NCBI GenBank assembly: GCA_030603365.1
Contig: JAUVXV010000003.1
Coordinates: forward strand, 256,001-320,000
Direction: 5' to 3'
Length of the DNA stretch: 64,000 nt
Source: Candidatus Heimdallarchaeota archaeon
Lineage (GTDB): Archaea > Asgardarchaeota > Heimdallarchaeia > Heimdallarchaeales > Heimdallarchaeaceae
Shown here: positions 1 to 64,000 of the stretch, in pieces
Numbering within the stretch: the first letter of the stretch is position 1
How the letters are laid out: every line of letters starts with the position of its first letter
Notes under the pieces: generated by a model
Told to the model about the DNA's origin: nothing
Databases searched by the model: none
The model's input: the letters and a program-made list of their open reading frames with translations, nothing else
Program-made: the position numbers and the translations under genes

Positions 1-1126
1 ACATTATCCCGAAGAAAATGCTGAATGTGAAAATGAAGAAAATTGTTGGATCAACTTCATTGGATGAAGGAAGACCATATAAGCCTACAATCGATTGAAA
101 TGATTTCGAAATAGGATTTTTTGCTTCTACAAAAGGAACGTTTTTTGTTTCTTCAGGAGATTCTCTTGTTACTAGAATTGTTTCAGGAAATTTACTGATT
201 TCATTTTCAAGAACAGATAAGTCCCGTTGAGCTATCCATCCTTGAGTTATAACTGTTTTTAGTGTTCGTTTAGAAGAAATATAGAGCCTCAAGAAATGAC
301 TATAGCTTTCTATTGATAATTTTAATGCTATGATAGTTTCCTTGTTTGTGATAGCAAATTGATTTAGTTCACTCTTAAGTTCTTTTATTTTATCTTCAAG
401 ATGTTTACATTCTTTGACGATTTCGTTCTCAATTTCTGTTTTACTGAGGTGAATTGGACCTTCATGGTTATGTTCGAACCATCTTACATTTGATAGATTT
501 TTAGTTAATCTTGTAATTTCTCCTTTTTTACCTTGAGCAAAAAGCATGTATCTGTTATATACAAGTGGAATAACCTCACTTCTAGTGATATCAGCTAAGA
601 ATTCTTCTGCATCACTCTCCTTGGTAGTTGTTAAAATACCAACTATAGTTCTTTCATTTGAACCAATATCATAGGGATGCTCTTCTTCAATTAGTCTGAA
701 CCCTTTAGCAATCAGTTGATTTAATTCTATTTCTTCTTTTTTCATCTCGTAATCTGATTTTAACTCCTCAACTCCTGTTTTTAGGTTACTAATTTGCTCT
801 ACTAGGTTTTCTTCGATTTTCTCCAAATCCTCCCAATCCTCAAATAGAGGAGTGATTAAGGGTTGTTTCTTATATGCTCTTGCTATTTTTTGACCAAATT
901 TCTCCTTTGGCTCAGGTATAAGTTCGATAAGATCCTTATATGCTGTTTCCATTGATCTAAGTTTTTCTAATCTAGATGCTGGATAAAAGTCTTCAACATT
1001 TTCTAATGTTATGCTCTCCTTAATCATTAATTTTTCAGTTTCTGCTAATTTTACTATGACTTTTGCAAAATCATCAATTGGTGTGATGATTGTAGCTTCT
1101 AACATTTTAGCTGGAAACAAACCCAT
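1..1126 (-). CDS. atpI: A/V-type ATP synthase subunit I (a); N-terminal part, runs off the window edge
   Basis: Not in the ORF track. Translated by hand from the ATG at 1126 (AGGTGA RBS upstream): MGLFPAKMLEATIITPIDD... ending ...KNPISKSFQSIVGLYGLPSSNEVDPTIFFIFTFSIFFGIM, the typical subunit I YGxP..E.DPT motif. Confidence 0.92.
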   Translation of the reverse strand, partial: MGLFPAKMLEATIITPIDDFAKVIVKLAETEKLMIKESITLENVEDFYPASRLEKLRSMETAYKDLIELIPEPKEKFGQKIARAYKKQPLITPLFEDWEDLEKIEENLVEQISNLKTGVEELKSDYEMKKEEIELNQLIAKGFRLIEEEHPYDIGSNERTIVGILTTTKESDAEEFLADITRSEVIPLVYNRYMLFAQGKKGEITRLTKNLSNVRWFEHNHEGPIHLSKTEIENEIVKECKHLEDKIKELKSELNQFAITNKETIIALKLSIESYSHFLRLYISSKRTLKTVITQGWIAQRDLSVLENEISKFPETILVTRESPEETKNVPFVEAKNPISKSFQSIVGLYGLPSSNEVDPTIFFIFTFSIFFGIM

Positions 1127-1134
1127 TTTATCAC

Positions 1135-1779
1135 CTATGTAAATATTAAGTCATTAATCCTTGTTCTGATTTTTTCTCTACTTGATTCTAACAAGTTTTC
1201 TATTGTATGGTTTATTCTAACTCTTTCTCTCGAATCTGTTAGTATGAAACCACCTTGTGTTTTCAAAGAAGTAGTGTTAATAATACAATCAATACCATCT
1301 TTCTTAGACATAGTTTTTACTATCTTACTAAAAACAGCTTCATCTTTTTTATCGATTAATATTTTTATTTGTTTTTCTCGCATATTTTTTACTGCTTTTA
1401 TTAAGGTAATTTCTAAATATTTTTCGTATTTTTTATTTTTTCTGATCAGACTTACTTCCTGTTCCACTATCTCAAATACTTCATCAATCAGCTTTTCTCT
1501 TGTTTGAATTATGATTTTTCTTGCTTCTTGTTGATGTTCAGTCTCAGTTCTTTTTTTTAGAAATTCAATTCGAGAAATCTCTTTATCTAGCTCTTTCTTT
1601 TTTATTTCTTCTACCAGTTTTTGTGTTTCTTTTTCTATTTCTTCTAGTCCTGATTTTGTCTCTTTTTGTATCTTCTTAATCTCGTTGTTAGCTTCTTTTT
1701 GAAGCTTATCTAACAATTTAGTAAGAGCTACGTTCTCGATTTTTCCTTCTGTATTTTTATTTAATCGAATTCTAATCAC
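1135..1779 (-). CDS. atpE: A/V-type ATP synthase subunit E
   Basis: N-terminal coiled coil; C-terminal GGFILTDSRERVRINHTIE motif; operon context. Confidence 0.88.
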   Translation of the reverse strand: MIRIRLNKNTEGKIENVALTKLLDKLQKEANNEIKKIQKETKSGLEEIEKETQKLVEEIKKKELDKEISRIEFLKKRTETEHQQEARKIIIQTREKLIDEVFEIVEQEVSLIRKNKKYEKYLEITLIKAVKNMREKQIKILIDKKDEAVFSKIVKTMSKKDGIDCIINTTSLKTQGGFILTDSRERVRINHTIENLLESSREKIRTRINDLIFT

Positions 1780-1782
1780 CTA

Positions 1783-2211
1783 CTAAACTGGAAAGAGAAG
1801 AACTGGTATTTTTGATAATTCAATAACATATCGTACATGGTTCTTAATCAATCTCCTTGTTATTGTTTCTCTTCTTGTCCCCATTACTATGAAATCAGCT
1901 TCTTCTCTTTTTGATAATTCAATGATATTTTCAGATATTAAACCTTCAGTTATATCTGTTGTGATAAAAAGATGAGTGTCAGAAAAAACAGTTGTTAATT
2001 TCTCAAGAATGTTGTTATATTCTTGCTTGATTTCTTTAAGAATCTGATCTGGAGACCTTTCCCTAAAGACTGCTAAGTGCTCAAGATTTTGTTTATCGAT
2101 AACGTATAGTAAGTGGACTTCTGTAACCCAATCATCAAAGAATTCGATAAGCTGATTCACGAGCTTAGAGCCACTTTCAAAGTCACCTACTGCGACAAGA
2201 GCTTTTTTCAT
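1783..2211 (-). CDS. Universal stress protein (UspA family)
   Basis: MKKALVAVGD, VHLLYVID, ADFIVMGT, IPVLLFP. Start moved to ATG 2211 (GAGGTG RBS). Confidence 0.88.
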   Translation of the reverse strand: MKKALVAVGDFESGSKLVNQLIEFFDDWVTEVHLLYVIDKQNLEHLAVFRERSPDQILKEIKQEYNNILEKLTTVFSDTHLFITTDITEGLISENIIELSKREEADFIVMGTRRETITRRLIKNHVRYVIELSKIPVLLFPV

Positions 2212-2212
2212 T

Positions 2213-2857
2213 TTAGACACCTCTTTTCTCTTTTTTCCTAGCTTCAATTTTTTGTTTCAATTTCTTAATTGTATAAATATTTTCTAAATCATAAGCTTCA
2301 AGAACGTCTTCAACATATTTTATTATGTTCTGGAATCTTACTCGATATATTTTATCCAAAGCATTTAGATTCAATTGAATAGATTGTAAGTTTTTAATTA
2401 TTCTATAAGCTAAATTTTCCAATTCTGCTAATTGAACAACTAGAGTAAATGATTCACGAAATCTTTTTGCAGTAACCCACAGTAAACTGGAAATACCAAA
2501 AAATCCATAGGAAGGTTCTGGAATGTGACTTATTTCTAAATCTTTAAAGGGAACACCCATATATTCTACATGCTTAGAGCTGATAGTTACTTCTTTAGGG
2601 ATTGTTTCACTAAAAACGTTGATCATATCTCTTCCTAATTCAGATTCTGTTTTAATATATTCAATATAAGCTTCACTCAGACTCTTTTCCATTTTCTCTC
2701 TCAAGGATATTGCTTCAGCTGTTATAATGTGTAATTTCATTAACAGTGCCTCATATTTTTCTCTGAGAAGATCATAGGCTCTTTCGACTAATTTTAACTT
2801 CTTTTTGTATTTGAGAAGATTGTCTTTGGTTGGAGAAATATTTACTGCTTCTCTCAT
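2213..2857 (-). CDS. atpD: A/V-type ATP synthase subunit D
   Basis: [23 protein letters not shown] motifs. Confidence 0.93.
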
Positions 2858-4248
2858 AGCATGTTCTCCTCCTTGCTTTTCATGAAAGTTTTAATCAAAT
2901 CTTCTGATACTTTAGTCAGTTCTGTTTCAGGTAGTTGTGAGAGAAGAGACCAACCAAGCTCAAGTGATTGCTCAATTGTTTTATGTTCATTTCCTTGATT
3001 TACAAAAACTTCCTCAAATTTGTCTGCGAAGCTTAGTAATACTTGATCTCGACGATTCAATTCTTTTCTACCAATAACTTCTGCAAGACTTCTTTTATCT
3101 AGTCCCTCTGCATAAGATGCATATAATTGGTCACTTAGTGAAGGGTGATCTTTTCTTGTAAACCCTTCTCCTATCCCGTCCTTCATCAATCTAGATAAAG
3201 ATCCTAGGACATCGATTGGTGGGTAGATTCCTCTGTTATGCATTGACCTATCTAAAATGATTTGTCCTTCTGTAATATATCCAGTCAAGTCAGGAATTGG
3301 GTGAGTTATATCGTCATTTGGCATTGTTAGATTTACTATCATTGTTATACTACCTTCAGAATCTTCAACAATTCCTGCTCTTTCGTAAATTGAAGCAAGA
3401 TCACTGTACATATATCCTGGAAAACCTTTTCTTGAAGGAACAGTTTCTAAAGCCACAGATATTTCTCTTAATGCTTGACAGTAATTTGTAATATCTGACA
3501 GTATAACCAATACATGATAATCCTTGTCAAATGCCAAATACTCAGCTGTAGTTAAAGCCATTCTTGGAGTAAGCAATCTCTCTGCTGCAGAATCACTTGC
3601 CAGGTTACTAAACATAATTACCTTGTTCAATGTTCCAGTTTCCTTGAAGAGTCTTTGAAAATAGATGTAATCGTCCATTGTCAAGCCCATTGCTCCAAAA
3701 ACGATTGCAAATTTCTCACTTCCATCTTGCTCAGTAATTTTTGCTTGTCTAACGATTTGACCAATAAGTTGATTATTTGGTAAACCTGCCCCTGTAAAAA
3801 TTGGTAATTTTTGTCCTCTTACCAAAGTATTCATGATGTCTATTGTTGATATACCAGTTTCAATGTAATTTTTAGGATAAATTCTTGAGGTTGGGTTGAT
3901 GGGAGTACCATTAACATCTCTATAATCATCAGAATAGATATTAGGTAACCCATCTAGAGGCTCTCCTAAAGAATTGAATATCCTTCCAATCATAGTTTCA
4001 GAAACGAATAACTGCATTGTACGACCATAGAACTCTGTTTCTATCTCATCCCTTTCTGTTTCATATGTACCTTGATAAAGCAGAATGATGACTTTTTCTT
4101 CTTCAATAGCTAACACTCTCCCTTTTCTAGACGGTTGATTTTCTAGATTTACTACAAGATATTCTCCCATTTGTATACCAGATACGCCTTCTACTACAAT
4201 GAGAGGTCCCTTGATTTCTGAAACACCTTTAACAGTTATTCTCGCCAT
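2854..4248 (-). CDS. atpB: A/V-type ATP synthase subunit B
   Basis: [46 protein letters not shown]. Confidence 0.97.
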
Positions 4249-4251
4249 TTT

Positions 4252-6054
4252 TCACACCCTATACCCATATTTAGAACCCAGTTCCTCCATCTCAGAATGG
4301 ATATAATCTTCAATTTTATTAAGTTGCATCAGATTTTCATTTGGAACATCCTCTTTCATTCTCTTCAGAATTTGAACTGATTTTAATGAGTTGAGAAGAG
4401 AGATGGGGCATCCATTTTTTATCAGGATGTTAGCTCTGTTATAAAATAGCAAGATATGTTTCATCATCCTCATCTGTTTTTCAATAGGACAGAATGAATC
4501 TACTGGATGGAAAGCACTTTGTTGTAAAAATCCAGTTTTAATAATATCAGCAATAAGAAGAATGAGTTGCTCATCAGCAGGTAAAGCTTTCGATCCTATA
4601 AGTTCGACAATGTGTTGAAGCTCATTATCTTTTTGTAAAATCGTAAACAATTCTTGACGATAACGACCCCAGTCTTCTAAACCTGATTCTAAAGCCCATT
4701 CTTCAATAACTTCAATATAACCTGAGTAACTTGTAAACCAGTTTATTGAGGGAAAATGTTTTCTATTAGCTAAGGTAGGATCTAACCCCCAGAAGGTTTT
4801 AACAAATCGTTTGGTGTTCGCCGTTACTGGTTCGCTAAAATCTCCTCCAGCTGGTGAAACAGCTGCTGTTATATTTATTGTTCCTTCACGATAGGGAGAT
4901 CCAAGTGCTATTATTCTACCAGCTCTTTCATAGAAATTCGCCAAACGTGCCCCTAGGTAAGCAGGATAACCTTCTTCTACAGGCATTTCTTCTAATTGCC
5001 CAGAAATCTCACGAAGAGCTTCTGCCCATCTGGAAGTAGAATCAGCTGTAAGAAGAACATTAAACCCTTGATCTCTAAAATACTCAGCAATTGTGATACC
5101 CATATAAATAGAAGCTTCTCTCGCAGCTACAGGCATATTTGAGACATTCGCAATTAAAATTGTTCTTGCCATAAGAGGATTCTTTGTGTGGGGGTCCATT
5201 AATTTAGGAAATCCTATTAAGACATCTGTCATCTCATTTCCTCTTTCTCCACATCCAATATATATTACTACATCTGCATTGCTCCATTTTGACAGCTGGT
5301 GCATTAAAACTGTCTTTCCTGTTCCGAAACCCCCTGGTATGGCTGCAGTTCCTCCCTTTGTAATCGGAAAAAACATATCAATAATTCTTTGTCCTGTTAT
5401 TAATGGTTCTTGCACAGGCATTTTTCTCAGAAATGGTCTTGCTATTCTAACAGGCCATTCATGCATTAACTTTAATTCTTCCTTCCTATTATCTTGTTTT
5501 TTTATAACAGCGATAGGTTCTGTTACTGTATACTCGCCTTTATCCTGAATTTCTAACAGATGTCCATGGATGTATGGTGGTGCGATAATCATAGTTTCAA
5601 TTGATTCAGTTTCTTTAACTGAACCTATCTGATCTCCTCCTCTTATGATCTCACCTTGTTTAAGATCGGGATTTGGTACGAATGACCATTTCTTATTCCT
5701 ATCCAATGCGTTTGTTTGAATCCCTCTTTCTATGAATGCTGATTTTGTGATATCTTTGATTGTTTCCAGAGGTCTTTGAATGCCATCAAAAATATTAGCT
5801 AACAACCCAGGTCCTAATTCAGCTGATAGTGATTTTCCTGTTGGATAAATTGGATCATTTATCCTCAAGCCTTCTAATGGTTCATAGACTTGAATTGTGG
5901 CTATCTCTCGTTCTATTGCAATAATCTCTCCGATAAGCCTTTCTTCACCTACGAAAGTAATTTCTCCCATTCGATAAGAAGAAAGATTTTTTGCTTGAAC
6001 AGTTGAACCTTTTATTGAAACTATTCTAGCTCCTTCTTCTAATGTTTTACTCAT
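4252..6054 (-). CDS. atpA: A/V-type ATP synthase catalytic subunit A
   Basis: P-loop GGFGTGKT, GCGERGNEM, DSTSRWAEALRE, GGDFSEPVT. Confidence 0.97.
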   Translation of the reverse strand: MSKTLEEGARIVSIKGSTVQAKNLSSYRMGEITFVGEERLIGEIIAIEREIATIQVYEPLEGLRINDPIYPTGKSLSAELGPGLLANIFDGIQRPLETIKDITKSAFIERGIQTNALDRNKKWSFVPNPDLKQGEIIRGGDQIGSVKETESIETMIIAPPYIHGHLLEIQDKGEYTVTEPIAVIKKQDNRKEELKLMHEWPVRIARPFLRKMPVQEPLITGQRIIDMFFPITKGGTAAIPGGFGTGKTVLMHQLSKWSNADVVIYIGCGERGNEMTDVLIGFPKLMDPHTKNPLMARTILIANVSNMPVAAREASIYMGITIAEYFRDQGFNVLLTADSTSRWAEALREISGQLEEMPVEEGYPAYLGARLANFYERAGRIIALGSPYREGTINITAAVSPAGGDFSEPVTANTKRFVKTFWGLDPTLANRKHFPSINWFTSYSGYIEVIEEWALESGLEDWGRYRQELFTILQKDNELQHIVELIGSKALPADEQLILLIADIIKTGFLQQSAFHPVDSFCPIEKQMRMMKHILLFYNRANILIKNGCPISLLNSLKSVQILKRMKEDVPNENLMQLNKIEDYIHSEMEELGSKYGYRV

Positions 6055-6142
6055 TACCGGAAACCCTTACTTATCTAATAAGTAGTTTATTGTCCGACAA
6101 TGCCATAACAGAAAGCTTTAATCGTATAAGGTGAAACCAAAT

Positions 6143-6460
6143 ATGATGCAAGAATCTGAGTTAACAACAAAAGCTTTTGTCATTGGAGCACGTGAAACAG
6201 TGCGTGGTTTTCAATTAATAGGTGTACCAGGAAAAGAAGTTTCAACACCATCAGAAGTTCTCGAAACATTGGATTATGCATTGAGGGAGGATTATGCATT
6301 CATTATAATTTCAGCTTCTGTAGCGTATGAGATTGAGGAACAACTAGAATCTATAAGACTGGACACCCCTACTCCAATCCTTATCGTTTCTGATTTTAAC
6401 TTTAAAGTTGATGTTAGAGAATTAGAAACAAAATTCAGAAAATTTATTGGTATTCACTGA
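6143..6460 (+). CDS. atpF: A/V-type ATP synthase subunit F, divergent from atpA
   Basis: FVIGARETVRGFQLIGV and C-terminal RKFIG; TATA-like GCTTTAAT at about 6115. Confidence 0.88.
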   Translation: MMQESELTTKAFVIGARETVRGFQLIGVPGKEVSTPSEVLETLDYALREDYAFIIISASVAYEIEEQLESIRLDTPTPILIVSDFNFKVDVRELETKFRKFIGIH

Positions 6461-6980
6461 AAAAAACACTAAAAATCTCTTTGAAATTAGTAAAATCATT
6501 CTCAGTAAAAAGAACTATCTGTATTTGCTTGTAATTATGTTTTTTATTAAGAAGAAAATGGTTTATGCTCTCTACCATAATTTTAGCACATTTATCTAAT
6601 GGAAAACCCGCAATCCCTGTTCCTATTGCAGGAAAGGCTATTGATTCTAGTTTGTACTCTTTTCCAATAAGCAATGATTTTAAAATAGAACTTTTGAGAG
6701 AACGATCTGTTGTTTTGCTTCCTAAGTTCATAGATGCTGCATGAATAACATATTTTGCTTTAAGCATTCCTCCTGTTGTTATTGCAGCTTGTCCCAGTTC
6801 TATAGGTCCATGTTTTGAGCATTCTTCTTGAATTTGTGGTCCTCCTTTCTTTTTTATTACTCCTGCAACTCCAGCTCCAAGAATAAGTTTAGTATTAGCT
6901 GCATTTACAATAGCATCCACTGAGCAGTCTGTAATGTCTCCTTGAATCAAGGATACAACTGTTTCCTTTATTTTCCACAT
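6444..6980 (-). CDS. Macro domain protein (ADP-ribose binding/hydrolase, YmdB-like)
   Basis: GDIT, AIVNAAN, GAGVAG, SIAFPAIGTG. Confidence 0.95.
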   Translation of the reverse strand: MWKIKETVVSLIQGDITDCSVDAIVNAANTKLILGAGVAGVIKKKGGPQIQEECSKHGPIELGQAAITTGGMLKAKYVIHAASMNLGSKTTDRSLKSSILKSLLIGKEYKLESIAFPAIGTGIAGFPLDKCAKIMVESINHFLLNKKHNYKQIQIVLFTENDFTNFKEIFSVFFSEYQ

Positions 6981-6989
6981 GTGAAAACC

Positions 6990-7748
6990 TCAGTACATAT
7001 GGTATTTAATACAGTCTGTTCCAAGTACTTTATCCACTATTTTGAAACCCATTTTATCATAGATTTGTAATGCTGGGGTATTTGATTCTTCCACCCACAG
7101 TGTGATTTTTCCTATGTTTTTTGAAAACAATTCCTGGCAGATTTTAGCGCTAACATCATAACCATAACCCTTGTTTCTGTATTCTTTTAAAACCCATATG
7201 CCACGAATTATAGCAAATGAAAACCTATCATTCGTCACAAGATGAGGAGCAAAAGCGACAGCAACCATTTGATTGTTTTTGGTTATCCCCACCCCACCAC
7301 CTGCACTATTTGATAATAACATCCTCTGTTTAAAACTTAATAGTTTGGATAGAACATCGTCTAGAATTAGGGATTCATACCTGTTCTTAGGACTAAAATC
7401 CTTTTCAACTAATTCCAGGCAGAGGAAGGTATTTATGTCCTTTCTTCTAACAGATTTATCCATCACCTTAAAATCAGTAAAATACTCTCGAATTAGGCTC
7501 AACCATTCAGGATCAAAAGATAAGCTGATTTCTCCTTTAGGGTCATATTCTTCCAAGAGTTCCTTGTTTGGAGGACCAAAAAGAGTTGTATGTAAATCAT
7601 AGGAGAATCTGTAAGACGAATTAGCTTGATCAAAATGTACAACATTAGGAAACTCGATTATATCCCATACTGTATAAGCTAGTCTTGCCATTCTTTTCTC
7701 GGCTACTTTAAAAATTCCTTCAAATTCCAGTGGCATCCAAATTACCAA
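6990..7748 (-). CDS. GNAT family acetyltransferase
   Basis: C-terminal motif A YRNKGYG and NTPALQIYDKMGF. Confidence 0.85.
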   Translation of the reverse strand: MVIWMPLEFEGIFKVAEKRMARLAYTVWDIIEFPNVVHFDQANSSYRFSYDLHTTLFGPPNKELLEEYDPKGEISLSFDPEWLSLIREYFTDFKVMDKSVRRKDINTFLCLELVEKDFSPKNRYESLILDDVLSKLLSFKQRMLLSNSAGGGVGITKNNQMVAVAFAPHLVTNDRFSFAIIRGIWVLKEYRNKGYGYDVSAKICQELFSKNIGKITLWVEESNTPALQIYDKMGFKIVDKVLGTDCIKYHMY

Positions 7749-7787
7749 TAAGTAGCTTGTTTATATCTTCTTCTCTACTTACTTCAA

Positions 7788-8699
7788 TCAAGTATATTTT
7801 GGTCCGTATAGTTCTGTATCAAGTTTATTGAGATATTCCTTATATTCACTTTTAGCTGAGATTTCTAAGGCTTTCTTTATCCTTACTGTTCCTTCATATC
7901 TCTGGCCCATTCTTACAAGTGCTTGACCTGACAAGAAAAAGGCTTCATCATCATCTTTTACTAGTGTTAGAAGTTCGTTACACATATTGAATGTTTTTTG
8001 AATATCTCCTTCTAGTAAGTATAATCGAGAAAGCTTGTTATAGAGACTTCGATTGACAGATCTAGTTTTCTCCTCAACTTGAAGCGCTTGAAGATATTTC
8101 TCTTTTGCAATATCAGAGCGACCCATATGCTCATACAAATCTCCTAACTCTTCATATAATTCTTGATTTGTAGGTTCAATTTCTATAGCTTCATTATAAG
8201 CATCAATAGCTGATAGATAATTTTCTATCTCTTTGTAACTACGCGCCAATAATCGCCATACTTCAATTTCTTCTCTCTTTGTTCTAAGAAATGTCTCAAA
8301 ACTTAATATTGCGACTTGATATTCTCCTCTCTGTAAAGCTAATTTGCCTTTACCTAACCAGGATTGAATAGCTCTTGGATTGAGAGATGTAGCCTTAAAA
8401 TAATAATTTTCTGCAACATCAAACTGATTCTTAATACGATAAATCTCTCCAAGTAATTCATAAGTTTCCCAATGATCTGAATCCTCAGCAATTACAGTGG
8501 TTAATTCTTCAATAGCTGAATTGAATTGCCCTTGTAAGTAAAGGACTTTACCTTTCAGAAAAACTAGATTTGTATCTTGATATTTCTCAATCATACGTTC
8601 CAAGAACGATAAAGCTTCTTCTAATAGAGTATTATCAATTAGACTCTCAAGTAATTCCATTTCAAACGGTTTCATATCTTGACCAGTTTCTAACCCCAA
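7788..8699 (-). CDS. TPR repeat protein
   Basis: Several 34-aa TPR-like units (LGEIY..AENYYFKA..LNP; AYNEAIEIEP). Confidence 0.9.
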   Translation of the reverse strand: MGLETGQDMKPFEMELLESLIDNTLLEEALSFLERMIEKYQDTNLVFLKGKVLYLQGQFNSAIEELTTVIAEDSDHWETYELLGEIYRIKNQFDVAENYYFKATSLNPRAIQSWLGKGKLALQRGEYQVAILSFETFLRTKREEIEVWRLLARSYKEIENYLSAIDAYNEAIEIEPTNQELYEELGDLYEHMGRSDIAKEKYLQALQVEEKTRSVNRSLYNKLSRLYLLEGDIQKTFNMCNELLTLVKDDDEAFFLSGQALVRMGQRYEGTVRIKKALEISAKSEYKEYLNKLDTELYGPKYT

Positions 8700-8777
8700 G
8701 AAACCACCAACAAACTTTGTACGTTACTTAATAAAAACTTTTCAGTAAAAAAACAATAAATTAGAGAAAGTAAGTTA

Positions 8778-10388
8778 TTATTTCTTCTCTCTCTTGATTA
8801 ATTCTCTTTTTAAAACCTTTCCAGCAGCACTTAGCGGTAAATTATCGATGAATTCAAAGCTTTTGGGAATTTTATATTTTGTAAGAGATTGTTCAATGCA
8901 AAACTCTTTCATTTCATCTGGATTTGCTTTCTGTCCCTCTTTCAGCACTATGAAAGCTTTACCAATTTCTCCAAAATATTCATCGGGTATTGGAATAACT
9001 GCAGTCAATGAAACTTTTGGGTGTTTGTAAAGAACTTCTTCTACTTCTCGTGGATATACCTTTAATCCACCAGAAATAATGATGTCTTTCGATCTATCAA
9101 CAATGAAAAAATATCCTTCAGAATCAACATGAGCGATGTCCCCTGTTCTTAGCCAACCTTCTGGTGTGAAAACTTTTATGGATTCCATTCCCTTCCCCCA
9201 ATATCCTTTCATCACTTGAGGACCAGTTATAATTATCTCACCTTTTTCCCCTAACTTAATCTCTTCCAAGGTATCAGTATCAACAATTTTTGCAAAAGTA
9301 TCTGCTAAAGGTTGTCCTATAGAATTGACTTTAGATGCTCCATAAGGATTGATGTGAGTCACAGGACTGCATTCAGTTAATCCATAGCCTTCAGTAATTT
9401 CTACATCTGTTACTCTCTTAAATTCAGCATGAACCTCTTTTGGAAGTGCTGCACCACCAGAAACACATACCCTCAAGGATGCAGTGTTATATTCTGAGAT
9501 ATCCGCTCTCAAGAGAGCTACATACATAGTAGGAACACCGTAGAACGAAGTAGCTTTTTTCTCCTCAATAAGCTTAAGAATTGCTTTTGGATCAAATTTA
9601 GGTATTATAGCTATCTTTTCTCCCCGAAATAGAGGAGCAAAGAAACCACACTGTAAACCAAAACTGTGACACATAGGTAGAGCTGAAACTACAAGACCAG
9701 TATGTTCGGTAGGTATCTTATTTGCCCATTCATTAAATTGAAGAGCATTAGCAAGAACATTAGAATGTTTTAGCATTACAGCTTTTGCTGTTCCAGTTGT
9801 TCCACCAGTATAAAGTAAGAAAGCTATATCATCTTCTTTGCTTCTATTTTCAAGGAATTTTTCTTGTGATTCCATTATACTACTCATTATTACAAAATCA
9901 CATTCTGAGATTAGTTCTGATATTTTATGTTCTTCAAAATTATAGTCTGTAGCAACAATTTTTGCCTTAAATTGGTATTGACTTAGTACTTCCTTTATAT
10001 TCTGACAAAGCGTATCATTTGTAATAATTACCTTTGTTTCTGAGTCAGTTAGTTGAAAAGCTATTTCTTTCTGTGATAATCTGGGGTTGATTAATGTGAC
10101 TTTTGCACCTATTTGATATGCTGCAAATATGGAAACAACAAAACATATAGAATTTGGTAATAATATCGCTATTGTGTCATTAGCTTCAACAAAACTATCA
10201 TCAAAGAATTTTGCTAGTTTATTGGACATTTCGATTAGCTTGCTAGCTGTAAATTGTTGCTCCCCTTCTTCAAATAAAATTCGATTTTCTTCGAATTTTT
10301 TAGATAATTCAAGAAAATATCCATAAACAGAAAAATTTGGATATTCAATCTTCCAATTAGCTGGGTCGTTAACTTCTAATTTACTCAA
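8778..10388 (-). CDS. Long-chain fatty acid-CoA ligase
   Basis: YTGGTTG, EGYGLTE, RTGD, GKVLK motifs of AMP-forming ligases. Confidence 0.93.
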   Translation of the reverse strand: MSKLEVNDPANWKIEYPNFSVYGYFLELSKKFEENRILFEEGEQQFTASKLIEMSNKLAKFFDDSFVEANDTIAILLPNSICFVVSIFAAYQIGAKVTLINPRLSQKEIAFQLTDSETKVIITNDTLCQNIKEVLSQYQFKAKIVATDYNFEEHKISELISECDFVIMSSIMESQEKFLENRSKEDDIAFLLYTGGTTGTAKAVMLKHSNVLANALQFNEWANKIPTEHTGLVVSALPMCHSFGLQCGFFAPLFRGEKIAIIPKFDPKAILKLIEEKKATSFYGVPTMYVALLRADISEYNTASLRVCVSGGAALPKEVHAEFKRVTDVEITEGYGLTECSPVTHINPYGASKVNSIGQPLADTFAKIVDTDTLEEIKLGEKGEIIITGPQVMKGYWGKGMESIKVFTPEGWLRTGDIAHVDSEGYFFIVDRSKDIIISGGLKVYPREVEEVLYKHPKVSLTAVIPIPDEYFGEIGKAFIVLKEGQKANPDEMKEFCIEQSLTKYKIPKSFEFIDNLPLSAAGKVLKRELIKREKK

Positions 10389-10516
10389 TTTAAGACACTA
10401 AAACACTTCTTAAACATGCATTAATGAAGTTTGTCACATCTACTACGAGGGGGATTTTTGTTTAAGCACAATGTTGATAAATTAATCTTCAACCTTGAAA
10501 GTATATTCTGAAGGTA

Positions 10517-13288
10517 ATGCAAGTGTCCTCAAATGATAATTCTGATTCTAAAAGAATCAAGAGTAGAAAGGAAAAGATTCTTATTACTGAGGATTATCTT
10601 GTTGACTTTTTCAAGAAATACGATGTCACATATACTTCCAATATCGAACAGCTAGCAATAAATCTTGCATTGAGAGGACAAAACGCATTAGCAAATAATG
10701 AGACTGAGCAAGCTCAAGAAATATGTGATCTACTACATGGATTAGCTATCCAATGGAAAGATAGTTTCATAAAAATGAAATCATATCTCCTGAAAGCTGA
10801 AATTGCAGGTTACAAGAACGAAGATAAAATCCCTCATTTAGAAAAAGCACTTTCATATGCTAAGAAAAATCATATCGAAGATGTTGAACTTGGAGTTAGA
10901 CTTCAATTAGCTTTTGAGAAATACAGAGTTAAAGATTATAAGGGAGTTTTAAAGGAATTAAAGATAATTGAAAAAAACCCAATAATAGTAGATGAGAACA
11001 AGAGAGTTATCTATGAACTAAGATCGAGAACATATTGGGAAACTGATGATTACGCAAAAGGGTTTGATGCAACTCTTGAATGGTATCACATTCTTAAAAC
11101 TTCTTTAACTGATATACATTCACTATTTATGTCAATAGTTTATCTTTTGACTGTAATTAGTTCTATATCCTTACATCATTCAGAAGAAAAAGTAAAGGAG
11201 ATTAAGACGGATATATCTTCATTTCTTGCTGAATTAGCATCCTCAGTACACCTTTTTTCACAACTATTACCTTATATTGATATATTATTTGCTAAATCTT
11301 TGAAGCTGGTTGAACCTAAGATTCTTCATAATTTTACTGATCTTATACTTCAAACAGCTAGATGGAATGATGAGGAAAAATATCTGTATCTGTGTCAAAA
11401 TCTAGCAGATGCTTATTCTGATATTGATGATTTTGAAAAAGCTATAGAAATCATGGATAAAGCTACACAATATACTAAAGAGAAAAAGTATTCAAAAATA
11501 GAAAAAATCATCCAGTATAAGAAAGTAGAATTTTCGAGTTTGATTTTCTATTTCATGAATTTTGATGCTCTATTTGACCCTTGGATGATTCAAAACGTAA
11601 TATTAAACAACAATGGTAAGCAAGAGGAATTATATCTAGAACCTCTTTCTTCTGGTGTTAATAATTTTCCTGCAACATCCTATTCGCAATTACTGAAGAT
11701 TATAGAAAAGGCAAGTACTAAATCCATAAAAGAAGAATCTTTAGAATTGATTGGACTAAATTCTGAAGAAGAGAGATGTTTTTTTGTATTGGATTTAGAG
11801 ATAGCAGAAGACAGAATCAAAATACTGATGAGAGAAGATTTCAACATCGAACCAGAAGATCAGAAAACCCTTCATTCTACACTTACCCCTTACTATTCTG
11901 TAATAGGTTTGATATCAGATACGAAGAAAGAGGCAATAACAGAAATAGAAGGAATTGAGGAAGTATTATTACGATTACAAAGAGCAATTAATTGTCCTGC
12001 TTCAAAAGCAATTATCTATCTTCCAAAAACAAAACCTCATTTAAATCTCTTCAAATTTTACTTACAAGAAGGTGGATTTAGGGATCTCAAAGTAAAAATG
12101 ATAGATACTGCAATGTCTTTAGGAAAGAAATATGAATTTGCAAAAAATAAAGATTTTCTACAGATTTTTCAAGCTGATCCTATAACAATTTTTGACTTAA
12201 CTTTGAGAGATTCAGAGAAATTACAACCTTTAACTAATCTTGTAAATCAAGCTTATAGTCTAAAAGTTTCCAATTCAACCCTTTCTAGATTTCTAAATGA
12301 AATGATGGGATTATTTCTTAAAAGAAGTGATACTAGATTTTGGAGAGATTTCTATTATCAGTATGCATGGTTACAAACTAGAGGAGTATACCTATCCTTG
12401 ACAAACAAGGATTTAGAAGAAAAGAATATTCTTGTAGAGAAAATCATGTCCTTCTCAAAACTATTAGAAGAACCAGATAAAATCTTAGAGGGTTTATATT
12501 TCAAAGCTTTTAATGGACTACTTGGGAAGAATGTTGAATCCAAACAATATATTGATCTCTTGAAAGAAAAATCACTCGAATTAGAAAATAACAAGTTTGA
12601 AATCATATCAAAAATATTGGTGAAACTTGAAAAAACAGATATTTCTGCAGAGGCTGATACTTTAGCGGAAATCCTCAATTCTTTCTGTGAATTGTGCGAG
12701 TATAGAGATTGGGATATAAGTCTAGAACTTTTCATCTATCTGTTAAGTAAACTTCCACAACTGACCACTTTATTTGAAATTTGTAAAGAAAGAGACATTA
12801 AAGATGCAGGGATTTATCTTTATCTGCACTTATCAAAGCACATGATAGGTGTAGAACATTATACTGAAGCAATTCAACTACTGTCTTTTATTATACGGGC
12901 TTTAAACCAGAGAAAAGAGAACTTTTTCTTCTCCAAGCAATCTTGGGATTATCTCTTTGTAACAGCAAACCAACATATTTACTCAATTTATGACAACTTG
13001 TCTTCCGAAGAAATAAAAGAATTCAACATTATTAGAGAAGAGCTATTGTCCAATATTCTGGAGAGAGAAGAGTGGATAGATGATCCGATTTTTCTGGCAG
13101 AGATACTCAAAGAATATGTTTCAATACTTCTCGATAAAACTGACTTTTCAATGGGTGAAAAATACTATCATTGGATTGAGCAACTAATGTTCTATTCTTG
13201 GGAGTTGTTTACCAACGAACTAAATTCTGATTTATTGCAAGAAATCAATGATTTGAAAAAGAGAATAGAAAGTCAACATTTTATCTAA
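10517..13288 (+). CDS. Large helical-repeat (TPR-like) hypothetical protein
   Basis: 923-aa ORF, mostly amphipathic helices with TPR-like units (LADAYSDIDDFEKAIEIMDKA). Confidence 0.65.
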   Translation: MQVSSNDNSDSKRIKSRKEKILITEDYLVDFFKKYDVTYTSNIEQLAINLALRGQNALANNETEQAQEICDLLHGLAIQWKDSFIKMKSYLLKAEIAGYKNEDKIPHLEKALSYAKKNHIEDVELGVRLQLAFEKYRVKDYKGVLKELKIIEKNPIIVDENKRVIYELRSRTYWETDDYAKGFDATLEWYHILKTSLTDIHSLFMSIVYLLTVISSISLHHSEEKVKEIKTDISSFLAELASSVHLFSQLLPYIDILFAKSLKLVEPKILHNFTDLILQTARWNDEEKYLYLCQNLADAYSDIDDFEKAIEIMDKATQYTKEKKYSKIEKIIQYKKVEFSSLIFYFMNFDALFDPWMIQNVILNNNGKQEELYLEPLSSGVNNFPATSYSQLLKIIEKASTKSIKEESLELIGLNSEEERCFFVLDLEIAEDRIKILMREDFNIEPEDQKTLHSTLTPYYSVIGLISDTKKEAITEIEGIEEVLLRLQRAINCPASKAIIYLPKTKPHLNLFKFYLQEGGFRDLKVKMIDTAMSLGKKYEFAKNKDFLQIFQADPITIFDLTLRDSEKLQPLTNLVNQAYSLKVSNSTLSRFLNEMMGLFLKRSDTRFWRDFYYQYAWLQTRGVYLSLTNKDLEEKNILVEKIMSFSKLLEEPDKILEGLYFKAFNGLLGKNVESKQYIDLLKEKSLELENNKFEIISKILVKLEKTDISAEADTLAEILNSFCELCEYRDWDISLELFIYLLSKLPQLTTLFEICKERDIKDAGIYLYLHLSKHMIGVEHYTEAIQLLSFIIRALNQRKENFFFSKQSWDYLFVTANQHIYSIYDNLSSEEIKEFNIIREELLSNILEREEWIDDPIFLAEILKEYVSILLDKTDFSMGEKYYHWIEQLMFYSWELFTNELNSDLLQEINDLKKRIESQHFI

Positions 13289-13546
13289 TCAGAGAAAAAT
13301 GAATTATTATTGATTTTGTTTAACTATTTTGTAAGGACGAAACTGAATTAGCATTACATTTAACAACCTCTTTCAAATTTCTTTATATAAGACATGATTA
13401 TTTGGCAGAATGAGGACTTCTAATTTACATTTGAGATAACAATAGCTAGTGTAATCCATAACAATATTTATGAATGGAATTCTGGTTTTGTAGTGTGTAA
13501 TATATTACCAAAAAGTACCCTAAATCTATACTTGGTGTGTTAATTA

Positions 13547-16153
13547 ATGTCTTCAGAACATGAAATAGCAATCATAACTGTTGGGTATAAGAATAGTCCA
13601 TTTGTAGAGGAAGTTCTGCGAAACGAGATTATTCCGTATTCTATCATAGCTAATAATACAAGTGATTTTCAGATCCATCATGCGGATCCATCAAAAATTT
13701 TGCATTATAGCTTAGAGTTTACCAATTTAATAGAAATGATTGCGAAAAAAAGTATGGATTCCTTAGCAGTTTTTGAGACATTAGGTCAGTTTTTTGATTT
13801 TTATAACCCATTACAGCTTTCAACTCTAAATTACTTAATATCTAAATATGCTACAAGTATAAAGCCTGAGATTAAAGATTACAGAAAAGCATGGAAACAA
13901 ATCACATCAGCTATATTCAATGAAGTTTTCATATACCCGTTGTTTGAGGAAACAAGAATCTTCCATATAAAAAAGGGAGCTGTAGAAGTTCCAGTGAGGC
14001 AATTTCTGATATCTGAAGATTTAGAAAGAAAGAAGGAAAATTCAAAGAACAATAATAAACAGAAAGAGCAAGAATTAGAAGAAATAACTGGAATTATTGA
14101 TCTTGAAGCTTGTTCAAAAATGAAAATATGTAATGAAACAGTTAAAAAAATAATCTCAGCTTCTGGAGTTATTATCATTCCAACTGATGTTGTATCATTA
14201 TACATTCTTTTTCAATCTGCAACATTCAAAGAGACTTTACAAAAAACTTCAGGAAAAATAGCCTTCATTTCTCCATTCTGGACAGAAGATGAACTTAATC
14301 CATTAGAAAAATTAATTCTGGAAAAAACAGATTTTGAACCCAGTTTAATTAACACTGTTAAACTTGTAAAAGATTATGTTGATGCAGTCATTATAGATGA
14401 TAAAGATACTGAACTGGTAGCAACTATAAGAGAAGAAGGAATCACTGTACTAGTCGAAGATTTACTACCTGAAAAACAAGGAACTGTCGAATTCTTAGAA
14501 ATGGTTCTCAAAACTATAGAACTATCATTGGATACAATTGCAATAGAACCAAAAGGATTAATTGAAGGACTAGGAGAAAAATTAGTTAATTTATTCAGAG
14601 TTAGAGAACCTAAACAAGAAGAAACTCAAATACTAGAAATAGCTGCATCTTCAGATGATCAAGACATTTTAGATAATTTGATTGATGAAATTCCAACAGA
14701 TCAGGAAATAGAGACAAAGGAACTCGATATACTAGATCTTGAACAAGAGACAATAATTGAATCAACAGCTCTTACTGACGAATTTGAAATGGAAGTAATT
14801 GATACACAGAAAGACATACCAACTATACCAACACCTCCTCCAAAAGATAGTAGTTCAGAAAATGATATTCTATTAACAAAAACTGAAGAACATTTTATAT
14901 TACCTGGGATTGACCAAATTACTCAATTTGATTTAGAAGAATTAGACTCACTAGATGTTGATGAACACATAATAACCTCATTCTTAGAAAGAGCTATGAC
15001 TTCAAATGCTGCGGGTCTGGAAGTAGTGTTTTCAGATTTGTTATCACTTCAAAATAACCCATTACTAATTGATAAAATCTATCAAACAATAATGAAGAAA
15101 TTAGTAAAAGTACGTGAGAATAATCCAGAAGAAAAGATTGCTGATATGATAACTTATCTATCTGCTCACAAACCTGAATATTATACTGAAAGGTTATTTT
15201 CTCTTTTAGAAGATACTATCAATTCTCAAACAGAAACCGAATTTAATCAAAATCTTAAAACAACATCTTTGGTTGTGAAAAGCTCTCTTTTGATAGTTGG
15301 AGAGATAATTGAAAAGTTCATCATCAAATATATTGATACTTCGGAAGTCTATCTGGAAGATAAATTAAGAAGGATGATTAATACCATTAGTTTAACCAAT
15401 ACAGATATGTTGCTTCTTTTCTCAAAGGTTCTGCTCAATATCTTTTCTATCGAAATATCAAAGGAAGAACAGAATGATGAAATTATAAACAGAATTGTAG
15501 CATTTATAACCATGTTTGATGGGTTGACTGCAAGTATAGCTCTTATAACACAGGATTCTGATGAAGTAAGAGAAAGTTTCTTAGAAGAAATTTCTGAATT
15601 ACAAATAAATATTCCTTTCAAAACAATGGTCTCAAATATAATTAATATCTATAATAACTCAACTTACGAGGAATTACTCAAGTCTCTCCATGGAAGAACT
15701 TTACCAGATTCAGTTGAGCTTGAAATGATGAAGAGCAAATATATTAGCAGTCTTTCTAAAGTAGGTTCCATTCCTCTTGAGCTTTTTGCTGGACAAGTTG
15801 GATTGTCAGTTGATAAAGCAGAAAAAATGATCTACGATATGATTCTAAAAGAAGAAATATCAGCAAGAATTGAATTAGCGAGTGGAAGATTATACATAGT
15901 TCAAGAAGGAAAAGAACCAATAACTGAAGAAGAAATTCCCGTATCAAAAGATACTCAGGAATCAGAGAAAGAAGATGAAATTGTTTTAGAAGATTTCCAA
16001 GAAACTAAAGAAAAGGAAAAAGAAATTACTGAAGATGAAATCGATGAAGAGGTCGTAAAAGAGACTGAACAATTTACCTGTTCTGAGTGTGATAAATCCT
16101 TCAAAACTAAAAGAGGATTAACTATGCATATCAACAGAATGCATAAAAAATAA
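13547..16153 (+). CDS. Multidomain protein: degenerate CofD/YvcK-like N-domain, acidic linker, helical region with PCI-like winged helix, C-terminal C2H2 zinc finger
   Basis: ASGVIIIPTD and VDAVIIDDKD (CofD-like); IPLELFAGQVGLSVDKAEKMIYDMILKEEISARIE (PCI-like); CSECDKSFKTKRGLTMHINRMH (C2H2). Confidence 0.7.
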   Translation: MSSEHEIAIITVGYKNSPFVEEVLRNEIIPYSIIANNTSDFQIHHADPSKILHYSLEFTNLIEMIAKKSMDSLAVFETLGQFFDFYNPLQLSTLNYLISKYATSIKPEIKDYRKAWKQITSAIFNEVFIYPLFEETRIFHIKKGAVEVPVRQFLISEDLERKKENSKNNNKQKEQELEEITGIIDLEACSKMKICNETVKKIISASGVIIIPTDVVSLYILFQSATFKETLQKTSGKIAFISPFWTEDELNPLEKLILEKTDFEPSLINTVKLVKDYVDAVIIDDKDTELVATIREEGITVLVEDLLPEKQGTVEFLEMVLKTIELSLDTIAIEPKGLIEGLGEKLVNLFRVREPKQEETQILEIAASSDDQDILDNLIDEIPTDQEIETKELDILDLEQETIIESTALTDEFEMEVIDTQKDIPTIPTPPPKDSSSENDILLTKTEEHFILPGIDQITQFDLEELDSLDVDEHIITSFLERAMTSNAAGLEVVFSDLLSLQNNPLLIDKIYQTIMKKLVKVRENNPEEKIADMITYLSAHKPEYYTERLFSLLEDTINSQTETEFNQNLKTTSLVVKSSLLIVGEIIEKFIIKYIDTSEVYLEDKLRRMINTISLTNTDMLLLFSKVLLNIFSIEISKEEQNDEIINRIVAFITMFDGLTASIALITQDSDEVRESFLEEISELQINIPFKTMVSNIINIYNNSTYEELLKSLHGRTLPDSVELEMMKSKYISSLSKVGSIPLELFAGQVGLSVDKAEKMIYDMILKEEISARIELASGRLYIVQEGKEPITEEEIPVSKDTQESEKEDEIVLEDFQETKEKEKEITEDEIDEEVVKETEQFTCSECDKSFKTKRGLTMHINRMHKK

Positions 16154-16263
16154 GGTGTTTAATTTTTTGTAAATGTTTTTAGTATTACTAAAAGCGATTC
16201 TTAAATTCAGAAATCGAACAGTCTAATCAATAGATTTAAAGAACATTTTTCTTTTATAGAACT

Positions 16264-17265
16264 ATGCTTATTTGTCTCTTCAAATTAGAGGAAGTTGGTC
16301 CTAACCTTGTAGAAATGGTTTTAGACAAAAATGTTGATTTCTCTCAAGATACTATCGATAAATTTACATTTTCAGGCTCAGTTACTTATTCTCTAATTTT
16401 CCAAGGTATGGTTACATTAGAAGATATGACTTCAGAACTATATGGGCCTTTTCCGTTTGCATTTTCCTCAGGTTTTGTTCAGTATGCTTTTTCGTTCATT
16501 GCTGATGATAAAACAATGGTTGATAAAAGAATGAAGGAAAAAACTCTTGGTTTATTAATTATGTTAGTTCCAGAAATGGTTTCAAAAGTTGATACTTTCA
16601 GAGAAGAGTTAGCTAAAGTTTTGCTTTATAAATTTCACAAAATTTACAAAATATCTCAAGTTAATGAAAAGTTCCTGAAGGAAATAATTTCTTCTTATAA
16701 TAAAATACTTCAAGATTTGTTGAGTTTTCAACAGGCAGATTTATTGTCAACACAGATTTTAGAATTTTTAGACACACCAGACACACCTAAGAAAAAGAAA
16801 ACTGTGACAAATATATCTATTATCTATCCCAACGAGTTTGTACCTAAAATTAAGAAGTATTATGCATCACTTCTTAGCTCTCTACCATACGAAGAATCTT
16901 TTTATTCGGAAGACAAAGCTCAGATTAAAACTCCAACTTATGAATTTAATTTTTTAAAAGATACCTTAGTGTCAGAGGAGTTCTTGAATTCTCAGAAAGC
17001 TATCATACTATTAGTAGATGTAAAAAACAAAAAATACAAAAATATATATGAAGTTACATCTAAGCTGAAAAATCCTTTGAAAATTGCTTTAGTAGTTTCT
17101 TTACCTGATAATATTCAGAAAGCTAGTACAGAATACGCTAAATTTTTCACTGGTTTACAGAGATATATTGGGAGTATGCCGTTTTTCTCTGCAAGTTTTA
17201 GTTCAAGATATGAATTCAAAACCAAGATGTTAGAAGCACTTTTCTGGACTATATCTCCAGAATGA
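16264..17265 (+). CDS. Longin/uDENN-like domain fused to a degenerate small-GTPase-like domain
   Basis: LYGPFPF..YAFSF..D.RM motif shared with 42499..43560. The C-terminal half follows small-GTPase strand/helix order but has no P-loop. Confidence 0.55.
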   Translation: MLICLFKLEEVGPNLVEMVLDKNVDFSQDTIDKFTFSGSVTYSLIFQGMVTLEDMTSELYGPFPFAFSSGFVQYAFSFIADDKTMVDKRMKEKTLGLLIMLVPEMVSKVDTFREELAKVLLYKFHKIYKISQVNEKFLKEIISSYNKILQDLLSFQQADLLSTQILEFLDTPDTPKKKKTVTNISIIYPNEFVPKIKKYYASLLSSLPYEESFYSEDKAQIKTPTYEFNFLKDTLVSEEFLNSQKAIILLVDVKNKKYKNIYEVTSKLKNPLKIALVVSLPDNIQKASTEYAKFFTGLQRYIGSMPFFSASFSSRYEFKTKMLEALFWTISPE

Positions 17266-17271
17266 TACATT

Positions 17272-18396
17272 TTACCTTTCAAATTTTTGAATAGTTTTTT
17301 GAATTATAATTTTTTCGTTAACTTCAACACCTATGCCTGCATTCTGAGTAGGTACAGTTAATGTTCCATCTTCATTTAATTCAAATATGGGATTAATGAG
17401 ATAATCTTTATAGTAACGAGAACTCTCACTGATATCATTTGGAAATGAAAATGTATCTAAACTAGCTACAGCGACATTTTTTGCTCTTCCTATTCCTGTT
17501 TCAAGCATTCCTCCGCACCAAAGTGGTATATTAACTTCTTCTGCTAACTTGTGTATAAGTAAAGTTTCCGAAATTCCTCCTACTCTAGCAGGTTTGACAT
17601 TTATAATTTTACACGCATTAATCTCTACTGCTACTCGAGCATCATCAGCACTCTTAATGGATTCATCTAAGCAAATTGGAGTGGAAATCTCCTTTTGTAA
17701 TTTTGAATGATCAAAGATATCATAATACTGGAGAGGTTGTTCAATCATCATCAAATCAAATCTATCCATTGCAGTGAAAATATCCTTATCTTTTAATCTA
17801 TAAGCGCTATTTGCATCTACCATAAGTAGTAAATCAGGATGATGATCCCTAATCTGTTTCAGAACATCAACATCCCAACCTGGTTCAATTTTTATTTTTA
17901 CTCTTTGATAATTTCTATCTATTGCATGCTGTATTTTTTCTAAAAGAGTACTAACATCCTTTTGTATTCCTAAGGATATCCCAGATGGTATTGATTCTTT
18001 CTTTCCACCGATTAGATCTTGTAGGCTTTTATCATTTATTTTACCATACAAGTCCCATATAGCGTCTTCAACACAAGCTTTTGCCATTTGATTGCCTTTT
18101 ATTCTTTTGCTGATGTCTGGAAAATCAGAAGGGTGATTAATCTCAGTTTCCTTAATCCACTTAAATAAGAATTCAGAAATAATATGGATACAGGAGTTTA
18201 TAGTTTCACCAGAATACCATGGACCTTCCTCAGTCACACACTCGCCCCAAGCTTTCTTTCCGTCAGCTTCTAGACATACCAAAACAATGTCTCTTTCCTT
18301 TGTTTCTCCAAAACTTGTTCGAAAAGGATTCCTTAATTCCATTTTAATTTGATATAAGCTTGTTTTTTCAATTTTCATATTTTTTCCTCCAGACAT
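17272..18396 (-). CDS. menC: o-Succinylbenzoate synthase / N-succinylamino acid racemase (enolase superfamily)
   Basis: RVKIKI, VDANSAY, MIEQP, CLDES, WCGGMLETG. Confidence 0.92.
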   Translation of the reverse strand: MSGGKNMKIEKTSLYQIKMELRNPFRTSFGETKERDIVLVCLEADGKKAWGECVTEEGPWYSGETINSCIHIISEFLFKWIKETEINHPSDFPDISKRIKGNQMAKACVEDAIWDLYGKINDKSLQDLIGGKKESIPSGISLGIQKDVSTLLEKIQHAIDRNYQRVKIKIEPGWDVDVLKQIRDHHPDLLLMVDANSAYRLKDKDIFTAMDRFDLMMIEQPLQYYDIFDHSKLQKEISTPICLDESIKSADDARVAVEINACKIINVKPARVGGISETLLIHKLAEEVNIPLWCGGMLETGIGRAKNVAVASLDTFSFPNDISESSRYYKDYLINPIFELNEDGTLTVPTQNAGIGVEVNEKIIIQKTIQKFER

Positions 18397-18413
18397 AATT
18401 TTAATTGATTTGT

Positions 18414-19283
18414 CTAAATTTCCTCACGGTATTCAAGTAGATGATAACATTTTACTTGTTTTTCTAATCTTATAACTATGAAATCGGTAACTGCGTATCC
18501 TTCACTGAAATATTTTTCGAATGCTTTTCTTGTTTGATTTCTCCAATCAATTGCTAGTTCCTTATTATTTGACAGCATCGCATTGAAGTTCGGTAAAATC
18601 TCAAGAAATAATTTAGGAGAATTGAGATTTAAGTTTAAATTGTTTATAGCAAGAAAGTCATTCTTCATTTTTGTTTCGGTAATATTTTCTCCTTTTTCAA
18701 TATCTGTAATAGTATATTTGCTACATCGTCCTTTCAGATGATTCATTGTACGCTGAGATTCTAGGAGCCAATTGCAATAGAACCTGTCAGTTTCCATTCC
18801 TACATTCAAATCATCATGCATATCTCCCCAATAATTCACATAATAGATGTTACTAATTGCTCCAAGTTTGTGAAAATTAAGATAAGCATTTTTGGATTGC
18901 AATGGATCAAATGTCCAATTAATATACTCATATCCTTTATCGATTGCCCATTTCCTTTGTTCTAGTTTGAGTTGATATCCAATACCTCTATTCTGGTAAG
19001 CTTGTCTGACAGCATTGTGATGTGAATAAATATAGGTACCATAAGGTTCTTTGTTTCCAACCCATCCCCAAACATATCCAATAATCTGATTATTATCATA
19101 CGCACCGATAATAACTCCTCCACTTTTCCGAGTTGCATTAATCAAACGTTTGGGTACTAGCTCTCTATCCGGCATATTCCATGAATCTTGCTGAATATCT
19201 TCTAAAGCAGTATATTCTTCGAAATTTGTTATCTCCCGATACACAATTCCATTACTCATTTTTTTCATCCAGCTATCATTCAA
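18414..19283 (-). CDS. GNAT family protein, NSAR-associated N-succinyltransferase type
   Basis: IGYQLKLEQR, WTFDPLQSKNAYLN, TDRF; directly upstream of the OSBS/NSAR gene. Confidence 0.85.
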   Translation of the reverse strand: MNDSWMKKMSNGIVYREITNFEEYTALEDIQQDSWNMPDRELVPKRLINATRKSGGVIIGAYDNNQIIGYVWGWVGNKEPYGTYIYSHHNAVRQAYQNRGIGYQLKLEQRKWAIDKGYEYINWTFDPLQSKNAYLNFHKLGAISNIYYVNYWGDMHDDLNVGMETDRFYCNWLLESQRTMNHLKGRCSKYTITDIEKGENITETKMKNDFLAINNLNLNLNSPKLFLEILPNFNAMLSNNKELAIDWRNQTRKAFEKYFSEGYAVTDFIVIRLEKQVKCYHLLEYREEI

Positions 19284-20565
19284 ACGAAAGAGATTGTACA
19301 GTTGTATTTGTTAAAAACTCAAAAAGAATAACTGCGAAAGCATATGCTAAATTACTTGTAGTAAACCTCTCACCTTTTGTTAGCCTTCTTATTCTGAAAA
19401 GAAGTTGTTGAATTATTGACAGCTTATTTTCTTCGATAAAATCTAAAGGTTCAGAAACAAATTTTGCATATAATCTTATGTCTATCAAAGGCAAAACCAT
19501 TTGCGGGTATTCCTCAAAAATCCCAAACCATGTATCAAGTAAATATTGCAAATATTTCTCTTGTTCTGCAATATCTTGAACTCCAAATTCTTCCATTGCC
19601 ATTCTGCGTAAGACTTTTTCTATATTTCTCTCTAGATTCAAACGTTTTGTCTCCGTTGTTTCTCTTTTTAATTTCAAGGTTTCAAACAAAGTTTGCTCTA
19701 TTGCAGCTAACAAAGGTTCAATTCTAGTTTGATCCATTTTTACCTGATCTAAGCTCTGGAATTCTTTCCTTACATCTCCTGGTTTTTCTTCAAACTCTTC
19801 TTGTCGTTTCTCTATGGTTTTATTGAATGCGTCTTTTAACAAATTGTGATATTTTGAAATTATTACATTGTTAACTAAATCATATAGAATGTTTTCATTT
19901 TGACTTAAAGGATATTTGCCAATAAATTTACTATAGATCTGCGCTGTGGATTGTATAGATTCAGATATTCCCTCATCGTACATGATTTTCTCTATTGCAT
20001 AGGCAAATACTGCTGCTATAAATCTCAAATCAATAAGAAATTCTCCAACTTCAAAAAATAAGAAAGCTTCAGTCATAGCTGGAATGAAATTTCTTAGTAT
20101 CATAATTATTTGAACTATTTTGTCATCAATTTCTAGACTACTTAATTCAATAAAATGATGAATAATATAATTAATGGATCTTGATACTGTTTTAAGGCAA
20201 TTAATAAACGATGATAATAAACCCACAAACTCATCATCTGTACAAACTTGTTTTTTATCAGTTGCTTCTAAAAGTGCAGAAATATCTTCCGCATAAAATT
20301 GAGGTTCATATTTTTTGAGTATATCTTCTGTTATTATTATACCATAAATCGCTAATGCCATATCTTTCTTTTGTGGTGATAAAAAGCCAATTTCGGTTTT
20401 TAATTCTCTCCTTAATTCACCAAGGAAAGTAGGCTGAGTTTGAACGAAATGCTTTATTTTAGATTCAAGAGTAGAATAAAGTTTTCGAAAATCATTTACT
20501 ATCTCAACAACATCTTTTGGTTCGTAATTTAGTTCTTCAGTATCAATGATCTCGCTACTCATCAT
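19276..20565 (-). CDS. Hypothetical all-helical protein
   Basis: 429-aa ORF overlapping both neighbours in an operon-like run. Confidence 0.65.
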   Translation of the reverse strand: MMSSEIIDTEELNYEPKDVVEIVNDFRKLYSTLESKIKHFVQTQPTFLGELRRELKTEIGFLSPQKKDMALAIYGIIITEDILKKYEPQFYAEDISALLEATDKKQVCTDDEFVGLLSSFINCLKTVSRSINYIIHHFIELSSLEIDDKIVQIIMILRNFIPAMTEAFLFFEVGEFLIDLRFIAAVFAYAIEKIMYDEGISESIQSTAQIYSKFIGKYPLSQNENILYDLVNNVIISKYHNLLKDAFNKTIEKRQEEFEEKPGDVRKEFQSLDQVKMDQTRIEPLLAAIEQTLFETLKLKRETTETKRLNLERNIEKVLRRMAMEEFGVQDIAEQEKYLQYLLDTWFGIFEEYPQMVLPLIDIRLYAKFVSEPLDFIEENKLSIIQQLLFRIRRLTKGERFTTSNLAYAFAVILFEFLTNTTVQSLSFE

Positions 20566-21802
20566 TTACACCTCCAGCAAAAAGTGAATACATCTCCTTG
20601 AAAGATGATGTTTTCTCCAATTCCTTACCTTTAATGAATGGTGTTACCTTCCAGTCTCTGAGTTCAGAACGTGATATTACCTGTTCCCAATTAAAATCTC
20701 CTTTTAGTCCACTTTTTATATCTCTCATTATTCCTGGTAAAAACAAGCAGGAAATAAACTCGGGATCACTGAATCTTGAATCAGTTATACATGCAAAGAT
20801 ATGAATCTCTTTTTCATCTTTAACTTCATGAATGTATTGTACTCTAATTACATCATTTGTATCTTTATAACGGAAAACTGCATCGGATGGAATTGCTATT
20901 TTTTCATTGATCTTATACTCAGTCAACTGATTTAGTATCAACAACAATTTTCTATTAAGAAATGCTTTATTGATAAGATTGAAAATGTTTTTAGGGGAAA
21001 CTTCTTCTTGAAAAGAGACCTTGTTTTCTATGTCCTCAGGTACTACAAATGAAACAGTATCAACTCTCAACATAGGTGGAGCTAAAAGTATTTCTCCTCC
21101 GCACTCACATTCTTTAACTGAGGTTTCATCTAAGCCTGAATAGACTTTTCCACAAGTACTATTGCATTGCATAATGTCAGTTAAGATGTAAGCTTTAACT
21201 AAAACCGCACCTGTAATCATCAGAGGCAAATTAGAGAGTTCAGTTCTCCCCCTTAAATTATATTCTTTACAGATTTGCCAATGTATGTATTTTCCTAAAC
21301 TGTTAAGATCAGTACTTAAAACATCAATTTGATTGTCTAAAGACATTTCGTCAGATTCCCTTAGCAGTTCTGTACGATTATAAACTCCAGATAAAGCGGT
21401 TGTTAGTATTTTTATTTCTTCATAAGTATTAGTCAGACTAACATCATTGAAATTCGAGCTGAAGAAATTTAAGAAATTGCAATCATCATTTTTATCTTTA
21501 GTAAAAATGCTATATCTCTGCTCTTTGGTAATATTTTGTGTATCTAGAAAAATCTGTTTTGACCCTTGTAAAACGAATTTCTCTTCTTTGAAAATATCTG
21601 AAATATTTGCATTTGATAAAGCATTTTTTAGTTGTTTTTTACTTTTGACATCTTCTTCTCCAGACACATCCTTTAAGCATTCCACAATATGGATGGGTAG
21701 ATCTATCTCATTATTCATTACTTCACAAACAAATAAATTTAGAACTTCTGAAGCTGATTGTTCACCTTCCATTTTGCCTACTCCTATTGAATTGGTGATC
21801 AA
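20555..21802 (-). CDS. Hypothetical protein with a putative zinc ribbon
   Basis: CNSTCG...KECECGG; 415-aa ORF. Confidence 0.65.
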   Translation of the reverse strand: MITNSIGVGKMEGEQSASEVLNLFVCEVMNNEIDLPIHIVECLKDVSGEEDVKSKKQLKNALSNANISDIFKEEKFVLQGSKQIFLDTQNITKEQRYSIFTKDKNDDCNFLNFFSSNFNDVSLTNTYEEIKILTTALSGVYNRTELLRESDEMSLDNQIDVLSTDLNSLGKYIHWQICKEYNLRGRTELSNLPLMITGAVLVKAYILTDIMQCNSTCGKVYSGLDETSVKECECGGEILLAPPMLRVDTVSFVVPEDIENKVSFQEEVSPKNIFNLINKAFLNRKLLLILNQLTEYKINEKIAIPSDAVFRYKDTNDVIRVQYIHEVKDEKEIHIFACITDSRFSDPEFISCLFLPGIMRDIKSGLKGDFNWEQVISRSELRDWKVTPFIKGKELEKTSSFKEMYSLFAGGVNDE

Positions 21803-21930
21803 ATAATATTGAATTCAATTTATCAAATAATATTATCCTTATTCGTATAATTTCACTAGGGTTTTTCAACTTTTACTTAATATTTTTGCAAAAAGAATAA
21901 TTTATAGGAGTACAGTAATGCTGAAAATCG

Positions 21931-22443
21931 TTAATTTCCTTTTTCTAGTGCTATTTCTGCCATTTTTCTAAAAACAGGATAAAGGTTTTTATCATCTTTA
22001 GCAGACACTTCAAAATATACTGTTTTCAGATCCGAAGCAAATTTCTCTCCTTCTTCTGCCTTTACAGCTCTTTTTTCCTCAAGATCTATTTTATTTCCTA
22101 CAATAATAATTGGAATATCTCCTAATGTATCTAAAAGAAGGTCTTTCCAGTAGTTTAATCTATCAAAACTTTCTCTACTGGTGATATCATAAATTAGTGC
22201 TGCTATAACTGATCCTTGAAAATATTTTGGAAGAACAGGATGAAATCTTTCTTGAGAACCTGAATCACCGATAATTAAGCGTATCTCCTTTCCATCAATT
22301 GTTGTGTCCCAAATAAGAAAATTAGCTCCTAATGTTGGTTGGTGAGTAACTGGAAAAGAACCTTGAGCTTGTCTAAGAGCTATTGATGTTTTACCAACCC
22401 CTGGTTCACCACATAACGAAATTTTGAAGCTAATCTCTGTCAT
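21931..22443 (-). CDS. Rab/Ras-like small GTPase
   Basis: G1 GEPGVGKTS, G2 PTLG, G3 DSGSQERF, G4 NKID, G5 SAK; no C-terminal prenylation cysteine. Confidence 0.95.
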   Translation of the reverse strand: MTEISFKISLCGEPGVGKTSIALRQAQGSFPVTHQPTLGANFLIWDTTIDGKEIRLIIGDSGSQERFHPVLPKYFQGSVIAALIYDITSRESFDRLNYWKDLLLDTLGDIPIIIVGNKIDLEEKRAVKAEEGEKFASDLKTVYFEVSAKDDKNLYPVFRKMAEIALEKGN

Positions 22444-22546
22444 AATTCAAGATATCTCACATTTCTTTCTTTTAAAGCATTTTTATTATCCTAAGAATAG
22501 AAAGAAACTCATTTATACAACTTAAATTTCTATATTTTGTATCCTA

Positions 22547-22732
22547 ATGTCAAATAGAGAGCAATGCGGAGAATATGAAATCTACCAAGATGATGAGGAT
22601 TGGTGGGTAGTGAAACATTCGAGTGAAAACAAAATTATTGGAAAATTTCTGAAAAAAGAAGATGCTCTGGAAAACATTGCTAAGTTTTTACAAGACGATA
22701 CTGAAAGAACTGAATCCGAATCAGTTTGTTGA
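22547..22732 (+). CDS. Small acidic protein (DUF2188-like fold or RiPP precursor candidate)
   Basis: 61-aa ATG-started ORF whose end overlaps or abuts the start of the rSAM gene. Confidence 0.6.
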   Translation: MSNREQCGEYEIYQDDEDWWVVKHSSENKIIGKFLKKEDALENIAKFLQDDTERTESESVC

Positions 22733-24093
22733 GAAAAATGGCTGATAAAGTACTATATCATATTTTTGAAAAACATAACACATTTTTCTTAGTTGATTCT
22801 TTCAATCAATTTTTCTGGAATATTGGTACCAACATGCAGATTGTGAAAAAAATTGAGGACTTAGTTAAATTTGGTTTCTTCAGCAAATCAGCTCCTTCTG
22901 TTGATGTATCTGAAAACTCGCACTCATTTGATATTAATCAATTAGTTCTAAATCCTTCTACTGAGTGTAATTTAGATTGTTGGTATTGCTATTCAAGTAA
23001 AATTCGAAAACTTAATAAGAATGAGTTGAATTTCGAAGACTTAAAACTGATATTTGAAACAGTATTAAGATATAAAACCAAGATGGAATCAAAATCTGAT
23101 ATAACTGTTAGCTTAGGCTATACTCAAGAAATAACTCAAAACTTTGATTTATTCCTTAAAATCAAAAAATATTTAGAACAAGAACAAAAGAAGCATGAAT
23201 TTCAGATATTTCTTTTTCCACCTTCTACGAATCTTTTCACAATAAATAGTAGTTTTGTAGATTTTATTAATGAATATGGATATCTTACAGTCTCAATAAA
23301 CCTAGAAAATAAAAAACAAAAACAGATGATGTTGGAAAATTTAAAGCTCTTTGATTCGAATGTGAAAAAGCATTTAATTATCCCTATTGCAGCTGGAAAA
23401 AGAAATTTATTTGATATTTATAATGAATACTTTCTCTATTTCGATTTCGTTTCAATACGTCCTGCAAGAGTTGAAGCAGATTCCGTTTTTCCTTGGACTG
23501 AAAATTCTCTTGCGGAATTAAAATATGAGATTACTCGATTGTTCCAAACCCTACTACATAAGAAGGATGAAGATCTGATCACATTCCTAACAAGAATAGG
23601 TCCTACTGATTACCTAGGCAGATATTTAGAAAGGGTGATAACCAGAACCAAAACTCTGCTTAGATGTTCTGCAGGAAGAAACGCTTTTGCAATTGATCCT
23701 TGTTTGGATGTTTATCCATGTTCTGGAATGATTGGAATACCAGAGTTAAATTTAGGTAAAATTCAACTAGATGACGAAGACTTACAATTTAATGGGACCA
23801 AACTTGAATTATTTACAGAGAGGATTGAATGTTCTAGATGTTGCATTCAGTACTATTGTGGTGGTCCTTGTATTGATTGGTTGAATAAACAGTATGGAAA
23901 TCTAGAGCGGTTCGTAAATAAGTACGAATGTGAATTAAATAAACACATATTTGAAGAAACTGTGTTTTTTGTATATCAACTCCAGGAAGAAAGAAAAAAA
24001 GCATTTAACAAGCTTCTTATCGCTAGAAAATTGGAGAATAATTTGACTTATGCTCTAGATTTTGATAAGTTTCATCGATTTTTTACTCAATAA
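22726..24093 (+). CDS. Radical SAM/SPASM-domain protein with RRE-like N-terminus
   Basis: CNLDCWYC; SPASM cysteines CSAG..YPC..CSRC..YCGGPC..C. The true start may be ATG 22738. Confidence 0.88.
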   Translation: MLRKMADKVLYHIFEKHNTFFLVDSFNQFFWNIGTNMQIVKKIEDLVKFGFFSKSAPSVDVSENSHSFDINQLVLNPSTECNLDCWYCYSSKIRKLNKNELNFEDLKLIFETVLRYKTKMESKSDITVSLGYTQEITQNFDLFLKIKKYLEQEQKKHEFQIFLFPPSTNLFTINSSFVDFINEYGYLTVSINLENKKQKQMMLENLKLFDSNVKKHLIIPIAAGKRNLFDIYNEYFLYFDFVSIRPARVEADSVFPWTENSLAELKYEITRLFQTLLHKKDEDLITFLTRIGPTDYLGRYLERVITRTKTLLRCSAGRNAFAIDPCLDVYPCSGMIGIPELNLGKIQLDDEDLQFNGTKLELFTERIECSRCCIQYYCGGPCIDWLNKQYGNLERFVNKYECELNKHIFEETVFFVYQLQEERKKAFNKLLIARKLENNLTYALDFDKFHRFFTQ

Positions 24094-24145
24094 TTAGCAT
24101 AGTTGAGCACAAAATTAACATATCAGAACAACAATAAATGTACAG

Positions 24146-25282
24146 ATGTTTGTACCTCCGCAAAGAATGTCTCACAAAGAAAGTTGTAAAATCTGTAATG
24201 AGCACAAACTAGTGTCAGAGAGTTTGTCTGTTTGTTATGATTGCATTCTTTCATTTGAATCAGAAGCTGAGGTATTTATTAGCGAAGCGCACAAAATTGC
24301 TAGAAATAAATTTAATTTACCCGTTAAAGCTCCTTCTGGAGAGCTTCAAAGTTGTTCTTCCTGTAATCATAATTGTAGTTTTGGAGAAAATGACATTAGT
24401 TTTTGTGGATTAAGGTATACAAAAAATGGAAAGTTTGTATCTAAAACTAATACCGAAACAGCTGCTTTAGATTTTTATTTTGATCCATTACCTTGTAATT
24501 GTTGCGCTTCTTGGTTCTGTCCTGCAGGAACGGGTGATGGTTATCCAAATTATGCGTATAAAGATGGAAAAGAGACTGGATATTACAATCTCTCAATATT
24601 TTTCTATGGGTGTTCTTTTAACTGTTTATTCTGTCAAAACAAGGATCATAAAAATATAGGTTTAGGTTCTAAAGTAACAATTGAACAATTAACATCAACT
24701 TTCTTAAATAATCCACAGATTTCATGTGTGTGTTTTTTCGGCGGATCACCTGAACCTCAATTTGATTTTGCTTTAAACCTATCTGAAAGAATTATAAAAA
24801 TAGCCAAAAGAGAAAAACGAATATCACGTATTTGTTGGGAATGGAATGGTTTTGGAAACAGAAAAAAAGTTCAGAAAGCAGCAGAACTCTCCTTAGAATC
24901 AGGGGGCAACATCAAATTCGATTTGAAAGCATGGTCACCCTCAATACATAAAGCTTTGACAGGTGTAGATAATAAAAAAGTTTTAGAAAATTTCGAATTT
25001 ATAGGAAAAAAATTTTTTGGAGAAAGACCTGATGTACCCATGTTAAATGCGACAACATTACTAGTTCCAGGATATATTAATGAAAATGAAGTAGAACAAA
25101 TAGCTTCTTACATTGCTAGTATTGATGAAAACATTCCTTACTCTTTATTGGGATTTTATCCTCATTTTGAAATGACTGATCTTCCCCTTACTTCTCTGGA
25201 ATTAGCTGAAAGGTGTTTTGATGTAGCTTCTGATTATCTTAAAAAAGTAAATATTGGTAATAAACATCTGTTATCCAAATAA
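24146..25282 (+). CDS. Radical SAM protein, PflA-related/AmmeMemoRadiSam-like
   Basis: GCSFNCLFCQN, FFGGSPEP, Cys-rich N-terminus, TTLLVPGY. Confidence 0.88.
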   Translation: MFVPPQRMSHKESCKICNEHKLVSESLSVCYDCILSFESEAEVFISEAHKIARNKFNLPVKAPSGELQSCSSCNHNCSFGENDISFCGLRYTKNGKFVSKTNTETAALDFYFDPLPCNCCASWFCPAGTGDGYPNYAYKDGKETGYYNLSIFFYGCSFNCLFCQNKDHKNIGLGSKVTIEQLTSTFLNNPQISCVCFFGGSPEPQFDFALNLSERIIKIAKREKRISRICWEWNGFGNRKKVQKAAELSLESGGNIKFDLKAWSPSIHKALTGVDNKKVLENFEFIGKKFFGERPDVPMLNATTLLVPGYINENEVEQIASYIASIDENIPYSLLGFYPHFEMTDLPLTSLELAERCFDVASDYLKKVNIGNKHLLSK

Positions 25283-25286
25283 TCAA

Positions 25287-25312
25287 AGCAATCTATCTTC
25301 AAGTAGATTGCT
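25287..25312. terminator. Perfect 9-bp hairpin between convergent genes
   Basis: AGCAATCTA-TCTTCAAG-TAGATTGCT just after the stop at 25282. Confidence 0.45.
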
Positions 25313-25430
25313 ACTTCTATTAGGAATGTTTCTAAGTATTCACTTCTTTCTCTATACCTTAGAAAAGAGTGATCTAAGTAGTACTTTCAACTGATTCATA
25401 GTTTTGAGGATGAATTGTTTAGATGTAGTA

Positions 25431-26288
25431 CTACTGTTTATTTCTCTTCTTTCTCAGGATTAACACAACTAAGCTAGATAAAAAGAGAGATATTAATCCA
25501 TAACTCCAGTTGTAGGGTACTCTAATATCACCGTTTTCTATCTCTAAGAGAAGATGAGTTCTTAAGTAATCTCCTTCGTGGTAATCTTCTTCTCCTTCTA
25601 TTACTCTTTCCACTTCTAATCTTGATAAAACTCCCCAGTCTGTATTATAGACAATTTCAGTTGTATATTCCCAAATATAACCCCAACCAGTTTCTGCACT
25701 ATAGGATTTCATTGAAAATGAATTGCCACTAATTGCTACATCAAATGAATACTCAGTGTGAGAAACTTCAAAGGGTTCTAGACTCTCATAAATGTAATCT
25801 TGAAATACTTTCAGTGTATCTTCATTTTCAAGTGTGAGAGTTATTGGAAGAATATAAACTGTGAAAGGATTTGGATATGGACTAGTTAATACTATATTAT
25901 CAACATAAAAATCCATTGCATTATCACCAATAAAATCATCATTTAGGTAAAAATCTGCCCATGATTCATTTGTATTAAAGAGATATCCAAGACTGTCTGG
26001 ATTTAAATCATCCGGATCTTCTTTGATTTTAATTTTAAAAACATCACCCAGTGTCATTGAATAGGAATTAGAAAAACCCCAATAATACTCTTCTACGTGT
26101 GTGAAGTATCCTTGTGCTTCAATTTCTAATACTTTGAGTTTCCATGATAGCTCAGTATTGGGAGTTAGTTTATCAGAATATTGAACAGATGAGATAACCT
26201 GACTTTCTACAGTTGCAGTATTATTTAAAGCAAGATTTAGTAATAATATTAAGAGAAGAGATGTTAATCCTTTTTTCTTGTTAATCAT
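25431..26288 (-). CDS. Secreted, C-terminally anchored surface protein (family member 1)
   Basis: Signal peptide; C-terminal VPYNW + TM + RKKRNKQ; motifs shared with 26520 and 52828. Confidence 0.8.
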   Translation of the reverse strand: MINKKKGLTSLLLILLLNLALNNTATVESQVISSVQYSDKLTPNTELSWKLKVLEIEAQGYFTHVEEYYWGFSNSYSMTLGDVFKIKIKEDPDDLNPDSLGYLFNTNESWADFYLNDDFIGDNAMDFYVDNIVLTSPYPNPFTVYILPITLTLENEDTLKVFQDYIYESLEPFEVSHTEYSFDVAISGNSFSMKSYSAETGWGYIWEYTTEIVYNTDWGVLSRLEVERVIEGEEDYHEGDYLRTHLLLEIENGDIRVPYNWSYGLISLFLSSLVVLILRKKRNKQ

Positions 26289-26519
26289 TCTTACAACCTC
26301 GAATAAACTACTAAGTTTAATCTTAAATTGTACCTTATTCTATAACTATAAAAATTTTGTTAGAAATGATAGGAAATCATGATAAGCATTCCATTTCTTC
26401 TCTTTTCACATTTTTTACATATATCTTCCTTATAAAAGCTAAAGAAACTTTATATTAAATCACGTCTATAATTATACAGGTTTACTATATCAAATAGACT
26501 TAACTAAGTTGGTGAATTT

Positions 26520-27353
26520 ATGAATAAAAAAGTTATTAGTGCAATAATTTTACTAACATGTTTGGTTTTTATGCCGATTACAACATCAGCTGATTACCCT
26601 ACTGGGGAACTAGGATATTCTGATGAGATAGCTGTTGGTGAAGAATTTGAATGGACTGTATCAAAACTGGAAGTTACAGGTGATTTTGATCACTTAGCTG
26701 ATCGTTTCTATATTGGAGATACCATATTATATCAAGGAGACAAAATTAAAATAAAAATCCTCGAAGATCCTGATGAAGCCACTGATATCTGGTTTGATAT
26801 TTACGTGAATGATATCAAAATTATTGATCCCGATCCCTATTTTGTCTATATTATCTGGCGTAGTATGTACTACACCTCTTGTGATTTCTTCATCACCCCA
26901 GTAACTTACACCAATGCTACTGGAACTTACAATCTTTATGAACAAACCTATGAAGAACTTGAAGATAGAAACTATGATAATAGCGATAGCTATTCTGAAG
27001 TATATGATGGTGTAACCTATGAATATACCTACTCAAAAAAGTTTGAATTCAAATTACAAGGGGATGTTTTCTCAATTTATAGGTACTATTATGAATCTTA
27101 TTCCATAAAAGGAAACGGCTATGATGAATCATGGTATTGGAAATGGATGATAGAAACGACAATCAATATTAGAACTGGTCTAGTAGGTAAAGCTGAAATA
27201 TTGTATGATCTTGATGAGTACGATCGCAAAGGTAAATTGCATTTGTTAATAGATAGTGACTATGCCAAGACTCCCTATGAATGGGCTTACAGTTTTCTAG
27301 GTATAACAGTTATAGCTGCAGTTGTAGCATTAGTTAAAAGAAAGAGAAAATAG
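26520..27353 (+). CDS. Secreted, C-terminally anchored surface protein (family member 2)
   Basis: Signal peptide; Tyr-rich; TPYEW + TM + KRKRK. Confidence 0.8.
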   Translation: MNKKVISAIILLTCLVFMPITTSADYPTGELGYSDEIAVGEEFEWTVSKLEVTGDFDHLADRFYIGDTILYQGDKIKIKILEDPDEATDIWFDIYVNDIKIIDPDPYFVYIIWRSMYYTSCDFFITPVTYTNATGTYNLYEQTYEELEDRNYDNSDSYSEVYDGVTYEYTYSKKFEFKLQGDVFSIYRYYYESYSIKGNGYDESWYWKWMIETTINIRTGLVGKAEILYDLDEYDRKGKLHLLIDSDYAKTPYEWAYSFLGITVIAAVVALVKRKRK

Positions 27354-27360
27354 AAGTCAA

Positions 27361-27390
27361 TTTATTTTCTCCTTTTTTTTATTATTTTAC
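27361..27390 (+). terminator. Archaeal oligo-T terminator
   Basis: TTTATTTTCTCCTTTTTTTT immediately after the stop at 27353. Confidence 0.5.
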
Positions 27391-27530
27391 CTCTGTTAGA
27401 AAGAATAAGAAAGATTTCTATTTCATGATTGAATTTTGTCATGTTGCCATATTATCTTTAGGGTAGTTTTTAGTTTAGTTTATGTGATTTCTTTTTTAAA
27501 TAATCCAACTTATTTGTAATTAATACCATA

Positions 27531-27935
27531 CTATTTCAGTAGGAAGAAATGGCTTGGACAAGATTTACAATCACTATTCCCTACTCCTCTTATCTGTTGA
27601 AATTCATCCATTGATGCAAACTTTGAAGCAATTTGGCATTCATTTTTGTTTTCTCTTGAGATCCCTATTCCTTCTATCTCTGAGAATTTTGATATTGTAA
27701 TTTGATCAATATGCCAATGGTTTTTCTTTGTTTTTCTCATATGTCTGTGTAACCGTGATGATAATCCACCAGCACCGAACGCGCTACCTACATAAAAATA
27801 ATAACCTGGTTTAAGTTTGATTTCTTTTCTTCTAATTTCAAGCACTATTTCTGATGTAATTCGAATAAATAAAATATATGTTCCCTTTAATCCTACAGTA
27901 AAATTGATAATTGGACCTGGAAGAATATGAATCAC
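27531..27935 (-). CDS. GIY-YIG/Uri-family endonuclease (DUF123-like)
   Basis: KGTYIL, YFYVGSA, RLHRH, HWHID, GNSDCKSCPSH. GTG start overlapping the upstream TGA is assumed. Confidence 0.88.
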   Translation of the reverse strand: MIHILPGPIINFTVGLKGTYILFIRITSEIVLEIRRKEIKLKPGYYFYVGSAFGAGGLSSRLHRHMRKTKKNHWHIDQITISKFSEIEGIGISRENKNECQIASKFASMDEFQQIRGVGNSDCKSCPSHFFLLK

Positions 27936-28987
27936 TCTTCTAATTCTGTTGCTTTTTCCCAAAACTCTAGTGCTTTCTCCTCTTCTCCATTATCTTCGTA
28001 GATATCTCCAAGCATTTGAAATATTCTATTTTCATTCTCATTATATCTAAGTGAATCGTTTAGATAAGCAATCGCTTTATCATAATTCTTTGATGCCCAA
28101 GATAAAGAGGCTAAAGCTAATGTTGCTTCTAAGAATGCAGGATCTCGACTTAAACATTCTTCATAATATCGTGTTGCTTCTTCTATGTTTGCAAGAGCAG
28201 CATAAATCTTGGCTAGGTTAAAGAAACCTAGAACGTTATCAGGATCCAATTCTATAACTTTCGAGAAAGATTCTACTGCTTGTATGAAATCTTGGGTTGC
28301 TTCTAACGATTTACCTAGTTGGAACCAAGCTGGAATGCTATCAGGATTTACTTCAGTTGCTTTTTTGTAATAATCTTTTGCTCTTTCATGATTATCAAGA
28401 TCAAAGTATGTTTCTCCAATTTGTATCAGTATCTTTTCATTATCAGAATCTAATTTCTCTGCTTTCATTAAATTATTCCAGCTCTCAATTTCGTTTCCCA
28501 TCTTTTTGAATATCGATGCCAAGAAGCTGTAAAGTTCTATGTCTTCTTCATATTCTAGAAAATTGTTGAAAGCTTGAACTGCTTCATGGTACTCCCCAAT
28601 TTCATAATACAAATTTCCGATTTTCTTCCAAACATGATATCTTTTTTCATCTAATTCAGAAACTTTCTTCCATGATAGTATGGCTTGATCCCAATCTTTA
28701 AGCTTAGCAAACACATCTCCCGATAAATCTAAAGTTGTGAGATTTTCTTGTTCTATCTCTAAAGATCTATTAAGGTAATTGAGTGCGGATTGAGTATCTC
28801 CTACGTATAAGTGTAACCGTACTAAGAAATTCAGAAACATCTCTTCATTCTCAAAATAGCTTAAGTTTTTTTCCAACAACTCAATTGCTTTATGATAATT
28901 ATGCTGATTAATTAGCTCTTCAGCTTCCGATAGGATCTTTATCATGTCATTATTATCGTGCATTAATTTTCTTACTTCAAATATCAC
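27932..28987 (-). CDS. TPR repeat protein
   Basis: About 9-10 canonical TPR units (e.g. AWFQLGKSL..AVESFSKVIELDP). Confidence 0.92.
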   Translation of the reverse strand: MIFEVRKLMHDNNDMIKILSEAEELINQHNYHKAIELLEKNLSYFENEEMFLNFLVRLHLYVGDTQSALNYLNRSLEIEQENLTTLDLSGDVFAKLKDWDQAILSWKKVSELDEKRYHVWKKIGNLYYEIGEYHEAVQAFNNFLEYEEDIELYSFLASIFKKMGNEIESWNNLMKAEKLDSDNEKILIQIGETYFDLDNHERAKDYYKKATEVNPDSIPAWFQLGKSLEATQDFIQAVESFSKVIELDPDNVLGFFNLAKIYAALANIEEATRYYEECLSRDPAFLEATLALASLSWASKNYDKAIAYLNDSLRYNENENRIFQMLGDIYEDNGEEEKALEFWEKATELEE

Positions 28988-29065
28988 TTAAGAATATTAT
29001 GTAATGGAAAGGTTGTTTGAAAATTAAAGAAAGTTTTAAGTTCAGTATATGGATACATAATATAG

Positions 29066-29962
29066 ATGTTTCAGGTAATAGCTAGGAGAGATGATGAAGT
29101 CGGATATCGTATCACCTTAGCTGATATGCCAGAAGAGCTGAAAGAAGATTCAATAGTTTTCATGCCTGAATTATCTACCAAAGAACAGGAGCATATAGCT
29201 TATGTCTCCAAATATACACACAAGTCAGGGAACATCATAGTTAAACTAGTTAGAAGTGATGGTTTTGATCCGTTCGGTAGACCAAAATCACTTTCTCACA
29301 GTCTGATAATCCCTTCAGAGGAATATAACTCAAACTCTTTATTATATTACTCATCTCCTATTATTCTATCAGAACTCTTTGATGATGTAAATAATGAGCC
29401 CTCAATTCTAAGAGCATCTAATTTTAAACAATCAAAGAATGAGATTTTAGAGAAGGTTGATGCTGCAAAACTAAGGGAAATTATAGTATCCGCAATGATA
29501 AATAGGAAGGTTGTACTTAATCCATCTTTGGATCAAAAAGGGTTGTTTGAGCTTTCAAGTGTGATAGATAAGACTATTCCATTTGAAGCTTCATATGATT
29601 TTTCGCTCATAACTTATTCGGATGCAAGCTGTAACAAGCATCTAGTACATAATGTTCTCTATTTCTTTTCTAAAGGTTACACTAACAAAGATTCTATTGC
29701 GATTAAAGGGCTAAGCTCAAAAGCAAGAAAAATAGCCAAAACGGAAGAAAAATATCTTAACGATTATATTGAAATGATATTAAGTAATGATTATGAACAA
29801 TTACTTGAAGAGCATGCAAAGTGGGTAATAGGCATGTACTATAATGATCATAAAGATTTGCAAAAATTATTTACTAAAAGGTATCAATTAAACATGCCTT
29901 TCTCAAGAAGGAATAAGTTTCATGCTAAGTTGGTTAGCTCTTTATCAAAATTTGATTTTTAG
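29066..29962 (+). CDS. Hypothetical protein, GAP1-N2/GAP1-M (DENN-like) candidate
   Basis: GFDPFGRPKSLSHSLII and IPFEASYDFSLITY motifs. Confidence 0.5.
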   Translation: MFQVIARRDDEVGYRITLADMPEELKEDSIVFMPELSTKEQEHIAYVSKYTHKSGNIIVKLVRSDGFDPFGRPKSLSHSLIIPSEEYNSNSLLYYSSPIILSELFDDVNNEPSILRASNFKQSKNEILEKVDAAKLREIIVSAMINRKVVLNPSLDQKGLFELSSVIDKTIPFEASYDFSLITYSDASCNKHLVHNVLYFFSKGYTNKDSIAIKGLSSKARKIAKTEEKYLNDYIEMILSNDYEQLLEEHAKWVIGMYYNDHKDLQKLFTKRYQLNMPFSRRNKFHAKLVSSLSKFDF

Positions 29963-30050
29963 TTGATTTTTATTAGAAAAACAAAAAGAAGGTGTCCTGA
30001 AGAACAGATAAACTATGTTGAATTGAAGAATCTATTTTCATCTAGAAGAG

Positions 30051-30461
30051 CTAATAGTTTGAATACTTCACTACTACTTCATTATATAGAACCTGACATT
30101 TTTCTTCTGTTAGATTATTAATGGCTGTTTCCATTCTATCAGCAATTCTACGGATTAATTCAGTTAGTTTACTTTTCATTTCTTCTGTTGATAAGCCAGA
30201 ATAGATGTACTTGAAACCTCCTCTATCTAGATTTATTTTCGTTTTCTTTACAAAACCAATACCCATTAATCTTTGAATAGAACGAGAAATAGTTGCACGG
30301 TCTTTTGGAATTATCTCAGCTATCGTCTTAATGTCTGTGGGTTGAGAGTGTTTGATACACATCATAATTTCAAGCTCATTCTCTGAAAGACCATAAGTTG
30401 CTTTGATTATATCGAAACATGTTACTTCTTCGTTATCGAAAGATGCGAGAGGGAAGGACAT
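30051..30461 (-). CDS. Winged-helix transcriptional regulator (TrmB/MarR-like)
   Basis: YGLSENE..IAEIIPKDRATISRSIQRLMGIGFV..GGFKYIY. Start set at ATG 30461 (AGGTGA RBS). Confidence 0.88.
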   Translation of the reverse strand: MSFPLASFDNEEVTCFDIIKATYGLSENELEIMMCIKHSQPTDIKTIAEIIPKDRATISRSIQRLMGIGFVKKTKINLDRGGFKYIYSGLSTEEMKSKLTELIRRIADRMETAINNLTEEKCQVLYNEVVVKYSNY

Positions 30462-30471
30462 TTGAATCACC

Positions 30472-30840
30472 TTAGAAAGTAAATACAAGATCTGCATCAA
30501 GTGCTTCAGTAACAGCATACATTCCACCAACGATGTCATCGACTTCATCAATGAAATCATCTTTGGTTAATCCATATCGCTCAAGAGTTGGGCTGCATAC
30601 ATATACTTTAACACCAAATTCCTTTATTTCACGAATCATTTCTATATATGGTTGTTTTCCTACACCCGCAATAATTCTCTCAGCATTACCTTTCTTAAGT
30701 AACAAACCACCTGACATAGTGTAAACCATCTGAACTTCAGTGTCAAGTGTTGAAGATAGTGTTGCTAGATGGATTGGAGGTTCATATCTATCAGGATAAT
30801 CTTCTCCGAATGTTACCATAATTAGGACTTTTTGTGTCAT
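30472..30840 (-). CDS. DsrE family sulfur carrier
   Basis: GVKVYVCSPTL, ADLVFTF. Confidence 0.85.
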   Translation of the reverse strand: MTQKVLIMVTFGEDYPDRYEPPIHLATLSSTLDTEVQMVYTMSGGLLLKKGNAERIIAGVGKQPYIEMIREIKEFGVKVYVCSPTLERYGLTKDDFIDEVDDIVGGMYAVTEALDADLVFTF

Positions 30841-30849
30841 GAAAACCAC

Positions 30850-31323
30850 CTAAATATAAAGGGTAACATCAGCTTCAGATGCAAATTCAAGGAAAGTAGC
30901 TGCTCCTCCAACTATACATTCATCAATCAGATCTTTTCGTTTGAAATTCATTACATCCATAGTCATCTGACATGCGATTAACTGTACACCAGCTTCTACT
31001 GACAAATCCATTAACTCTTGTAATTTGGCAACATTAGCACCTTTCATCCAGCTTTTCATCATCATTGTAGCCATTCCTGTCATACCTGGTAACATCCCAA
31101 CTATCTGAGGGATTGGCATTGGCATTGCAGTTTCTCCAGCAGGAGTTACTTTTAGCTTGTTCAATTTATTCTTCTTAAGCATATTTAAACCAAAAAATGT
31201 GAAGAATATTCCTACTTCATAATCCATAGCTGCTGCAGTACTTGCTAGTATTAATGGTGGGTAAGCACCAGGAATGTCTGCTTTAGAAGCTATAATTGCT
31301 AGTCTTTTCTTTTTTTCTGTCAT
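30850..31323 (-). CDS. DsrE2 (DsrE/DsrF/DrsH-like) protein
   Basis: AYPPLILASTAAAM, IFFTFFG, IACQMTMD, GGAATFL. Confidence 0.92.
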   Translation of the reverse strand: MTEKKKRLAIIASKADIPGAYPPLILASTAAAMDYEVGIFFTFFGLNMLKKNKLNKLKVTPAGETAMPMPIPQIVGMLPGMTGMATMMMKSWMKGANVAKLQELMDLSVEAGVQLIACQMTMDVMNFKRKDLIDECIVGGAATFLEFASEADVTLYI

Positions 31324-31334
31324 TTCAATTCCTC

Positions 31335-31574
31335 TTATTTTGTTTTCTTGATAACGAATTTATACACTCCGCCATCTTCAGACTGTTCAACAAGTTCATG
31401 TCCTGTACTTCTGGACCAAGCATCAAAATCAGTTACTGATCCAGGATCAGTTGCTATAACTTCAAGATATTCTCCGATTGCTATAGAATCTATAGCTTTC
31501 TTGGTCTTCAAAATTGGAAGTGGACAGCTCAAGTTTTTTGCGTCTAGTGTTTTGTTTATTTTTATATCTGACAT
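31335..31574 (-). CDS. tusA: TusA family sulfurtransferase
   Basis: LDAKNLSCPLPILKTKKA, ATDPGS. Confidence 0.93.
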   Translation of the reverse strand: MSDIKINKTLDAKNLSCPLPILKTKKAIDSIAIGEYLEVIATDPGSVTDFDAWSRSTGHELVEQSEDGGVYKFVIKKTK

Positions 31575-31584
31575 TTTTTTCACC

Positions 31585-32727
31585 TTATAGATAACCCCTT
31601 AAAAGAGCTTTAAAGTAAGCAATTTTGAATGCTTTTTTGAATAGTCCATAAATGAACAAATTGTGCAAGCCAAATTTCTTTGGTGGAAAATTGTAGCTAA
31701 AGTATAATAGCATTGATCGTCTAGGAGATGTCACAACGAAACAGATTGTAAAACCATTGTACTTTTTGCTTGGTTCTTTTCCTTCTAATTCTAGCAGTAT
31801 ATTTTTGGCAAGTGTTGGAGCTGAGAAGTGAGAGACTGCACCTGATTTTGATACAGGCAAATTAGTACAATCTCCAATTGAATAGATATTTTCATGACCA
31901 TTAACCTTAAGTGTGAATCTATCGGTAGGAACAAAACCTTCTCTATCTCCTAAACCAGATTCTTTTATTACAGCCTGACCTTCGTGAGGAGGAATAAGTA
32001 CAAGTAAATCATATTCGATTTCTTCTCCTTCCATAGATATGATTTTGTTATTCTCTTTATCCACTTCTTCGTAATTAAAGAATTCAACGAATTCTATTCC
32101 TCTTTTATCATAGAGTTTTTGCACTTTTTCTGCAACACTAGGTACAGGATATGGTCTAAGAAGAGGATATAGAAATTTGATTGTAGATTTATCTCGTATT
32201 TTTCTCTTTCTCAAGTATCTGTCAACTAGAAATGCAAATTCTACAGGTGCAGGAGGGCATTTATAAGGAACAGTAGAAGGAGAAATTACTATTGTTCCTC
32301 CATTGAAATTCTTTAGAGCTTCTTGCAGTTCCTGGGTAGCTTTTGTTGAATAGAAATGATGAACATTGTCTTTTTCATATGCACCAACCTGTTCCTCTTC
32401 TAAATGAACACCAGTTGAGATGACGAGATAGTCATATGATAGAGTTTCACCATTGGTTAAATCTAGTAACTTGTTCTTTGTATCTATGTAACTTGCTGCT
32501 GTTCGGAGATGAAGAACTCTTTTGTTCAGTACTTTGTCAATTGGGATTGTAAATTTCTTGAGTGGATCCTTGTTAAAACTCCAGAATAGATAATGAGGTT
32601 CATATACATTATGTTCCATTGGTTCAACTAAAATTATTCGAATATCTTTTCTTTTGGATTTTTTTGCAATTTTGTTTGCAACATTTATGCCACTAAATCC
32701 TCCACCTAGAATAACGATACTTCTCAT
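31585..32727 (-). CDS. sqr: Sulfide:quinone oxidoreductase-like flavoprotein (type III-like)
   Basis: GGGFSG, YKCPPAPVE, IGD, YNGFTICF; amphipathic C-terminal helix. Confidence 0.85.
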   Translation of the reverse strand: MRSIVILGGGFSGINVANKIAKKSKRKDIRIILVEPMEHNVYEPHYLFWSFNKDPLKKFTIPIDKVLNKRVLHLRTAASYIDTKNKLLDLTNGETLSYDYLVISTGVHLEEEQVGAYEKDNVHHFYSTKATQELQEALKNFNGGTIVISPSTVPYKCPPAPVEFAFLVDRYLRKRKIRDKSTIKFLYPLLRPYPVPSVAEKVQKLYDKRGIEFVEFFNYEEVDKENNKIISMEGEEIEYDLLVLIPPHEGQAVIKESGLGDREGFVPTDRFTLKVNGHENIYSIGDCTNLPVSKSGAVSHFSAPTLAKNILLELEGKEPSKKYNGFTICFVVTSPRRSMLLYFSYNFPPKKFGLHNLFIYGLFKKAFKIAYFKALLRGYL

Positions 32728-32737
32728 CTATATTCCT

Positions 32738-32977
32738 CTAGTGAGATTTCTTGACTATGTATTTGTCATGGTCTTCAAGATTAATTATTTCAACAAGTTC
32801 ATGTTTTGCTTTTTTCAACCAGGCTGGTACATCATTTCGTGTTCCTTCATCAGAACTAAGAAGAGATAAAAGCTCGCCAACTTCAGCTTGTCTTATAGCT
32901 TTGATTAGTTCCATCATGGGTCCAGGGCAAAAACTTCCTCTGGCATCTACTTCTATGGCAACATTGTATTCTGTCAT
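32738..32977 (-). CDS. tusA: TusA family sulfurtransferase (second copy)
   Basis: VDARGSFCPGPMMELIKA. Confidence 0.92.
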   Translation of the reverse strand: MTEYNVAIEVDARGSFCPGPMMELIKAIRQAEVGELLSLLSSDEGTRNDVPAWLKKAKHELVEIINLEDHDKYIVKKSH

Positions 32978-33114
32978 TATATTCACAATTGCTTTCGATT
33001 ATGACACAAGTATGCACATCCGTTTTTAAGCATTTTTCTCTGTCAACAAAAAACTGAGGAATAATCAAAGTTGAAAAAGAGATATTTATTAATGATATTC
33101 CTCTTCCTAACATA

Positions 33115-34806
33115 ATGAGTAAAGGAATCAAACTAAAGACCATTCTTATTGGTATTCTCTTAATCAACTTTCAAATTCTAAATGTAGTTGTCTCTTCAAC
33201 CTCGACATTCTATCCTTTTAAAATTAACAACGATGTATACCAGTGGTTCTGGCATGGGTTAGCTGAAGCACCTGGACCCATTAGTGGAGAAGATGTAGTT
33301 TATTGGGGGGAGGATCTTGGACCTTATCATAATTATACAGAGTTAACATCTCGCTTATCTCTGATGAACGATACTTTTACTGATTTAGTTGATGTTTTTT
33401 CAATTGGAAAAACCTACCATGGACGGGATATTTGGTGTGTAAAATTAACTAATAAAACAGTTACAACGGCTAAAACTGAATTTTACATTGTTGGAGCACA
33501 TCATGCTAGAGAGATGATTTCAGTTGAAAACTGTTTATACTTTATGGATTATGTTATTTATTACTCATCTTTTGGTTTGTTTCAAGACTTATTAGCTAGT
33601 ACTGAGATTTACGTTATTCCTTTACTAAATCCAGACGGTCTCTCTATCATGCATTTTTATCCTGAACAGAGGAAAAATCTTAATCCTATTGACGATGATA
33701 ACGATGGTTTAAACGATACAGATATGGACGGTTTTCTTGATGATGAATTAGAACGAACATATTTCTGGAATGATTTAACTAATACTTCAGAAGTGAGAGA
33801 GAATGATTATGACGGTGACCTTCAAATTGCTGAAGATCTCCCTGGTGGAGTTGATCTTAATAGGAACTATGGTGCATATTGGAATGGAACAGAATCATCA
33901 TTAATTATGAGAGATCAAGACTATAGAGGAGAATCACCTTTCAGTGAACTTGAAACACAAATACTTCGTGATTTTATGATAAGGCACTCCTTCAATTTTG
34001 CTATAAGTATACATAGTGGTATCCGAGCAATTATTCCTCCTTGGGCACACAATGGATCTCTTCCACTGAAGGATGAACAAGAATTCAATGCTCTTTTAGG
34101 AGAATTAAAAACAACTTTAGGCTATCCATTATGGAATGAATCTGGAATGTATTTAGCCAATGGAGCATGGGAAGATTATTGTTATGCAAACCATGATATT
34201 ATAGGATTTACTTTCGAAGTTTATGAAGGACCATGGTCTGGTTCTTATTTTGATTTATATAATCCAGAAGGGTCTTACATTCTTTCTATCTGTGAAGAGG
34301 TTTTTGAAGGTTTGATTTACATGGCTTATGAGCCAAGATTAACATATACAAATAATTTGCCTTCAATTAAGGTCACCAATCCTTCAACAGTAAATCAAGT
34401 ATTTGAGAGTTATACGATCAGATGGACAATGTCAGATGGAGATGGAGACTCTCTCAACTGTTCTGTTTTTGTTTCCACTGATGGTTTACATTGGACAGTA
34501 TTGAAAACAAATTTGTTAGATGAATCCTTTTACTTCTGGGATGTGCAAAATGTGCCTGCTGGTTCTTATTATTTAAAAGTGGCAGTTTCAGATGGAAAAG
34601 ATTGGATAGCTGATACTAATGAAATACAACTCAATGTAAACAAAGAAGCTGAAAGCTCTCCATTTGCTTTCTGGTTACTTGCAGTTATATTTGGTGGTCT
34701 AGCTGCAGTTTTTCTCTTCTTTAATATAAGAAAATCCAAAGTTATTGGCAAGATTTGGGGTTCTGACCCATATGAGGATGAGACATCTAAGGAAGAAAGT
34801 TCTTGA
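33115..34806 (+). CDS. Membrane-anchored secreted M14 zinc carboxypeptidase
   Basis: HARE, LNPDG, GVDLNRNY, SIHS, FTFE; Asp-rich DxDxDG insert; Ig-like segment and C-terminal TM. Confidence 0.9.
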   Translation: MSKGIKLKTILIGILLINFQILNVVVSSTSTFYPFKINNDVYQWFWHGLAEAPGPISGEDVVYWGEDLGPYHNYTELTSRLSLMNDTFTDLVDVFSIGKTYHGRDIWCVKLTNKTVTTAKTEFYIVGAHHAREMISVENCLYFMDYVIYYSSFGLFQDLLASTEIYVIPLLNPDGLSIMHFYPEQRKNLNPIDDDNDGLNDTDMDGFLDDELERTYFWNDLTNTSEVRENDYDGDLQIAEDLPGGVDLNRNYGAYWNGTESSLIMRDQDYRGESPFSELETQILRDFMIRHSFNFAISIHSGIRAIIPPWAHNGSLPLKDEQEFNALLGELKTTLGYPLWNESGMYLANGAWEDYCYANHDIIGFTFEVYEGPWSGSYFDLYNPEGSYILSICEEVFEGLIYMAYEPRLTYTNNLPSIKVTNPSTVNQVFESYTIRWTMSDGDGDSLNCSVFVSTDGLHWTVLKTNLLDESFYFWDVQNVPAGSYYLKVAVSDGKDWIADTNEIQLNVNKEAESSPFAFWLLAVIFGGLAAVFLFFNIRKSKVIGKIWGSDPYEDETSKEESS

Positions 34807-34894
34807 GTTATGTTTAGAGTGATGCACAGTAAACAAATTTTTAAAACCATAGCGTATATTATGAATATTAGAGGAAAGGTATAGGGGTAATGTT

Positions 34895-36049
34895 GTGATA
34901 GATCCAACTTATGTTAATTTAAAGTATATAGTTGCCATTACTCTATTTATTGGTGGTCTAGTATCAGTTTACTGGGGGAGAAGAAGACAAAATCCTTTCT
35001 ATCTACTTTGGTCAATCTTCCTATTAACATATGGTGTTTTTCAAATAGTTGATGGAATGAATCATCACTTCGGTATATTTGATAAATTCTATGTACCCAA
35101 TCCGGTGTATGCAGATATTGTCAGTACAGACTTTTTATTATTCAGAATACTACAAGTAGTGCAAGCTTTAGCATTCATATCACTATTTGCAGCAAGTTTG
35201 GAACAATCGATGATTGTTCCTCCAAGATCTAGTAAAATAATAGCCGTTAGTTTAACAATTCTAGTGCTATATTTTGTTGTTATTCCTTTAGAAAATACTA
35301 TTTTTAGTTTTGGGACTCTAACAATATCCATCTATGATACTTTGTTTACTGAATTTTATGGCTTTATTTTTGGTTTCATTGTTTTATGTAGTTCATTTCT
35401 GCTTGTTCCAGTTGTTGTAAGGTATACTAAGTTATTCTTAACTTCGAAGAACAAGAGAATACTATGGAAAATGATTATTTCAATACTGCTAACTTTGTTA
35501 TTGGTAGGATTAGCATTTATAACAACAGTTAAGCGAAAAGTTGTAGAAAATGGTATGGATGAGAACGGATTTGCGATTTTTGAGATTGTTTACTCATTTG
35601 TTGTAGTATCAATAGTTGCTTTATATCAAAGCCAATCTGTATCTCATGGAATAGAGACTATACTAGTCGTTGATAAAGAGGGGAATCCACTCTTGGGTTA
35701 CTCTCCATTTAAAAAGAAAAGAATTTCATTTGAAGAGAAGATAATTGCAGCTTCAGGATATCTTGCAGGTTTATTCCATTTCATTCATGATTATGTAGCG
35801 ACTGAGTCTGATGATGAATTCAAGGAAATTAAGACAACATCCTCTACATTATCATTTTATTCAGGTGTTAATGTATTCATGATAATTCAAACCAGAATCT
35901 CTGGTAAATTGTTAGATAAAAGTACTAAATTAGCTTTATATGAGATTGACAAATTTCTAGTGGATTTTAAAGCTAATGAAATGCCAACAGAGGAGCAGAT
36001 TAGCGAGATTATCAAAGTGCTTGACAAAAACTTCTATTTAATGTCTTAA
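34895..36049 (+). CDS. Seven-TM membrane protein fused to a C-terminal longin/roadblock-like domain
   Basis: About 7 hydrophobic segments, then IETILVVDKEGNPL..ASGYLAGLFHF..FKEIK. Confidence 0.7.
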   Translation: MIDPTYVNLKYIVAITLFIGGLVSVYWGRRRQNPFYLLWSIFLLTYGVFQIVDGMNHHFGIFDKFYVPNPVYADIVSTDFLLFRILQVVQALAFISLFAASLEQSMIVPPRSSKIIAVSLTILVLYFVVIPLENTIFSFGTLTISIYDTLFTEFYGFIFGFIVLCSSFLLVPVVVRYTKLFLTSKNKRILWKMIISILLTLLLVGLAFITTVKRKVVENGMDENGFAIFEIVYSFVVVSIVALYQSQSVSHGIETILVVDKEGNPLLGYSPFKKKRISFEEKIIAASGYLAGLFHFIHDYVATESDDEFKEIKTTSSTLSFYSGVNVFMIIQTRISGKLLDKSTKLALYEIDKFLVDFKANEMPTEEQISEIIKVLDKNFYLMS

Positions 36050-36091
36050 AATTCACTAAAATTTATATCTAATGAGATGTTATTGTAGTTA

Positions 36092-37408
36092 ATGCTTACC
36101 ATTGTCTTTGTTGTTGGAACCAGACCAGAGATTATCAAAATTGCACCTTTAATTCTCCAAGCTGAGAAAAGAAAAATAAACTATACAGTAATTCATACTG
36201 GACAACACTATGATGAAAATATGTCAGGTCAGTTTTTTACTTCACTTGGTTTAAGATTACTAGATACTAATCTAGAAGTAAAAGAAGAAAATTCTCACAC
36301 TAGATTAAGTGAAATGATCAGTAAATTAGGTGACGAGTTTATTAAAATTAAACCGACTATTGTTCTAGCGGTAGGAGATACTGTAAGTGTTTTAGCAAGT
36401 TGTCTTGCTTGTGTTCAAAATGAGATTCCTTTTGGTCATCTAGAAGCAGGACTCAGATCTTATGATCTAACCATGCCTGAAGAAAGAAATAGACGAATGG
36501 TTGATAGCATGTCTACACTCTATTTTGCTCCCTCAAGAATTGCAATAACAAATCTTTATTATGAGGGAATTAATCCAGATAGGATTTTTTATACTGGAAA
36601 TACAATAGTTGATGCTATTCGTATTTTCAAGGAACAACTGGATGAGAAAAATACTACTCAAGCTAATGAAATATTAGTAAAAATAAAGAAAAATTATATC
36701 TTATGTACAATTCATAGAGTATCGAATGTAGACAATGAAAAAAATCTACTTAATATCATTTCATTTTTATCTAAGTATACTCAGATTCCAATCCTATTTT
36801 TAATTCATCCAAGAACAAAGAAAAGGATTTTAGCTGTTGGAAAATTCGAATCACTTGAAAAGAATTCTAATCTCTTTATTTATGAATCAGTTGATTATTT
36901 CTCAATGTTGAAACTTCTCAGTAATGACCGATGTTTAATGGTTCTTACAGATTCTGGAGGGTTACAAGAAGAAGCTGCTGTTCTTAGAAAACCATGCATT
37001 ACTCTTCGACCCAATACTGAAAGACCAGAAACGGTTATGCATGAAATTAATACATTAGTTCCAGTTCAAGAGTCAAAAATCAAAATAGAAATAAGTAGAA
37101 TATTATCAGAAGATTTCAACTATCGTTTTGACCAGTTTGACTATCCCTATGGAAATGGTTATGCAAGCAATAAAATCCTAGATATCATTGAAACTTCTCA
37201 AAAAAATTTAACTTTTTCATCTCCTCACAATTACAAACATGGTTCGAAAACATTCCATCTTTTTGAGTTAGCTGCATCCATGAAGAAGGAAGAATTAGAG
37301 AATCAGTTTGATTGCCAAATTTCTCTAATTTATGATGGTGAAGGAAATCCCAGAGTTGTTAAAAACAAACTAAAAAAAGGAGATAGAGTAAGGATTTTGA
37401 AGGATTAA
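36092..37408 (+). CDS. wecB: UDP-N-acetylglucosamine 2-epimerase (non-hydrolysing)
   Basis: GTRPEIIK, HTGQHYD, HLEAGLRS, TDSGGLQEEA. Confidence 0.95.
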   Translation: MLTIVFVVGTRPEIIKIAPLILQAEKRKINYTVIHTGQHYDENMSGQFFTSLGLRLLDTNLEVKEENSHTRLSEMISKLGDEFIKIKPTIVLAVGDTVSVLASCLACVQNEIPFGHLEAGLRSYDLTMPEERNRRMVDSMSTLYFAPSRIAITNLYYEGINPDRIFYTGNTIVDAIRIFKEQLDEKNTTQANEILVKIKKNYILCTIHRVSNVDNEKNLLNIISFLSKYTQIPILFLIHPRTKKRILAVGKFESLEKNSNLFIYESVDYFSMLKLLSNDRCLMVLTDSGGLQEEAAVLRKPCITLRPNTERPETVMHEINTLVPVQESKIKIEISRILSEDFNYRFDQFDYPYGNGYASNKILDIIETSQKNLTFSSPHNYKHGSKTFHLFELAASMKKEELENQFDCQISLIYDGEGNPRVVKNKLKKGDRVRILKD

Positions 37409-37410
37409 CC

Positions 37411-38406
37411 TTACCAATCTATTACACTTAAAGATTTCAAGAGAACTCTTATAGCTGCAAAAGTTGCTAGAGACCAGAAACCCATTAGAATTGCCTCTGA
37501 TTTTATTTTATGCAAAAATCTTGGAATAATATTTGCTGTAATTACTGTTCCAGCAGCCATTAAAATAACAATATCCCACTGAATTGAAACTGCTCCAGCT
37601 CCAAATAAATCAAGTGATCTAATTACTACTGCAAAAGGAGTTGCAAATAGAATGGTAAATGTTGAGGTTGCAACTGCAATTGCAGCGGGCATTCCGAGTG
37701 CCATTGTTAAAATTGGTACGTAGATAACTCCTCCACCTAAACCTAGAGTAGCTCCTACAAAACCTCCAATAATAGCAATAAAAACACCTGGAAGGAGTTT
37801 TGATTTGTATTTAAATTTGACTCCTCTTTTGTCTTCGAAATCACGATAGATAACTGTTTGTTGCCACCATGGTCTGTTCTTCTGTTCTTCATCACATTCA
37901 ATGTCTTGACATTCATCTTCTTCATTGATTTTTCCACTCCGTTTCTTTAACCAGCTGAGAAGTATCGTGGTCATTTTATACATGGCAATCGTAATCATTG
38001 TTGCACCAAAAATAATCTGAAAAATGTCCTTATCGACATCTTGTGTTACTAACCATTTAGAGAATATTCCTCCTGATACTGCACCAGGAATTGCAAAAAT
38101 CATAAATCTAAAAGCTACTTGATAATCAATTCTTTTCTCTCTGATATACGAAATTGATCCACTCAGAGCTGTAAAAACTATTACTCCTAAAGATGTTGCA
38201 CTCGCAGTACTTCCTAGCAGGCTAGGATTTGCATCATAGTTAGCTTGTCCTATCTGACTGATTAACAACCCTTCGAAAGCTATTAATAGAATTGGAACAT
38301 TAAGTAAACCTCCTCCTATGCCAAATGTAGGAGAGACTGCGCCGGTAAGTAATCCTACACCAAACAAGGCTAAGTAATGCCACCATTGAAAATATTCGAA
38401 CAACAT
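37411..38406 (-). CDS. TauE/SafE family sulfite exporter
   Basis: Two GIGGG/GLGGG..VP repeats, ATSL, AVATS. Confidence 0.9.
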   Translation of the reverse strand: MLFEYFQWWHYLALFGVGLLTGAVSPTFGIGGGLLNVPILLIAFEGLLISQIGQANYDANPSLLGSTASATSLGVIVFTALSGSISYIREKRIDYQVAFRFMIFAIPGAVSGGIFSKWLVTQDVDKDIFQIIFGATMITIAMYKMTTILLSWLKKRSGKINEEDECQDIECDEEQKNRPWWQQTVIYRDFEDKRGVKFKYKSKLLPGVFIAIIGGFVGATLGLGGGVIYVPILTMALGMPAAIAVATSTFTILFATPFAVVIRSLDLFGAGAVSIQWDIVILMAAGTVITANIIPRFLHKIKSEAILMGFWSLATFAAIRVLLKSLSVIDW

Positions 38407-38519
38407 GTAATCACATAATTATTTTGTTTTATTCAAATTGGTTATTTAAAACTTTAATGCAATTACAATTTCACATTGAAGGAGAAATCGTTTTAAACAC
38501 CCTCACTTAACATTTCTTA

Positions 38520-39377
38520 ATGAGTATAGATAGAGAAACATCGATAGCTAAACATTTTCTTTCCCTTATTGAGAAGAAGACAATATGGGAATTGGAAATC
38601 ATCGCCTCTATTCTTAATATTCATCCTGATGATTTTGCTAATTATATCGAGCAGTTTCCCATGGCATATGGCTTATCAATTCAAAAGAAACGATTTTACA
38701 TTATACCTGAGCTAGTTCAAGATGTCTTAGATGAGGTAAAGACTAGTTTTATTGAATGGTATCAGCGAACTGCACCTAGAGCGTATTCTCAAGCTAAAAG
38801 AGTAGAAGAAATAAGAAAAGAATATCATATAGACGAAAGACCAGAAAGAATTTCCCCCAAAGTTAAGATTACTGTTTATGGGAATAACTATGTAGTGGAA
38901 GATGTACTCAATGATTATTTGGCTAGAGCAGGTTTAAGTCCTTCTTTTGAATATACAGGTGGTTATGAACCTTTTGATTTCCAAAAGAACATAGGTAATG
39001 AGATTTACAATTGCCAATTCTTAATGATCAATTATAATCGAGATCATTTAGCTTTAGCACCTCTATTATTTGAGATGCCGGAAGCTTTCTTGTTTATTTT
39101 CAACCCACTAGATAAACTCCAAATTGATAGACTTGTTAAGATGGTTCAAAACCTTATAGCTAAGCGTAAAAAGGAAATTTTTGTAACATTCCTTGCTGTA
39201 GTAGACAAAGAAATAGATTCATCTTCTTTGGATGAAATCTCCAGTACCTTATCTTATCTTGTAGAATTTTTAGAAGAAAAACCTATTTACAAAGTCTCAT
39301 TTTCTATCTTATCTTCAAATGATCAAATTGAAAGAAAAATGAATGATTTGATTCAAACTGCTAAGATGCTTTTTTAG
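38520..39377 (+). CDS. Winged-helix-like N-domain fused to a Rab-like pseudo-GTPase
   Basis: KITVYG..EYTGGYEPFDFQKNIGNEIYNCQF..LAPLLFEMPEAFLFIFN aligns by eye to Rab; GKT, DxxG and NKxD are lost. Confidence 0.6.
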   Translation: MSIDRETSIAKHFLSLIEKKTIWELEIIASILNIHPDDFANYIEQFPMAYGLSIQKKRFYIIPELVQDVLDEVKTSFIEWYQRTAPRAYSQAKRVEEIRKEYHIDERPERISPKVKITVYGNNYVVEDVLNDYLARAGLSPSFEYTGGYEPFDFQKNIGNEIYNCQFLMINYNRDHLALAPLLFEMPEAFLFIFNPLDKLQIDRLVKMVQNLIAKRKKEIFVTFLAVVDKEIDSSSLDEISSTLSYLVEFLEEKPIYKVSFSILSSNDQIERKMNDLIQTAKMLF

Positions 39378-40077
39378 CTTCTTTAGATGAAGATTGATTT
39401 TTTTTCATTTGAGCTTCTTCTATTACTTCGAGGATCTTAGGATAAGCTCTGAAGGATATAAACAATGGATAAAAACCAAACCCTAATCCCAATATTGAGA
39501 TTACTACTGTAACTATCCCTCCTATCATAAAAACTGAACCCACTATATTCTGATTTAAACCAGCAATTAATAAGAATATAATCCCTAAAGAGAGAACTAA
39601 ATATGAAATTGAGATGTATAGATTGGGGAACTTTGCAATATATTTATTAAAATAGTGCGGTTTGAGGTCTTTTCGAAATAGAAAGAAACCAGCTGCGAAT
39701 ATTGGATTTGATATAATAAAAAGTGCAATTCCAACAAATGTTAGTATTGTAGTTGCTAAAGCATATTCCGTGATAAATCCTGCTAAAATAAGAATTGCTT
39801 GTGATAAGAGAAAAGTGACTGTTCCAGCTATTAGGAGATATGTAACTTTTTTCGCATTTGGCCATGCGATTGTTGTTTCGTATGATAAATTGAAAATACC
39901 CCAGCTGAATCCAAGATAACCAAATACTATTGGAATTAAAAGTATATGTTGCTCAATCACCCCAGGTAGAAGTAGATCTAAAAATCCTTTAGTTAGAGCT
40001 GCTAAAATAATGTAAAAGAAATAAACCATTATTAGACTATTTGAAATCATTTTGGAATGTCGATAACGGTTAGACAT
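39361..40077 (-). CDS. Six-TM membrane protein (tandem paralog 3)
   Basis: Six hydrophobic segments; similar pattern to the two upstream genes. Confidence 0.7.
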   Translation of the reverse strand: MSNRYRHSKMISNSLIMVYFFYIILAALTKGFLDLLLPGVIEQHILLIPIVFGYLGFSWGIFNLSYETTIAWPNAKKVTYLLIAGTVTFLLSQAILILAGFITEYALATTILTFVGIALFIISNPIFAAGFFLFRKDLKPHYFNKYIAKFPNLYISISYLVLSLGIIFLLIAGLNQNIVGSVFMIGGIVTVVISILGLGFGFYPLFISFRAYPKILEVIEEAQMKKNQSSSKEAKKAS

Positions 40078-40756
40078 CTTCTTCTTCCTCTTTACTTTTA
40101 TCTTCTTCTTGGTCGTGACTCCAGAATTGTAGTAATTTCATTGTTGAAGTCAAACCTAAGAATCCAAGTATAATGAGAAATGTGGCAAATAGATAAACAA
40201 AAAGTGCAAGATTTTCTTGCCAAATCAGTTCATTACCTTCTCCTATATATCCCCCATACCATCCTAAAATAGATGGGATGAGATATATCAGAAATCCTAA
40301 AGGAAGATAATATTGTCCTTTTCTCTCAATATACTCTTTCTTTTCAAGACTATCAATAATAAATTTCAAGAAAATGAATCCTACTACAAGAACGAGAAAA
40401 GTACCTATTAATATAGTCAAATTAACAAAAACTAAAGGCTCACTTGACCATCTATCTCCAAATTTTGTTGAGGTAAAAATTATGTTAAGGATATCTAATC
40501 CTGCAGAGATAAAGAGAAGAATTGGTGCTACAAGCCAATTTGAAATAGTGTCTTGTGATTTCCCTAATCTAATCATTCCTATTCCAAAAAGAATTAATGC
40601 ACAATCAAAAGCTGCATCTGCAATAAGTATGATTCCCTGAAAATCTATATTTACTATTGTAGTAACTGCCACTCTTATCATTTGTAATATCATTAGTATC
40701 CAAGCAGAATAAAAAAGATGCTTAGAAATGTCTTTAAGGTCACCCAAGTGAATCAC
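40070..40756 (-). CDS. Six-TM membrane protein (tandem paralog 2)
   Basis: KGQYYLPLGF matches KGQMSLPMGF of the upstream gene. Confidence 0.72.
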   Translation of the reverse strand: MIHLGDLKDISKHLFYSAWILMILQMIRVAVTTIVNIDFQGIILIADAAFDCALILFGIGMIRLGKSQDTISNWLVAPILLFISAGLDILNIIFTSTKFGDRWSSEPLVFVNLTILIGTFLVLVVGFIFLKFIIDSLEKKEYIERKGQYYLPLGFLIYLIPSILGWYGGYIGEGNELIWQENLALFVYLFATFLIILGFLGLTSTMKLLQFWSHDQEEDKSKEEEEDV

Positions 40757-41710
40757 CTACTTCTTTAGATAGGGATTTTCTTCACCACAATCAGCACAGA
40801 AAGCTGAATCCGCATCAAGCTCTAAACCACATTTAACACAGAACATTTTCTTCTTTACTGTGTCTTCTTCTATCAATAAATCTTCTATTGGTTCTGTTTC
40901 TTGTTGTGGGGCTTGAGTTTGTGGGGGTGTAAAACCTCCAAACAGTCCTCTGGATCTCCTTCCAAAGAGACCGCCACCAGCTCCTCCAGCTTGTCGTTGT
41001 TCTGCTAAAGCTTGCTTTCTTTCTTGCATCTGTTGGAATACTTCGTCTGGTATTTTGTCTAATACTAAAATTGCTCTTCTAAGATACCAGAAACCTAATA
41101 CAACAAGAATCAAAGAACCCATATCTAGAAAGTAGTTAACCCATAATAGAATATCATAACCCTCTGCAACAACAGGAGCTGCAGGGTCACTATAATCAAT
41201 GTAAGTTTCAGCTGGAATAATTATATTAATAATCATACTCAAAGCAAGAAATCCAAATCCCATTGGTAATGACATCTGACCTTTGTAAATGTTTCTTCTC
41301 TCAGTTGCATATTTGTCAAGTGACATCTTGAGTTGATAGAAACCAAATGTAAAACCTAATGTTGCGATAATCTCAGAGAGATTTGTAGGTAGGAGTGTTA
41401 ATCTTGTTATTTGTATTACTCCTGTGGCGTATAGTACGTACATTGTTTGAACTATTATGCCAATTTGTGCAGCAACAAATAATATTATCGCGGTAATAAG
41501 TATGGTTTTGTTCTTTTCTTCCTTGTAAAAACTGATAAAACCATATGCAAGCCACATAATGGCTACACTCTTGAGGACATCGAATCCTATCTGCAGATAA
41601 ATAACAGTGTCACCTACATTTAGAAAAACTATGAACATACTCACCATCATAGATAAAACATAAACCAAGGCTGCATTCGTAATGTGTTTACGGGATTTAT
41701 CGTTTATCAT
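40757..41710 (-). CDS. Six-TM membrane protein with C-terminal zinc ribbon (tandem paralog 1)
   Basis: FCVKCG..FCADCG after a Gly/Gln-rich linker. Confidence 0.78.
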   Translation of the reverse strand: MINDKSRKHITNAALVYVLSMMVSMFIVFLNVGDTVIYLQIGFDVLKSVAIMWLAYGFISFYKEEKNKTILITAIILFVAAQIGIIVQTMYVLYATGVIQITRLTLLPTNLSEIIATLGFTFGFYQLKMSLDKYATERRNIYKGQMSLPMGFGFLALSMIINIIIPAETYIDYSDPAAPVVAEGYDILLWVNYFLDMGSLILVVLGFWYLRRAILVLDKIPDEVFQQMQERKQALAEQRQAGGAGGGLFGRRSRGLFGGFTPPQTQAPQQETEPIEDLLIEEDTVKKKMFCVKCGLELDADSAFCADCGEENPYLKK

Positions 41711-41811
41711 ACTAAAACCAACTTTGTCATGTACTATTTAAACGTGCGGAGTATAGACTTCAAAACCAAGATTAAAAGGAAAATATATAAGTACTCCCAA
41801 ATAACTTCTAG

Positions 41812-42438
41812 TTGATGAGAATTTCATCTTCCCTATCTCTTCTAGCTTGCACTATTGGATTCTTAACCTTACTAATTCCTGTTTTATATGATAACCAAGG
41901 TTTTGCTTTAACTTGGATGGATATCCAAGAAACACCACCATTATGGATTTTTATCTTTACAACTCTGATTATTGCAGCTCATGATATAAAATGGGTAGAT
42001 GGGATTAAGTTCATTAGAAAATCCGATGTTAGACTTTTCAGAATTGTACTAATTGCTATTGCCATAGTAATGGCATATGCTATGGAATTGTCAGTTAATG
42101 TTAAATTAACTAATGATACTTTCTGGCAGTCTGCAATATATTTTGATGTTCCTAATGAAACTAATGTCTTGTTGGAATATAGTGTCCTTTATTACGATAT
42201 GAAGATTGTAAGAGTTTTTGATATCACTTTTAACACTGAATTGGTTTATTCTGTTTTTTCACCTACTAATCATGTTTTAATTTTCAAAAATTTCGCAGGT
42301 TTAGGATATCACTTAATGAGAGCATGTAGATTGATACTTATTTTTGCACTTATCTCGTCATTTCTAGAAAGAAGTCTAAGAATTTCCCAGATTTTACAGA
42401 AAGTTGATAGAAGTCTGTTTGAAAAATCTAAGCCTTGA
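41812..42438 (+). CDS. Hypothetical membrane protein
   Basis: About 4 hydrophobic segments. Confidence 0.6.
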   Translation: MMRISSSLSLLACTIGFLTLLIPVLYDNQGFALTWMDIQETPPLWIFIFTTLIIAAHDIKWVDGIKFIRKSDVRLFRIVLIAIAIVMAYAMELSVNVKLTNDTFWQSAIYFDVPNETNVLLEYSVLYYDMKIVRVFDITFNTELVYSVFSPTNHVLIFKNFAGLGYHLMRACRLILIFALISSFLERSLRISQILQKVDRSLFEKSKP

Positions 42439-42498
42439 TGAAAATAGTTTTTAATCCTCTTTCTTTTCCATTCTATAGCAATTCGTGCGTAGATACAT

Positions 42499-43560
42499 AT
42501 GACTTCCTACTTATTTGTACCTTACATCGCTTTACTCGTTTTAGATGATACAGGAATGTCATTACGTTGCACAAATCCAATACCTGAAATTTCTAAAGAA
42601 GAGATTATGGGTATAGGAAATTTCTACAGTCCTGTGGTTTCAGCTTCATCCCCCAATTTAGAGATATATGGGCCTCTTCCAATACCTCATTTTGAAAAAT
42701 ACCATCTACTTATAGTAACTTTCAGGAAGAAAGATTCTCTTGTAGTTGATCCTAGAACCAAATATAAAGTAAGTCTCTCATTTTGTCAGTTATTGATCTT
42801 TTATAAAAAAGAATGTGATGAAAAAGTAAAATTCGGTCATAGCCAGATTTATACTACAGTTGATATTTTTCTACAGGAATTTGATGATGTAGCCTCAATT
42901 GGTGATAATGAATTATTGAAACTAAGTGAAATGCTTATCGAAAATGTTTTGCTAGATGATCAAATTAAATCCAAAAGCATTGAAGATATTGTCAGAGACA
43001 TCGCTTCCAGGTTCAATACAATTCAACAAATATCAAATTTACTTAATAGAAGAACGAAAATTGGGATAATTTCATCAGATTCTCTTTCCTATAATTTGAT
43101 TATTCAAGCTTTATTCCATTTTCAGAATATTGACTTCATTTACCAACTAGATAGAAATGAGTTCATAACTCGTATTGATACTTATTTTATGAGGATAGTT
43201 CTAACTCTCCTATTTGATGCAGAGAAAATTGTAGGAAAAGATTTTTTCAGAGAGATGGATTATTATGTTTATCTCGCATCTTGTGAAGAAGAGCAAAGTT
43301 GTAAAAGTCATATCGAGAACATAGACTCTTTATTCGAAAGGGATCCAAAAGCGAAAGTGTATTTTGTAACCACTGAACGTGCAGAGCAACTTCCTTTGGC
43401 GCATAAGAAATATTTATTTGAAGAATCTGAAAAGAGGAAAAATCTGAAACTAATGATCTCAGTAGGTGATGTTTTTAGAACCCTTGATAATGCAATTTAT
43501 CTCATTTTGAACGATATTCTTGAATTAAGAAAAATAATTTTAGGTCATGGAAAACAATAA
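42499..43560 (+). CDS. Longin/uDENN-like domain fused to a degenerate small-GTPase-like domain
   Basis: EIYGPLPIP..IVTF..DSLVVDPR; C-terminal KIGII..DFFREMDYYVYLASCEEEQS; paralog of 16264..17265. Confidence 0.55.
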   Translation: MTSYLFVPYIALLVLDDTGMSLRCTNPIPEISKEEIMGIGNFYSPVVSASSPNLEIYGPLPIPHFEKYHLLIVTFRKKDSLVVDPRTKYKVSLSFCQLLIFYKKECDEKVKFGHSQIYTTVDIFLQEFDDVASIGDNELLKLSEMLIENVLLDDQIKSKSIEDIVRDIASRFNTIQQISNLLNRRTKIGIISSDSLSYNLIIQALFHFQNIDFIYQLDRNEFITRIDTYFMRIVLTLLFDAEKIVGKDFFREMDYYVYLASCEEEQSCKSHIENIDSLFERDPKAKVYFVTTERAEQLPLAHKKYLFEESEKRKNLKLMISVGDVFRTLDNAIYLILNDILELRKIILGHGKQ

Positions 43561-43684
43561 ATTTACTCGTGTTTTCTATCACGAATAACTGCGATAGGTT
43601 TTAAGAAACAATGTGTAAGAACTGCTGAAATTTGGAACCGCAAGAAAGTTTTTAATGCAAGAAATTTTCTTAAGATTGATTATT

Positions 43685-45634
43685 ATGGTAGTTTTTGAAG
43701 TTAATGAAGTAACTCTATATAAAATGGGTATTGGATGGTTAAGTTCTCAAGCATCATTTAAAGAGAAAGAAGTTAATTTTCCAGTTCTTGTTAAGAATCA
43801 AGATGATTTTCTTAAAACATTTCATGTTGAAGTAGCTGGAGATATATTATTGTCTTCTATAGCTTTTGATACTGAAGAAAGCAAAGGTCTTGAAATAGAT
43901 CAAGATGGAGATGCACTAACATCTATACTAAATCTTCTCTCAGGATCAAGAGTGACTGTAGATACTAAGGATGAGAAAAACATCGAAGGCAAACTCATTG
44001 GATATCAGATGATAGAAGTCAGTGAAAACACTTCTAATTTGGAAATTATTCTTTTAACTGATGATTATAAGATTAATCATATTTCATCAAATGAATTACA
44101 GAATATTCTACCCAAAGAAGAATTCTTTAAGAAAACGCTCGAAGAACAAATTGATTTACTTTCCAGAAGTAAAAAAGAAAATGTGAAAAATATCAAGATT
44201 AATTTTACTGATGAAGGAGAAAAGGATGTTACTCTTTCATATCTTTCTGAACTTCCTGCCTGGTTATCTTCATATCGAATCTATAATCTAGATGATAAAA
44301 ATGCTGTTTTTGAACTCTGGAGTTTAGTGACGAATAACTCACAGCAGGATTGGATAGATGCAAAAATCCACCTCATTACTGGATTGCCTCTGTCTTTTAG
44401 ATATGATATAAGCTCACCTTGGATTATCGATAGACCTTTCGTTCAAAGACCTAAGCAAATGGGAATCAATGTTATGACACCTGAAGCAGATTTTGATAGG
44501 GAAATAGCTAAAGAAGTAATGTCTCCTCCTTCATCAATGCCTGCATCAATAGGTAGAGCTAAGAAGATGAAAAGGTCTGCAAAAGCTTTAGCAACCACTG
44601 GTTATGGAGAAGAACCAGCAGAGGAATTATATGACTATGTATCAGTTTCTGAAGATTCTGCAGATGTTATCACTTCCACTGAAAGTGTTTCTTTTAGTCT
44701 AAAGCAATTGGTTACAATAAAAAAAGGAGAATCTGCTCTGTTACTTCTTCACTCCGCAAATATACCAAAAGAAACCATAAATATCTATAATCAACAGCAG
44801 CATGCTGTTCATCCATTCAGATCAATAGAAGTTGAAAATACTGTGGGTTATGGATGGGAAGCTGGACCAGTTACACTTTATGAAAGAGGAATCTATGCCG
44901 GAGAATCGATGCTTCCTCGAGTTCCAAAAGGAGACAAGCAAATCATTCCATATCTCGTTGAACAAGATATGATGATAAAGCAAGAAGAATTCAGCACAAT
45001 GAAGAAAATTGGTATAGCATTATCTAATCAATTTTATGTTGAAACATATCTTAACACTAAGACATTCAAACTAGCAATAGACAATAAAAGCGAGGAAGAA
45101 CTAACAGTTCTTGCTGAAGTACCAAAACTATATGGATACAAACTAAATAAGAAAAAGATGAAATTCGATTCTACTGAAACACCTAATTTCTTCCGAATAA
45201 AGATCACAATTGAGCCAAAAACAACTATTAAACTTGAGATTCCTACAGAAAGAAAAACTTCTGAAAGTGTTTCTATTGCATCAATATCTGATGATTATTT
45301 AGATGAACTGCTAAAACTAGAAACTTTGAAAGCTAATCAACTAACTATTTTAAAGAAAATAAAGCAATTACGTAAAGATAAATACAAAATTAATGAACAG
45401 ATTGATTCTGAACAATCCAACCTTAAAAGAATTGATAATGAATATCAACGAATAACTCAATCGATTAAAGTTCTTACAAGTGAAGGGGATGAAGCTAAAA
45501 CAAGATCCAAGTATGTTGAAAGAATGAATAATCTATTCGAAACGATGGAAGAAAAAAGAAAACTTCTAGAGGATCAACAGAATAGATTGGATAAGATAGA
45601 CGAAGAAATCTATAAATTGTTAGATGATCTTTAA
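43685..45634 (+). CDS. DUF4139-domain protein with C-terminal coiled coil
   Basis: VTLYKMGIG, LSYLSELPAWLSSYRI, VTNNSQQDW, EAGPVTLY. Start set after the TATA-like element at about 43648. Confidence 0.8.
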   Translation: MVVFEVNEVTLYKMGIGWLSSQASFKEKEVNFPVLVKNQDDFLKTFHVEVAGDILLSSIAFDTEESKGLEIDQDGDALTSILNLLSGSRVTVDTKDEKNIEGKLIGYQMIEVSENTSNLEIILLTDDYKINHISSNELQNILPKEEFFKKTLEEQIDLLSRSKKENVKNIKINFTDEGEKDVTLSYLSELPAWLSSYRIYNLDDKNAVFELWSLVTNNSQQDWIDAKIHLITGLPLSFRYDISSPWIIDRPFVQRPKQMGINVMTPEADFDREIAKEVMSPPSSMPASIGRAKKMKRSAKALATTGYGEEPAEELYDYVSVSEDSADVITSTESVSFSLKQLVTIKKGESALLLLHSANIPKETINIYNQQQHAVHPFRSIEVENTVGYGWEAGPVTLYERGIYAGESMLPRVPKGDKQIIPYLVEQDMMIKQEEFSTMKKIGIALSNQFYVETYLNTKTFKLAIDNKSEEELTVLAEVPKLYGYKLNKKKMKFDSTETPNFFRIKITIEPKTTIKLEIPTERKTSESVSIASISDDYLDELLKLETLKANQLTILKKIKQLRKDKYKINEQIDSEQSNLKRIDNEYQRITQSIKVLTSEGDEAKTRSKYVERMNNLFETMEEKRKLLEDQQNRLDKIDEEIYKLLDDL

Positions 45635-45648
45635 CTCTATTTTATTCC

Positions 45649-46386
45649 TTATTTATTCAATTTTACTCTACTTTCTAACCAGTCATCAATTTCGTTAAAC
45701 AGCTGTTTTCTACCAGCATCTTTTGGAATTACATGTCCTCCTTTTAAGATTTTAACAATTTTTTTATCTTCTGAATTGACTCGATTAAAAATCTTCTCAG
45801 CATGCTTGTAAGGAATGCTAGGATCTTTTTCTGCATATACTATTAAAATTGGGATTTCTATCTCCTTGATCTTTTGTTTGTTGATTTTAAAAAGTTTAAA
45901 CAGCTGTTGTACACTTTTGATTGGATAATATCCGTAGCTTTTATGGGTCTTTAATGAATTGACATCTTCCCATCCTTTTTCCTTATTCTTGTGAAGAGGA
46001 TAAATTAAGTGTACTATAGGAAAATAAGCTAATAAATTCATCCTCCAATCAGGTGAAAACGCAGGTGCTGCTAGAACTATTATGCCTTCAATGTCAGGAT
46101 TAGTAGCTCCAAGATATAACGTTATTGCGCCCCCTAAAGATAACCCACACACAAAGACTTTCTTGAATCTTTGTTTCAAACCATTTAATTTCTCTTGAGC
46201 ATAATCTGTAAATTCAAACCACTTTCGATTTTGTAAATCTTCTATAGAAGTTTCATGCCCTGGAAGAACAATATTTTCCACATAAAATTCTCTATTCCTT
46301 AGGTACTTGGCTAAAGGTTCCATTTCATAGTGGGTTCCAGTGAATCCATGAACCAGAAGAAATGCTCTATTCGAACCTTTTTCCAT
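45649..46386 (-). CDS. Carboxylesterase/monoacylglycerol lipase-like alpha/beta hydrolase
   Basis: HGFTG, LPGH, GLSLGG, EKD, GGH. Confidence 0.92.
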   Translation of the reverse strand: MEKGSNRAFLLVHGFTGTHYEMEPLAKYLRNREFYVENIVLPGHETSIEDLQNRKWFEFTDYAQEKLNGLKQRFKKVFVCGLSLGGAITLYLGATNPDIEGIIVLAAPAFSPDWRMNLLAYFPIVHLIYPLHKNKEKGWEDVNSLKTHKSYGYYPIKSVQQLFKLFKINKQKIKEIEIPILIVYAEKDPSIPYKHAEKIFNRVNSEDKKIVKILKGGHVIPKDAGRKQLFNEIDDWLESRVKLNK

Positions 46387-46491
46387 GTATGCGTATCTCC
46401 TTGTTGCTTAATAAAAATATCTAGCAGAATAAAACAGAAAAAGTTTAGAGTTATTAGAAAAACTCAAAAAGAACAACACCTAAGGTATTTC

Positions 46492-47109
46492 GTGATAAAC
46501 ACTCCTACATTCTGGGTATTAATTGGAATCATGTCAACTGTGGTTCTTATCTGGTTAATTTTGGTAATTTATAGAAGAATAAGATATGAGGTCTTTTTAG
46601 TAATTGGATTTATGCTTATAATCCTCTCTCTAACTCTCACAGATGAGTATTCAGGGCTTTATGCCTTATCAAACCAAAATGAACTTATTTATCAAATTTT
46701 TGCATTGGTAATTTCTTCATTAGCCTTATCTTTAATAATTTTAGGCTTATTCTCATCAAATAAAAGATGGATCAAGAAAAGAGGAACTGACAATCTTAAT
46801 AGTTTTAGAAATTTAGCTTTTTTTGCATATGTACGCCATCCAATAACCTTCGGTTCTATGCTGATTTCAATTTCCATGATGCTATTAATACATTCAATTC
46901 TTTCCAATGTTCTTGCAGGTTTAGCTCTAATAATCTTCACAATATCTTCTTTCGAAAAAGATGCTTTTTTGCAGAAGTTATATGGTTATCCTTACAAGGT
47001 TTATTCTCGACAAGTCCCTCGATTTAACATCTTTCATGGACTATTACGATCTTTCATCGTTGGTGAAAAGAAGAAAGGTAAAAATGATGATGTTATAATC
47101 TATGATTAA
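46492..47109 (+). CDS. Membrane methyltransferase, ICMT/PEMT (Ste14) family
   Basis: FAYVRHP, EKDAFLQKLYGYPYKVYSRQVPRF. Start assumed at GTG 46492. Confidence 0.78.
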   Translation: MINTPTFWVLIGIMSTVVLIWLILVIYRRIRYEVFLVIGFMLIILSLTLTDEYSGLYALSNQNELIYQIFALVISSLALSLIILGLFSSNKRWIKKRGTDNLNSFRNLAFFAYVRHPITFGSMLISISMMLLIHSILSNVLAGLALIIFTISSFEKDAFLQKLYGYPYKVYSRQVPRFNIFHGLLRSFIVGEKKKGKNDDVIIYD

Positions 47110-47132
47110 AAATTGAAACCAATTCTCAATAA

Positions 47133-47585
47133 TTATTTTATTATTTCTTTTATTATTGCAGGGCAGATGTCTACTATGCCTTCAATGTTTTCAATCTTCT
47201 CTATGAAAGAATTTAGTTCTTCATCATTTTTCATCCAGCATTCAAGCATAAGCATATGATCTCCACTTGACGAATATACTCTTAAAATCTCATCTATTTT
47301 TTTTAGCTTTTGAATAATCGAAATATACGTTTGAGGTGTTGTATCAATACCTAATAGAACTCTCATACCAAAACCTAATTTTTTTGGATTAACATCGATG
47401 GAATATCTTTCAATTATACCCTCCTTTTCCATCCTTCTGACACGTTTTCTGACAGCTGTTTCTGTTACTTTAAGTTCCTTTGCTATATCAACAAAAGATT
47501 TTCTACTATTCTTTAGTAGCAACTGAATTATATCATAATCAGAAATTTTATTTTGTCTTGGTAAAGCGTCTGATATTCGAACCAC
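47133..47585 (-). CDS. lrpA: Lrp/AsnC family transcriptional regulator (LrpA-like)
   Basis: [38 protein letters not shown]. Confidence 0.9.
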
Positions 47586-47645
47586 CTATTTTTGAAAATC
47601 GAAAAGATTTATAAAAGGATTCTCATTTTACAAATTAGTGATAAA

Positions 47646-48314
47646 ATGACTTTAAAAGAGTATGAAGAAACTGGTAAAATACCACTTATAGGAACTGAAT
47701 TTCCGAAGATGGTTGTTACTACAACTCATGGAATGAGAAAATTACCTGGTGATTACAAAGGAAAATGGTTGATTTTATTCAGTCATCCTGCTGACTATAC
47801 CCCTGTTTGTACAACAGAGTTTGTTTCTTTCCAGAAACACTATGATGAATTTCAAGAAATGAATACAGAATTACTTGGTTTAAGTATTGACCAAGTTTTC
47901 AGCCACATAAAATGGGTAGATTGGATTAAAGAAAAACTTGATGTTGAGATTAAGTTCCCAATTATTGCTGATCATGGCGAAATAGCTAGGAGATTAGGCA
48001 TGCTTCATGCTAAAGGTAGTAATACTGTGAGGGCTGTCTTTATTCTTGATCCTAAGGGCATCGTTAGAGCTATTCTCTATTATCCTTCAGAATTAGGAAG
48101 GAATATGAAAGAAATAGTAAGAATGATTAAAGCATTAAGAATTGCTTCTCAGCATGATGTTGCAATGCCTGCAAATTGGCCTGAAAATGAATTGTTTGGT
48201 GATGATGTAATAGTTCCACCTGCTAGTGATGTTGAGACAGCTAAAGAGCGTCTTAAGGATGATTCTATTACCTGCCTTGATTGGTGGCTTTGCCACAAAA
48301 AGAGACCAGCTTAA
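47646..48314 (+). CDS. Peroxiredoxin (archaeal Prx6-type)
   Basis: [31 protein letters not shown]. Start set at ATG 47646. Confidence 0.95.
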
Positions 48315-48381
48315 TTCTCTTTTTCTTTCTTTTTATTCTTGTTTTTGGAAAATAAATATAATCTAGTATATTTTACCCTAG

Positions 48382-49227
48382 TTGATGAGTTTCAAGATAG
48401 ATTATGTTGTTACTAACGATGATCCCGAAGTAAAAATTCGTTTAGCTCTTTTTGATTCCAAGAATACTGATTATAAAAACAGAAACATAATAATTATTCC
48501 TGGTTGGTTAAGTGCAATTGATAATTATACTCCGATGGCTGAAGCTCTGCAAGAATACGGGAATGCTATTATCTATGAACCAAGAGGTTTTGGAGAATCT
48601 ATAACCCCACACAAAAAAGGTTTGTTTAGTCCAGAAGAGTATAATAAAGAACTGGGGAGAGTAATTGCGCATTTAAAGTTGAAAGATAAAGAATTTTTTA
48701 TTCTGGGGAGTTGTTCTGGTGCTTCTCAAATGTATAATTATTATCTCAATGGTGAAGGATCTAAACCTGCAGTACTAGCTGCTTTTAACTCACAAGAAAA
48801 ATACTCCATGCCATTTTTCATTCCAATACTGGGTGTGATACCCACATTTATCATGAAATTTATTCAAAAAATGATTATATTCATTTATAAATCAATCCTG
48901 AAATTGAGAAGAACAGGTGAATCACCGACTATTACTTGGGCATCTAATAGATTGAAGTTGAATGATGATTGGAGCTTGAGAAGACATGTAATAGAGTTTA
49001 CCAGAAAATATAACATTGTAGGTAGACAAAAAGAAATTGATGTTCCTTTAATTACCTTTACAGCTGAAAAGGATTATTTTGTTAATCCTGAAATCTCTAA
49101 AAAATACTTACATCACAAAGATTCAGCACTTATTATACTAAAAACTGAAATGCATAGAATACATGAAGGAAGAGAAAAGGAAATTGCTAATCATATCCAT
49201 GATTTTCTGATGAAATTAAAGAAGTAA
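48382..49227 (+). CDS. Alpha/beta hydrolase with a Cys nucleophile elbow
   Basis: IPGW, EPRGFGES, GSCSG, EKD, MH. Confidence 0.82.
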   Translation: MMSFKIDYVVTNDDPEVKIRLALFDSKNTDYKNRNIIIIPGWLSAIDNYTPMAEALQEYGNAIIYEPRGFGESITPHKKGLFSPEEYNKELGRVIAHLKLKDKEFFILGSCSGASQMYNYYLNGEGSKPAVLAAFNSQEKYSMPFFIPILGVIPTFIMKFIQKMIIFIYKSILKLRRTGESPTITWASNRLKLNDDWSLRRHVIEFTRKYNIVGRQKEIDVPLITFTAEKDYFVNPEISKKYLHHKDSALIILKTEMHRIHEGREKEIANHIHDFLMKLKK

Positions 49228-49231
49228 ATTA

Positions 49232-50098
49232 CTAAGAAATATTTGGTAGAAGAGATACTATTATTGTCCCCATTCCAGTGTTACTCCCTATAATAGGTGT
49301 TGCTAGAGTAACAAAACTTCTGTTTATTTTCCTCTTTTTTTCAAGTTTTTTTATGATGATTTGAGCTCCTTTTAGATTATTTACATGACATATTACCATA
49401 TCATAAATGGTTGAACCATCAGTTCCTTTAATCGCTAATTTAGTTAATCTATTCAGCATTGAACGATTTGTAAAGAATCCCGGTAGCCTTGATTCTAAAG
49501 ATCCTGGTCTTTCCATTTCTGCTATTGGTTTAATCCCAATAAGTTTTGTCAAATTAAGTATTATTTTAGATTTCAATCTTCCTGATTTATAGACATTGTC
49601 GAGAGTATGAAATCCAACATTAAGATAATATTTTTCTTTTGCTTTTTCAATTAACTCCTTGATTTCTTCTACTGTTTTACCCTGTTCTGCTAATTCAGCA
49701 ATTGCTAAAGCCACTAATCCTTGAACTCCAGAAGCTGATTCTGTATCAATGATGGTGACTTTATCTTTGTATTCCTTTGCTGCCACTCTAATAGACAGAA
49801 AAGTTGAACTACTTAGATTTTTAGCTACAGAAACACAGAAAACATGATTATAATTTAATTCATCAAGACTTGTTTTAATTTCATTTAGAAAATCTAAAGG
49901 TTCCGGATTTGAGGATGATGGAAGAAAATCTGATTCTTTCAATCTGTCATAGAAATCATCAACTGAAATATCGACTCCCAGTTTCCAAGGTTTGTTCTCA
50001 AAAAAGACTATATGTGGAATTTTCACAATATTATATCTCTCAAGCAACTCCTCTGGCAAATCTGCAGCTGAATCTGTTATTACTCTTATTTTCAACAC
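49232..50098 (-). CDS. DegV family fatty-acid-binding protein
   Basis: ITDSAADLP, PSSSNP, IIDTESAS, SGRL, IKPI. Confidence 0.92.
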   Translation of the reverse strand: MLKIRVITDSAADLPEELLERYNIVKIPHIVFFENKPWKLGVDISVDDFYDRLKESDFLPSSSNPEPLDFLNEIKTSLDELNYNHVFCVSVAKNLSSSTFLSIRVAAKEYKDKVTIIDTESASGVQGLVALAIAELAEQGKTVEEIKELIEKAKEKYYLNVGFHTLDNVYKSGRLKSKIILNLTKLIGIKPIAEMERPGSLESRLPGFFTNRSMLNRLTKLAIKGTDGSTIYDMVICHVNNLKGAQIIIKKLEKKRKINRSFVTLATPIIGSNTGMGTIIVSLLPNIS

Positions 50099-50190
50099 TA
50101 ATCATACACATATTCTCACATTAAATAAAAAGGGTTTTGTGTCAATTAAGATTTTTCTCAAAACTTATAATCACTAATAGAATAGTATGA

Positions 50191-51957
50191 TTGTTTAATA
50201 TGAATACTAAGAAGATAATTGAATGTGCAATGGCTAATATTAAAGCTAATATAATTTTACGTGGGGGGAAATATGTTAATGTTTACACAAGAGAAATTCT
50301 GAATGGAGATATCGTCATTACTGAAGACAAAATAGTACATATTGGCGAAAAAACCAAGGAATTCGAAGGAGAAAATACTCAAGTTATAGAACTCAGTGAA
50401 GAGGTGATTTGCCCTGGTTTGATAGAATCACATGTCCATATAGAATCTTCTATGTTAACACTCTCAGAATTCACTAAGGCAGTGATTCCTCATGGGACTA
50501 CAACTGCTGTTATTGACCCTCATGAACTAGTTAATGTATCTGGCATTCCTGGATTGGATATTTTGATGGACGAAGCTAAAAGATTACCCATAAGATATTT
50601 GATTGAAGCTCCCTCTTGTGTACCTTCTCTGCCCGGCTTTGAAACCTCAGGAGCGGTTCTGGATAAATCAGATATTGAGAAACTAATGTCTAGAGAGGAT
50701 ATTTTTGCTTTAGCTGAAATGATGAATTATCCCGGTGTATTTTTAGGTTTTGAAGATGTGATTAGCAAATTAGATTCTGCAAAGAAATACGGAAAGATTG
50801 TAGAAGGTCATGCACCATTATTGCAAGGTAAAGAATTACAAGCTTATATTGCAGCAGGTATATCCTCAGATCATGAAGCAACTTCTAGTGAAGAAGCATT
50901 AGAGAAATTGAGATTAGGTATGAAGTTGCAGATTCGTCAAGGTTCTTTTGCAAAAGATCTTGAAAAAATACTAACTGGTTTAAAAAAATATCAAATTGAT
51001 ACTCGAAATATCATCATAGCAAGTGATGATAAAAATCCTGTAGATTTAATGGACGAAGGGCATCTAGACTCAACATATAGATTGATGTTAAAGTCAGGTA
51101 TTGACCCTTTAGAAGCACTTCAGATGCTGACTCTCAATTCTGCTACTCATCTTGGATTGCAAGATCTAATAGGGGGAATTGCTCCTGGAAAAAATGCTGA
51201 CATAATAGTAGTAGATAATCTAGAAAGTTTCAATGTTAAATTAGTAATTTCCAACGGACAAATAGTTTTTGACCAAAATAAAGTTATTATGAAAGAGAAG
51301 TCAAAATCATATCCTAATTTCATTCTAGACACACTTTCAAATCTTCAAATTCCTACTATAGAAGACTTAAAGATTCACACACAGAAAGTAGGTAAAGTTA
51401 ATGTTAAAGTTATTGGGGTGGAAGAACACTCTCTTGTTACACAGAAGTTGACAGCTAACCTGAAAGTTGAAAATGGAATTATTATTCCTGATATAGAAAA
51501 TGATATTCTTCCAATCGTGATTATTAATAGACATACACAAGAGAAGAAAATCGGCAAAGGATTTGTAAAAGGGCTTGGAATAAAAGGAGGCGCTTTGGCT
51601 AGCACAGTTGCTCATGATTGTCATCAATTAATATGCACTGGAACAGATTATACTCTTATGTTAAAAGCAATAGAAACAGTGAAGGAAATGAACGGAGGAC
51701 AAGTTGTAGCAACTAAAGATGGAGTAACTTCCTTACAACTTAATTTTGCTGGAATTATGAGCACTAAACCTTTGGAACAAGTAGTAGAAGAAACAAAAAC
51801 TTTACACAATGCTTTAGAACAATTAAATCCTAGGGTTTCAGAGCCTTTCATGGCTTTAGCTTTTATTGCACTACCAGTTATTCCACATCTGAAAATTACT
51901 GACTTTGGTTTAATTGATGCTGATAAATTTGAGATAGTTGAAGTAGAGAATGATTAA
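50191..51957 (+). CDS. ade: Adenine deaminase
   Basis: ESHVHIESS, DPHE, PSCVP, EMMNYPG, SDHE, STVAHDCH. Confidence 0.95.
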   Translation: MFNMNTKKIIECAMANIKANIILRGGKYVNVYTREILNGDIVITEDKIVHIGEKTKEFEGENTQVIELSEEVICPGLIESHVHIESSMLTLSEFTKAVIPHGTTTAVIDPHELVNVSGIPGLDILMDEAKRLPIRYLIEAPSCVPSLPGFETSGAVLDKSDIEKLMSREDIFALAEMMNYPGVFLGFEDVISKLDSAKKYGKIVEGHAPLLQGKELQAYIAAGISSDHEATSSEEALEKLRLGMKLQIRQGSFAKDLEKILTGLKKYQIDTRNIIIASDDKNPVDLMDEGHLDSTYRLMLKSGIDPLEALQMLTLNSATHLGLQDLIGGIAPGKNADIIVVDNLESFNVKLVISNGQIVFDQNKVIMKEKSKSYPNFILDTLSNLQIPTIEDLKIHTQKVGKVNVKVIGVEEHSLVTQKLTANLKVENGIIIPDIENDILPIVIINRHTQEKKIGKGFVKGLGIKGGALASTVAHDCHQLICTGTDYTLMLKAIETVKEMNGGQVVATKDGVTSLQLNFAGIMSTKPLEQVVEETKTLHNALEQLNPRVSEPFMALAFIALPVIPHLKITDFGLIDADKFEIVEVEND

Positions 51958-52006
51958 TTAAATCTGATTCAAAAAACTTTTAATTTCTCCTATATTCTTC
52001 CAATAT

Positions 52007-52726
52007 ATGACTGAACTACTTTACCAAAAAGATTCGTACATTAGGGAATTCAAAGCTGTAATAACTGAAGTTGTTGATGATTTCGTTGTTTTAGATAGAA
52101 CCGCATTTTCTCCAACTGGAGGTGGTTTAATGTGCGATACTGGAACATTGACTACAGCAAGTAGAGATGTATACAAGGTTGTAGAGGTTATATCTAGAGG
52201 CGGCAAAGTGAAGCATAAATTATCGCCTATACCTGAAGCAGAAATTCAAGGTGGCAAAATTAAGGGTAAAATTGATTGGGAAAAGCGTTACAAACAGATG
52301 AGACTTCATACAACTATACATTCAATTTCAGGAACATTGTATAAAAAATATGGAACTACAGTTACGGGTGGAAATATTACACCTGAGAAGAGTCGTGTCG
52401 AGTTTGATATTGATCATCTAAGACAAGAGAGGGTTCAAGAGATTGAAGAGGCAATGAGAGAAATAATCAATGGAAATCACATGGTAACTGTGTCTTTCTT
52501 AGAGAGAGAAGAAGCTCTGAAAGATCCAGATTTAATTCGAACAAAAGTCAACCTTATTCCTGAAAGTGTTAAGATATTAAGGATAGTTGAAATAGAAACT
52601 GTAGATCGTCAAGCTGATGGTGGGGTTCATGTTAAGAGTACCAAAGAAATAGGTACATTTGTCCCTCTTAAAACCGAAAACAGAGGTAAGGATAAGAAAA
52701 GATTGTATTTTACAGTGCGACCATGA
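52007..52726 (+). CDS. alaX: AlaX alanyl-tRNA editing protein
   Basis: LDRTAFSPTGGG, MRLHTTIH, QADGGVH. Confidence 0.93.
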   Translation: MTELLYQKDSYIREFKAVITEVVDDFVVLDRTAFSPTGGGLMCDTGTLTTASRDVYKVVEVISRGGKVKHKLSPIPEAEIQGGKIKGKIDWEKRYKQMRLHTTIHSISGTLYKKYGTTVTGGNITPEKSRVEFDIDHLRQERVQEIEEAMREIINGNHMVTVSFLEREEALKDPDLIRTKVNLIPESVKILRIVEIETVDRQADGGVHVKSTKEIGTFVPLKTENRGKDKKRLYFTVRP

Positions 52727-52827
52727 AACTACTTACTAATATTTTTTTCCATAGGTTTAACCGATAAGGTTAAAAACGTGTCTTATTCAACGATAGAACA
52801 AGTAGATAACGTTATTAAGGGATATTC

Positions 52828-53814
52828 ATGAATAGACGCAGTTTCGTAGGATTATTTGCTATTCTCGTAATTCTAGGATCTTCTTCAGCAAAAACTTGGG
52901 GTGCATCTGCATTAATGGATCAAATAGATGACAATACTCCCACATTTAACGCAGAAGGTGACGTTGAGCACTCAATAGTTGCACCAAATACAGTTAATAT
53001 GTCTCAATTAGATCTTTATGATTACTATGGTAGTGTTAGTTCAGATAAAAGGTTCAAATGGAAAATTACTCATCTTGAAAGAACTGATAATTTTCATATT
53101 CAAGAAGGTGATAAGAAACTCAAACAAGGAGACAAAATAATTTTAATTATGGGAGGCGACCCTTGGCTACAGAGAACCGAACCACATTCTTGGTGCCAGA
53201 TTTATGTTAATGATGTGATGGCAAGATACACAGATGACAACGCTCATGGAAGAGCAGTCTTCAAATTTATACAACCAGTTGCACTTAATCTTTTGGAGAA
53301 TTTTACAAATATACTCTATTATAACACCTCATCTTTCATCAATTATTATAGTAATAATTTCAATTACACCCAAAACTTCTGGAATGACTATGGTGGCAAT
53401 ATTTACAACTATACAGATTTGGGTAATGAAGGATTCTTTTCATATATGGAAACTTCTCCATTTGTAAATAGAGAATACTGGACTTTTGACGAAGATTTAA
53501 TAATTTATACAAACACCATAATATCAGAAGTCAATAATGTTACAGAAGTTACTCTAATCTATGACAGAGCAACAGGTTTCTTAAATGAAATGGAATATTC
53601 TACTTCCTTCATCAACGGATCAGGATTCTTTGCAGGTGCTAATCTATCATTGGTTAGACTTCATGGTTGGGGTTTACCTTACACTATCACAACATGGGTT
53701 GTTTGGATACCAATTATATTATTTATTGTAGGTTTAATCGTAGCAGTAAGATTGCACGCTTTCCAAAGGTTGAAATTATATCTTGAAGCAAGAAAAATAG
53801 CTAAGAGAGATTAG
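52828..53814 (+). CDS. Secreted, C-terminally anchored surface protein (family member 3)
   Basis: Signal peptide; FKWKITHL, QGDKIILIMGGDP, WCQIYVND, LIYDRATGFL; LPY + TM. Confidence 0.78.
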   Translation: MNRRSFVGLFAILVILGSSSAKTWGASALMDQIDDNTPTFNAEGDVEHSIVAPNTVNMSQLDLYDYYGSVSSDKRFKWKITHLERTDNFHIQEGDKKLKQGDKIILIMGGDPWLQRTEPHSWCQIYVNDVMARYTDDNAHGRAVFKFIQPVALNLLENFTNILYYNTSSFINYYSNNFNYTQNFWNDYGGNIYNYTDLGNEGFFSYMETSPFVNREYWTFDEDLIIYTNTIISEVNNVTEVTLIYDRATGFLNEMEYSTSFINGSGFFAGANLSLVRLHGWGLPYTITTWVVWIPIILFIVGLIVAVRLHAFQRLKLYLEARKIAKRD

Positions 53815-53956
53815 ACTTTCTTCTATTTCCTTTTCTTTTCTTATAGTTTTACTTTATTTTCCATAAATCGAAACTGTTATATGTCCTATTAACAGAGTTA
53901 TCCTCTCTGAAGAAAAGTAAATGAAAATAATTTTATTTATATTATGAGTTGATATT

Positions 53957-55480
53957 ATGACTACATTAAATGCTAAAAAAGTCAACTTTGAAATTGAACG
54001 AAATATAGCAATATTAAATATTCAAACATTAAATGAACTTAAGATTAAACATTCCGCAAATATCAAAGTTAAAAGCGATTCTGGTGAAATCATGTGCGAG
54101 GTTTTAAGCACAGATACATTAATCGAACCAGGATTTATTGGATTGAAAGAGAAATCAATCGAAGATTTAAAAATTACAGAAAATACCAAAATAAGTGTTT
54201 TTATCAGACGACGTCCTCAATCACTTGAATATGTTAAAAATAAAAGAGGAGGATCTGTTTGGAAAGAGGGAGAGATACGCTCAATTGTAAACGATATCTG
54301 TAGCGGACAATATACAGAGTTAGAAATTTCCATGTTTACTTTGGCTCAATATTATTTGGGTTTAAACATGGATGAGATTGCAAACCTAACAACTTTTATG
54401 GCTGAGTATGGTACAACATTGGATTTCGAAGAACCAGTTTATGACAAACATTCTATTGGTGGAATTCCAGGGAATAAAGTCAGTTTGATAATTGTTCCCA
54501 CAGTCGCTGCAGCTGGCTTATTAATTCCAAAAACAAGTTCTAGGGCTATAACTTCACCTAGTGGAACAGCTGATACTATGGAAGTACTCTGTGATGTGAA
54601 TTTCTCTGCCGATGAAATATTAGAAATAGCTCCAAAAGTTAGAGGTATGCTAGTTTGGGGTGGAACACTAGATTTGTCACCTCTTGATGAAATTGTTATT
54701 CATCAAATAGAACAACCATTAGGAATTGACCCTCATAGTCAAATGCTTGCCAGTATTTTTAGCAAAAAAGTTTCAACTGGTGTAAACCATATGGTATTAG
54801 ATATTCCTACAGGTGAAGGTACAAAAATGCCAACTAAGGATGATGCAATTAATTATGCACATGAAGCTACAGAATTAGGTAGAAGACTAGGGATTTCAAT
54901 CGAAGCTGCATTGAGTTATGGCGAACAACCTCTGGGTAAAGCGGTAGGTCCAGCATTAGAAGCAAGAGAAGCTTTAGAAGTGATCAATGGGAATGGACCT
55001 ACAAGTGTCTTTGAGAAAAGTGCAGAACTTTCAGGTATTCTTTTTGAAATGGCAGGTCTTGCACAACCAGGTCAAGGGGCTCATTTAGCAGCAGATTTCA
55101 TACTAAAAGGAAAAACAAAGGCTAAGATGGAAGAAATCATAGGTGTTCAAGGAGGAAACGCAACTGTTAATCCAGAAGATATTGTTATAGGTGATAAAGT
55201 AGCAACTGTTGTAGCTCCAAAGGATGGATATATTGTTAAACTATCCAATTCTAATGTAAAGAAAATAGCTAAGGCAGCAGGTGCTCCTCGTCACAAAGAA
55301 GCAGGTGTTTATCTTCACAAGAAAATTGGTGACTTCTGTAAAAAGGATGACAAATTATTGACTATTTATTCAAATAGTGAAGGAAGACTGACAGAAGCTC
55401 TCAACATATCAATGAATCTTCAACCATTTATACTAGAAGGAATGATAATAAAACGTATTTCTTCTGGAACTAAAATCTAA
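53957..55480 (+). CDS. deoA: AMP phosphorylase (thymidine phosphorylase family)
   Basis: DKHSIGGIPGNK, PKTSSRAITSPSGTADTME, GPALEAREAL; archaeal-type N-terminal domain. Confidence 0.93.
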   Translation: MTTLNAKKVNFEIERNIAILNIQTLNELKIKHSANIKVKSDSGEIMCEVLSTDTLIEPGFIGLKEKSIEDLKITENTKISVFIRRRPQSLEYVKNKRGGSVWKEGEIRSIVNDICSGQYTELEISMFTLAQYYLGLNMDEIANLTTFMAEYGTTLDFEEPVYDKHSIGGIPGNKVSLIIVPTVAAAGLLIPKTSSRAITSPSGTADTMEVLCDVNFSADEILEIAPKVRGMLVWGGTLDLSPLDEIVIHQIEQPLGIDPHSQMLASIFSKKVSTGVNHMVLDIPTGEGTKMPTKDDAINYAHEATELGRRLGISIEAALSYGEQPLGKAVGPALEAREALEVINGNGPTSVFEKSAELSGILFEMAGLAQPGQGAHLAADFILKGKTKAKMEEIIGVQGGNATVNPEDIVIGDKVATVVAPKDGYIVKLSNSNVKKIAKAAGAPRHKEAGVYLHKKIGDFCKKDDKLLTIYSNSEGRLTEALNISMNLQPFILEGMIIKRISSGTKI

Positions 55481-55958
55481 GAAATCTGGAATCTTCCTGT
55501 ATTTCTTCTACATCCATTTTTTCACCCTCTTTTTTTAGAACCATTTTATGCATGTATAGAGATTGATCCAAAAATTGGATGTTGAAACCTACTTTTTGCC
55601 AAAAGGGAGTGACAAATGGAGAACAACAAAGTTGAATTGTATCCTCTTCTATGACCCTTTGTGTTAGTATTTGTGCACATCTCTGACCAATTCCTTTTTT
55701 TCTCAAATCCTCCCTAACTTCAAACACATAGATTATAGGACAGCCTACAGACATGAATCCTCCTTCATAGTCAGGTTCATCTGGAATAACAGCTGTAACA
55801 GCAACAATCTCTTCCTCCATCATAAATCCGTAGCATTTGATCTGTTCATCAAAAAACATTCGATATGAAGTGAAAAATGGAAATGAATGAGCTGGAACAT
55901 CATCATAATCAACAATTTGGACGTTTATTTCCTTCTCTTGTAGATCTTCCTCATTCAT
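55470..55958 (-). CDS. GNAT family acetyltransferase
   Basis: FEVREDLRKKGIG, FWQKVGF. Confidence 0.85.
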   Translation of the reverse strand: MNEEDLQEKEINVQIVDYDDVPAHSFPFFTSYRMFFDEQIKCYGFMMEEEIVAVTAVIPDEPDYEGGFMSVGCPIIYVFEVREDLRKKGIGQRCAQILTQRVIEEDTIQLCCSPFVTPFWQKVGFNIQFLDQSLYMHKMVLKKEGEKMDVEEIQEDSRFLRF

Positions 55959-56080
55959 TTTAGTACCCTGTACCTACTTTTTACGTTTAAATGTAAATAA
56001 AATTATACATGGTGCTAGTCTGCAAAGCGGAAGACTTTTTATTTCTGAAAATCTGCTTTACTTTGTTGAGGAGATAATTT

Positions 56081-57289
56081 ATGTCCAATTTTGATTATGT
56101 AGAAGATGCTATGTTCGGAAAATCAATATTTAAAAATGAATCAACTCTTTATCCTGAATATGTTCCACCCGATCTTCCTACAAGAGAAGAGGATATCGCT
56201 AGATTGGCTAGAAACTTCAGATCTCTCTTAGGAAAAGAAGGCTCATTTTCAGTCAATGTAGCAATAGTCGGGCATGCAGGTATAGGCAAGACAAATTTAT
56301 GCAAATATACAATGAAACGTTTTGAAGAAGCAGCCAATGCAAGACATATCAATGTGAAATTCCTTTATTACAACTGCCACTCTTTCAGAAGTAAAACAGC
56401 TGTTCTTAGAAATGTTCTATCAGAGCATTTTAGGATACAATCAAGAGGTTTTAGTGATGAAGAGATATTAGACATGCTAGTTAAAAGATTGATAAAAGAA
56501 AATATTAGGTTAATAATTGCCCTAGATGAGGCTAACATGCTCAATTCCGAGGATATCTTGAGTATATTTCATGCAGGGGAGTATTTTGGGTCTGAACAAA
56601 GTATGATCTCTACAATCATCATTTCGAGACCGATAGAATGGCGATCGCTTCTGAATGTACCTCTTTCTGGGCATATTCATGACCAAATTGATCTTGAGGG
56701 ATACAACAGAGACCAGTTGCTTCAGATACTCAAATATCGAGCAGAGAAAGCACTCTATCCAACAGCTTATTCTGATGAAACACTTGATTTAATTGCCGAT
56801 ATATGTTCTGCATCAAGAAACGCTAGACATGGTTTAGAAATTCTATATCGATCTGGTAAACTTGTTGATCTGAAAAAAGAAAATTCTATTCTACCAGATT
56901 ATATTAGAGCAGCTAAGGCTGATGTTTATCCTGAATTAAGACGAGATGTTTTAGAAGAACTACGTAGTCATGAATTATTAGCCGCTTTAGGTGTAGCTAA
57001 AAAATTAGCCAAACAAGGTATCACATCAACTTCTGTGGATGAAGCTTATGATAACTATGTATTGGCATGTGAAGAGTATGGAGAAGAAGTGAGAGGAAAA
57101 TCAACATTTAGATCTGCACTAGATACTTTACATAAGGTAGGAATCATTGGGAAAAGTGTTGGCCCAATTGAGGAAGGCAAAAGAGGTAGAAGAGCGAAAA
57201 TTACAACCTTTGATATCCCTGCAACAGTGTTAGTTGAACGAATAGAGAATATTTTATCTAAACCAAGAAATATACATGGACATAACTAG
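56081..57289 (+). CDS. cdc6: Cdc6/Orc1 replication initiator
   Basis: YVPPDLPTRE, Walker A GHAGIGKT, Walker B LDE, RNARHGL, C-terminal winged helix with GKRGR. Confidence 0.95.
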   Translation: MSNFDYVEDAMFGKSIFKNESTLYPEYVPPDLPTREEDIARLARNFRSLLGKEGSFSVNVAIVGHAGIGKTNLCKYTMKRFEEAANARHINVKFLYYNCHSFRSKTAVLRNVLSEHFRIQSRGFSDEEILDMLVKRLIKENIRLIIALDEANMLNSEDILSIFHAGEYFGSEQSMISTIIISRPIEWRSLLNVPLSGHIHDQIDLEGYNRDQLLQILKYRAEKALYPTAYSDETLDLIADICSASRNARHGLEILYRSGKLVDLKKENSILPDYIRAAKADVYPELRRDVLEELRSHELLAALGVAKKLAKQGITSTSVDEAYDNYVLACEEYGEEVRGKSTFRSALDTLHKVGIIGKSVGPIEEGKRGRRAKITTFDIPATVLVERIENILSKPRNIHGHN

Positions 57290-57519
57290 TTGACACAAAT
57301 CATTGTCATGGAATTTTTTACTCCTTCAACTATGATATTATTATTTAGTACTTGATTCTTGAGTTCATCCATAGTTTCATATACAATTTTAACTATAAGA
57401 TCATAAATTCCATATACTGCATAAACTTCAGTAACTTCTTTGATTTGCTTTAAACCCTCTTGAACGGCTTCGAGCATTCCAGGTTGAACATTTAGAAGAA
57501 TATAAGCTGCTTGTGTCAT
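57286..57519 (-). CDS. Stand-alone Lrp/AsnC ligand-binding domain protein
   Basis: AYILLNV..EVYAVYGIYDLIVKI. Confidence 0.88.
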   Translation of the reverse strand: MTQAAYILLNVQPGMLEAVQEGLKQIKEVTEVYAVYGIYDLIVKIVYETMDELKNQVLNNNIIVEGVKNSMTMICVN

Positions 57520-57646
57520 TTTTAAACACTTTGTATTTTTGGGATGACAGATTCAAATCCATTTAAAAAAACTAACATTGGGACATGAGTAAAGAAAATT
57601 GTAATTTTTTATAAAAAGAATAAAAGAAAAAAGTAAAGCAAATAGG

Positions 57647-58966
57647 TTATTTTTGAGTTATTCGCAGTCTGGATTTACATGCGGGACAAGTCCCGTTTCC
57701 TACTATCCATTGGTAAAGATGATTTTTGTGGTATGCTATGTCACAAGAAGGACATCGAATTAGATTTTTATGATCGCCAATGATTTGCAAGCAAATCGAA
57801 CATTTGACTTTACTTTTTTCTGAGGTTTTAAGGCTATAATCTTCTATTGCATCATTAAAATTAATTGCTACAGTTTCTTGAGGTTGATATGAAACGGATT
57901 CATTTAAGTACTGAAATTTAGCAGAAGGTATATGTATCGAATCCATTACTGTTTTTTTTCTTCTCCTACGAACTACAACTCGGAAACAGATTGCTATAAA
58001 AGCGAATATAATCGCTCCATAGAGGAATAATCTAGCGAAATAAATAATAATGACCCAAAAGAAACTGGCATCTGAATTATAGTAATTATAGTAATCAATA
58101 TACCACATATAGTAGTAATCCGAATGAACCAAATCCAAAGGAATTTCCTCTAGATTATTATCTCCATAATTCAAAAATAATCTTGTAATATAGTTTTCTG
58201 CGATATGATCATAGTATAGTTTTGTAGAAATCCAACTAGTTGAGTTATAATCTTCAAATTTCAAACTTAAATTATACCACACATCAGGGACTAAGTAGTC
58301 ATATGTCCATAGAGTGAAGCTTTTGTCTTCTTCATAATCTAAATTGCTATCCAAATGAGCCACAAAATCATCATTTTCATAATAGATTGTTATAGAAAAA
58401 TTATCACTATTAATGAAATTATCAACTATGCTAACTACCATTTTTTCAACTTCTTGATATTCAAATTCCGATCTTTCTATTCCAAAGTATACATCCAAGT
58501 CAGGTTTAGTAATAAGTTCATAGGTCCAAAGTGTATAGTGGTTGTCAATACTTAGTGAATATCCTAATTCCTCAACATTTAGCGCAGTGAAGACAATTTT
58601 TACAATCCCTGTTATTCGAGAATCAGTTATAAAATGATGATTTTCAACATCGCTAGAAGGTATAAGCCAACTCTTTATTTCAGTATCATTAAAATCAAAT
58701 ACAAGACTTATTAATAATCCTTGATAAGGACCTTCAATATCTTCTCCCCAGTAGTTAACTATTGTCCTAAATTCCAAATATTCACTATCTAACTGAACAA
58801 ATAGTGTGGTTTCATTAAAAATCAAATTAGCATAGAAGTCATGACTTTGCACTGTGGAATTATAACTGAAATCAGCTTCAGTTTCCCCTATTGATTGTAT
58901 GTTACTCAACAATAATATTGCGAATAAAAGAAAAAAAATGAAAGGGAGGTTTTTAAATTTCTTCAC
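57647..58966 (-). CDS. Single-pass membrane protein with extracellular domain and cytoplasmic C-terminal RING finger (putative E3 ligase)
   Basis: Signal peptide, TM followed by RRRRKK, then CSIC-x12-CPSC-x4-HKNH..W..CPAC (57677..57802). Confidence 0.82.
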   Translation of the reverse strand: MKKFKNLPFIFFLLFAILLLSNIQSIGETEADFSYNSTVQSHDFYANLIFNETTLFVQLDSEYLEFRTIVNYWGEDIEGPYQGLLISLVFDFNDTEIKSWLIPSSDVENHHFITDSRITGIVKIVFTALNVEELGYSLSIDNHYTLWTYELITKPDLDVYFGIERSEFEYQEVEKMVVSIVDNFINSDNFSITIYYENDDFVAHLDSNLDYEEDKSFTLWTYDYLVPDVWYNLSLKFEDYNSTSWISTKLYYDHIAENYITRLFLNYGDNNLEEIPLDLVHSDYYYMWYIDYYNYYNSDASFFWVIIIYFARLFLYGAIIFAFIAICFRVVVRRRRKKTVMDSIHIPSAKFQYLNESVSYQPQETVAINFNDAIEDYSLKTSEKSKVKCSICLQIIGDHKNLIRCPSCDIAYHKNHLYQWIVGNGTCPACKSRLRITQK

Positions 58967-58971
58967 TTATT

Positions 58972-61080
58972 TCACCTTCTTTTTTTAATTATAATTGCAA
59001 TTACTGCTAGACACAATAATGGTAGGTAGATTGGCCAATAGTTTGTTGCCATTGGTTCTGTTGCTCCAGTCCAATAGTGACCATATGGTGTATACTGGTC
59101 TTCATAATCAAAGCTAATGAAAATCTCTCCAGTATGATATTCTGCATAAACAAGTATATACAAATCTTCTTCAGGTAAAATTACCTCTGAAGCCCCCTTA
59201 CTAATAAATTCCCAATTACTTGCATTAAAAACTATAATACTTGTTTGAACTACTATAGAATCTGCAACTATGCTTCTATCATCTTCATCGCTAAACTTAT
59301 TATCGATTCTAAAAAGCAGTGCATCTGTTTCGTCAATCTCTCTAGATATCTCTTGTTCAAAACTCAGGTTTTGAGGAATAACATTAGCTACTATTACTCT
59401 TGCATTATTTTGTGATATTAAAGATACTTTGATTAAATGATCTTTCTCGACTACTACTGTTTGATAAGGTACATTTTTGTTATTTAGGATTATTTCAGAA
59501 TCATTTACATCAGCAGCAAGAACATCGAAATTATCAGAATATCTGGAAAATATTAAACCAAATGAATCAAAGTAGGCATGTCCTATAAGCTTGCATACAA
59601 TAGCTTGATTTGGAAGTAAGATAAATTCTCTTCTCTTTCCAAGACTAACTAGTTGTTGGTTTTCTAGTTCTTCAAGATTAATTTCGAAAACTTCAGTCAT
59701 AATTTCGTTTTCTAACCAATCTTCGGAATATACTTGATAGCGCAATATTTCAGATGTAAATACATAAGGTAGAGTTAGAACATATGAGTGGTTGAAAACT
59801 TGAGACGCGTTAGCAATTGTCCAAAATGGTATATCATCTATTTTGTAGTATATATCTACAAAAGCAGTTCCTGTGACATCTTTAACTTCACACATTACAT
59901 TAATTAATTTCTCATCTGTGATGAAATCCTCGCTTATATAAACCCAGGAATCTATCTCTGGTGGTAGGTCATCTATAAGAATTACAAATGTTTTTTCCAT
60001 AGATTTTCGAATATAGAATTCATTTAGGTGAGAAAGTGTTACTTTGATTTGAAAGTTTAATTCCACAGCATAATAAACTATTAGTTCTCCAATAATTTCA
60101 GGGATATCACCAGTTTGAAGTTCTCCTTCTCCTAAGACTATGTAAGTACCTTCAGTATACTCAGCACCTGCTTCTAGTTGCACTTTTGTTAAACTATCTG
60201 ATCCACTAGCAGCTATAGAACACAAAACAAATCCTTCTTGAGCTAGGTTCTCAAACAAGTTATATAGTAATGGTCCATCATAATCTGAATCTGAACCACT
60301 ACCAATTACAACACCACCATCACAAGGTTCGTCAGTAATCAGTATTATCAATTTAACAGTATCTTCTCTCCAATCTAAATTATTTTGTGCAACCCAAAGC
60401 GCATCTCCCCAAGGTTCGTGACCTCCAGAAGCTGCAGTATTACCGAGAACAGTTACTATAGATTCTATATCATCAGTCAAAGGATAGACTAAATTTGGAT
60501 TAGTATAAGGATTTGAAGAAGTTCCTCCAAATAGAATTAAACTTAATCTAAAATCTGGTACTTCAGTACTTATTTCATCAATAACATCAATTAACTCTGA
60601 AGTAAGTACTTGAATTTCATCATCCATCGATCCTGATTGATCTAATACAATTGCTAAATCAAGGGATTTTGATACACCTGTATTTAGCGTCCCAGTTTCA
60701 ATAATATATTCCTGTGATATCCAAGATTCATTTAGATTCAAGTTATCTTTTGTTTCATTTAGTGGATTTAAAATGACACCATATTCATTAGTCTGAGAAC
60801 TTAACTCTAACTGACTTACTTCCTCAGAGGAAAAGTTTGTAATATTGAATTGTACAGTAAATGTACTTTCAGGTAGAGTTGATGGAATCCCATCAGTTCT
60901 GTGAGATGGTAGATTTGTTATCATTTCAATAGTTACATTTGACAGAGGACTCTCTACAGTAGAGAAATCTTTCTGTGGTTCTAAAATACGATCTTCTTGA
61001 CCAAAAATGGTCAAAGAAGGAACTATTAAACTGCATATTAAAACTGCAGTAAATATCTTTTCTTTTCTATTCAATTTCAT
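58972..61080 (-). CDS. Secreted, membrane-anchored vWA-domain protein
   Basis: Signal peptide; MIDAS LDQSGSM, GGHEP, ILITDEP; C-terminal TM + KKRR. Confidence 0.88.
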   Translation of the reverse strand: MKLNRKEKIFTAVLICSLIVPSLTIFGQEDRILEPQKDFSTVESPLSNVTIEMITNLPSHRTDGIPSTLPESTFTVQFNITNFSSEEVSQLELSSQTNEYGVILNPLNETKDNLNLNESWISQEYIIETGTLNTGVSKSLDLAIVLDQSGSMDDEIQVLTSELIDVIDEISTEVPDFRLSLILFGGTSSNPYTNPNLVYPLTDDIESIVTVLGNTAASGGHEPWGDALWVAQNNLDWREDTVKLIILITDEPCDGGVVIGSGSDSDYDGPLLYNLFENLAQEGFVLCSIAASGSDSLTKVQLEAGAEYTEGTYIVLGEGELQTGDIPEIIGELIVYYAVELNFQIKVTLSHLNEFYIRKSMEKTFVILIDDLPPEIDSWVYISEDFITDEKLINVMCEVKDVTGTAFVDIYYKIDDIPFWTIANASQVFNHSYVLTLPYVFTSEILRYQVYSEDWLENEIMTEVFEINLEELENQQLVSLGKRREFILLPNQAIVCKLIGHAYFDSFGLIFSRYSDNFDVLAADVNDSEIILNNKNVPYQTVVVEKDHLIKVSLISQNNARVIVANVIPQNLSFEQEISREIDETDALLFRIDNKFSDEDDRSIVADSIVVQTSIIVFNASNWEFISKGASEVILPEEDLYILVYAEYHTGEIFISFDYEDQYTPYGHYWTGATEPMATNYWPIYLPLLCLAVIAIIIKKRR

Positions 61081-61086
61081 ATTATC

Positions 61087-61106
61087 TCAATATATCGATA
61101 TGTTGA
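61087..61106. promoter_or_regulatory. 20-bp palindromic operator candidate, copy 1
   Basis: TCAATATATCGATATGTTGA; 9 of 10 symmetric pairs; in a divergent intergenic region. Confidence 0.55.
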
Positions 61107-61151
61107 TTTCACTAATAAATATTGTGGATGGGGTAGATTTGGCCAACAATA

Positions 61152-61171
61152 TCAATATTCCGATATATTTA
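61152..61171. promoter_or_regulatory. 20-bp palindromic operator candidate, copy 2
   Basis: TCAATATTCCGATATATTTA; 16/20 identical to copy 1. Confidence 0.45.
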
Positions 61172-61198
61172 TATTGTGGTTCTGTGTATGTTATTTTA

Positions 61199-61558
61199 AT
61201 GACAGAGAAGTATTTCAAAAAAATGATTGCACTTCTAGAAGAGATGAATACGAGATTAAAAAATATAGAACAGTCTCTTGGATCAGAGATCTCTCCAATT
61301 TCATCTTTGGATTTACTAACGAAAATTCCTAAATCGCATTTAGAAACCTATTTTACGGTACAAAGGCTAGATGAAGCAACATGTAAAGAAGTTGCAGATG
61401 AAACAGGTAGGGCATTCAATTTAGAATCAAGGTACCTTGTCAGATTGAATGAATTAGGCTTTTTGGATAGAAAAAGAGTACCAATTTCCAAACCTACTAA
61501 AGACAATCCCAATACAAGAGGCACAGAAGTTAAATACTTCTTGAAGGAGAGTAATTAA
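61199..61558 (+). CDS. Winged-helix DNA-binding protein with N-terminal coiled coil
   Basis: ATCKEVADETGRAFNLESRYLVRLNELGFLDRKR. Start moved to ATG 61199 because the longer ORF overlaps the vWA gene. Confidence 0.85.
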   Translation: MTEKYFKKMIALLEEMNTRLKNIEQSLGSEISPISSLDLLTKIPKSHLETYFTVQRLDEATCKEVADETGRAFNLESRYLVRLNELGFLDRKRVPISKPTKDNPNTRGTEVKYFLKESN

Positions 61559-61559
61559 G

Positions 61560-62324
61560 ATGAAGACAATTAGCGTTCATAGTTACAAAGGAGGAACTGG
61601 AAAGACTACTTTTCTGTTAAATCTTGCTGGTCTCTTAGCACAAGAAGGTAAGAAAGTATTAGCAATGGATTATGATTTAAGAGCTCCTTCTTTTCAATCA
61701 TATTTCAGCACAAATAATCTTGTTTCTTTATCTAATTATCTTCTAGAGGATACACCAATATCAAAAATAATATTTCCATGTCAAGTTAATGATGAAATTC
61801 ATCTTGATATTGTGTTTTCATCCATGGAATTTTTACAGCAGCATTCCAAGCAAAGAGATAAATTGTCAAGAGATGATTCCAAATATCTGTCAAAACTTTT
61901 TAATCTCCAGAAGTTAATATCAAAAACTTATGATTATTTGTTGATTGATACAATTCCTGGATTCTTCTATAGATCAATTGATGCATTGATGGTTTCGAAT
62001 ATAATTCTTGTAGTCGCTAATCCTAGTATATCTAATATTCTTGGACTTGAAGAGTTGAGTGGTAATATCTACTCTATGCTGAGTAAAGAAACAAAGATGG
62101 TTTTATTGATAAACAAAATCGAAGAAGAAGGAATTCAAGCTGATAAAACTATCTTTGAGGAAAATCTTTCAAAACTTAAGAAAATTGGGGACCAAATGTT
62201 TACTCATACTTTGGAGGTTCCTTTCTTCAATATGCTTAGTGAGAGAATCTACGCATTTGAAAAGGATACAAATAAGGAATTTTTAGATGTAATAACAAAG
62301 TTATCTAAAATAATTAGAGAATGA
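61560..62324 (+). CDS. MinD/ParA family ATPase
   Basis: Deviant Walker A KGGTGKTT, DYDLRAP, YDYLLIDTIPG, LINK. Confidence 0.92.
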   Translation: MKTISVHSYKGGTGKTTFLLNLAGLLAQEGKKVLAMDYDLRAPSFQSYFSTNNLVSLSNYLLEDTPISKIIFPCQVNDEIHLDIVFSSMEFLQQHSKQRDKLSRDDSKYLSKLFNLQKLISKTYDYLLIDTIPGFFYRSIDALMVSNIILVVANPSISNILGLEELSGNIYSMLSKETKMVLLINKIEEEGIQADKTIFEENLSKLKKIGDQMFTHTLEVPFFNMLSERIYAFEKDTNKEFLDVITKLSKIIRE

Positions 62325-63760
62325 GAAAAATGGATAGTAAAGAGAAAGTACAAAATGAAGATTTGCAAAAAATTAAGAACTATCTTCAAAATTCAAAGAA
62401 GAATATTGAAAGAATGAAAATAGGCAAAAAACCACGCCGAAAGTTCAAATTCATAATTAAAGAAAACAAATTTCTCTTTACTCTTGTTCTAATTATCATC
62501 GTAACCACACCTTTACTCACAATTATTTTAAACAGAAATCCTCTCGCAACTAGTCCTTACAAAGATGCTATAACAAATACAATGGAAACTTTTGAATCAA
62601 ACTTCACTGCAGTTAGTGGACTTCCAGTACATGAAGTAATTTCAGAAAACACTAGTTCAGAACTAATTATTTTGTCAACCTTAGCAAACTCAATACTTAT
62701 TGAAAGTGGGCTTTTCTCCAAAAAAGACAATTTAATGAAGCGAATTTCTTTTATTTTTGAAATTATTGTTGATGATTCTTTCAGAGATTACAATAATAAA
62801 ACACAGAAATTACCTGTTTTCAACCAATTTCTTGGGATCTATGCACTCTATCAAGCATTTTATGTATTAGAAGATACTGCATTTGCATTTAGTTTTACTA
62901 ATATTAGCCGAATCGTTAATACTATGATTACTGACTTTTTGTACTACTCTACATGGCCTAATCTCTTTGCTGTTTCTGAAGATACTAGTACTTCATATTT
63001 AGTTGACCAAGCTCTTGCACTATCTGTTCTTACTACTCATATGTTCTTGACTGGAGAGCAGAAGGTTTTTGGTTGGGATCTCAAAGAAATAACAGGAGGT
63101 ATGTTAAGTCGCATTGAAAATCGTTTCTATATCTCTGCATCTCAATCCTTCTTTCATAAATATGATACAGTAACTCATGTAAGTTCAGGAATATCGACTT
63201 CAGCTGATTTAATGTTTACTTCATTAGGATTATCAAGAACAGAGAAATTTTCTTCAGGTTACGCTTTTCCCCTAAGTAGCTATAATTTACATCAAAAAGT
63301 AATCAATGAATTAATAGATTCAAATTGGTTAGTTCATGAAGTTGATAAAATTGATGATTCTATTCAAATTAAGGATCAAGCATTTTTTACAATGGTTTCT
63401 TATCTTTTGAACTTACAAAATGTCGGATTAGAGATTGAAAATTCAACATCTACTTTTCTGTATTCAGAAGATGGCTTTGTTAATAGCTTACAAAACCCGA
63501 TTGTAACGGCAGAATCGTGTATGTATGGTTTAATTACTATGTCTTCGAAGAACTGGGCAAAAATTCAAAATGAAAGAGAATATGCACCTGAACCCAGACC
63601 AACTCCTACAGGAACAGGAACAGAAACAGAATCCCCAGTACCTTCAGCAAGTTTTAGTTTTGTTGGAGTAATCTCTGCAATTGTTGTGATTGTAGCTCTT
63701 TCAAGGATGTCTATGAAATATAAGACGAGAAAGAAATTTGGTGACCAGGCCGAGATTTGA
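62321..63760 (+). CDS. Membrane protein anchored at both ends, with a six-hairpin-glycosidase-like extracellular domain
   Basis: N-terminal TM; repeated helix starts (YLVDQALAL, IKDQAFF); PTPTGTGT linker; C-terminal TM. Confidence 0.6.
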   Translation: MRKMDSKEKVQNEDLQKIKNYLQNSKKNIERMKIGKKPRRKFKFIIKENKFLFTLVLIIIVTTPLLTIILNRNPLATSPYKDAITNTMETFESNFTAVSGLPVHEVISENTSSELIILSTLANSILIESGLFSKKDNLMKRISFIFEIIVDDSFRDYNNKTQKLPVFNQFLGIYALYQAFYVLEDTAFAFSFTNISRIVNTMITDFLYYSTWPNLFAVSEDTSTSYLVDQALALSVLTTHMFLTGEQKVFGWDLKEITGGMLSRIENRFYISASQSFFHKYDTVTHVSSGISTSADLMFTSLGLSRTEKFSSGYAFPLSSYNLHQKVINELIDSNWLVHEVDKIDDSIQIKDQAFFTMVSYLLNLQNVGLEIENSTSTFLYSEDGFVNSLQNPIVTAESCMYGLITMSSKNWAKIQNEREYAPEPRPTPTGTGTETESPVPSASFSFVGVISAIVVIVALSRMSMKYKTRKKFGDQAEI

Positions 63761-63845
63761 ACTCGGGATCACATGCATGATAGCTTGGAGGACGCATCCT
63801 TGCAAGTCCCCAAGCATGTATCATACCAAGCTTGACTACCTGGTC
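63739..63845 (-). tRNA. tRNA-Pro(GGG) with a 30-nt intron at 37/38 (63778..63807) and encoded CCA
   Basis: Acceptor GACCAGG/CCTGGTC-A-CCA; anticodon stem CATGC/GCATG with loop TTGGGG^T; T arm CCGAG-TTCAAAT-CTCGG; relaxed bulge-helix-bulge. Confidence 0.93.
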
Positions 63846-63929
63846 TTTGTTTAGTTCTCTTCAAATGAAATGGATTTTAAGCTTTTCTATGTGCAAATCT
63901 TTAACTAATCTTGAAAATTAGAAAGATAA

Positions 63930-64000
63930 TTATTGATTCATTAAGATTAATTCAGCAACCTGTTTCAGTAATTCTAAATGTTCTTCTGTCCATTTTTTTT
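63930..64000 (-). CDS. 3' end of a CDS entering from beyond the window
   Basis: Reads ...KKWTEEHLELLKQVAELILMNQ*. Confidence 0.4.
   Translation of the reverse strand, partial: KKWTEEHLELLKQVAELILMNQ

Follow-up and report, generated by a model that had tools for sequence, protein, structure and literature searches.

Two adjacent genes on the reverse strand of this Heimdallarchaeaceae contig are hypothesized to encode a two-chain surface receptor that would link contact outside the cell to ubiquitin tagging within it, a reading to which we assign a probability of about one half. The first gene encodes a surface protein with a vWA domain (the vWA chain) and the second a single-pass protein with a RING finger (the RING chain); their features are listed in Table 1 by position in the window, the 64,000-nucleotide stretch of DNA that was analysed. 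The ligases that tag membrane cargo in Asgard archaea, and their triggers, are a gap in current knowledge, and the locus supplies a candidate for such a ligase, coupled to a receptor, for which an interface is predicted and the residues to mutate can be named. If the hypothesis is true, ubiquitylation controlled by surface contact would be present in close archaeal relatives of eukaryotes. A literature search, which covered few subscription papers, returned no description of a vWA/RING pair.

Table 1. Features of the vWA/RING gene pair (residue numbers in brackets)
Feature	Positions	Strand	Basis or remarks
Divergent spacer, two imperfect palindromic copies, 79% identical	61084-61172	none	Kept in relatives
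vWA surface chain gene	58972-61080	-	702 aa ORF
Predicted signal peptide, vWA chain (~1-28)	60997-61080	-	Hydropathy; AF2 helix 5-22
Ig domain hosting vWA, N-terminal part (49-129)	60694-60936	-	Model strands
BetaI-type vWA domain (139-339)	60064-60666	-	Pfam, conservation, PDB sequence matches
Same vWA-hosting Ig domain, completing part (341-369)	59974-60060	-	Model strands
Second Ig domain (375-468), strand 418-424 the predicted RING-chain contact	59677-59958	-	Structure and complex models
Two membrane-proximal beta domains (482-659)	59104-59637	-	Structure model
C-terminal hydrophobic anchor and KKRR, no cytoplasmic domain	58975-59043	-	Hydropathy
AGGTGA Shine-Dalgarno-like site over vWA stop, with 5-nt spacer	58967-58977	-	Sequence
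RING chain gene	57647-58966	-	439 aa ORF, GTG start, single-pass
Predicted signal peptide, RING chain (~1-27)	58886-58966	-	Model helix, hydropathy
Jelly-roll domain 1 (39-145), GOLD/PPC-like	58532-58852	-	Z 9-10, rmsd 2.3-2.8 to GOLD/PPC
Second all-beta domain (148-282)	58121-58525	-	Weaker jelly-roll matches
TM helix (~303-332) and RRRRKK stop-transfer (333-338)	57953-58060	-	Model, hydropathy
Cytoplasmic linker, low pLDDT	57803-57952	-	Invariant Y360, P362, F370, Y377
RING finger C4-H2-C2, I391, W420, P428, linchpin-position K431	57677-57802	-	Pfam, homologs, fold, literature motif
Oligo-T tract just past RING stop	57595-57640	-	Sequence

The gene pair and the predicted topology of its chains

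The ORFs and their junction were found as the sequence-only reading had claimed: the genes are co-directional with a 5-bp gap, and the AGGTGA motif that holds the vWA stop codon is followed by 5 nt and then by GTG. The overlap of this motif with the stop suggests translational coupling of the RING chain to the vWA chain, and the 5-nt gap, the overlapping site and the conserved gene order are consistent with the co-transcription that we propose. To judge by its sequence, the oligo-T tract is a probable archaeal terminator closing a two-gene unit, and the palindromic copies in the divergent spacer are probably regulator sites; a scan for bacterial promoters and terminators gave nothing informative. 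A type-I membrane protein encoded in tandem after a C-anchored surface protein was counted at 1/171 in the genome, the single instance being this pair, and the pairing is therefore not one of chance.

The topology of both chains was derived from hydropathy, the positive-inside rule and AF2 helices, and both would be secreted and membrane-anchored. The model of the vWA chain (mean pLDDT 82.6) comprises a signal peptide, an Ig ('hybrid-like') domain into which the vWA domain is inserted, another Ig domain, two beta domains and a C-terminal anchor. The signal peptide, intact MIDAS (DQSGS) and C-terminal anchor proposed earlier are borne out by a hydrophobic N-terminal helix, a Pfam VWA/VWA_2 match over cut-off at residues 141-256 (DQSGS being 147-151) and a hydrophobic C-terminus followed by KKRR. 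In a register set against integrin beta3, the MIDAS consists of D147, S149, S151, E222 and D250, with D154/E155 ADMIDAS-like; D147, S149, S151, E155, E222 and D250 are invariant among vWA homologs and D154 is nearly so. Residues 99-370 of the model superpose on the hybrid and betaI domains of integrin beta6 (Z 17.9, rmsd 4.1, 227 aligned). With its Glu-MIDAS and its place inside an Ig domain, the vWA domain is of the integrin-betaI type. The C-terminus of distant vWA homologs resembles a Loki-CTERM sorting signal; the vWA chain gave no Loki-CTERM match, whilst P0088 passes the cut-off and others score under it. An exosortase-family gene is present in the genome.

Hydrophobic helices lie near residues 9 and 314 of the RING chain, and the ectodomain (18% D/E, 20% F/W/Y, 4% K/R) gives way after the TM helix to 20% K/R, with the RING finger on the positive-inside side of the membrane rather than outside the cell. 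Hydropathy, composition and model helices thus confirm the order that had been read from the DNA: signal peptide, acidic/aromatic ectodomain, TM helix, RRRRKK and cytoplasmic RING. The density of N-glycosylation sequons was uninformative as a topology marker (0.018 versus 0.014 per residue). The ectodomain is modelled as two beta jelly-rolls, the second of which (148-282) has middling scores to furin (Z 7.7) and a GH43 xylosidase (Z 7.8). A PA domain was considered for this region and rejected on the confident all-beta model and the GOLD/PPC matches at Z 9-10, and Pfam gave no PA match at E<=1 in the RING chain; an Atlas feature search with the ectodomain returned no usable match. The linker, by virtue of its four invariant residues (Table 1), is a candidate docking motif for substrates or adaptors.

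Predicted contact between the chains and exchange of partners

Prediction of a complex between the vWA and RING chains gave a score of 0.71 as against 0.00 for the best control. Of 80 solved complexes, 58 scored at least as high, and of 110 mismatched pairs, 2 did so, although this calibration is rough for the alignments used here. The complex runs share at least 96% of their contacts, with a partner pLDDT of at least 82. The surface-sensing module of the sequence-only reading thereby gains a predicted physical link, and the model supports direct binding of the two ectodomains. In it, strand 418-424 of the vWA chain would pair with strand 96-103 in jelly-roll 1 of the RING chain; contact passes through residues 407-461 of the second Ig domain and leaves the MIDAS free. 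The contact is an edge-strand pairing, and the conserved sequon N424 adjoins it. On the RING side the interface (85-113, with S99, W100, D106 and H110 invariant) is conserved beyond what random sets of ectodomain columns show (p ~0.001-0.002). The vWA-side columns do not exceed the remainder of that Ig domain in conservation (p 0.35); beside this must be weighed the occurrence of vWA-chain W420 in many homologs with other partners.

The absence of excess conservation on the vWA side would suit another view, in which the two surface proteins share only their regulation and a stable gene block, there is no complex and the interface is an edge-strand artefact. The pair is conserved in the family, as the earlier reading had required, with both genes adjacent and in the same order in 22/22 relatives carrying the vWA gene; neighbouring wHTH, MinD-like and Cdc6 genes are equally syntenic, so that synteny inside one family is weak evidence and the stable-block view can draw on it too. 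Against that view stand the 0.00 of the complex-prediction controls and the situation in three other lineages, where the vWA family still has as its neighbour a protein that spans the membrane once and carries an output domain in the cytoplasm, while other neighbours change. A closed genome (G030) also speaks against it, a single deletion having removed the vWA gene together with the 5' end of the RING gene and its signal peptide. We did not accept this genome as a counter-example to conservation of the pair, because the same deletion took both; an error of assembly could likewise account for it. On balance we consider independent surface proteins improbable.

A two-chain receptor is also in keeping with the partners of the vWA family elsewhere in Asgard archaea, which are single-pass proteins of different kinds: FG-GAP-like/RING, WD40/RING-like and, in Lokiarchaeum ossiferum, winged-helix. 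In Hodarchaeales the partner's finger is related but has Asp as its sixth ligand and lacks the conserved Trp, and several Hodarchaeales pairs are convergent and not co-transcribed; no such neighbour was found beside some vWA homologs (L053-L055, L057, L070, L071). Homology among the partners' ectodomains was rejected, as hhalign found none and the fingers alone align. This partner swap points to a ligand-binding chain combined with an exchangeable signalling chain. Both the betaI type of the vWA domain and the exchange of partners between lineages had been overlooked in the earlier reading. It is possible, though on the doubtful side, that Asgard archaea possess a class of modular two-chain receptors in which ligand is bound by a conserved betaI-type vWA chain and the output comes from an exchangeable single-pass partner, namely RING or RING-like ubiquitylation in three Heimdallarchaeia lineages and winged-helix DNA binding in Lokiarchaeia; the propeller versions might share the head arrangement of integrins, and possibly ancestry. 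Were this true, it would mean ligand-controlled ubiquitylation across a prokaryotic membrane by a class undescribed so far. Lokiarchaeum ossiferum is cultured and holds a related vWA/winged-helix pair (L058/L100), and the two-chain idea is therefore testable in cells.

The RING finger and its putative output

The zf-RING_2 match at residues 388-431 of the RING chain scores 27.3 bits, exactly the Pfam cut-off. None of the eight ligands (C389, C392, C405, C408, H413, H416, C427 and C430) varies among 24 homologs, nor does W420; I391 and a basic residue at the linchpin are nearly invariant. The fold, with a central helix at 414-424, matches the Prp19 U-box (Z 7.5, rmsd 1.2-1.4, 48 aligned). The sequence matches are RING-H2 E3s, among them Arkadia (E 9e-8), ZNRF3 (E 8e-4) and RNF13, although the ligand order is C4-H2-C2 and not that of the RING-H2 (C3H2C3) subclass. 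The C4-H2-C2 order was dismissed as a special feature, being common among the RINGs of this genome. A PHD or C1 finger was likewise discarded (PHD E 0.14 versus RING 4.5e-6) in view of the U-box fold and the RING-H2 E3 matches, in agreement with the original assignment of a RING rather than a PHD fold. By motif, I391, W420 and K431 correspond to I30, W58 and R69, which the active RING of Caldiarchaeum srfp needs (PMC5654768). Ligands, fold and E2-contact residues thus mark the RING chain as a probable RING-type E3 domain, with putative ubiquitin transfer. The machinery expected in the host genome is all present, ubiquitin, E1 and two Cys-bearing E2s being accompanied by a UEV-like protein and ESCRT, and Ub-ESCRT machinery is established in Asgard archaea (PMC9192718).

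Our working hypothesis is that the free betaI-type MIDAS, as its family would suggest, coordinates, through a divalent metal, an acidic side chain presented by a surface protein from outside or nearby. Since the vWA chain lacks a domain in the cytoplasm, the output would be the partner's RING, which may recruit Ub-loaded E2 and ubiquitylate itself or membrane proteins in the complex, as its E2-contact residues and the activity of archaeal RINGs would allow. Tagged proteins could then be cleared through the Ub-ESCRT system or the proteasome. Of these steps, control of ubiquitylation by the ligand, whether by clustering or by capture of substrates, has the least support, and the same evidence for binding and for RING integrity (the complex model and invariant ligands) would serve equally for a RING that is constitutively active in adjusting the amount of an adhesin complex at the surface, or in its quality control, with no MIDAS signal. 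The predicted contact lies far from the MIDAS, so that no allosteric path is evident. However, KKRR is all that the vWA chain exposes to the cytoplasm, and the chain may be cleaved at a CTERM-like signal, which would make it a poor ubiquitylation substrate, and the winged-helix partner of Lokiarchaeia suits signalling better than disposal; we therefore regard constitutive ubiquitylation as unlikely. Very unlikely, in our estimation, is a complex in which the RING is a non-catalytic scaffold for a UEV/E2-like or other cytoplasmic protein. The non-canonical Hodarchaeales finger indicates that the partner slot tolerates such fingers, and a Helarchaeales RING protein binds UEV-Vps23 (10.1101/2023.07.25.550441), but the present family keeps its ligands, W420 and, almost throughout, I391 and the basic linchpin, a pattern that speaks against such a scaffold.

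Comparison with known systems

Integrin beta shares with the vWA chain the third-loop Glu MIDAS ligand, ADMIDAS-like acids and a vWA inside an Ig domain, and integrin beta6 is its top PDB sequence match (E 5e-4); the propeller/FG-GAP-like partner ectodomain of integrin alpha-beta recurs in two other lineages of vWA pair. In contrast to integrin beta, the vWA chain has no PSI/EGF (no Cys-rich) domains, NPxY tail or SyMBS Asn/Asp (Ala/Gly precedes E222), and its partner has jelly-rolls instead of the 7-bladed propeller on which betaI docks in integrins, with predicted contact via the next Ig domain. Other vWA proteins tie with integrin in fold score and align over similar spans, so that an Ig-inserted vWA is not diagnostic of integrin beta; because vWAs of the betaI type occur widely among bacteria, archaea and protists, integrin ancestry is rejected for now as a firm claim.

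Plant RGLG and WAV3 are vWA-RING fusions, each one cytosolic polypeptide. The parallel drawn with them earlier holds in that vWA and RING act together, but here they would do so from two chains and opposite sides of the membrane, and it is kept as an analogy.

The archaeal E3s assayed in the cited studies are small operon-encoded RINGs (PMC5654768; 10.1101/2023.07.25.550441). Those of Caldiarchaeum (srfp) and Helarchaeales resemble the RING chain in an extra Cys near ligand 3, the E2-contact Ile, Trp and basic linchpin, and the presence of Ub/E1/E2 in the genome; they are small, are encoded in Ub operons and were tested as soluble proteins, whereas the RING chain carries an ectodomain of 270 aa and its gene is distant from the Ub cluster.

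RNF43/ZNRF3 and the PA-TM-RING proteins (GRAIL/RNF128, RNF13, plant RMR) have the same layout of signal peptide, ectodomain, one TM, linker and RING, and ZNRF3 also acts with a second membrane protein, LGR4/5. We found no evidence of orthology of the RING chain with either group. Its ectodomain is two all-beta domains and not PA, and its finger C4-H2-C2 and not C3-H2-C3; the likeness to RNF43/ZNRF3/GRAIL first noted from the sequence is therefore one of presumed working and not of membership, an analogy in which the partner is the vWA chain of the same operon.

The gene pair and its setting

The vWA gene and the gene for the single-pass RING protein lie in tandem on the same strand, and the two ORFs, their 5-nt spacing and the AGGTGA motif over the vWA stop were all borne out as the sequence-only reading had described them: the stop of the vWA gene sits within AGGTGA, 5 nt before the GTG of the RING gene, and the RING-gene stop is followed by an oligo-T tract. 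We infer that the two genes are co-expressed. Of the 171 C-anchored surface proteins of the source genome, the vWA chain alone has a type-I membrane protein, the RING chain, encoded in tandem behind it. In one Hodarchaeales genome (locus L068), wHTH and MinD-like homologues likewise lie divergent from a vWA gene.

Features of the source genome (G000; its contigs C1 and C11), the window (first five rows) and homologous loci (L numbers)
Feature	Location	Strand	Description
vWA chain ORF	58972-61080	-	702 aa
RING chain ORF	57647-58966	-	439 aa, GTG start
Palindromic copies	61084-61172		two, imperfect, one by each start codon; kept in relatives; probably regulator sites
Divergent genes	61199-63760	+	wHTH (start probably 61199 rather than 61007), MinD/ParA-like ATPase, doubly anchored membrane protein; adjoin vWA gene; conserved family-wide
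Small conserved ORF	~57286-57519	-	~77 aa; between RING gene and convergent Cdc6/Orc1 gene; by eye Lrp/AsnC ligand-binding-like
Ub-ESCRT cluster	G000 C1:324692-332009		ESCRT-III pair, Vps4, ESCRT-II-like, UEV-like, E1, pro-ubiquitin; names partly by eye
Tandem RING genes	G000 C11:103593-105891		two, membrane-anchored
G030 junction	L044:6385-8480		membrane-protein gene end joined to decapitated RING gene; vWA, wHTH, MinD-like missing (deletion or misassembly)
G028 RING gene	L045:7773-9048		split by frameshift
WD40 partner	L061:5486-7822		secreted propeller, TSP3-like calcium repeats, TM, RING-like finger (Asp at ligand 6), zinc ribbon; likewise in relatives
Lokiarchaeum ossiferum B35 pair	L058:6139-9746		vWA homologue overlapping ectodomain-TM-double winged helix gene by 4 bp
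1554-aa protein	L067:2660-7324; L069:1198-5871		type-I surface protein downstream of Hodarchaeales vWA gene

The names of homologues assign the source genome to Heimdallarchaeaceae. The proposed link to ubiquitylation finds its components there: ubiquitin (ending GG-S), E1 and a UEV-like protein are encoded with ESCRT genes in the C1 cluster, and two catalytic-Cys E2s are encoded outside it. There are 13 zf-RING_2 matches, mostly on proteins with membrane helices, and C4-H2-C2 is a common ligand order among the RINGs of this genome; only in the RING chain does a signal peptide occur together with a large ectodomain and just one TM. Membrane-bound RING proteins number about nine in total.

Conservation and exchange of partners

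The vWA gene is present in 19 of 24 same-genus genomes and in three other genera, and the pairing proposed from the sequence recurs in every relative having it, the RING gene always coming immediately after the vWA gene. Where a genome has no full-length match to one gene, the other is mostly missing too, although most such genomes are incomplete. In a closed, 3.33-Mb genome (G030), a single deletion, or else an assembly error, accounts for the joint absence of the vWA gene, its divergent neighbours and the RING-chain signal peptide; the frameshift in a second relative (G028) reflects either decay or assembly error. Synteny also extends to the flanking genes (wHTH, MinD-like and Cdc6), and within the family it is therefore by itself no proof of function.

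Full-length vWA-chain homologues, falling in four well-supported clades, occur in two more Heimdallarchaeia families (f5 and f6) and one Lokiarchaeia family. In eight genomes of f6, which from the JABLTI accession we take to be probably Gerdarchaeales, a protein of ~1006 aa is encoded directly downstream, with an ectodomain (FG-GAP/Ig-like as a lead only; Atlas 0.88), a TM, a zinc ribbon and a RING homologous to that of the RING chain (hhalign E 2e-11). In about ten genomes of f5 (records named Hodarchaeota) the partner, adjoining in tandem or convergently, carries a WD40 propeller, TSP3 repeats and a TM as well as a RING-like finger (hhalign 91%); several of the copies are partial. The gene next to vWA in Lokiarchaeum ossiferum B35, a cultured organism, and in its relatives encodes an ectodomain-TM-winged helix protein, at L058 a putative membrane-tethered transcription factor. 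The 200-aa cytoplasmic domain of the 1554-aa protein appears longin/uDENN-like by eye and has no Pfam match. Partner ectodomains of different lineages are mutually unrelated, and some extra vWA copies have no single-pass neighbour. Of the genomic arguments for a functional pair, the strongest is that a single-pass partner recurs even as the other neighbours change.

The two chains and their predicted complex

Hydropathy places helices of the RING chain near residues 9 and 314, and K/R content rises from 4% before the TM to 20% after it, which therefore puts the RING inside the cell, as had been proposed. A RING rather than a PHD fold is likewise upheld by a zf-RING_2 match at cut-off (27.3 bits, PHD far behind), by RING-H2 E3s as top PDB sequence matches and by the fit of the model to the U-box of Prp19 (Z 7.5; rmsd 1.2-1.4 over 48 residues). 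All eight zinc ligands, W420 and P428 are invariant in 24 homologues, and I391 nearly so. Activity of a Caldiarchaeum RING requires I30, W58 and R69 (PMC5654768), matched by motif by I391, W420 and K431, the last directly after the final Cys ligand; both RINGs have an additional Cys near ligand 3. E3 activity of the RING chain thus seems likely. The ectodomain is confidently modelled as two all-beta domains, the first resembling GOLD/PPC jelly-rolls (Z 9-10), the second with weaker matches; a PA domain was considered and ruled out on this fold. In the disordered linker Y360, P362, F370 and Y377 are invariant, a possible docking motif.

The vWA chain has VWA matches above cut-off and N- and C-terminal hydrophobic helices by hydropathy. 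Its model has a vWA interrupting an Ig domain, then a second Ig and two more beta domains, and ends in a helix, a cytoplasmic domain being absent. The third-loop MIDAS residue is Glu222, and D154/E155 are ADMIDAS-like. Integrin beta6 gives the top PDB sequence matches and aligns over its hybrid and betaI domains (Z 17.9, rmsd 4.1, 227 residues), other vWA proteins tying with it in the structure-match list. BetaI-type vWA domains are also present in bacteria, methanogens, ciliates and giant viruses, and the chain is betaI-like, not an integrin beta. Its anchor may be processed, because the C-terminus of distant homologues resembles a Loki-CTERM signal and the source genome carries a gene of the exosortase family.

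Structure prediction with residues 48-668 of the vWA chain and 36-290 of the RING chain scored 0.71 (best control 0.00), supporting the suggested binding; 58/80 solved complexes and 2/110 mismatched pairs attain this score, a calibration only roughly applicable because our own alignments were used. Runs share at least 96% of contacts, with partner pLDDT of at least 82. The modelled contact joins vWA-chain residues 418-424 (with 407-411, 451, 459 and 461) to RING-chain residues 85-113, leaving the MIDAS free. On the RING side, conservation of the contact columns exceeds that of random sets (p ~0.001-0.002, neighbouring columns being non-independent); on the vWA side there is no excess (p 0.35). 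We consider it quite probable that the chains form a complex.

Proposed mechanism and known systems

Building on the observed anatomy and conservation of the pair and the presence of the machinery, we hypothesize that the metal site of the vWA chain most likely engages a ligand and that this chain, being tail-less, would leave output to its partner, whose RING would recruit an E2 and ubiquitylate its own chain or proteins trapped in the complex. Tagged proteins would then be cleared via Ub-ESCRT or the proteasome, and ligand may control the ubiquitylation. We give the complete ligand-coupled scheme a probability of about 0.5.

A literature search found no published description of the pair. The layout of the vWA chain is partly that of integrin beta, yet it fails tests that define that family. 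Similarly, the likeness to RNF43/ZNRF3-type receptor ligases drawn in the sequence-only reading does not extend to family membership, the pair failing tests that define the family, such as a PA ectodomain, yet it stands for the mode of working, in which the vWA/RING pair appears alike.
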